Shown here piece after piece: positions 1 through 32,000 of a DNA stretch of 32,000 nt (positions are counted from its first letter, which is position 1; each line of letters opens with the position of its first letter). Under the pieces are notes generated by a model. That model saw only the letters and a program-made list of their open reading frames with translations. It did not search any database and was not told the DNA's origin. A program made the position numbers and the translations under genes. The DNA is from Ktedonobacterales bacterium (GTDB taxonomy: Bacteria; Chloroflexota; Ktedonobacteria; Ktedonobacterales; JADMIN01): the NCBI GenBank assembly GCA_025450405.1, contig JANWHL010000016.1, positions 1 through 32,000 on the forward strand. The letters are read 5' to 3'.

Positions 1-160
1 AGGCCGCGAGCGTGCGGTCCGAGAAGACCACACCCCAGCCGTAGGTCGCGTCAGCCGGGTTGCGCTCGACGATCGTGACCTCGTGGGTCGGATGGGCCTT
101 CTTGATCAGCAGGCCGCAGTAGAGACCAGCGGGTCCGCCGCCGAGGATTGCGATCTTCAC
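1..160 (-). CDS. FAD-dependent monooxygenase, N-terminal fragment (gene continues past the left edge)
   Basis: Reverse-strand translation from GTG at 158-160 gives VKIAILGGGPAGLYCGLLIKKAHPTHEVTIVERNPADATYGWGVVFSDRTLAA. It has a GxGxxG Rossmann FAD-binding fingerprint plus GWGVVFSD, as in salicylyl-/anthraniloyl-CoA-type flavin monooxygenases. The start overlaps the upstream stop as GTGA (157-160). Confidence 0.6.
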   Translation of the reverse strand, partial: MKIAILGGGPAGLYCGLLIKKAHPTHEVTIVERNPADATYGWGVVFSDRTLAA

Positions 161-1053
161 GTCGCCGGCTCCCTCGTGGTAGTGGGGGCCGCGCGTGGCT
201 CGCCCATGGGTTCGAGGATCTCCGCGAGCCGATCGATCTGGTCGAGGCCACCGACCGCAGGGAGCAGGACCAACTCGTCGCAGCCCGCCTCGGCATAGCC
301 CTGGAGGAACTGGGCGATGGCCTGGGGACTGGTGAGGAGGCCCGCGGCGACTTTCTCGGCAAAGGGGCCGGTGAAGGCGTAGTAGTGGCGCAAGTAGTCG
401 GCGGCCGCGGTGAGCGTGGCCGCGTCGCCAAGGGCGAAGTAGCCCTGGGCCCAGAGCAGCGGACGACCAGGCCGGCACAGGTCGCTCCAGGCGGCACGGG
501 CTTTGTCGGCGGCACGTGCGAACGCCCTGGGCGGGCCACCACCATGGACATAGCCATCGGCGTAGCGGGCGACGCGGGTGAACGCCTGATCGCTCTGGCC
601 GCCTACGAGCAGCTCGGGGCCGCGGCGGCGCGCGCCGGTGGGACCGAAGGACCCACTTTCCCAGTGCTGGCGCAGGGCGGCCAGTTGATCCGTAAAGCGC
701 CGGCCACGCGTCCGATGGTCCACGCCCGCGGCGGCATAGTCTTCGTGCCGCGCGCCCACACCCAACCCGAGGACCAACCGCCCGCCGGACAGGGAGTCGA
801 TGGAGGCCGCAGTTTTGGCGAGGATTGCGGTGTTGCGCAGCGGTGCCACGGCCACCATGGTTACGAGGCGCACGCGTTCGGTGACGGCGGCGGCAGCGGC
901 GACCGCCACCAACGCATCGAAACCGTCGTAGACCAGCCGATCCAGGACGCCAAGACTGGTGAAGGGGCCGGCCTCGGCGCGCCGTGCCCACTCCACCACC
1001 GCCCGACCGTCCATTCCCGGTACGGTGGTCGGCAGCCCGATACCCACCCGCAT
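157..1053 (-). CDS. LLM-class (luciferase-like) flavin/F420-dependent oxidoreductase
   Basis: Lies in ORF 157..1167(-). I prefer the internal ATG at 1051-1053 (MRVGIGLPTT...), which is preceded by GAAGGGAGG. Family-typical segments are present: GFDALVAVAAAAAVTERVRLVT, SIDSLSGGRLVLGLGVG and GCDELVLLP. Confidence 0.8.
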   Translation of the reverse strand: MRVGIGLPTTVPGMDGRAVVEWARRAEAGPFTSLGVLDRLVYDGFDALVAVAAAAAVTERVRLVTMVAVAPLRNTAILAKTAASIDSLSGGRLVLGLGVGARHEDYAAAGVDHRTRGRRFTDQLAALRQHWESGSFGPTGARRRGPELLVGGQSDQAFTRVARYADGYVHGGGPPRAFARAADKARAAWSDLCRPGRPLLWAQGYFALGDAATLTAAADYLRHYYAFTGPFAEKVAAGLLTSPQAIAQFLQGYAEAGCDELVLLPAVGGLDQIDRLAEILEPMGEPRAAPTTTREPAT

Positions 1054-1129
1054 GGCGACCTCCCTTCCTCGGGCGCATGATATCATGCTGGGCAGCTCCC
1101 AGGCTGGTGGCGCAAAAAGGAGGCGGACG

Positions 1130-1549
1130 ATGCGCGTACGACGCTTCTCGGCGGATCGCGGGTCCAAGGTGCCAGGTGGCCATCCGGGTCTGTTCGCCGT
1201 GCCCGTGCTCTGGGACCAGGCGCTCGCGCGGGGGCAGGACTCGGATGACCTAGCGCGCCGCCTGAACGGGGCGCCGCTGCTGGTGGACGCGCCAGTTGCG
1301 GTTGCCGCGCTCTACTTTGATCCGAATGCGCGGATGGACGAGCATGATGCCGACCACCCGATCCTTTTGCTGGTGACGAGCGGACAGGGATTCGTGCGGC
1401 TTGGCGGAGCCGCGGGTGAAACGCGCGCGATCGGCGCGGGCGACGCGGTGTTGTGGCCGGCGGGCATCCTCCATACGGTGTGGACTGAAGACCAGCCACT
1501 GGCGGGCATCGCGGTCGAATGCCCACGGGAGCGTGGGGCGGCCGACTAA
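1130..1549 (+). CDS. cupin domain protein
   Basis: Lies in ORF 959..1549(+). The ATG at 1130 is preceded by AAAGGAGG. The C-terminal core ILLLVTSGQGFVRLGGAAGETRAIGAGDAVLWPAGILHTVWTE matches the two-motif cupin beta-barrel pattern (G-x-G... GD-x-x-x-x-P-x-G-x-x-H). Confidence 0.6.
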   Translation: MRVRRFSADRGSKVPGGHPGLFAVPVLWDQALARGQDSDDLARRLNGAPLLVDAPVAVAALYFDPNARMDEHDADHPILLLVTSGQGFVRLGGAAGETRAIGAGDAVLWPAGILHTVWTEDQPLAGIAVECPRERGAAD

Positions 1550-1579
1550 TTCCAAATCGCGTTGTGTCGACGCGGTTGA

Positions 1580-1905
1580 CTGGCGGCTGAAGACGCGTCG
1601 GGCGTCCACCGGACGCCCCTACCAAGCCTCCAGCTACGAAGGCCACCGGCGTGGCCTAGGAGGCGATGGTGGGGCAGCGCACCGGCGTGGCCTGGGCGGA
1701 GAGACGGTATGAAACGCGACACGACGGAAGGTTTCCACGCTGGTGACGCCGGGCGGGCACCGGACGGGCGGTATAATGTTGGGGACGCCGGGCGTCCACC
1801 GGACACCACTGCGGCATTGGGGACGCTGGGCGTCCACGGGACCGGGCGACGGGTGTCCCGCTGAGGCCGTCCACCGAACGGCCCAACGATAGAGACGCTG
1901 GGTGT
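1580..1905. repeat. array of degenerate GC-rich palindromic (REP-like) units
   Basis: The complementary 7-mers GGCGTCC and GGACGCC (and variants) alternate. Examples are GGGCGTCCACCGGACGCCC at 1600-1618, GGCCACCGGCGTGGCC at 1641-1656, GGGCGTCCACCGGACACC at 1790-1807 and GGCCGTCCACCGAACGGCC at 1865-1883. From about 1751 onward the units recur roughly every 37-39 nt (GGGGACGCY-GGGCGTCCAC...). The 55-nt left end (1580-1634) recurs at 30357-30411. Confidence 0.75.
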
Positions 1906-1940
1906 GCATACGCCCCCTTGCCGCCAGTGGACTTCCACGG

Positions 1941-1975
1941 TATACTCATCGCGTGAATACTCAATGAGTGAGTAT
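1941..1975. promoter_or_regulatory. candidate operator/promoter: three ATACTCA half-sites upstream of the ABC operon
   Basis: ATACTCA occurs at 1942-1948 and 1957-1963, and its reverse complement TGAGTAT at 1969-1975. The palindrome is ATACTCA-ATGAG-TGAGTAT. It forms an AT-rich island in very GC-rich DNA, about 50 nt upstream of the likely TTG start at 2028. Confidence 0.35.
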
Positions 1976-2027
1976 CCTCGCGCGGCGACGTTCGCCGGGC
2001 GAGCGTTGGCGCGAATGGGGGATAGGC

Positions 2028-3044
2028 TTGTCGCAGCCGGCACGACATCGGTGGATCGTTGGTGGGAAGGGCCCGGGAAGCGCGCTGCTGTCGTGCGCGC
2101 TGTTGGCCGGCGTGTGCGTGCTCGCGGCTTGCGGCTCCGCGCCGGCGACCGTCCCGAAAAACACCGTCAACATCGCGTATGCGGGTTCGCTGGTCAATCT
2201 CATGGAGCACCACCTCGTCCCTGGCTTCGAGCATGCCACAGGCTACCCCGCGCAGGGGAAGGGCGCGGGTTCCACGGCGCTCGCCAATCAGATCAAGAGC
2301 AAGCTGATTCAACCCGACGTGTTCATCAGTGCGTCAACTGGGGCGTACAAAACGTTGCAGGGCGACGCGAATGGCAACCTCGTTACCTGGTATATGAGCT
2401 TCGCGGCGACTTCGATGGTCATTGGCTACAGCCCGAAAAGCCAGTACGCCAGCCAGTTCCAGGCGGCAGCCAATGGGGGCACGCCGTGGTACCAGGTGCT
2501 AGAAACGCCGGGTCTGCGCCTGGGTCGGACCGATCCGGCCCTCGACCCCAAGGGCGTGAACACGCTGTACACGGTCCAGCTTGCCGCCATCTACTACCAG
2601 CAGACTGGCCTCGCCCAAGGCGTCCTGGGGGCGAACAACAATCCCGCGCAGATCTTCCCGGAGGAGGATTTGGTCGCGCGTCTCGGTTCGGGCCAGTTGG
2701 ACGCGGGCTTCTTCTACCTCAATGAGGTGAAGGATGCCGGACTGCCGTACATCGCGCTTCCCGCCCAGATCAACCTGGGAGATCCCACCGAGGCGACTTA
2801 TTATGCGCAGGCGAGCTACACACCCGCCGGGGGCACGAAACAGACCGGCAAGCCGATCCTGTACAGCGTGACCATCCTCTCGATGGCCAAGAACGCGGTG
2901 GGCGGTGACGCCTTCGTGAAGTATCTGCTCGGCAGCGCTGGTCAGGGGCTGCTGACCGCGGACGGCATTCGCCCAATCGCCATCGCGTTCAGCGGGGACG
3001 CCTCCAAAGTGCCCGCCGATCTGGCACAATACACTCACAGCTAG
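2028..3044 (+). CDS. ABC transporter periplasmic oxyanion-binding lipoprotein (molybdate/tungstate WtpA/ModA-like)
   Basis: Lies in ORF 1968..3044(+). A start at TTG 2028 (or GTG 1968) gives a signal peptide ending in the lipobox LAAC|GS. The mature protein begins NIAYAGSLVNLME...GKGAGSTALANQI...DVFISAS, typical of type-II oxyanion-binding proteins. It is followed by a cognate permease and ATPase. The exact start is uncertain. Confidence 0.7.
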   Translation: MSQPARHRWIVGGKGPGSALLSCALLAGVCVLAACGSAPATVPKNTVNIAYAGSLVNLMEHHLVPGFEHATGYPAQGKGAGSTALANQIKSKLIQPDVFISASTGAYKTLQGDANGNLVTWYMSFAATSMVIGYSPKSQYASQFQAAANGGTPWYQVLETPGLRLGRTDPALDPKGVNTLYTVQLAAIYYQQTGLAQGVLGANNNPAQIFPEEDLVARLGSGQLDAGFFYLNEVKDAGLPYIALPAQINLGDPTEATYYAQASYTPAGGTKQTGKPILYSVTILSMAKNAVGGDAFVKYLLGSAGQGLLTADGIRPIAIAFSGDASKVPADLAQYTHS

Positions 3045-3064
3045 CGGTTGAAGGGAGCCGATGA

Positions 3065-3895
3065 GTGGCGGAGCGCGCGTCCACCCTCGTGATTGAGCCA
3101 AAAGGCGGGCCCGATCGCGGGACCGTTGTGCTCTGGCTGTTGGGCGCGGCGGCGTTCGCATACCTCGCGCTTCCGCTCGCCAACTTGCTCATCGTGGAGC
3201 CATGGGGGGCGGTGCCGGCGGCCCTCGCGGATCCCCTCGCCGTCGACGCGCTGGTGACGTCGCTGGTGAGCGCCTCGATCACGACCGTCTGCGTTGCCGC
3301 CTTGGGCATTCCCCTCGCATACGTCCTGGCGCACTGGCGTTTCCCACTCCACGCCATAGTGACGCTGCTCGTGTATGTGCCGCTCGTCTTTCCCGCGGTC
3401 GTCAGCGGCATCGTCCAGTTGCTCGTGTACGGGCCGTATGGCCCCATCGGCGCGTTTTGGGCCATGCACGGGTTGGAGCTCGATAGCTCGCTCGCCGGCA
3501 CGGTGCTGGCCCAGACGTTTGTCGCGGCGCCGTTTGCCATTGTGGCGAGCCGCGCCGCGTTCGAGGCGGTGGATCCGGCGACCGAACGGGTGGCGATGAC
3601 CCTGGGCGCGACACGCTGGCGCGTGTTCTGGAGCGTCAGCCTGCCCCAGGCGGGTGGCGGTGTCGTGGCCGGACTGATCCTCACCTGGTTGCGGGCAATG
3701 GGCGAGTTTGGGGCGACCGCCGTGATGGCCTACCATCCTTACACGCTGCCGGTCTATACGTATGTACAGCTGACCGGCCTGGGCCTGCCGGCGGCGCTGC
3801 CGCTGGCGCTGCTGGCGCTGGCGGCGAGCGTGTTGGCCATCACCGCGGCGCTGGCGGTGACCGCGCGAGGCCGGCTGTTCGGAACGCGGACGTGA
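3065..3895 (+). CDS. ABC transporter permease (CysTW/ModB-type)
   Basis: GTG start at 3065, preceded by GAAGGGAG. The protein has multiple hydrophobic segments and an EAA-loop-like segment, AAFEAVDPATERVAMTLGATRWRVFWSVSLP, characteristic of molybdate/sulfate-family permeases. Confidence 0.85.
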   Translation: MAERASTLVIEPKGGPDRGTVVLWLLGAAAFAYLALPLANLLIVEPWGAVPAALADPLAVDALVTSLVSASITTVCVAALGIPLAYVLAHWRFPLHAIVTLLVYVPLVFPAVVSGIVQLLVYGPYGPIGAFWAMHGLELDSSLAGTVLAQTFVAAPFAIVASRAAFEAVDPATERVAMTLGATRWRVFWSVSLPQAGGGVVAGLILTWLRAMGEFGATAVMAYHPYTLPVYTYVQLTGLGLPAALPLALLALAASVLAITAALAVTARGRLFGTRT

Positions 3896-4065
3896 CGCCG
3901 GACGAATGAGACCAAATCGTGATGATCAGTGGTGGTGGCCCTAGCGGTTGAAAGCGCTGCTGGACGGCCTTCGGCCACGAAGTCCCCCTGCGGGGACTAT
4001 CCAGAATTGGTATGACATGTGGGCGGGAAACGGCGCCATCAGGAAGCAAGCGTCTGAAGGTAACC

Positions 4066-5319
4066 ATGAGCCAGGGTCTGCGAGTGGATATCGAGGTCAA
4101 GTTGCCCGCATTCGGGCTGCGGGCCGCGTTCGACGTGCCGCCAGGGCTGACCGTCCTCTTCGGCCCATCGGGCGCGGGCAAGAGCCTGACCCTGCAGGCG
4201 ATCGCGGGTCTCGTCGCGCCGGAGCGCGGGCGCATCGTCCTGGGTGGCCAGACGGTGCTCGACACGGCGCAGCGGTTGGCGCTGCCGCCGCGCGGCCGGC
4301 GGATCGGGTACGTCCCGCAGCAGTACGCGCTCTTCCCGCACCTCTCGGTCGCCCAGAACGTGGCCTACGCTCTGCCGCGGCGGTTTCCGCCGTGGGACCG
4401 CGTGGCGGCCGAGCGCCGCGCGCGGCGTGTCGCGGAGCTGCTGGCGCTGGTTCGCTTGCCGGGGTTCGAAGACCGCCGGCCGCGCGAGCTCTCGGGCGGG
4501 CAGGCGCAGCGTGTGGCCCTCGCGCGGGCGCTCGCCGCCCAGCCGCGGGCGCTGCTGCTGGACGAGCCGCTGGGGGCGCTGGACGCGCCGACCCGCGCCG
4601 CCGTGCGCGACGACTTGCGTGCGGTGGTGGTGGAGAGCGGCGTGCCGGCGATCGTGGTGACGCACGATCTGGCCGAGGCGCGGGCCCTGGGCGACCGGCT
4701 GGTGGTGCTTACGAATGGGACCGTGGCGGCAGCCGGCCCGATCGCCGACGTGCTGGCGTCGCCGACAACGGACGAGGCGGCGCTGCTGCTGGGGTGGCGT
4801 AACGTGCTGGCGGTGGCGGAGGTGGCCAGGGACGGCGCGCGCGCGGAAGTGACGGTCGCGGGTGGCCAACGCGTGCTGGCGGAGGCGGGGGATATTGGGC
4901 GCGCCGCGTCCGGGGCACGGCCGGGGCGGGCGCTGGCGTTGCACGCCGATCGGCTGGAACTGCGCAGAGACGAGCTGGTTGGTGGACATGAAGAGACGAC
5001 CGCGGAGGCGTCATCGGGCGCGATTCAAGGTCGGCGTGGCGACCCGGAGGCGGGACGGACCGTCCGCGGCGCTGTGGTGGGGGTGGAAGACGCGGGGGCG
5101 TTCTACGTCGTCCGTGTGGCGTTGATCGCTGGAGCGGCTGGCGGGAATCCGGGGGCGGAGCTCGTGGCGACGTGCTCGCCGCGCGAATGGGCGCTGCTTG
5201 GCGCGACGGTGGGCGAGCGTGTTGTGGCCCACGTACCGGCTGGCGCCGCGCGGCTCGTCCGTCGCCACATGGCGGACGCGAGCGGCGTACGGGGGGAGGC
5301 CGGAGATGGAGAACGGTGA
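4066..5319 (+). CDS. ABC transporter ATP-binding protein with C-terminal TOBE/Mop-like domain (ModC-like)
   Basis: ATG at 4066 (MSQGLRVDIEV). Walker A is GPSGAGKS, the signature is LSGGQAQRVALARAL and Walker B is LLLDEPLGALD. The roughly 190-aa C-terminal extension contains beta-rich RGAVVGVEDAGAFYVVRVAL...GERVVAHVPAGAARLV, resembling the TOBE domains of ModC/CysA. Confidence 0.85.
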   Translation: MSQGLRVDIEVKLPAFGLRAAFDVPPGLTVLFGPSGAGKSLTLQAIAGLVAPERGRIVLGGQTVLDTAQRLALPPRGRRIGYVPQQYALFPHLSVAQNVAYALPRRFPPWDRVAAERRARRVAELLALVRLPGFEDRRPRELSGGQAQRVALARALAAQPRALLLDEPLGALDAPTRAAVRDDLRAVVVESGVPAIVVTHDLAEARALGDRLVVLTNGTVAAAGPIADVLASPTTDEAALLLGWRNVLAVAEVARDGARAEVTVAGGQRVLAEAGDIGRAASGARPGRALALHADRLELRRDELVGGHEETTAEASSGAIQGRRGDPEAGRTVRGAVVGVEDAGAFYVVRVALIAGAAGGNPGAELVATCSPREWALLGATVGERVVAHVPAGAARLVRRHMADASGVRGEAGDGER

Positions 5320-5956
5320 AGAAGGTCCTGGCGACGTCCGTGGCGGCGCGGACCAGGCACTGGCCATGGCGGGAGCGCGACCACAGCGTGGTGCGCCGCG
5401 GCACGAGGTTGCCGAGTACGCGCTGATGGGACTGCTGCGCGACGGGCCAGCCCATGGCTACCGCCTGGCGGCGGCATTTGAGCCAGTCGGGCGGTTGGGT
5501 CAGATCCTCCGCCTCAAGATGAGCCTGATGTACGCGTATCTGCACAAATTGGAGCGCCAGGGCTGGGTGACGGCACGGACGGAAGCGGGCGAAGGTGGGC
5601 GACAGCGCCGCGAATTCGCGATCACGCCCGCTGGGGAGACGGCGTTCGACCGCTGGGTGGCGGAGCCGGTTGGCGCCACGCGCGAGGTGCGACTGGACTT
5701 TATGGTCAAGCTCGCGTTCGCCAGCGAGCGTGATCAGCGGATAGCGGTGGCGCTGGTGGGGCGCCAGACGCAGGCCGCCTCGGACCGGCTGGAGCGGTTA
5801 CGCGCTCAATTGGCACGCCTGCCAGCGAGCGAACGCGATGGCGTGGTCGGGCTGGTGCTGGGCCACCGCGCGCGCCAGACGGAGGCGACGCTCATCTGGC
5901 TGGCTGAGGTGCGTGAGCGGCTCGGGGCAAGCCCGGGCGCGAAGAGTGCGGAATGA
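5306..5956 (+). CDS. PadR family transcriptional regulator
   Basis: ATG at 5306, preceded by GGGGGGAGG. It overlaps the ATPase gene by 14 nt. The winged-helix core is AEYALMGLLRDGPAHGYRLAAAF...LMYAYLHKLERQGWVTAR...RREFAITPAGETAF, followed by a helical C-terminal domain. Confidence 0.8.
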   Translation: MENGEEGPGDVRGGADQALAMAGARPQRGAPRHEVAEYALMGLLRDGPAHGYRLAAAFEPVGRLGQILRLKMSLMYAYLHKLERQGWVTARTEAGEGGRQRREFAITPAGETAFDRWVAEPVGATREVRLDFMVKLAFASERDQRIAVALVGRQTQAASDRLERLRAQLARLPASERDGVVGLVLGHRARQTEATLIWLAEVRERLGASPGAKSAE

Positions 5957-6109
5957 GACGGTCGGTGGAGTCGTCCACGGGGGTAGAGTGGCCAACTCCA
6001 GGCCCGTGCGCACCGCGCGGCTGGCGGTGTAGCTTATCTCGGTGCGATGTGGGGGCGAGATGAGGGGGCGAGCTCGGCTTCGGCGTCCAGTAGTCACGTC
6101 GATCACGTT

Positions 6110-7444
6110 CTAGACGAGTCCCGGAATCCGCCCGCCGAAGGTCGAGTACAGCAAGAGCACGTTCAGCCCCACGATGACCGCTCCGCAGGCGGCGGCGAGC
6201 ACGGTCGTGATGCGGCGGTTGACGAGCGCGCCCATGACGTCGCGGCGACGGGTGAAGAACACCAGGGTGATGACCGGCAGCGGCAGGACGAAACTGAGGA
6301 CCACCTGGCTGATGACCAGCGTGCGCGTGGGGTCGAGCCCGATCAGAATGACGATGATGGCGGGCAACATGGTGACGAGCCGGCGCACCCAGATCGGGAT
6401 CGTGAACCCGACGAATCCCTGCATGATCACCTGGCCGGCCATGGTGCCCACTGACGAGCTGGAGAGGCCCGAGGCCAGGAGCGAGACCGCGAAGACGATA
6501 CCGGCCGCGCTCCCCAGCAGAGGGGTCAGGGTCCGGTAGGCGCTCGAGATGTCGGCGATGTTGGCCAGCCCGCGGGCGTGGAAGGTGGCGGCGGCCATGT
6601 AGAGCATCGCCATATTCACCAGGCCGGCCAAGCCCATCGCGATGATGACGTCGGGGATGGTGAAGTGGAAGATGCGCCGTGCCTCGGCCTCCGTGCGCGG
6701 GACGATGCGGCGTGTCGTCAGCGCGGAGTGCAGGTAGATGACGTGCGGCATCACCGTCGCGCCGATGATCCCGACCGAGAACAAGACACTCTCGCGTCCG
6801 CCCTCCCAGGGCAGCACGCTGTGCAACGCGACCAACCCCCAATCGGGCCGCGAGAGGAAGGTCTCGACCACATAGCAGACGGCGATGACGCCCACCAACG
6901 CCGTGATCACCGCCTCCAGGGGCCGCACACCGCGCGTCTCCAGCAGCAGTATGAGGTAGGTCGCCACCCCGGTGAGCAGCGCGGCGAAAATGAGCGGGAT
7001 GTGAAAGAGCAAGTTGAGGCCAAGGCTGGCACCCAGAAATTCGGCGAGGTCGGTGGCCATCGCCGCGACCTCGGACGCGATCCACATCGCGTAGACGACG
7101 GCGGGGCGGAACTCTTCGCGACACAGCTCGGCGAGGTTCTGTCCGGTGGCGAGGCCCAACTTCGCGGACATTGTTTGGAGCAGCATGGCCATGAGGTTGG
7201 CGACCACAATGACCCAGAGCAGGTTGTAGCCAAAGGCGCTGCCACCCTGGATGTTGGTGGCGAAATTGCCGGGGTCGATATAGGCCACACAGGCGATGAA
7301 CGCGGGACCGATGAACGGCAGGATCGCGCGCACTCCACGCTGACGGCCGTCCAGCGCGGCATGCGCGGCCGCGGTGAGGCCCGTCTCAATTGGATGTACG
7401 GCGATTATCTCGCCGCTGGCCTGTTCTGGTGGATACGCCCTCAT
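6110..7444 (-). CDS. mntH: NRAMP-family divalent metal (Mn2+/Fe2+) transporter
   Basis: Lies in ORF 6110..7483(-). I prefer the ATG at 7442-7444 (MRAYPPEQ), which has GAGGA upstream. It carries the NRAMP signature AYIDPGNFATNIQGGSAFGYNLLWV and about 11 hydrophobic segments. Confidence 0.9.
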   Translation of the reverse strand: MRAYPPEQASGEIIAVHPIETGLTAAAHAALDGRQRGVRAILPFIGPAFIACVAYIDPGNFATNIQGGSAFGYNLLWVIVVANLMAMLLQTMSAKLGLATGQNLAELCREEFRPAVVYAMWIASEVAAMATDLAEFLGASLGLNLLFHIPLIFAALLTGVATYLILLLETRGVRPLEAVITALVGVIAVCYVVETFLSRPDWGLVALHSVLPWEGGRESVLFSVGIIGATVMPHVIYLHSALTTRRIVPRTEAEARRIFHFTIPDVIIAMGLAGLVNMAMLYMAAATFHARGLANIADISSAYRTLTPLLGSAAGIVFAVSLLASGLSSSSVGTMAGQVIMQGFVGFTIPIWVRRLVTMLPAIIVILIGLDPTRTLVISQVVLSFVLPLPVITLVFFTRRRDVMGALVNRRITTVLAAACGAVIVGLNVLLLYSTFGGRIPGLV

Positions 7445-7548
7445 CGTGCCGTCCTCGTCGTTACCCGCCCGTGCGCACATCACCCGGGCTCACAAGCGCT
7501 CGCGCCAGTTGCGCATTCTGGCGGCTGATCGCGGTGGGCATGGGTGCG

Positions 7549-8277
7549 TCATTGCCGGCGGTCGGGGCCGGACGCGATCGGCACGACGCCAATAGCCGCG
7601 GCGAGCTGGGGCCCGACGGCCTGTTCATGGCCGTCGTCGGGATCGCCCACCTGGACGCGGAGCGGTCCCCCGAAGGGCGCGCGCTCGCGCACGCAGACGG
7701 GAGTGCCGGGGACGAGGCCGAGCGTCGCGAGGTAGCGCAGCTTCTCCGCATCGTCGTCGCTCACCCGCTTGATAACGGCTGGTTGGCCCAGCTCGAGATC
7801 CGAGAGCGGTCGCGTCGGCGCCACCGTAACCGCGCCCGCCTTGCTGGGTATCGGGTCGCCGTGGGGATCCTCGGTGGGATGGCCGAGCAGGATGTCCATC
7901 CGCTCCTCAAAGGCCTCTGAGATGGCGTGTTCGAGGCGGTCGGCCTCGGCGTCGACCTCGTCCAGGCCGAACCCCATGATGCGGACGAGAAAGAGCTCGA
8001 GCAGGCGGTGATGCCGAACGAGCTCAGCCGCGATGGTCACCCCGCGCGGGGTCAGCGTCACACCGTGATAGGGCGTGTGGTCCACGTATCCACGCTCCGC
8101 GAGCGACTTGAAGAGCTGGGTCACCGTGGCGTCGCTGAGCTGGCCAGACGGCTCCAGCGCTCCCAGCCGCTCGCGCATGGCCGACGTGGTGATGTGTTCG
8201 TCGCGTTCGTGCAGTTTGTAGCAGAGCTTCAGGCAATCGACAGCTCGAACGGACAGCTCGCGCGTTTCCGGTGCCAT
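7549..8277 (-). CDS. mntR: DtxR/MntR-family metal-dependent transcriptional regulator with C-terminal FeoA/SH3-like domain
   Basis: ATG at 8275-8277, preceded by GGAGGAG at 5-nt spacing. It contains an HTH (TSAMRERLG...VTQLFKSLAERGYV), the metal-binding/dimerisation helix RHHRLLELFL...EADRLEHAIS, and the FeoA-like segment GQPAVIKRVSDDDAEKLRYLATLGLVPGTPVCV. It lies directly upstream of mntH on the same strand. Confidence 0.85.
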   Translation of the reverse strand: MAPETRELSVRAVDCLKLCYKLHERDEHITTSAMRERLGALEPSGQLSDATVTQLFKSLAERGYVDHTPYHGVTLTPRGVTIAAELVRHHRLLELFLVRIMGFGLDEVDAEADRLEHAISEAFEERMDILLGHPTEDPHGDPIPSKAGAVTVAPTRPLSDLELGQPAVIKRVSDDDAEKLRYLATLGLVPGTPVCVRERAPFGGPLRVQVGDPDDGHEQAVGPQLAAAIGVVPIASGPDRRQ

Positions 8278-8312
8278 GTGGCTCCTCCGCTTGCGTGCCT
8301 CGGCCAAAGGCC

Positions 8313-8333
8313 AGTTTTTACGATGCTAAAACT
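8313..8333. promoter_or_regulatory. candidate metalloregulator operator (21-bp imperfect palindrome) in the mntR-mntH promoter region
   Basis: The sequence is AGTTTTTACGATGCTAAAACT. The outer arms AGTTTT/AAAACT are perfectly complementary and 7 of 10 positions pair overall. It sits in the only strongly AT-rich stretch (8310-8395), 36-56 nt upstream of the mntR start. Confidence 0.35.
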
Positions 8334-8476
8334 AATGTAGCACAGAGATGAGATATAGTCAACAGCGGTCTTAAATACGCACTTTTGGGAATGCATGGAT
8401 GCGTCGGCCGCGTACCACACCGCGGTCGTGTCGGCCAGTACTGGATCATCTGGATTGGCGGTGTCGGGAAGTGGCG

Positions 8477-8815
8477 TTAGTATTCCCGCTCTGGATCGAG
8501 CTCCGCGTGTCGAAGTTGCTCGAGTAGCCGCAAGTCATTCAAGAAGTCAGCCCGTGTTTGCTCCGGTCCCTGCTCGAGCTCTTCGAGGACATCCAAGGTG
8601 AATGCCGTCCCACCATAGGTGGCCCAATCGTCGCGCAGCCTGGGATGGACGGCGCTGCCAGTCGATACGGCGAACGCGAAGTGGTTCCGCGCGCTCGCCA
8701 GGTCGGCGGTGTGGGCCAGGAGGTATTTGCCGGTGACCGTGTTTGTGACCGTATAGACGCCGCCACGGAGCCGGCGCTCTTTGTATTCGTTACGGAGTGC
8801 TCGTCGCTTATCCAT
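8477..8815 (-). CDS. small stand-alone GIY-YIG nuclease-family protein (112 aa)
   Basis: This is the C-terminal part of ORF 8477..9415(-). The ATG at 8813-8815 is preceded by GAGGTGAAGGA. The GIY-YIG core is GGVYTVTNTVTGKYLLAHTADLASARNHF, with downstream LRDDW..YG...F.LDVLEELE. Confidence 0.75.
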   Translation of the reverse strand: MDKRRALRNEYKERRLRGGVYTVTNTVTGKYLLAHTADLASARNHFAFAVSTGSAVHPRLRDDWATYGGTAFTLDVLEELEQGPEQTRADFLNDLRLLEQLRHAELDPEREY

Positions 8816-9039
8816 TGCGTCCTTCACCTCGCCTATTGAGTCGTGATGATCGGGTGTGGTGGCCCGAGGCCGTTGAAACCGGGCCGGACGTGCACCTGGC
8901 CGGGCGTCTGATCTCCCCCAGGGTCCTTCCACCGCTGGATGTCTGGAGGGACATCCGGCGCTCCGACATGTTCCGCGCATCCGTCGTCTCCGACGCGGGA
9001 CTTTCTCGCATTTGTACCAGGAAGCCGGTGTCTTCAGGG

Positions 9040-11484
9040 TCACGCTCGTCGCTCGCGGGCCATCCGCTTCTCCTGGCGCCGCGGGCGGGTGACGGGCTCG
9101 AGCCGCGCGGCGCTCTCGGGTTGATCGCGCGTCGCGGGGGGTGGTTCGAGGGCCGGACAGGCCGCGAGCGCGAGCGCATCCGCGATGACCTCGTCCGTCG
9201 TTCGCGCGGCGGAGCCGTTGGCCCATTCGGCGTGAAAGGCCGCGGCGCCAAGAGCGTGTTGGGCCGCCGCGAGAGTCGCCTCGAACGCGACCCGTTCCGC
9301 CGGTGGCAGCGGGCCACGCGCCCGTTCGCGGAGCGTTGCGGCGGCGGCGCAGAGGCGCACCGCCTCGCGATGCCAGCCCTCGGCGCTGAGGGTGGCGGCG
9401 AAGCCCTCCACGCACCAGGCCGTCCAGGTCGGGCTCGCGAACTCGCGCAACCGCGCCAAGGCCGATCGAAAGTACATCTGTGCCTCACCATAGTGACCCT
9501 GATCGCGGGCCACCTGGCCCAACCGCGTGGTGAAGATGGCTATGTCCCACTGTTCTTCAGCCTCACTCGCCCCCGCCAGAGCCTCCACATACCCAGCGGC
9601 GGCACGCGGAAGATCACCGCGCACGTGGGCCAATTCGCCCAGGAAGTAGTGCGCGCGATACTCGAGGGTGCCATCGCCGCCACGGCGGGCGTGGGCATGA
9701 GTCGCGACGTAGGCCGCTTCGGCGTCGTCGAGCCGGCCGGCCGCCTGAGCGATCATGCCGACGGTGCTGTAGGCGTTCGCCAGACCGCTCTCGTCATCGC
9801 TGGACTCAGCCAGGCGCACGGCTGCGTACGCCCAGGCCTCGGCGCGTTCCAGGAGCCCGGTACCAAGCAGCGCGCGCCCAAGGCCGTAGAGCCTCGTAAC
9901 CCGGAGCGCGGTTGGCGCGGCGGGGCCGCCGCGCGCGGCCACGCCGCTGTCAAGGTTGAGCATGCGCTCTGTCCAGCGCACGGCCTCGCCGATCTGGCCG
10001 CGTACATGCCACAACCGCGTCATACCCGCCAGACGCAGTCCGGTCGTCGCGTCCTCGCGCTCCTCGGCCCACTCCATCGCCGCGCGCGCATTGGCGAGGT
10101 CCGCGTCCGTGAGCGCGGCATCGGGTCCGCGGGCGGATACAGTGTCCGCCAGGTGCGCGTAATATTGAGCGTGCCGGCGACGACAGTCGTCCTCCTCGCC
10201 GGCCAGACGCAGCTGATCGCGCGCGTACGCACGCGTAGTCTCGAGCATGCGCACGCGCGACGTCTTGTTCGCGTCGGGCACGCTTTCCACCAGACTCGCG
10301 TCCACGAGCTCGGCCATGGCGCGCGGGGCGGTGTCGGGGATGATCGTGCCGTCGTCCGCGAGCACGGCCAGCGCCGCGTCGAGCGCGCATGCGCCCACAA
10401 AGACCCCCAGCGCCCGAAAGAGGCGCCGCCCGATGTCGTCGAGCAGATGGTAGCTCCAGCCGATCGCGTCGTTCAGCGTGCGCTGATGGGGAGGGAGATC
10501 GCGAGCGCCGTCCAGCGGCAGGGCCAGATGGTCACGCAAGTGTCGGAGAATCTCGGCCGGCCCCAGCAGCCGGACCTGGGCGGCCGCCAGTTCGATGGCC
10601 AGCGGCAGGTCGTCCAGGCGGGCGCAGAGCGCCGCCACGTCGTGGTCGACATATTCACGGTCCGGTCGGAGGGCCCGAGCACGCTCGCGGAACAGCGCGA
10701 CCGCATCCGCCCGGGCCAGTGGCGCGAGCGGCAAGATGCGCTCGGCGCGTATGCGCAGCGGTGCGCGACTGGTCACGAGCACGCGGACGTTGGGGCAAGC
10801 CGCCACCAGATCCGCCACGAAGGGCGCGGCGGCCACGACGTGCTCGAAATTGTCCAGCACGAGCAGCAGGCTGGCGCCGCCAAGCGCGGCGATCACCTGG
10901 TCAGCTGGCACGCGATTCAATTGGTCGCGCGCGTCGAGCGCCTGGGCCACGGCCACGGGGACCAACGCGGCATCGCGCACGGGCACCAGATCGACGAAGG
11001 CGGCGCCATGCGCGAACGTGGAGGTGAGGTCGTGGGCGAGCGTCAGGGCGAGCCGAGTCTTGCCGACGCCGCTCGGTCCGGAAATGGTCACCACGCGCGC
11101 GCCGTCGGGACGCAAACAGGTGTGCCCGCGCTCGCGATCCCGCTCGCGACCAATGAGGGGCGTCGCTGGCAGTGGCGGCGCGGATGTCGCGAATGGGGCG
11201 GATGACGCGGCCTCGCGCGCAAGCTCATCGTGGTCCGCACCGACCACGTGGGCCAGGTCTGGGCGCGCGGCGGCCACAAGGCGCGCGCGCTCGGAGGGCG
11301 TGAGCGCGAGGGCGGAGGCCAGGCGCTCCAGCGTCGCGGGGTGAGGCGTGCGGTGCGCACCGCGCTCAAGATCAGAGATCGCGCGCGTGCTCAAGCCCGC
11401 GTGAGCCGCGAGGGCTTCTTGCGATTGCCCCGCCGCCGCGCGATAGCGCTTGAGCAGCGTGCTCAAACTGTCACGGTCGCTCAT
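9040..11484 (-). CDS. XRE-type HTH / NB-ARC-like P-loop STAND NTPase / TPR-repeat protein
   Basis: ATG at 11482-11484 (MSDRDSLSTLLKRYRAAAGQSQEALAAHAGLSTRAISDLERG is an XRE HTH). Walker A is ISGPSGVGKTRLAL and Walker B is LLLVLDNFEH. The segment DDLPLAIELAA resembles the NB-ARC GxP/winged-helix region. The C-terminal half consists of TPR-like helical repeats. Confidence 0.85.
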   Translation of the reverse strand: MSDRDSLSTLLKRYRAAAGQSQEALAAHAGLSTRAISDLERGAHRTPHPATLERLASALALTPSERARLVAAARPDLAHVVGADHDELAREAASSAPFATSAPPLPATPLIGRERDRERGHTCLRPDGARVVTISGPSGVGKTRLALTLAHDLTSTFAHGAAFVDLVPVRDAALVPVAVAQALDARDQLNRVPADQVIAALGGASLLLVLDNFEHVVAAAPFVADLVAACPNVRVLVTSRAPLRIRAERILPLAPLARADAVALFRERARALRPDREYVDHDVAALCARLDDLPLAIELAAAQVRLLGPAEILRHLRDHLALPLDGARDLPPHQRTLNDAIGWSYHLLDDIGRRLFRALGVFVGACALDAALAVLADDGTIIPDTAPRAMAELVDASLVESVPDANKTSRVRMLETTRAYARDQLRLAGEEDDCRRRHAQYYAHLADTVSARGPDAALTDADLANARAAMEWAEEREDATTGLRLAGMTRLWHVRGQIGEAVRWTERMLNLDSGVAARGGPAAPTALRVTRLYGLGRALLGTGLLERAEAWAYAAVRLAESSDDESGLANAYSTVGMIAQAAGRLDDAEAAYVATHAHARRGGDGTLEYRAHYFLGELAHVRGDLPRAAAGYVEALAGASEAEEQWDIAIFTTRLGQVARDQGHYGEAQMYFRSALARLREFASPTWTAWCVEGFAATLSAEGWHREAVRLCAAAATLRERARGPLPPAERVAFEATLAAAQHALGAAAFHAEWANGSAARTTDEVIADALALAACPALEPPPATRDQPESAARLEPVTRPRRQEKRMARERRA

Positions 11485-11623
11485 GCTTGGTCGCTCATGT
11501 CGTGTGCGCACTCTTCGTGCTGGCTCCAAATGGCCATCCGGCGCCGCCGCAACGCCCTCCAGCGGCTCGCGCAGGTGGGCTAAGGCTTTCCGCCGCGCCT
11601 GCCGCCAGCATAGCACGGGAACC

Positions 11624-11659
11624 CTCGAACGGGATCACTCGAACGACAGTATACGAACA
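11624..11659. promoter_or_regulatory. three phased direct repeats (CTCGAACG / CTCGAACG / TACGAACA, 14-nt period) in a divergent promoter region
   Basis: The repeats start at 11624, 11638 and 11652, exactly 14 nt apart. They lie between the divergently transcribed HTH-STAND gene (start 11484) and the DUF3237-like gene (start 11796). Confidence 0.3.
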
Positions 11660-11795
11660 CGCGGGAAAAATGTGAGGAAAAGTCATGGTGCCGCTGCCAC
11701 GCGCCATTTATGCTTGGAGCGACATCGTCGAGCGACATCATTTTGAGCCGCCCGCGAACGTGAACCGGCGCGGCTGGTCGGAGGAGTCAACTGAC

Positions 11796-12251
11796 ATGCG
11801 ACTGACCCATCTTTGCGATATGCGACTGGCCTTCGAAGACGATCCGATCCTCGTGCGGCCCTATGGCGGCGAGGACGGCAGCTCGTTTGGCCAGGGCGGA
11901 GGCACGGTCATCGGTGAGCGGTTGGGCGGCACCGCGCGCTGGGTGAATGTGCCCCAACGGCGGGGCGACGGCGCCATGCTGCCTAACATCCGCGGCGTCA
12001 TCACGACGCCCGACGGCGCGAACGTTCTCTTCACCATGCGCGGTCGCACGGTGTGGCGCGCGACCGCTGAGGGCGTCGTGGGCAATCAGTTGCTAAGCGT
12101 GCTCTTCGAGACGGAAGACGAGGGCCACCGCTGGCTCAACGACGCCGTCTGCGTCCTCGAGGGCGCCGTGGCGCCGCCGATGCCGGGCAGGCCACGTCCC
12201 CAAGCGCCAAGAGGCATGCGGGTCTATGTGTGCGAAAACGACCTGATGTAG
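11796..12251 (+). CDS. DUF3237-like beta-barrel protein (function unknown)
   Basis: ATG at 11796, preceded by GGAGGAG. The segment GGGTVIGERLGGTARWVNVPQRRGDGAMLPNIRGVITTPDGANVLFTMRG resembles the DUF3237/UPF0311 pattern G-x-V-x-G-x-x-L-x-G...DW...R-x-DG...D-x-R...T-x-DGA. Confidence 0.55.
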   Translation: MRLTHLCDMRLAFEDDPILVRPYGGEDGSSFGQGGGTVIGERLGGTARWVNVPQRRGDGAMLPNIRGVITTPDGANVLFTMRGRTVWRATAEGVVGNQLLSVLFETEDEGHRWLNDAVCVLEGAVAPPMPGRPRPQAPRGMRVYVCENDLM

Positions 12252-12330
12252 CGCTGTCGATACGCACGATTGAGCGCGTACAAGCGCCGATCGCGCTGGT
12301 TCAGTCCTGTGCTCTGGAAGGGAGGGCGCC

Positions 12331-13290
12331 ATGATACTGATTGTGGGGGCTCGCGGTCGTCTGGGCGGGGCGGTCACCCGGAGATTGCTGGCGGCGGGGC
12401 AATCAGTCCGCGCCATGACGCGCACACCGTCCCAATTGGCGGACCTCGCCGCGCGTGGGGCCGAGGTCGTGGCGGGTGACCTGCGCGATCCCGCGTCGCT
12501 CGCGCGGGCGTGCCGCGGCGTGGACCGCGTGCTGGCCGCCGCGCATGCGTTTGATGGCGCGGGCGCGAACGTGCCGGCCACCGTGGATGACGCCGGCAAT
12601 CGTGCCCTTGTCGACGCGGCGCGCGCCGCCGGCGTGGAACACGTGGTGTTCACGTCGATCCAGGGTGCCCGGGCTGACCATCCAATTGACATCTGGCGCG
12701 ACAAAGCTCGCGCTGAGTCCTACCTGAGCGCAAGCGGGCTGAGCCACACCATTCTGCGCCCCAGCGCGTTCATGGAGCTGTGGACGGACATTGTGGGCAC
12801 GCCAATCGTACGGCAAGGGCGGCCCATGATCTTCGGACGTGGCACAAACCCGATCAATTTTGTCGCCGTCGCCGACGTGGCGCGCTACGCCGTGTTCGCG
12901 CTGGACGATCCGCGAGCGCGCGGTCAGATCATCGAGGTCGGTGGACCTGACAACGTTTCACTGCTGGCGTTCGCCAGGATGATCGAGCGGGCGCTTGGGC
13001 GCGCGCCCGCCGCGCCACGGCACATTCCGTTGGCGATGATGCGTGTGATGGGCGTGGTGGCGCGACCAGTGAATCCAGCCTTCGCCCGGCAAGTGCGCGC
13101 GGGCGTGCTGATGGACACAACTGATATGTCCATGGACCCCGGTCCCACGCTGCGCCGATTCCCCCTTGATGCTCCAGAGTTGACGCGCCTCGAGGACGTG
13201 GTGGCCCGGCGGTACGGCGCTGGCGAGGTCACCATAGCCGATACGCGGCGGGATCAAAGCGTCGCGTCCGCCAACGGTACTCCCACGTGA
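12331..13290 (+). CDS. NmrA-like / atypical SDR NAD(P)-binding protein
   Basis: ATG at 12331, preceded by GGAAGGGAGG. It has the N-terminal Rossmann motif MILIVGARGRLGGAV, plus HVVFTS...ILRPSAFME typical of the NmrA/HSCARG family. Confidence 0.8.
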   Translation: MILIVGARGRLGGAVTRRLLAAGQSVRAMTRTPSQLADLAARGAEVVAGDLRDPASLARACRGVDRVLAAAHAFDGAGANVPATVDDAGNRALVDAARAAGVEHVVFTSIQGARADHPIDIWRDKARAESYLSASGLSHTILRPSAFMELWTDIVGTPIVRQGRPMIFGRGTNPINFVAVADVARYAVFALDDPRARGQIIEVGGPDNVSLLAFARMIERALGRAPAAPRHIPLAMMRVMGVVARPVNPAFARQVRAGVLMDTTDMSMDPGPTLRRFPLDAPELTRLEDVVARRYGAGEVTIADTRRDQSVASANGTPT

Positions 13291-14728
13291 ACCCGGGCCA
13301 CAGCGTCGTGTTGCGGCCGCCCGCATCCAGATACCAGCTGGCGCACCCGGTCAACCAAACGGTCGGCCGCATACGCCGTCGCATCTCGGCGACGAACTCG
13401 GCCTGGGCCTCGGGCCGCACCTCCACCGCGTCGAGTCGCTTCCGCTCCATGAGGCGGAGGGCGTCCGCGATGTAGGCCAGTTGTGACTCGATCATGTAGA
13501 TCATCGAGCTGTGGCCCAGGCCGGTGTTGGGACCAATCATGACAAAGAGATTCGGGAATCCGGCGACGGTCGTGCCTAGATAGGCTCGCGGCTCCGCGCG
13601 CCACGCGTGTGCCAAGGTCAGGCCACCGCGGCCGCGCACGCGCTCGGCGATGGGCAGGTCGGTGACATGGAAGCCCGTGGCGAGGATGATCGTATCGACC
13701 GGCCGCTCTGCTCCGTCCTCAGTGATCACGCTCCGCGCCCGCACCTCGCGGATGCGGTCAGTCACAACTTCGACATTGTCGCGGGTGAGGGCCGGGTAGA
13801 AGTCGTCCGAGAGCAGGATGCGCTTGCAGCCCATGGCGTAGTTGGGTGTGAGCTTGGCGCGCAGCGCCGCGTCGGGTACCCGCACCCGCAGGTGGCGAAG
13901 CGCGAGCGCTTCGATCCGCTTGAGCAGGGCCGGGCGATAGACAAACCCCAGGACGCCGATCTCCAACCGGCCATAGATCGACGCGCGTTCGAGCTGCCGC
14001 GTCAGGGGCAGGGCGCGATAGAGGGCGCGCCGCCGCTCAGGGATCGCGTGGTCATGGCGCGGCAGGATCCAGGGGGGAGTCCGCTGAAACACGGTCAGCC
14101 GCTCCACCAGCGGCTGGATGCGCGGCACGACCTGTATGGCGGATGCTCCGGTCCCGATCACCGCGACGCGCTCGCCGCCCACGGCGTGCGCGTGGTTCCA
14201 CTGGGAGGAGTGAAACAGCGTGCCTGAGAATCCATCGAGACCAGGGATGACGGGCACGGCCGGCTCGCTGAGCGGGCCGCTGCCGAGGGCAAGCGCCTGG
14301 GCCGTCAACCGCCCGCGATTGGTGATGATGAGCCAGCGGCGGCTATCGCTGTCCCATTCCGCCGCGATCACCTCCTCGTCGAAGCGAATGTGCGGGACGA
14401 CGCCGAAACGCGCGGCGCAGTCGCGCAAATACGCCTGGATCTCGCTCTGAGGCGAATAGGCCCGGGACCAGTCAGGGTTGGGCGCGAAGGAAAATGAATA
14501 GAGGTGCGAGGGCACGTCGCAGGCGCAGCCGGGGTACGTGTTGTCGCGCCAGGTGCCGCCGATCTCCGCCGCCCGCTCGATGACGACGAAGTCGTTCATG
14601 CCGGTCCGTTTGAGCTGGATGGCCAGCCCGAGTCCGGAGAAGCCCGCGCCGACGATCGCGACGCGTACGTCCCGCGGCTGCCTGGAGAAGGTCTCACATG
14701 TGGCCTCGTGGCCGTGAGTGCTGGACAT
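13229..14728 (-). CDS. flavin-containing / Baeyer-Villiger-type monooxygenase (class B)
   Basis: FAD-binding motif VAIVGAGFSGLG, BVMO/FMO fingerprint FSGTLFHSSQWNH (FxGxxxHxxxW), second dinucleotide motif VAVIGTGASAIQ and IILATGF. Confidence 0.85.
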   Translation of the reverse strand: MSSTHGHEATCETFSRQPRDVRVAIVGAGFSGLGLAIQLKRTGMNDFVVIERAAEIGGTWRDNTYPGCACDVPSHLYSFSFAPNPDWSRAYSPQSEIQAYLRDCAARFGVVPHIRFDEEVIAAEWDSDSRRWLIITNRGRLTAQALALGSGPLSEPAVPVIPGLDGFSGTLFHSSQWNHAHAVGGERVAVIGTGASAIQVVPRIQPLVERLTVFQRTPPWILPRHDHAIPERRRALYRALPLTRQLERASIYGRLEIGVLGFVYRPALLKRIEALALRHLRVRVPDAALRAKLTPNYAMGCKRILLSDDFYPALTRDNVEVVTDRIREVRARSVITEDGAERPVDTIILATGFHVTDLPIAERVRGRGGLTLAHAWRAEPRAYLGTTVAGFPNLFVMIGPNTGLGHSSMIYMIESQLAYIADALRLMERKRLDAVEVRPEAQAEFVAEMRRRMRPTVWLTGCASWYLDAGGRNTTLWPGFTWEYRWRTRRFDPAAYRLW

Positions 14729-14857
14729 ATGGCGAGTCCTAGCGTTTTCGACGCAGGCCGGCCGGCGACATGGCGCAAGCGGGAACGCGGCGGCCGGTTA
14801 GCGCTCCGTGGATTGTACCGCGCCAAAGCGGCATGGCGATGGATTGGGGCACCTGGC

Positions 14858-16135
14858 TCACCAAATCTCCACGGCCCACAACGTCGGCACGTCCAGCGCA
14901 CGGGCGAGGGCGAGGCGCCGCTTTCCGTCAATAATGGCTACCTCGTCGTGGGGTGCGCTCGACGCACGCACCCGGACGACCACGGGGGGAGTCATGCGGT
15001 AACGGATACCGTCAAGTTTGAATTCGAGAACCCCGGTCAGGTCAAACAGGTTCAGCGCGTAATCGCGCAGGAGCAGGGCGTGCACCAAGCGCAATCCGCT
15101 GAGCTCAAGGCCGCGCTGGGCCGAGTCTAGCGCGCGGCCTTGAGTCGCTGGCAAGCGGCTTACGGCGAACTGGCGGGTCACCATGTGGGGTACGGTGGAC
15201 ATATGGGCGTCCATCTTGGTGATATGGCGGGTCGCGGCCTTCCAGCTCGCGTAGCGCAGGATGCGAAGGTCGTGTCGCGCGAGCGCCCCATTGGGCATCT
15301 TGGTGCAGTCCGATTTCGTCTCCGCTTGGTACGCTATTCCGTGCTCCAGGCAAGTCTGAGCGATGAACTCCTCGGCGTCGTGAACGCGTTCGAGCGCGAT
15401 GCGGTGTCCGTCAAGCGTGGTGGCGTCTATGAGCGCCCGCTTGCCCGCGAGACGGACATTGCCAATCGCGCTGTCCTCCCAGCACCATGCCGTGAGCGGG
15501 TTGCCAGGAGCCCAGACGGGTAGCCCGCGTGCGACGGAGTACTGGAAGGTGCGCTCGGCGCCGGCCCGGCCACTGCCAGCTAAGCCGTCGGCTTCACGCA
15601 CGATGTCGAGAAGTAGCAGCAGCCGCGCGCGCTCGCTCGCGGGGAGCCCGCTGGCGAAGCGTGCGAGCGGACGAGTGTATTGGCCAAGTTGGAGGGGGCG
15701 AACCCGACCACCCCACGCGCGACTTGGATGCCGAAAATTCGTGTCGTCGTGGTGGGCGATCAGATACCCGACAACCGTTGTAAAGGATTCACTCTCTGAT
15801 GGCCACGGCACCGTGGCTAACACCTCGAATGCCGTGGCTACACCCGCGACCACGTGCTCACGTCGATCGCGCGACCATGTTGGCACGAGCGCGCAATACC
15901 CGACATCATGAAGGAGGGCGGCGCATTGCACCGCCGCGCGTTCCGTCACGGTGAGCGCGGATTCAATCCTGTGCATGACCGCGAGCACATTGCGCTCGAC
16001 TTCGTGTGCGTGGTCCAGTCCATGGAATCGATCCGTCACCGTGGCACGCGCGAAGCACAAACGTACCCAGCTCCGCACATGCCGAATGAGAGCGTCGGCC
16101 TCGTCCGCGGCATCAGGTGTATCGGGTAGCAACAT
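14858..16135 (-). CDS. HD-domain phosphohydrolase fused to a C-terminal ParB/Srx-like domain
   Basis: Lies in ORF 14858..16162(-). I prefer the ATG at 16133-16135 (GGAG upstream). HD motifs are FHGLDHAHEVERN, AALLHDVGY, LIAHHDD and VREAD. The C-terminus PPVVVRVRASSAPHDEVAIIDGKRRLALARALDVPTLWAVEIW matches the ParB N-terminal/sulfiredoxin-fold signature (beta strand, then hh-DG-x-[HKR]-R-h-x-A-h). Confidence 0.7.
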   Translation of the reverse strand: MLLPDTPDAADEADALIRHVRSWVRLCFARATVTDRFHGLDHAHEVERNVLAVMHRIESALTVTERAAVQCAALLHDVGYCALVPTWSRDRREHVVAGVATAFEVLATVPWPSESESFTTVVGYLIAHHDDTNFRHPSRAWGGRVRPLQLGQYTRPLARFASGLPASERARLLLLLDIVREADGLAGSGRAGAERTFQYSVARGLPVWAPGNPLTAWCWEDSAIGNVRLAGKRALIDATTLDGHRIALERVHDAEEFIAQTCLEHGIAYQAETKSDCTKMPNGALARHDLRILRYASWKAATRHITKMDAHMSTVPHMVTRQFAVSRLPATQGRALDSAQRGLELSGLRLVHALLLRDYALNLFDLTGVLEFKLDGIRYRMTPPVVVRVRASSAPHDEVAIIDGKRRLALARALDVPTLWAVEIW

Positions 16136-16300
16136 GGTCGCGCTCCGTGACCGGCCAAGCACAAGTCGTCAGAGTGCGTAGCAAGAACCTTGCATGTGCA
16201 TGTAACGCCGTCTGGCCAAGCCAGATCGTCGGCACACACGACTCGACTCTAGCGCATACGAGGCGGTGGGGTGAGGTGGCCGGACGCGCTGGGCGAAGAA

Positions 16301-19300
16301 TTATGAGCCGTCGATGGGGTTGAGCACCGAGGTGGCGAATCCACGCACCTGCCTATCGTCGTCGTTGGCACGATCCAGGAAGACGTCGTCGGAGAGTGCG
16401 GCCCCATGGTCACGCAGCGCGGCAGCGCAATGCAGCGCGGCAAGGCGTACTTCGGGATTCCGATCGGCGCCCAGTGTCCGCACGAGGTCAATGAGATCCG
16501 GGGCGAGTGCCATGCCCGCACGCGCCAACCGTTCGAGTGACGCGCAACTCTCGCGCCTGACCCAGTAATGTGCGTCCCGCATAAGGCCAGCAAGTATCTC
16601 CGCCCGCGCCCCGTCTTCCGTAAAGCCGAGCGCGACAGGAAGCAAACTGGCAAGCGCCCACCGAATGCCTTCGTCCTCGTCCTCCAACAGCAGCAAGAAA
16701 AACGCGCGAATTCTCGCTGGTGTGCCCAACTCCTCGGCGCCCTCACTTACGACCTGTCGGATGTTTGCGTAGCGGTCCGGCTTCCAAGTGGAGTAAATAT
16801 CTGAGTGTTCGTCGGGCCGCTTGAGCACGCGGCTCGAGCGGGCGAGTCTTTCGCGGAGCGTCCAAAGTTGCTCCTCGTCACTCCCAACCGCTACAGGCGG
16901 CGAGGCCGTGTCTAAACTTTCGGTGACTGGGTGACGCGCTGTACCCATCAGGTCGACATTCGCCGAATAGTACGCCGCGAATCGCACGCGCGGGTCATAG
17001 TCATTCGCCAAAGTTGGCATGAGGGCGGCGGCCACCCGTCCAATCTCGGGCGCTCCGAGCGACCGGGCGAGCGCCCAACGGACATGAACGCTCTTGTCGC
17101 GCGCCAGCAGGTCGACGATTTCCGCGCCGCCATCGCCTCCGCGGACGATGTCTGGCACCCAGAAGGCCATGTGCCGACGCACAACCTCCTCAGGATCGCG
17201 CGCGAGACGGCGGAGCAAACCCAAAGCAACGTGCCGCACTTCGGCGTGCCAGGCCGCGGCTACGAGATCGCTTACGACACGCCATCGAACTTCATCAACG
17301 GGGTCACTGGCGAGGACACGTAGCACCTCCATTGCCCGATCGAGATCGAGCAACAATCCGTACTTGGCCTGAGCGACCGCTCGACGCAGACGCCAATCTC
17401 GCGGCGCGCGGCGCCGGCTCCACGCGGTAAAGAGGCCGAAGCACGCGTCATGGGCGGTGCGGCATAGGGTGTCTAGCGCACAGCCCACCGCGCGCCGCAC
17501 CCGCCAGTTAATGTCATCCGCCAGGCTTTCAAGCATGCCAAACGCGCGCGAGGGTTCTTGAAAGAGGTGGCCCGCGGCGAGCGCAGCCACTTCGCGATCC
17601 ATCCAATCGGTGCCGCTCGCGAGCAAGCGCAGCCGTTCTTCCGCGCCGGGAACATGGAGTGTGGCCACGTAACCAAGCGCGTTTGCCGCCGCCCAGCGAA
17701 CCGGAAAATGGTCGTCTCGGCCGAGTCTGGCGAGATATGGCAGACACGCGGCCAGGAGGGTGGGATCAGTCACCTTGAGGATGTAATCGCACACGAAGAT
17801 CCGCCAGTGCGCGTCAAGGTCAATCAAGTACTCCAGGAAATTGCGCGGTACAGTGGTATCGTCCACGAAGAGCAGGAGATACACCAGAATGCCCTGGATC
17901 GCGCGATATTTGGAGGCGATCTGGAGCAAGCTCCGCAAATCACTGGCGACCGCCGCGCTGTCGCGCCATGCCCAATCCCAGGTTTGGCGCAGGTGTCGAG
18001 CGATGGCGTACTCAAGAAAGGCATCGTACGTGAAGCCCACGAGATGCTGGTCATAGAGTCGATCGCGACGGGCATAGAGGATAACCCTCTCACTCAGCAA
18101 ATCGACATATTGATGCTCACCGATGAGGTCTATGACCTCAGCCTGGGTGATCTCCGTGCGGCGCGATTCGAACAGTCTACCGGCCAGACGATACACCGCG
18201 GTCTCGGTGTCATGGGTTTGGCGCGTGTGGAGCTTCTCGCGCCAATAGCGGTCGAAGATCTCCTTCCGATGGATGCCAGGAGGGATCGCGCCGTACTGGA
18301 AAGCCTCACAGAGGAATCGCAGCATGAGTGGATGGCGGCAGATCTCTTGAAGTGAGGGCCCCAGGCCCCCAGCAAATCCGTAAAACGCGGCATATTTGGC
18401 CCATGCGGTCGCGAGCTCCGCATCCGTGAAGGGTTCGACAAACATGCCCTTGGCCGTGCGCCCACCAGTCTGGCGGGGTTCATAGATGTGGCGCGTAAGC
18501 GCGGCATCGTCCTCGAATAATGGCCAGTCGACGTCGCGGCAGGTGAGGCACAATTTCATGCGCGTGCCGGTCATGTCCGTGAGGGCGTAACTCAAGCTCT
18601 GGCGCAGGTCGCTAATATGAGCGTTCTCATTGACCCCATCGACCATGATGAGCATGTCGGTGGCACCGGACCGCAGGGCGTGGTCGAGGACGGATGGGAG
18701 CGTGGCGGGATCCACGCCGTGTCCATAGCCAATGGCCAATTCCTCGGCGAGCACGCGCCACAAGCCTAGTGGTCCTGCCATGTGGGTGGTTCCGCGGATG
18801 AGGACTGTGGGAATGCGCGCGCTCCATCGGGCGGCAAGGTCGCAGAGGAGGTTGGTCTTGCCCATACCAGCTTCGCCAAGGATGGCTAAGCACGGCTGTT
18901 CACCATTGAGAAAGGGACGCATCTCCCTTTCCAGTCCATCGCGGCGGACGTAAAGATCGGCCGCGTACTTGGGCAGGGATGCGATTGCCCGCTTTACTGA
19001 GCGATCGCATGCGTCGCGCAATTCGTCGAGGTTTCGCGGCCCCTCGCGCGAGGCGGTGGGCGCTGTGCGAGCAAGCTCCGCGCCGATACTCGAAACGGCC
19101 GATAGCGGGACTCCCTCGCCGGACCAACCCCAATCACCGTCGCTCACGACATCCGCGTCTGGTGGCGAGGTGGCGCTGTCGGCCAAGCGCAAGCCGCGGC
19201 CGGCCGCGAGGAAGTCCTGGCGCTCACGCTCGGTCAGTCCCAGAGCCGTGGCTAGCCGAGAAAGCGTAGGCGCGTGATGGCGGCGAAGCAAGTCACGTTC

Positions 19301-19423
19301 GGCTTTGCCGATCGAGTCGATGCTCACGCCAGAAGCGTCGGCCAACTCGCTCTGGGTATAACCGAGGCGGACTCGGTAGCGTCGCAGCAGGTTACCGAAT
19401 GTCAGCGAGCTTACGGAGTCCAC
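16301..19423 (-). CDS. XRE-type HTH / NACHT-like P-loop STAND NTPase / HEAT-repeat protein (1040 aa)
   Basis: GTG at 19421-19423, preceded by GAGGTG. The HTH is LTFGNLLRRYRVRLGYTQSELADASGVSIDSIGKAERD. Walker A is AILGEAGMGKTNLL and Walker B is MLIMVDGVNE, with a NACHT-like HPLMLRFLCEAF segment. The C-terminal third has at least 9 HEAT-like repeats (for example PVRWAAANALG, NWRVRRAVGCAL, VHVRWALARSLG, NPEVRLAALHCA). Confidence 0.85.
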   Translation of the reverse strand: MDSVSSLTFGNLLRRYRVRLGYTQSELADASGVSIDSIGKAERDLLRRHHAPTLSRLATALGLTERERQDFLAAGRGLRLADSATSPPDADVVSDGDWGWSGEGVPLSAVSSIGAELARTAPTASREGPRNLDELRDACDRSVKRAIASLPKYAADLYVRRDGLEREMRPFLNGEQPCLAILGEAGMGKTNLLCDLAARWSARIPTVLIRGTTHMAGPLGLWRVLAEELAIGYGHGVDPATLPSVLDHALRSGATDMLIMVDGVNENAHISDLRQSLSYALTDMTGTRMKLCLTCRDVDWPLFEDDAALTRHIYEPRQTGGRTAKGMFVEPFTDAELATAWAKYAAFYGFAGGLGPSLQEICRHPLMLRFLCEAFQYGAIPPGIHRKEIFDRYWREKLHTRQTHDTETAVYRLAGRLFESRRTEITQAEVIDLIGEHQYVDLLSERVILYARRDRLYDQHLVGFTYDAFLEYAIARHLRQTWDWAWRDSAAVASDLRSLLQIASKYRAIQGILVYLLLFVDDTTVPRNFLEYLIDLDAHWRIFVCDYILKVTDPTLLAACLPYLARLGRDDHFPVRWAAANALGYVATLHVPGAEERLRLLASGTDWMDREVAALAAGHLFQEPSRAFGMLESLADDINWRVRRAVGCALDTLCRTAHDACFGLFTAWSRRRAPRDWRLRRAVAQAKYGLLLDLDRAMEVLRVLASDPVDEVRWRVVSDLVAAAWHAEVRHVALGLLRRLARDPEEVVRRHMAFWVPDIVRGGDGGAEIVDLLARDKSVHVRWALARSLGAPEIGRVAAALMPTLANDYDPRVRFAAYYSANVDLMGTARHPVTESLDTASPPVAVGSDEEQLWTLRERLARSSRVLKRPDEHSDIYSTWKPDRYANIRQVVSEGAEELGTPARIRAFFLLLLEDEDEGIRWALASLLPVALGFTEDGARAEILAGLMRDAHYWVRRESCASLERLARAGMALAPDLIDLVRTLGADRNPEVRLAALHCAAALRDHGAALSDDVFLDRANDDDRQVRGFATSVLNPIDGS

Positions 19424-19504
19424 TAGCGCGCACCTCTATGCGGAAATGGTCGAGTGAAGTGCCTTCAATTGGGAGTGCGGATGGATATCGTGGCGCTATC
19501 GTAG

Positions 19505-19537
19505 CACATTGGCACATTGGGAACAACCGGATTGTTC
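19505..19537. promoter_or_regulatory. tandem CACATTGG x2 followed by the palindrome GAACAA-N5-TTGTTC, upstream of the HTH-NACHT gene
   Basis: CACATTGG occurs at 19505-19512 and 19513-19520. GAACAACCGGATTGTTC is at 19521-19537, and a related CAATTGGGA lies near 19466. All sit 80-115 nt upstream of the GTG start at 19423, in a 484-nt divergent intergenic region. Confidence 0.3.
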
Positions 19538-19907
19538 AGGCCTTCGAGCTATCCGGCGCCAAGAATCCGTAAAAACTTCCGGATCATCTTCTGGTTTGCC
19601 CTTTTGCCTATGTCTCCCTCCGGTTATGCTCGTACCGGAGCGACGACGCGGCATGCATCCGCGTGTTGAGATGGCGCCGGAAAGCTCCGGGTGGCGCCGT
19701 GAAGCGTGCATCCAGTATGTGGTGCTTGCGCACCGGAAAGGCGGTGTACATGGTCTCAGGGTAACCGGGTTCCTGACAGAAAGCGGCCCGGAAGCCGTCT
19801 ATTCGCCGTAGGCGGCCGCCGGGTCTCGCGAGGTACGCACCCGTCCACACACGAGTTTTCAACACGCTCCACTCAAGAGCCATGCACGCACATGGAGGGC
19901 TATTCCT

Positions 19908-20147
19908 ATGCCTAAGCATACTCGAGTGCCGCTCGGCCCGCAAGCGCCAGACACTGGTGCCAGTCACATCTCGACGGCGCGCCGCCACGTTTTGTCCGCC
20001 GTTCTCGCCATATCCACCATGGCGACGCTCGCGTTTACACCAGTCGTGGCGCCGTTAGCGGCGCACGCGTTCATTTCGGCTCATCACCCCGTCGCGGCGG
20101 TTCCGCCCCGCGGATGGGGATGTGGCAGCATTCCCCTTCCGTGCTAA
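19908..20147 (+). CDS. small exported peptide precursor (79 aa), hypothetical
   Basis: ATG at 19908 has GGAGGG 8 nt upstream. The N-region contains TARRHVL (Tat-like RR). A hydrophobic core, SAVLAISTMATLAFTPVVAPLAA, and an AHA|F cleavage-type site follow. The predicted 25-aa mature peptide FISAHHPVAAVPPRGWGCGSIPLPC has two Cys. A very strong hairpin follows the ORF. It is short and no homology could be assessed. Confidence 0.4.
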   Translation: MPKHTRVPLGPQAPDTGASHISTARRHVLSAVLAISTMATLAFTPVVAPLAAHAFISAHHPVAAVPPRGWGCGSIPLPC

Positions 20148-20196
20148 CGCGTTGTCAACCACGCAATAGGCGTGAGTGCCGTGTTACTCACGTAGC

Positions 20197-20232
20197 GAGC
20201 GTCCGGATCCCGCAGGCGGGATCCGGACGCTC
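20197..20232 (+). terminator. perfect 17-nt inverted repeat (hairpin) downstream of the small ORF
   Basis: The sequence is GAGCGTCCGGATCCCGC-AG-GCGGGATCCGGACGCTC, with perfectly complementary arms at 20197-20213 and 20216-20232. There is no U-tract. A second 6-bp hairpin, GTGAGT...ACTCAC, lies at about 20172-20191. Confidence 0.5.
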
Positions 20233-20387
20233 CGCACGTACTGAGTCAGCATGGGAAGCGCGGCTACGCCGTGTGATACAGTACTCTCCACGTCAGCCGC
20301 GCGATCCGGGCTGCCCTGGGTTTAGCCGACGCATACGTGGTTCAGCGAACCGGCGATGGCACCACCAACGCAGACAGGAGCCCGACA

Positions 20388-21632
20388 ATGGATGACGGAG
20401 ACGGGAGCAACGAGCGCGCTTTGTCGCCTGGTGGAGACGAGTCTGATTCGGAGGACACGTGGCACTTACCCGACGACCTTAGCTGGCACCACGAGCAGGG
20501 CTATTCCGAATCCGTCGCCGTGGCGCTTGGTTGTGCGCATCGGCGCTTGCGCGGCAAGGGTGACGTCGTGGCATATAGACGGGCGCTCGCTTGCGTTCAG
20601 CCAGTCATGGGTGGCGGCATGTCAGAGCGACAGCGGCTCCATGTCCTCTTCATTGTGGCGCTCGCTCATGCGTCGACATATCCGCAAGACGCGGCGCTGG
20701 ATCCAATTGATGCAGCGATCGAGTTGGCGATCAATCTGGACGAGCGGCGAGCTCTCGAGGACTTGCTCTACCTCCGAGGCTCGATCAATCGGGCTCTGCT
20801 CGCGGCGCCCGACGCTGTCGACGACCTGGAAGACTGCCTGGATCTTCTGGATGTCCACTCATTGGCGCGCGCGCCGACGCCCGCGCAGGTGAAATTCAGG
20901 CTGGACGCGACGCTACACCTGGCCGGTACGAAGTTTCTCCTCGGCGACCACGAAATGGCCGCCCGGCTACTCGACCAGGCCGAAAACCTGGTCACGCGGG
21001 CGCCGGACAGTGTGACCCAGAAGGCGATCCTATCATGGACCAGAGCTTTGCTTCTTCGGTGGCGCGGCGAGTTGGAAGTGGCACTGACCACGGCCATGAT
21101 TGCGGCCGAGACACTGCGCGTTCACGGGCATCCCGGCAATGCCAGCCGTGCGCAGACGTTGGTGGCGGACATCGCGCTAGACCTCACCGAGCGCCTCAAT
21201 CATGTCGAGTGCCCGGACGCGGCACGCGAATTTCTCACGCTCGGTGAGGCGTATGTACAACGCGCGCTGGATCTGGCACAGCAGGGAGACGTAGCATCGA
21301 GCGAAGCGATGGCACGTGTCACTCAGGCTCGCTGGGAACGACTGAGCCATGGGGTGAGTCACGAAGGTCTCCTGCATGAGCTCTCCGCGATTGGGCACTC
21401 GCACCGCGACGTCGCGCTCGAGGCATTGGCGTTTGCCGAACTGGGAGCCGACTTCGAAGCGCGCGGCGATCTGGAATCCGCGATCCATTGGTACAAACGG
21501 GCACTCGCGATCCTGAACGAGTCCAAGATGACCGCACTCGGCGTTTGGGCGCGCCGCGCGCTCTGGCGCCTGAGCGGAGAGATGTCGTCCGCCCAAGACA
21601 CGGCGGGTTCGGGACCACGGTCGGCAAGATAG
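20388..21632 (+). CDS. hypothetical all-helical TPR-like protein with acidic N-terminus
   Basis: ATG at 20388, preceded by AGGAG at 8-nt spacing. The ORF is long and uninterrupted, with Leu/Ala/Glu/Arg-rich helical-repeat character (for example GDLESAIHWYKRALAILNE). No catalytic motif is recognised. Confidence 0.6.
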   Translation: MDDGDGSNERALSPGGDESDSEDTWHLPDDLSWHHEQGYSESVAVALGCAHRRLRGKGDVVAYRRALACVQPVMGGGMSERQRLHVLFIVALAHASTYPQDAALDPIDAAIELAINLDERRALEDLLYLRGSINRALLAAPDAVDDLEDCLDLLDVHSLARAPTPAQVKFRLDATLHLAGTKFLLGDHEMAARLLDQAENLVTRAPDSVTQKAILSWTRALLLRWRGELEVALTTAMIAAETLRVHGHPGNASRAQTLVADIALDLTERLNHVECPDAAREFLTLGEAYVQRALDLAQQGDVASSEAMARVTQARWERLSHGVSHEGLLHELSAIGHSHRDVALEALAFAELGADFEARGDLESAIHWYKRALAILNESKMTALGVWARRALWRLSGEMSSAQDTAGSGPRSAR

Positions 21633-21867
21633 ACCAGCGTTTGCGCGTCAGGCTCCGGACTGTCCCACGTCACGTTGCCGGATCGGCACCCATCAGCAAT
21701 ACTGAGCGGGCAGTGGCCGCGAATGGGTAGTGTATACTGCCGAGGTACAGAGTTACGCCAGTGCGCACGATCAAGGAATACAAGTTCGCGCGCGCGGACT
21801 TCCGACGGCCGCCCGCGTCGCGTGGGGTGTCACCTGCGTACCTCGCGCGGATCATGGAGGATTGAGG

Positions 21868-23532
21868 TTGAAGAGGAGCGCCGTCCTGGCCGCGACGATT
21901 GGCACGCCGGTGGTGCTGCTCGGGGCTCTGGCCGCCATCGTGACCATGACCGCACGCGTCCTCCCCAGGTCTACGGTCTCCGAGCTGGCCACGCCCGCCG
22001 CGGTCAACGCGATGCCGCACGTGATCCCGAGTCTGCGCGAGTGGCATGGCGGCCACGGTGCCTTCATGCTCGGAGCCGCCGCGCGCATTGTCGTCGCCCC
22101 CACCTACGCCACGGCGCTGTCGGGTGCCGCTCGCGCCTTCCACGCTGATCTCGTGGCCGTTACCGGGCACGATCTGCCGGTGACGGCGGCGACCGCGCCG
22201 CGCGCGGGCGACTTTTTCCTGACGCTGGGGGGCGACGACAAGGGCCTGGGGGCCGAGGGCTATCGTCTGACGGTGGGCGACAGTGTGATCATCCAGGCCA
22301 ACGCCAGCAACGGAGCCCTCTATGGCACGCGCACGGTGCTGCAGATCCTCGCGGGCGACACGACGCATGCCTATCTGCCGCGCGGGACGGCCCGTGATTA
22401 CCCGGCCTACGCGGTGCGCGGGTTCATGCTCGATGTCGGGCGGAAGTACTTCCCACTCGCCTTCTTGGAGGATTACGTCCGCTTCATGGCGTGGTACAAG
22501 TTGAACGACTTCCAGCTCCACTTCAACGACAACGCGGTGGACGCGGGGACGAAGACTGATTGGATGCATGAGTACGCGGCCTTCCGGCTGAACAGCCCGC
22601 GTTTCCCCGGCCTCGCCGCGCGCGACGGCTCCTACACGGAAGCGGACATGCGGGCGCTGCAGGACCTCGCGCGCGAGTACGCCGTGACGATCACGCCCGA
22701 GATCGACGCCCCGGCGCATGACCTCGCGTTCACGCAATATAATCCGTCGCTCGCGATCTCAGGCACGCCTGGCACGTCGGCCAAGGACGTGAATAAAGAG
22801 TGCCTGGACCTTGGGAATCCGGCGACATACACGTTCCTGAACTCGATTTGGGACACGTTCCTGCCGTGGTTCGACGCGCACGAGATCCAGATCGGCGCCG
22901 ACGAGTATTTCACGCACAGCACCACGCAGCCGGACCCGCGCGATGCCAAGGTGTACCGCCTGTTCGTCAACCAATACGTCGGCTATCTTTCGGCGCGCGG
23001 CAAGGGCGTGCGGATGTGGGGCAGTCTCGACAAGATGGCGAGCGGCGTGGTGGTGGACCACCGAGCGACCATGGATATCTGGGATAATGGCTGGGCGAAC
23101 CCGGTGACGACGGCGCGTGCGGGCTATGATGTCATCAACGCCAGCGGCCATCTGCTCTATATCGTGCCGAACTATCCGGCATCGCAGCGCTTCTATCCCG
23201 ATGCCCTGGACACCGCGTATCTCTACACGCATTGGGAGCCGCCGATCTTCGACGCGTCGACGACGGCGTACAACCTGGCCGTCGGAGACCCGCACTTGCT
23301 GGGCGGCATGTTCGCCGAGTGGAACGACATGAACGACATTACGGGCTACACGATCACGGACGCCGACGTCCATGCGCGCGTGAAGCCAGCTATGCCGGTA
23401 ATCGGCCAGAAGCTGTGGTCTGGCGCGCCGGCCAGCCTGAGCTATACCGCGTTCATGGCGCTCGCCGGACAACTTGGCGACGGGCCGGAGACGCATTTGC
23501 CGATGGTCGCGCCGATTACCTCTAGCCCGTAG
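21868..23532 (+). CDS. glycoside hydrolase family 20 beta-N-acetylhexosaminidase, secreted/membrane-anchored
   Basis: Lies in ORF 21730..23532(+). I prefer the TTG at 21868 (GGAGGA 6 nt upstream), which gives the signal anchor KRSAVLAATIGTPVVLLGALAAIV. GH20 features are YAVRGFMLDVGRKYF, NDFQLHFNDN, TITPEIDAPAH and the catalytic IQIGADEYF (D-E pair). Confidence 0.85.
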   Translation: MKRSAVLAATIGTPVVLLGALAAIVTMTARVLPRSTVSELATPAAVNAMPHVIPSLREWHGGHGAFMLGAAARIVVAPTYATALSGAARAFHADLVAVTGHDLPVTAATAPRAGDFFLTLGGDDKGLGAEGYRLTVGDSVIIQANASNGALYGTRTVLQILAGDTTHAYLPRGTARDYPAYAVRGFMLDVGRKYFPLAFLEDYVRFMAWYKLNDFQLHFNDNAVDAGTKTDWMHEYAAFRLNSPRFPGLAARDGSYTEADMRALQDLAREYAVTITPEIDAPAHDLAFTQYNPSLAISGTPGTSAKDVNKECLDLGNPATYTFLNSIWDTFLPWFDAHEIQIGADEYFTHSTTQPDPRDAKVYRLFVNQYVGYLSARGKGVRMWGSLDKMASGVVVDHRATMDIWDNGWANPVTTARAGYDVINASGHLLYIVPNYPASQRFYPDALDTAYLYTHWEPPIFDASTTAYNLAVGDPHLLGGMFAEWNDMNDITGYTITDADVHARVKPAMPVIGQKLWSGAPASLSYTAFMALAGQLGDGPETHLPMVAPITSSP

Positions 23533-23703
23533 GTCCCGTTGAGCGCGGTCGCGCGGGGACGTCCGAACAGGGAGCCGGCGCCCTTTCCATTTGGAGGCGC
23601 GCGTGGTATGCTGTGAGGTGCGGGGTGACTTCCGGGCGCCGTCAGACGCCGAGCCTGAGTCCTCTCGCGGGGGCAGGGCGCCCCAGGGCGCACCGGGCAT
23701 CGC

Positions 23704-23787
23704 GGGCGGTTGCTGAAATCGGCAGACAGGCCGGACTTAGGATCCGGTGGGGTAACACCCGTGAGAGTTCGAGTCTCTCACCGCCCA
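23704..23787 (+). tRNA. tRNA-Leu (anticodon UAG), type II with long variable arm
   Basis: Manual fold. The acceptor stem is GGGCGGT/ACCGCCC. The D-arm is 3 bp (CTG/CAG) with a GG-containing 11-nt loop. The anticodon stem is CCGGA/TCCGG with loop CTTAGGA (anticodon TAG). The variable arm is 15 nt (TGGGGTAACACCCGT). The T-arm is GAGAG-TTCGAGT-CTCTC and the discriminator is A. The 3' CCA is not fully encoded (ACCT). Confidence 0.85.
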
Positions 23788-24072
23788 CCTTCCCAGTGGC
23801 CGCCATGGCTCGTGCCGTGGCGGCCCTTGTTGTCGCCGGGGCGCCGATTGCCGGCATCGTGGTTGTCAGCGCCGTCACCGTCGCGCTGGGTGCCCCAGAG
23901 GCCGCTCCGCACGTCAGTCAGCGCGCAATCGACCGGGGCACACGCCACTGGTCGGGCACCTGGCGCGGAGACCTCGCGGCGGAAGGCCGCTGGAGTGTTG
24001 GGGAGGGAGATCACCATGCGATCGGCACGGCCGGGTGCCAGTCCCGCCCATCCACGGGCGCGAAATCGCGGG

Positions 24073-24081
24073 TGCTATAAT
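24073..24081 (+). promoter_or_regulatory. possible extended -10 promoter element (TGCTATAAT) for tig
   Basis: A perfect TATAAT preceded by TGc lies at 24073-24081, about 85 nt upstream of the tig GTG start. No clear -35 element is present. Confidence 0.3.
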
Positions 24082-24164
24082 TCCGTGGGCGGTCTACCCC
24101 CGTCCCGTCACAGCGTCGCGGGCCGGCCATGGCACGCTTGGCCACTCGCCTCGTGGAGGACCGC

Positions 24165-25817
24165 GTGAAGAAAGTCACCGTCGAACGTCCATCAAAGAGC
24201 GAAGCGATCCTCACCATCGAGCTCGGGTGGGATGAGCTCGAGAAGGCCTCGGAACGCGCGTATCGCGAGCTCGCTCAGCGCTACAACGTGCCCGGCTTTC
24301 GCCGCGGGCACGCCCCCCGCTCGATGCTTGAGCGTATGCTCGGTGGGGAATCCCTCTACGAGCACGGCCTTGAACACCTCGTCGAAGACAGCTACCGCGA
24401 AGCGATGCGTGAGAACCACCTCGCGCCGCTGGGGCAGCCCGACCTCGAAACGCCCCCCATGCGGCCCAATGAAGATTACACCTTCACGGCGCGCGTTCCC
24501 GTCGCGGCGCCGGTGGAGCTTGGCGACTTGGACGCCGTACGCGTTGAGCGGCCGCGCGTCGAGGTGAGCGAAGCGGACATCGATCGGGTGGTCAACGACC
24601 TGCGTGAGCAGCAAGCGCTGTGGATCCCCGTCGAGCGTCCGGCCACGGTCGGAGACCAGGTGATCGCCGACCTCAAGCTCACTGTCGGCGACCGTGTCAT
24701 CAACGACCTCCAGGACAACCCGTTCGAGCTGACGGATGAGCGCGCGGGCGTCTTTCATGGGATGGACGAGCACCTGATCGGGATGTCCGAAGGCGAGTCC
24801 AAAGAGTTCACGACCACGATTCCCGAGGACTATGCCAACACCGAGCTCGCCGGCCAGGAGGGCCACTATGTCGTGACCCTGAAGGGGGTCAAAGTCCGCG
24901 AGTTGCCCGAGATCGATGATGAACTGGCCAAAGCGTCTGGTGAGTTTGACACGCTCGGTGGCCTGCGCGAGGGCATCCGTGATGAGCTCCGTGAGCGCCG
25001 GGAAACCAACGCCGACCGCGACTTCCGCGAGCGGGTGCTCGCGGCCGTTGCTGACCAGGCCGAGGTCGAGATTCACCCGATCATGGTCCGCGAGGAAGTG
25101 GACGCGATGGTGCGCGAAACGCGCAACATGCTGGAGCAGAGCCACTTCGGGCTGGAGCAGTTCCTGTCGGCCAGCGGTAAGACCGAGGAGGCCTACCGCC
25201 AGGAACTGGAGCCCGAGGCCCGCGCGCGTGTCAAGCGCAATCTGGTGCTGCTGGCCATCGCCGAACGTGAGGGTCTGACCGCGACGGACGACGAGACGCA
25301 GGCGTGGCTCGACGTGCTCGGCCGCGTCGGCGGCAAGCGGCGTCGCCTGCGTGACCTGAGCCGCGGCCAACGCGAGTTCATCGCGGAGCGCATCCGGCGT
25401 GAGAAGGCCACCACGTTCGTGATCGACGCCGCCACCGCGCGAACGGCCGCCGAGGCCGGAGCGGCGGCGGCGGCGCGCGCCGGCGCGGACGAGCCACCCG
25501 CGGACGAATTACCCGCGGACGAGTTACCCGCGGACGAGTCATCCGCGGCGGCGCGCGCCGACATGGCGGAGACCATGGCCAGCCCTGACGAGACCGCCGC
25601 GCCGGCCGCGGCGCCGGAGACCGCGACTACTGAGACTGAGGCGGCCGCCGCGACCGCGGACGACGGCGGGGCCAGCGCACCCGGTGCACCCAGCGATGGG
25701 GAGACCACGCCGACCGAGGGAAGTGCAACCATTCCAACTGAAGCGATAGTGAGCGAATCCACGATGAGCGGTGAGGCCCCGGAGGGGACCATGGCCGCGC
25801 CAAAGGGGGGCGCCTGA
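24165..25817 (+). CDS. tig: trigger factor (ribosome-associated chaperone/PPIase) with long acidic C-terminal tail
   Basis: Lies in ORF 24129..25817(+). I prefer the GTG at 24165 (GGAGGA upstream), giving [20 protein letters not shown]. It has the ribosome-binding signature [19 protein letters not shown] and typical TF domain order. It lies directly upstream of clpX and lon. Confidence 0.9.
25485..25544 (+). repeat. four tandem 15-nt units inside the tig 3' region (encode [20 protein letters not shown])
   Basis: The units are GCGGACGAGCCACCC / GCGGACGAATTACCC / GCGGACGAGTTACCC / GCGGACGAGTCATCC, starting at 25485, 25500, 25515 and 25530. Confidence 0.8.
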
Positions 25818-26106
25818 AGCACTGAGTATCGCGAGGACCTCGGAACCGCGTCCCGGTGATGCCATCGCGCCGTCAAGTAGGACCATTGGTTCCCATGGGA
25901 CGACGGGCAACACCCCGGAAACGCGCACCAGAGCGGGGCGCGCCCCACGGGCGAGCAACAGGACGATGATACCGCGGGGATCTTCCCGCGTTCTACACTG
26001 CAACCGAAACGGATGGCCTGAGGACGGCGAGGGCACGGGCCACCACGGGCGGGCCCGGCCGTTGGCCCCGCGCTCCGCGCGGCGGGCACGAGGGGATGGT
26101 GACAAC

Positions 26107-27381
26107 GTGGCGAACACGAAGGGTACGCGCTTGACCTACCGCTGTTCGTTTTGCGGCAAGAGTCAGGAGCAGGTTCAGCGCCTGATCGCCGGACCTGGCG
26201 GGGTGTACATTTGTGACGAGTGCATCGACCTCTGCCGGGAGATTATCGAGGAAGAACAATCAACGGCCAAGCCGCGAGTCGCGACCGGCAAGCTCCCGAC
26301 GCCGCGTAAGATTTACGATCAGCTCAACCAGTATGTCATCGGCCAGGAGCGCGCCAAGAAAACGCTCTCGGTGGCTGTGTACAATCACTACAAGCGCATC
26401 AACTCCGGGATGCAGATCGATGAGGTGGAGCTTGGGAAAAGCAACATCCTGCTCATCGGGCCGACCGGCTGTGGCAAAACACTCCTCGCCCAAACGCTGG
26501 CCAAAGTCCTGGATGTGCCGTTTTGCATCGCCGACGCGACCGCGCTCACCGAGGCCGGGTATGTGGGCGAGGATGTTGAGAACATCCTACTCCGCCTGAT
26601 CCAGATGGCCGATTTCGACGTTGCCCGCGCCGAACGAGGCATCGTCTATATCGACGAGATCGACAAGATCGCTCGTAAGTCCGACAACCCTTCAATCACC
26701 CGCGACGTTTCGGGCGAGGGCGTCCAGCAGGCCCTCCTCAAGATCATCGAGGGCACGGTCGCCAACGTTCCACCTCAGGGCGGCCGCAAGCATCCCCATC
26801 AGGATTTCATCCAGATCAACACGCAAAACATTCTCTTCATCTGTGGCGGTGCCTTTGAGGGGCTCGACAAAATCGTCGAGCAGCGACTCGGCAGCCACAA
26901 GCTCATGGGCTTCAAAGCCGCCGTCGAAGAAACGCCCGAAATGAGTAACGACGCGCTCGCGCAGGCTATCCCGGATGACCTGCTCAAGTTCGGCCTCATT
27001 CCCGAGTTTGTCGGCAGATTGCCGATCACCGTGGCCCTCGAAAACCTCGATAAGTCGGCGCTTGTTCGCATTCTGACCGAGCCCAAGAACGCGATCATCA
27101 AGCAGTATCAGAAGTTGCTCCACCTCGACCGGGCTGAGCTGGTGTTCACCAACGATGCTCTGGAGGCGGCGGCTGATAGCGCGCTGAAGCAAAAAACAGG
27201 CGCGCGCGGCCTGCGGACCATTGTCGAAGAGGTCCTGCTCGATGTCATGTTCGAGCTGCCATCCCGCGCGGATGTCAAGAAAGTCATCATCGACGGCGAG
27301 ACTATCGGCCGTCGCAAGCCTCCGCAGATGGTGACGCGCGCCGAGGCGCGCACTATCGAGCTGGAGGACGAATCGGCCTAA
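26107..27381 (+). CDS. clpX: ATP-dependent Clp protease ATP-binding subunit ClpX
   Basis: GTG at 26107. N-terminal zinc-binding motif CSFCGKSQ...[10 protein letters not shown], Walker [16 protein letters not shown], Walker [10 protein letters not shown] and the pore/IGF-region context LMGF. Confidence 0.9.
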
Positions 27382-27534
27382 TCCCCGCCCCGCGCCGGCG
27401 ACCGCGCGGCGCCCTCCATGGCGTCCGTTCGCGGTGGCCCAGCCGCCGCCGTGCCCACGGCACTCAGATTGGCACGCAAAGTCAGGCACAGCGGCGTACG
27501 CGCGATGGGTATCTAGCTAAGGATTACGGACGCT

Positions 27535-30165
27535 ATGGAAGATCGACCGGTCGGAGAGCGGGAGCTTGACATCACCCAGGAGCACGCGTCTGAAGAGCGC
27601 GCCCACGAGGAGCCAGCCGTGCGAGAGTATCCCCTCGTCCCGCTGAAGAATACCGTCATCTTCCCGCGTACTCGCGTGAATCTGACCATTGGCCGGGACA
27701 AATCGGTTCAGGCCGTTGAGGTGGCGAATAAAGAGGGGCGGCAGTTCGTGGCCGCCACGCAGCGCGCCGCCGATCTCGATGACCCCGCCCCGGACGAAGT
27801 CTTCGATACCGCGACCCTCGTCGAACTCGTCCAATTCCAGCCGCAGCAAGACGGGACGATTCAGATCAGCGTCGAGGGCCTGCGCCGCGTGCGGATCGAG
27901 GACTGGATCGAACGCGATCCGTATGCGCGTGTCGCCGTGACGCGTCCCGCTGAGCATACGCCCACCGGCCCGCAGGCGGACGCGCTCGTGCGCTATGCCG
28001 TCAATCTCTTCGAGCGCTACACGCAACTCAACCGGCGCTTCAGCGCGGACGACGTGGGCTCCGTTACCGGGCTGCGCAGCCCGGCTCGCCTCTCGGACAT
28101 GCTGGCCGCGCATGTGATCAACGACTACAAGGTCCAGCAGGACTTGCTCGAGACCCTCGATCCGCTGGTGCGCCTGGAAAAGATCACGTTGAGCCTTGGC
28201 AATGAGATCGAGATCCTCGAGCTCGAGGCGAAGATCCGGCAGCGTGTCCGCCAGCAAGTGGACAAGAACCAGAAGGAGTACTACCTCAAGGAGCAGCTGC
28301 GCGCCATCCAGGAGGAGCTCGGGCACGACGTGGCCAATGAGATCCAGGAACTGCGTGAGCGCATGGAGCGCAAAGGCTTGCCACCGGAAGTGGATGTCAA
28401 GGCGAAGAAGGAACTGGACCGGCTCGAGCGTATGCCCCCGCATTCCGCCGAACTTGGTGTCCTGCGCAACTATCTGGATTGGATCCTTGCGCTCCCCTGG
28501 CAGGACCGGACCGAGGACCGGCTCGATATGGACTTTGCGCAGCGCGTGCTCGACGACGACCACTATGGGCTTGATAAGGTCAAAGAGCGCATCATCGAGT
28601 TCCTGGCTGTGCGCCAGCTTCGTCTCCAGTACGCCGAGCGCCAGCGGATCGCCGCCGGGGACGTGGCGAGCGTGGATACGCTCGGCGGGCGCAATGGCGC
28701 CCACAAGGGCCCGATCCTGTGCCTGGTGGGCCCTCCCGGCGTTGGAAAAACCTCGCTTGGCCGATCGGTCGCACGGGCGCTGGGACGCAAGTTTGTGCGC
28801 ATTTCGCTCGGTGGTGTGCACGACGAGGCCGAAATCCGCGGTCACCGGCGCACGTACGTTGGCGCGCTGCCCGGGCGCATCCTGCAGGCGATGAAGACGG
28901 CCGGCGTCAAGAATCCGGTCTTCCTCCTGGACGAGATCGACAAGCTGGCATCGGACTATCGCGGTGACCCAGCGGCGGCGCTGCTCGAGGTGCTTGATCC
29001 AGAGCAGAACAATACCTTCACGGACCACTATCTCGAGGTCCCCTATGACCTCTCCGAAGTGTTCTTCATCTGCACCGGCAACAATCGCTACCAGATCCCG
29101 CGACCGCTAGCCGACCGCATGGACATCATCGAGATTCCTGGCTATACCGAGGAGGAGAAGATCGCCATCGGCCGCAATTTTGTGCTGCCGAAGGTGCTGG
29201 ATGAGCACGGCCTGGCGCGCAATCAGGTCCAGGTACCCGCCGGCGTGATGCGCTACGTCATCAATCGCTACACGCGGGAGGCCGGCGTCCGAGGCCTGGA
29301 ACGCCAGTTGGCCACGGTCTGCCGCAAGGCGGCCCGGCGCATCGTCAGTCATCCAGATGCTCGCGTTCGGCTGACTGACAAGAATGTCGAGCACTATCTC
29401 GGCATCCCGCGGTACACTCCGGATCGTGCGCAGGACCGTGGTCTGGTGGGGGTGGCTACTGGCCTGGCCTGGACGGAGCATGGCGGAACGCTGCTGCCCG
29501 TGGAGGTGGTCACCATGCCGGGGAAAGGCAACTTGATGGTGACCGGCCAGCTGGGCGACGTCATGCAGGAGTCGGCGCGCGCAGCCCTCTCATACATTCG
29601 CTCGCGTTCCGACGAGCTGGATATCGCACCGTCTTTTAGCGACAACCTCGATCTCCACATCCACCTCCCCGAGGGCGCCATCCCCAAAGATGGGCCGTCC
29701 GCCGGCATCACCATCGCGCTCGCGCTGATCTCCGCGCTCACCCGGCGCCCGATCCGCAGTGATCTCGCGATGACCGGCGAAATTACCCTCCGGGGGCGAG
29801 TCCTGGCGATCGGCGGTCTCAAAGAGAAGGTGATGGCGGCCCATCGCGCGGGGATCCGCAACTTGTTGGTTCCCAGCGAGAATCGTAAGGACCTGGCTGA
29901 CGTGCCGCCGAAAATCCGCGCTGAGATGGAATTCACGATGGTGGAGAACATGGACCAAGTGCTCGACGTCGCGCTCCTTCCACCGGAACCCGACCTGGAC
30001 GATGGCGAAGGACATGACCCCGAAGAGTTCGGCGGGGAAGCCGACGTGCCCGGCGACGAGAACCCGTTGGTGGGCGAGCTGATTCCCGGGGGCGAGCCCG
30101 AGAGCCCGATGCCGCCGCTGGGTGGGCTGGACATGCCGGCCGAGCAGGACGTGCCGCGGATGTAG
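27535..30165 (+). CDS. lon: ATP-dependent Lon protease (endopeptidase La, LonA type)
   Basis: N-terminal LON domain (YPLVPLKNTVIFPRT), Walker A LVGPPGVGKTSLG, Walker B VFLLDEIDKL, the catalytic Ser context PKDGPSAGIT and the Lys context GGLKEKVMAAHRAGI. Confidence 0.95.
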   Translation: MEDRPVGERELDITQEHASEERAHEEPAVREYPLVPLKNTVIFPRTRVNLTIGRDKSVQAVEVANKEGRQFVAATQRAADLDDPAPDEVFDTATLVELVQFQPQQDGTIQISVEGLRRVRIEDWIERDPYARVAVTRPAEHTPTGPQADALVRYAVNLFERYTQLNRRFSADDVGSVTGLRSPARLSDMLAAHVINDYKVQQDLLETLDPLVRLEKITLSLGNEIEILELEAKIRQRVRQQVDKNQKEYYLKEQLRAIQEELGHDVANEIQELRERMERKGLPPEVDVKAKKELDRLERMPPHSAELGVLRNYLDWILALPWQDRTEDRLDMDFAQRVLDDDHYGLDKVKERIIEFLAVRQLRLQYAERQRIAAGDVASVDTLGGRNGAHKGPILCLVGPPGVGKTSLGRSVARALGRKFVRISLGGVHDEAEIRGHRRTYVGALPGRILQAMKTAGVKNPVFLLDEIDKLASDYRGDPAAALLEVLDPEQNNTFTDHYLEVPYDLSEVFFICTGNNRYQIPRPLADRMDIIEIPGYTEEEKIAIGRNFVLPKVLDEHGLARNQVQVPAGVMRYVINRYTREAGVRGLERQLATVCRKAARRIVSHPDARVRLTDKNVEHYLGIPRYTPDRAQDRGLVGVATGLAWTEHGGTLLPVEVVTMPGKGNLMVTGQLGDVMQESARAALSYIRSRSDELDIAPSFSDNLDLHIHLPEGAIPKDGPSAGITIALALISALTRRPIRSDLAMTGEITLRGRVLAIGGLKEKVMAAHRAGIRNLLVPSENRKDLADVPPKIRAEMEFTMVENMDQVLDVALLPPEPDLDDGEGHDPEEFGGEADVPGDENPLVGELIPGGEPESPMPPLGGLDMPAEQDVPRM

Positions 30166-30356
30166 CCCAGGGTCGCGCTGATCGGTTTCCCGCCGGCACG
30201 CCCGCATCGCCGGGCATCTGGACGAGGCCTGGCGCATGGGTGCTGTGGTGTGCGCCCTGGACGACATAGCCCCGGGCAAGCGCCGATAGCGTGGAGGGCG
30301 ATCCGTGCGAATGCGACCGCATCTAGTCCCAAAGCGTGGTGAATCGTGGCGCCTTT

Positions 30357-30411
30357 CAGGCGCCTGAAGACGGGCCGGGCGTCCACCGGACGCCCCTACG
30401 AAGCCGCCGGC
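30357..30411. repeat. dispersed copy of the REP-like element seen at 1580-1634
   Basis: 48 of 55 positions are identical to 1580-1634 by manual ungapped alignment, including the perfect core GGGCGTCCACCGGACGCCCCTAC. It is preceded by the hairpin GGCGCC-TTTCA-GGCGCC (30348-30364) and lies in the convergent gap between lon and the permease remnant. Confidence 0.7.
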
Positions 30412-30469
30412 GTGAACTTCGCTGAATCGGTATGCGCAGGACGCGCGCAACGTGTCCACGTTGGCCGTT

Positions 30470-31159
30470 CTACGGCCGGATCAGCAGCACCGGACACGGC
30501 GCGTGGTCGGTGACGTAGCACGCGATGTGGCCAACGAAATGGGGACCCGGCGGGGGCGGGGCGCCCACATGCCGCCGAGCTCTAACCACTACCAGCTCGG
30601 CGGGCCAATCCCGCGCCGCCAGGACGATCTCGCGCTCGGGCTGGCCAGCCACCAGCGCCGGTGACACGGTGGCCGGGCTGGCAACGCTGGGGATAGGGGG
30701 ACTGGGCGGTGCGCCGCTGATGGCCCTCAGCCGGGCCGCGGCACGCTGGAGGATGGCCTCGCCCGCGACACGGTCCGCGTCCTCAACGCGAGCGCGCCAG
30801 GTGGCGTCGTTCGAGAACAAGGTCGAGATGGCCGTCCCGAGCAGCAGGACATTCAGGAGGAGTCGGCGCTGGCTGCCTCCGGCCAGCGCCGCTGCATGCG
30901 CCGCCGCCCAATCGAATAAGCCGGAGCGCTCGACCAAGGCGGCGATGGCCATCAGGCCAAGGAAGAACAGGAAGACGTCCCAGTTGGCCGTGAGGACGCC
31001 CAACGCCTGGAGCGGTGAGACGATGCCAAGTAGGAGCATGGCCGCGCCACCCGCCAGGGCGGCGGCGGCTTAGTTCAGTCGGCGCGGGCGCACCATCACC
31101 AGGGTGAGGGTCGCGCCAAAGATGACCAGGGCGGCCGCCAACCACACGGGCGGAGTCAC
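30470..31159 (-). pseudogene. decayed ArsB/NhaD-superfamily permease fragment, interrupted by an in-frame TAA and fused to a universal-stress-protein (USP) C-terminal remnant
   Basis: The reverse strand from GTG 31157-31159 reads VTPPVWLAAALVIFGATLTLVMVRPRRLN-TAA(31070-31072)-AAAALAGGAAMLLLGIVSPLQALGVLTANWDVFLFFLGLMAIAALVERSGLFDWAA...LGTAISTLFSNDAT. This is the conserved N-terminus of ArsB/citrate-transporter-like permeases, all in one frame. After SNDAT the permease sequence stops. A USP-like tail follows (GQPEREIVLAARDWPAELVVVRARR...HIACYVTDHAPCPVLLIRP) with a degenerate G-x2-G-x9-G[ST] ATP motif. Confidence 0.55.
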
Positions 31160-31599
31160 GTATGCGCGGGCTGGTCGCCAGCGTCGACAATCGCCAGGCG
31201 TGGCCGGAACCGCGAACCGTCGCCCTCGCGTATCGCGCGATCGGCCAATGTCTCCCACGGGACGAGGTGTGAAATTTCCCCGGACTCTTGCAGGTCGATC
31301 AAGTGCCGGAGCGCGGTGGGCATGTCGCGTGTGGTGAGCACGCGGAACCAGCGCCCGCCGGCGATGTCCAGGCGGTAGACGGTATACCGCGTCGCCGGGC
31401 GCGCGTGCAGACTGGCGACCTGGCCGCGCAGCGCTCGAGTGATGGCGCCGTGAATGGCGTCGAGATGGAGCATGATTTCGCGGTCGCCCTCGGCGTAATC
31501 GTCCGTGGTGAGTGTGTCCCGAGCCTCGGCGCGCAAGCCTTCCAACTCGCGCAGCCGAGCGCGGGCGCGGGCAATGAAGGCTTCCTGCTCGGGCGTCAT
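31156..31599 (-). CDS. hypothetical protein (147 aa)
   Basis: Lies in ORF 31156..31749(-). The ATG at 31597-31599 is preceded by GAGGGGAG. The stop overlaps the GTG of the permease remnant as GTGA (31156-31159). No recognisable motif is present. Confidence 0.45.
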   Translation of the reverse strand: MTPEQEAFIARARARLRELEGLRAEARDTLTTDDYAEGDREIMLHLDAIHGAITRALRGQVASLHARPATRYTVYRLDIAGGRWFRVLTTRDMPTALRHLIDLQESGEISHLVPWETLADRAIREGDGSRFRPRLAIVDAGDQPAHT

Positions 31600-32000
31600 C
31601 GCGATGATCTCCCCTCGTGTGCTCGCCTCGGTGGAGGCCGAAGGGCCGCCATCACCCTTCAGTGTAGCACCTGCATGGGTGGTCCGGCCCACCACGGGAC
31701 GGGTGGCCAGCGCGCGACACGGGATGTACACTGCCCACAAGGTGTGCACCGCCCCAGGGCAACGGCGCGCGTGTCCAGGGGCGTGGAGATCCGTGGGCGG
31801 CCAGCACGGGAGGGATGCCAGTGAGCACCGACGCGACGTGTGAAGGCGTGGGGCCGTTGACCTTCACATGTATATTCACGTGTCGTGGGCGCGCCGCGAG
31901 ATGACGAACCTCGAACGGGCGTTGTCCGCCCACCGGGCCATGGAACGATATTTCGCGGCTGGCCGGGGTCTTTATCGGCAATCGCACCCGGTGCGGCCAG

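Follow-up and report, generated by a model that had tools for sequence, protein, structure and literature searches.

Predicted HTH-STAND-HEAT and HD-ParB/Srx proteins encoded in a four-gene block of a soil Ktedonobacterales genome

Results

The locus and its surroundings

The DNA analysed is a stretch of 32,000 nucleotides (referred to as the window) from the genome of a soil Ktedonobacterales bacterium, and the locus is chromosomal. An earlier note on this DNA had proposed two adjacent genes on the minus strand as a module. Both ORFs proved to be real and are called gene A and gene B here (Table 1). They are part of a block of four genes with low GC3 (B, A, a small ORF and a TPR gene). The GC3 of these genes was 0.68–0.73, the four lowest values among the 19 genes of the window, and that of the other genes was 0.77–0.89; by our own estimate, the chance that the four lowest of 19 genes are consecutive is about 0.004. 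Gene B starts 165 nt downstream of A when its ATG is used, which yields a protein of 425 residues that matches database cluster P0001 at 99% identity; an alternative GTG start would give 14858–16162 on the minus strand. No terminator-like site was found between A and B in the window. A shared operator in the A-B gap and in the gap between A and the small ORF was looked for and not found. The genes around the block are housekeeping genes, and no integrase, transposase or other defence genes were found in the 32 kb. A second gene of the HTH-NACHT-TPR type is present elsewhere in the window, and similar genes adjoin A at two loci in other genomes (L004 and L005).

Table 1. Positions of the genes, predicted domains and putative regulatory region in the window.
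Feature	Position	Strand	Basis
Gene A, HTH-STAND-HEAT, 1040 aa	16301..19423	-	ORF list, domain searches
Gene B, HD + ParB/Srx fusion, 425 aa	14858..16135	-	ORF, homologues, models
Small ORF, 79 aa	19908..20147	+	sequence, alignment, tblastn
TPR gene, up to 431 aa	20337..21632	+	weak TPR matches, homologues beside A
Putative leader/operator region	19755..19907	+	DNA-level conservation, RNAalifold hairpin
A residues 9-70, XRE/Cro-type HTH	19214..19399	-	Pfam, PHROG, profile vs structure
A residues 174-513, STAND NTPase module	17885..18904	-	PADLOC, NCBIfam, PDB, invariant motifs
A residues ~556-1030, HEAT solenoid	16334..17758	-	HEAT_2, profile, signature regex
B residues 1-265, YpgQ-like HD phosphohydrolase domain	15341..16135	-	invariant residues, Foldseek
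B residues 285-425, ParB/Srx-fold domain with DGKRR	14861..15283	-	Foldseek, homologues' Pfam matches

Domain organisation of protein A

The N-terminal domain had been read as an XRE-type HTH, and the profile searches agree with this. It was matched by Pfam (HTH_31, E = 1e-9; HTH_3, E = 1e-7) and by a PHROG family of transcriptional regulators (E = 7e-9), and the profile of the A family matched the structure of a phage immunity repressor (8bny, E = 4e-6). The HTH is present in 8 of the 11 members of the family.

The central domain was confirmed as a P-loop NTPase of the STAND type, with the NTPase module of Avs2 as its closest relative. The Avs2 model of PADLOC matched residues 174–513 (E = 2e-15), the NCBIfam Avs2 model (NF041813) matched residues 175–518 (E = 8e-11, 40.7 bits), and the only STAND structure matched by the family profile was that of Avs2 (9o4e, E = 6e-7). 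The module is made up of the Walker A motif (GEAGMGKT), the Walker B motif (MLIMVDGVNEN), the motifs CRDVDW and CRHPLM and a helical region that follows. In an alignment of eleven homologues (37–51% identity), residues G183, A185, G186, G188, K189, D262, N265, E266 and N267 are invariant, as are R296 of CRDVDW and H364 and P365 of CRHPLM; by its position alone, R296 may be the sensor I arginine. Judged from its sequence, with P-loop motifs, a helical module and C-terminal repeats, A is a member of the STAND superfamily. The context of the NTPase had also been called NACHT-like. This can stand as a description, but the Pfam NACHT model (PF05729) gave 18.5 bits over residues 180–202 against a cutoff of 26.7, and its scores for the relatives P0028, P0030 and P0032 (19–25 bits) were also below the cutoff.

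At least nine HEAT-like repeats had been counted in the C-terminal part, and a signature regex returned ten strict and two degenerate matches. HEAT_2 was found in six stretches (E = 2.5e-19), and with the profile of the A family, matches to the PP2A A subunit and to alphaRep proteins reached E values as low as 3e-22. The C-terminus of A is thus predicted to be a HEAT solenoid of about 10–12 repeats, which presumably acts as the sensor.

The same body occurs with another head. In P0030 a DUF4062 head is carried by a STAND-HEAT body that resembles A; the protein is 38% identical to A across alignment A7, and its best local BLASTP alignment covers 87% of A at 41% identity. P0032, likewise headed by DUF4062, is more distant (25% identity over 36% of A), and its NACHT and HEAT matches are sub-threshold only. 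DUF4062, which also heads the DUF4062-NACHT proteins Swarozyc and TEP1, has been shown to be a TIR-like NADase with a role in antiphage defence (bioRxiv 10.64898/2026.05.01.722283). In A the HTH takes the place of the NADase, so that the expected output is DNA binding rather than cleavage of NAD+.

Domain organisation of protein B

Protein B had been described as an HD phosphohydrolase domain fused to a ParB/Srx-like C-terminus, and both domain assignments held up. The Pfam HD match is weak (E = 0.009; 16.7 bits versus a cutoff of 22 bits), but the motif residues H38/H42, H76-D77, H94, H129-D130-D131 and D183 are invariant in 18 homologues. In the AF2 model of B (pLDDT 87.8) the HD part is helical, and the best structural matches to the N-terminal 265 residues were HD hydrolases of the YpgQ type (3djb, 2qgs and 5dqv (YpgQ); Foldseek E around 1e-4, target-normalised TM around 0.7). 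B shares their H..HD..D metal site; it is only 15–19% identical to them and differs in having a long conserved insert (GAERTF...NAWCWEESAIGNVRLAAKRALIDA) and the fused ParB/Srx domain. YpgQ is a Mn-dependent (d)NTP pyrophosphohydrolase. Sequence and model together place the N-terminus of B in the HD phosphohydrolase superfamily, with complete metal-ligand motifs.

The C-terminal 146 residues were modelled separately (pLDDT 84.5), and all of the top 50 Foldseek matches in the PDB were structures with the ParB/Srx fold, including sulfiredoxin, ParB, Noc, PadC, SbnI and SerK. These matches have modest scores (best E = 8.7e-4, TM 0.4–0.55). A weak profile match to SbnI (E = 0.23) falls on the DGKRR motif of B, which aligns with DGLHR of its family. 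On the basis of the model, the domain is assigned to the ParB/Srx fold.

The fusion itself turned out to be catalogued already. Homologues of B (37–44% identity) match Pfam PF24392 (ParB-CE) with E values of 1e-14 to 1e-19 in addition to HD, and one of them also matches PF24391 (HD-CE). 'CE' stands for 'conflict effector', and both families reportedly go back to Nicastro, Burroughs, Iyer and Aravind (NAR 2023). HD+ParB-CE proteins are listed as predicted nucleotide-targeting conflict effectors, a predicted role that window B shares; no experimental work on them was found in the literature searched. Window B gave no ParB-CE or HD-CE match in Pfam at E ≤ 0.1. The ParB-CE model has 147 positions and a cutoff of 23 bits; full-length homologues of B score 53–70 bits, and P0004, the nearest short form, reaches 23.9 bits over model positions 6–115. 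Window B aligns with the ParB-CE homologues along its whole length and stops at about two thirds of the domain; by sequence it is clearly homologous to these proteins, with an incomplete domain. As a short form, it lacks the C-terminal extension of about 85 residues (the last third of ParB-CE) present in the long forms, and no remnant of the extension was found elsewhere in the window. The family has DGLHR where window B has DGKRR, and its long forms pair with HD-thymidylate-kinase genes, whereas window B pairs with a STAND protein.

The small ORF, the TPR gene and the leader

The small ORF has a Shine-Dalgarno sequence (GGAGGG) and is transcribed divergently from A. Its N-terminus resembles a signal peptide, with RR and a hydrophobic segment ending in AHA, and the C-terminal motif RG-x-GCGGxPLPC, with two cysteines, is conserved. 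ORFs of 78–90 residues at the equivalent position in L004, L005 and L007 align with it, tblastn gave matches in L022 and L005, and called genes of 78–81 residues occupy this position in relatives. The alignment spans about three independent lineages. The TPR protein (about 420 residues; translation probably begins some tens of codons after 20337) gave weak matches to TPR_12, TPR_MalT and TPR-S and has no HTH. Homologues with 45–49% identity adjoin A in L004, L005, L007, L022 and L024/25. The proposal of a two-gene module has to be revised here, since the small ORF and the TPR gene are the constant partners of A, present beside it in all six loci with enough sequence. The leader is conserved at the DNA level with L004, L005, L022 and L024. 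RNAalifold predicts a hairpin at about 19790–19835, in which 4–5 pairs are kept via changes on both sides; the leader matched no Rfam family.

With these partners, a peptide-signalling or developmental function may be considered, in which the small ORF would encode a secreted, disulfide-looped peptide, the TPR protein, in the cytoplasm, would sense the re-imported peptide as in RRNPP systems and modulate A, and B would be a metabolic output in dormancy or sporulation of the filamentous host rather than in defence. The invariant presence of both genes, the signal-like N-terminus, the conserved CGGxPLPC with its two cysteines, the conserved leader and the housekeeping context on the chromosome are all consistent with this, as is an expansion of the regulator family, to which the second HTH-NACHT-TPR gene and its counterparts beside A in L004 and L005 point. 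A signal-like small ORF directly upstream of a TPR gene is also what might link the locus to RRNPP-type systems; the TPR protein differs from their receptors in having no HTH, and its TPR matches are weak and generic. The block contains no peptide transporter or processing protease. Secretion, processing and re-import are predictions from the sequence, and the small-ORF alignment represents about three independent lineages. Taken together, we consider this explanation quite unlikely.

Linkage of A and B in other genomes

The survey covered about four independent lineages, all from one bacterial order. A and B are linked in three of them, in two gene orders, and the linkage is absent from one. 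B comes behind A in two lineages; in the other it comes behind the TPR gene. In L010 and L023, which count as a single lineage because their A proteins share 96% identity (identity to the window is 44–50%), B lies directly after A; in L007, A is divergent to a small ORF-TPR-B series. The A-B gaps in the relatives are 15–27 nt. The flanking genes of the linked loci differ from those of the window, which indicates that the conservation of A with B is specific to the module. A single A lineage (L004, L005, L022, L024/25) has kept the small ORF and the TPR gene, with nuoA following A, and has no B; A can therefore dispense with B. Most relatives of B have no STAND neighbour and adjoin HD-thymidylate-kinase or other pyrimidine-nucleotide genes; the neighbours found are HD-thymidylate kinase, thymidylate kinase, dCTP-deaminase/dUTPase-like, dCMP deaminase and ThyA-like genes and a 5-hmdU DNA-kinase domain. 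The linkage expected in other genomes was thus seen in L010/L023 and L007, but not in the A lineage without B or in most B relatives.

It could be argued that A and B are not coupled at all, B being a housekeeping or 'house-cleaning' pyrimidine-nucleotide hydrolase that by chance lies beside an unrelated STAND regulator, with their adjacency elsewhere reflecting shared Ktedonobacterales descent. All linked examples do come from one order, nucleotide-metabolism genes rather than STAND genes are the commonest partners of the B family, and A does without B in one lineage. Shared descent accounts less well for a linkage that persists at 43–50% protein identity while every flanking gene differs, and that survives a rearrangement placing B after A or after the TPR gene. 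The gaps of 15–27 nt are operon-like, and B shares its low GC3 with A, the small ORF and the TPR gene (the chance of about 0.004 given above). Fused HD+ParB-CE proteins are moreover rare (a few dozen full-length representatives at 50% identity among 1.84 billion), which makes repeated chance adjacency to A unlikely. Overall, the absence of coupling is improbable.

Comparison with known systems

As far as PADLOC-DB v2.0.0 is concerned, the pair fits no described system, as the earlier note had surmised. No match was obtained for B, the TPR protein or the B homologues P0014 and P0010; P0005 gave a weak Cas3 HD match only, and A gave only partial Avs2 and HTH matches, that to Avs2 being confined to the NTPase part.

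A resembles Avs2 (AVAST type 2) in its layout of N-terminal output, STAND module and C-terminal helical-repeat sensor, and its residues ~165–515 are homologous to the NTPase and helical module of Avs2. Its score of 40.7 bits is, however, far below the equivalog cutoff of 1000 bits. The N-terminus of A is an XRE-type HTH where Avs2 has a nuclease-type effector, and A has canonical C-terminal HEAT repeats, conserved small-ORF and TPR partners and a housekeeping context. An assignment of A as an Avs2 equivalog was rejected on account of the restricted match, the HTH head and the HEAT C-terminus.

The likeness nevertheless raises the possibility of an Avs-like abortive infection system, in which the HEAT repeats of A would sense a phage protein, A, oligomerising in an NTP-driven manner, would activate B by direct protein contact, and depletion of nucleotides by B would stop phage replication; the HTH would then only autoregulate the operon or tether A to DNA. 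Apart from the similarity of the NTPase module to Avs2, this is suggested by the antiphage DUF4062 NADase head on relatives with the same STAND-HEAT chassis (bioRxiv 10.64898/2026.05.01.722283), by the 'conflict effector' Pfam domains in the B homologues and by the atypical GC3 of the block; depleting nucleotides is an established means of defence (PMC12871103). The absence of a PADLOC model that fits B or full-length A speaks against it, as do the surroundings, where housekeeping genes were found but neither an integrase nor a transposase nor further defence genes within the 32 kb. The A/peptide/TPR unit has the look of vertical inheritance and occupies a fixed spot beside nuoA in one lineage, and one lineage has no B. 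In the model of B and the Foldseek matches there is no adaptor or effector-associated domain by which it could dock onto A, and no relatives of its ParB domain were found in viral contigs, hence no sign of an arms race. We regard such a system as rather unlikely.

GutR, MalT and AfsR have been cited as non-immune STAND proteins (bioRxiv 10.64898/2026.01.04.697583). Like them, A combines a DNA-binding domain, a STAND NTPase and a helical-repeat sensor, and by analogy the same logic, ligand-gated oligomerisation leading to transcription, may apply. No sequence match of A to GutR, MalT or AfsR was obtained; its sensor consists of HEAT rather than TPR or MalT-type repeats, and its HTH is of the XRE type rather than LuxR or SARP. 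In GutR the HTH is N-terminal as well.

In GmrSD, SspE and BrxU, a ParB-like NTPase of the DUF262 family, with a DGQQR motif in the GmrSD type, is joined to a DUF1524 nuclease, and B had been compared with GmrSD. The analogy is sound at the level of the fold, as B also fuses a ParB/Srx nucleotide-binding fold to a metal-dependent hydrolase. It goes no further: DUF262 and DUF1524 are absent among the Pfam matches of B at E ≤ 0.1, no nuclease domain was found, the order of the domains is reversed (the hydrolase is N-terminal), the hydrolase is an HD phosphohydrolase and not a His-Me nuclease, and nothing points to DNA as the substrate. A GmrSD-type assignment of B was rejected, DUF262 and DUF1524 being unmatched and the partner domain being HD.

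Discussion

The general logic proposed for this locus, a sensor-switch-HTH protein with an HD/ParB-like enzyme as partner, is supported by the present analysis. We favour, tentatively and with a probability of roughly 0.45, a reading of A as a ligand-gated STAND transcription factor whose gene shares a transcript with that of B, an accessory output that hydrolyses nucleotides. By analogy with GutR, MalT and AfsR, the HEAT solenoid of A would bind a ligand, for which the TPR protein and the small peptide may act as relays, and the bound ligand would license nucleotide-dependent oligomerisation. The oligomer would gather the N-terminal HTH domains on the intergenic DNA between A and the small ORF, and so control both the A-B transcript and the peptide-TPR transcript. 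Co-transcription of B with A would fit the short gaps in the relatives and, in the window, the 165-nt gap with no terminator-like site. As the enzymatic output, B would hydrolyse (deoxy)nucleotides, and the usual neighbours of the B family make pyrimidine dNTPs or dNMPs the most likely substrates; its ParB/Srx domain could either bind nucleotides for regulation or provide a further catalytic site. In sum, the nucleotide pool would be changed or depleted in a regulated manner, as phage defence or growth arrest.

The regulator model draws on the architecture of A, the HTH in 8 of the 11 family members, the A-B linkage, the low GC3, the lack of a terminator-like site between A and B and the conserved leader of the small ORF; a nucleotide substrate for B is suggested by the pyrimidine-gene neighbours and by YpgQ-type proteins as the nearest HD structures. 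Against the model count the A lineage without B, the B relatives (most of them) without a STAND neighbour, the truncated ParB-CE domain of window B, which the Pfam model does not detect, and the failure to find a shared operator in the two gaps. The STAND-HEAT relatives with a DUF4062 NADase head argue for an immune-receptor chassis rather than a plain regulator. In a further reading, an NLR-like STAND chassis with an Avs2-type NTPase and a HEAT sensor, which bears a TIR-like NADase head elsewhere, would have been rewired in filamentous Ktedonobacterales to a transcription factor that is gated by a secreted Cys-loop peptide via a TPR protein of its own and, in some lineages, drives an HD-ParB/Srx nucleotide-depleting enzyme; we see this as a long shot.

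If B were merely a housekeeping nucleotide hydrolase, the locus would be an ordinary lineage-specific regulator locus. As it stands, it offers a compact test case, with one clear upstream switch and a short-form B with complete HD catalytic residues. The same STAND-HEAT chassis carries varied heads (HTH, DUF4062 NADase and others), and such head swapping bears on the interconversion of immune-type NLR-like receptors and STAND transcription regulators. Neither the small Cys-peptide ORF nor the TPR gene nor the conserved leader has been described. To our knowledge, ligands are known for very few bacterial NLR-like proteins; if the peptide, TPR protein and leader feed into A, they would provide a natural ligand pathway for one of them. 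Should the rewired chassis prove real, a multicellular bacterium would have an immune or dormancy response that a peptide coordinates at the level of the population.

Linkage of A and B and their conserved neighbours

Contigs carrying homologues of A (the HTH-STAND-HEAT protein) and B (the HD + ParB/Srx fusion protein) were compared against the window proteins by tblastn. Both genes lie where an earlier note on this DNA had placed them. A Ktedonobacterales MAG has the same A and B sequences in two adjacent genes, HEY7778822.1 and HEY7778823.1, each of them annotated 'hypothetical protein'. At loci L010 and L023, B is found directly 3' of A with gaps of 15–27 nt, and the identities to the window are 48–50% for A and 44–48% for B; the two loci were counted as one lineage because their A proteins are 96% identical. 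At L007 (45% identity to the window for A, 39% for B), A is divergent to a row of small ORF, TPR gene and B. The pairing of A and B, noted from the window alone, thus recurs in other genomes, giving three independent lineages (the window included) and two gene orders, among only about four independent lineages examined, all within one bacterial order. The genes that flank the module in the window are all absent from L010/L023 and L007; what is conserved is therefore specific to the module. A fourth A lineage (L004, L005/L006, L022 and L024/25; mutual A identity 70–86%) is without B and has nuoA directly 3' of A at all its loci; B is dispensable for A. The seemingly vertical inheritance beside nuoA in this lineage favors a role in regulation or signaling.

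The proposal of a two-gene module missed the TPR gene and the small ORF, which adjoin A at all loci where the sequence extends far enough. A TPR homologue adjoins A in the window, L004, L005, L007, L022 and L024/25, and is divergent from A wherever gene tables give its strand. Immediately 5' of the TPR gene is an ORF of 78–90 amino acids, always divergent from the STAND gene. In the window this ORF has a good Shine-Dalgarno sequence and a signal-like N-terminus (RR and a hydrophobic segment ending in AHA); the C-terminus, RG-x-GCGGxPLPC with two cysteines, looks invariant and is common to the aligned ORFs of L004, L005 and L007. The ORF may encode a secreted, disulfide-looped peptide, and the peptide and TPR partners again favor regulation or signaling. 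A 121-aa upstream ORF at L023 was rejected as a small peptide; it resembles a fragment of a TPR-like gene.

Coordinates of features in the window and at homologous loci (L-numbers)
Feature	Location	Strand	Remarks
Protein A gene	window 16301-19423	-	1040 aa
Protein B gene	window 14858-16162 from GTG, or 14858-16135 from ATG	-	425 aa from ATG
Small ORF	window 19908-20147	+	79 aa
Small-ORF homologue	L004 7370-7606	-	
Small-ORF homologue	L005 5390-5626	-	
Small-ORF homologue	L007 5635-5907	+	
Small-ORF homologue	L022 3261-3506	-	
Small-ORF homologue	L024 1728-1964	-	
TPR gene	window 20337-21632	+	homologues 45–49% identical
Second HTH-NACHT-TPR protein	window 9040-11616	-	858 aa; unrelated to A; normal GC3 of 0.81
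Tandem direct repeat GCACATTG-GCACATTG, then immediately palindrome GAACAACCGGATTGTTC	window 19503-19537		~80–115 nt upstream of the A start codon
Conserved leader	window ~19755-19907	+	~150 nt upstream of the small ORF
RNAalifold hairpin in leader	window ~19790-19835		
Perfect GC-rich hairpin GCGTCCGGATCCCGC-AG-GCGGGATCCGGACGC	window ~20199-20230		between small ORF and TPR gene; without T-tract
Long-form HD+ParB-CE and downstream gene	L001 10001-12816		45–100 nt apart
Long-form HD+ParB-CE and downstream gene	L012 8001-10753		45–100 nt apart
Long-form HD+ParB-CE and downstream gene	L014 672-4429		45–100 nt apart
Long-form HD+ParB-CE and downstream gene	L008 14-2853		45–100 nt apart
Cluster closed by short-form P0010	L009 1375-5977		

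Candidate regulatory DNA

Upstream of the small ORF, the leader DNA is conserved between the window and the L004/5/22/24 lineage, although the proteins of that lineage are only ~45% identical to those of the window. Its RNAalifold hairpin keeps 4–5 pairs through changes on both sides, in a comparison of the window with a single other independent lineage, the L004/5/22/24 clade, and a palindrome, CCATGCACG-N-CATGG, abuts the Shine-Dalgarno sequence of the small ORF. The conserved stretch may function as a leader RNA or else as an operator. Rfam gave no family for the window or for the intergenic region between A and the small ORF; two sub-threshold miRNA models match only a GC-rich hairpin. The perfect GC-rich hairpin in the gap 3' of the small ORF might reduce read-through to the TPR gene. 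The direct repeat and palindrome upstream of A form a candidate operator for the HTH, and a CAATTGTG motif lies in the corresponding region of the L004/5/22/24 loci. A search for an operator common to the A-B gap and the gap between A and the small ORF yielded chance 9-mers only.

Composition and genomic context

The GC3 values are 0.73 for B, 0.71 for A, 0.68 for the small ORF and 0.71 for the TPR gene, versus 0.77–0.89 for the other 15 genes of the window; by our own estimate, the chance of the four lowest values falling in four consecutive genes is roughly 0.004. The low GC3 is common to all four, and B therefore shares its history or expression class with the other three. Positions 14858-21632 form a compositional block inside an otherwise housekeeping region, the rest of the window encoding ordinary chromosomal functions (ABC transporter, PadR, MntH, DtxR, NmrA, flavin monooxygenase, GH20 hexosaminidase, trigger factor, ClpX and Lon). 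No integrase, transposase or recognized defense gene was found within the 32 kb, and this housekeeping context is a further argument for regulation or signaling. The window also encodes a second HTH-NACHT-TPR protein, and similar HTH-AAA_16-TPR genes lie near A at L004 and L005, suggesting that the family of STAND proteins with an HTH head is expanded in these genomes.

Domain architecture of protein A

Residues 9–70 of A form an XRE-type HTH (Pfam HTH_31, E 1e-9), and HEAT repeats are matched in six stretches (HEAT_2, E 2.5e-19), with ten strict and two degenerate signatures. The Pfam matches to a generic P-loop and to NACHT (18.5 bits versus a cutoff of 26.7) are below threshold. The NTPase-helical region of Avs2 aligns with residues 174–513 (PADLOC E 2e-15, NCBIfam E 8e-11), and a profile of 11 A-family members matches the Avs2 structure 9o4e (E 6e-7) as the sole STAND structure in the PDB, together with the HEAT proteins PP2A-A and alphaRep (down to E 3e-22) and, through its HTH part, a phage immunity repressor. 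Searching the PDB with the A sequence returned HTH and HEAT matches only; Avs2 was reached by the family profile alone. Walker A, Walker B (DG[IV]NEN), CRDVDW and CRHPLM are invariant in the 11 members. Despite the sub-threshold Pfam scores, the NTPase is a STAND module, and the description of A as HTH-NACHT-like-HEAT is right at the superfamily level. A is not Avs2 proper (40.7 bits versus a cutoff of 1000 bits), from which it differs in head and tail.

The HTH is kept in 8 of the 11 relatives. The STAND-HEAT body also carries other N-terminal heads: P0030 has DUF4062, P0028 a region without assignment, and P0031 a hydrophobic segment that possibly lies in the membrane. DUF4062 again forms the head of P0032, a more distant relative aligned over 36% of A at 25% identity. 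Such head-swapping is typical of NLR-like immune proteins. DUF4062 is a TIR-like NADase used in defense (bioRxiv 10.64898/2026.05.01.722283), and the DUF4062-headed relatives, like the Avs2-like NTPase of A, speak for phage defense as the biology of the locus.

Fold and family of protein B

The ATG form of B is 99% identical to its database cluster P0001. Pfam detects a weak HD match in window B (E 0.009) and nothing in the C-terminus; in its 19 homologues from Chloroflexota/Ktedonobacteria (30–44% identity) it detects ParB-CE (E 1e-14 to 1e-19) and HD, with HD-CE in a single homologue. The 'CE' in these names stands for conflict effector (PMC12871103), a label that is also in favor of defense; ParB is absent from Kaur et al. 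2020 and 2021, checked as a possible source of the 'CE' domains. In an alignment of 18 sequences, H38/H42, H76-D77, H94, H129-D130-D131 and D183 of the HD site are invariant. The AF2 model of B (pLDDT 87.8, pTM 0.88) best matches the YpgQ-type HD hydrolases 3djb, 2qgs and 5dqv. The last 146 residues, modeled alone (pLDDT 84.5), gave only ParB/Srx folds among the best 50 PDB matches (sulfiredoxin, ParB, Noc, PadC, KorB, SbnI and SerK), with modest scores (best E 8.7e-4, TM 0.4–0.55). Because of these matches, and because DGKRR of B aligns to DGLHR of the family, the assignment of a ParB/Srx C-terminus is confirmed.

Window B is a short form, ending directly past the core fold without the ~85-residue extension of full ParB-CE; no frameshifted remnant of the missing C-terminal third was found within the window. 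An exhaustive HMMER search gave 724 relatives at E ≤ 1e-3. Among the 50%-identity representatives, only a few dozen are full-length HD+ParB-CE and many others are stand-alone ParB-CE of ~200 aa. By these counts the fusion is rare, yet already catalogued; a survey of the ParB-CTPase fold (PNAS, 2025) lists no HD fusion. Viral contigs scanned for the ParB-CE domain held no relatives.

B-family members are most commonly found in a conserved pair in which a long-form HD+ParB-CE gene, with the extension, is followed by a gene of ~400 aa for an HD-thymidylate-kinase protein (L001-3, L012/13, L014/15). The 3' gene is this fusion at L001, L012 and L014, and at L008 a 399-aa ORF occupies the same position; the pair is apparently uncharacterized. 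Some long-form genes have dCTP-deaminase/dUTPase-like neighbors, and a dCTP-deaminase-like gene stands before the pair at L014. In a neighbor-joining tree the short forms group together, and A-linked and kinase-linked members are interleaved. The 6 loci obtained from metagenomes with the pattern YALSLFDL belong to the long-form or HD-Tmk type without exception, and none has an A or TPR homologue; a profile search of genome contigs with the full B alignment and a generic HD pattern gave at least one locus. A thymidylate kinase adjoins P0009. The cluster closed by P0010, with genes for dCMP deaminase, thymidylate kinase and a protein with a 5-hmdU DNA-kinase helical domain (E 2e-59) and with a ThyA-like gene, resembles a pathway of thymidine hypermodification; its contig looks bacterial.

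Relation to known systems and proposed function

The nearest known relatives of A are the Avs2 NTPase module and the GutR/MalT/AfsR-type STAND regulators; those of B are the ParB-CE/HD-CE conflict-effector families, with YpgQ for the HD fold. The analogy drawn earlier between B and GmrSD holds as 'ParB-fold plus hydrolase' and no further. The A/B locus matched no PADLOC system, which also counts toward regulation or signaling. The combination of an XRE-headed Avs2-like STAND-HEAT protein, a small Cys-peptide ORF with a TPR gene, and a short-form HD-ParB/Srx enzyme, the latter belonging to it in three lineages only, had no match in the system libraries searched. Both building blocks are known, and so is the broader principle of coupling a STAND protein to an effector that targets nucleotides. 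The locus may serve either phage defense or a developmental or peptide-signaling response.

The best-supported reading is that A would act as a ligand-gated STAND transcription factor, because of its architecture (HTH head, NTPase switch and HEAT sensor), because most relatives keep the HTH and because the divergent regulatory region is conserved. The operon-like gaps, and a search for a terminator-like site between the two genes that found none, suggest co-transcription of B with A. B would be an accessory enzymatic output; the HD site, which is intact, the fold, which resembles YpgQ, and the pyrimidine-deoxynucleotide genes beside its relatives suggest that it hydrolyzes (deoxy)nucleotides, and its ParB/Srx domain may provide a nucleotide-binding regulatory site or a second catalytic site.
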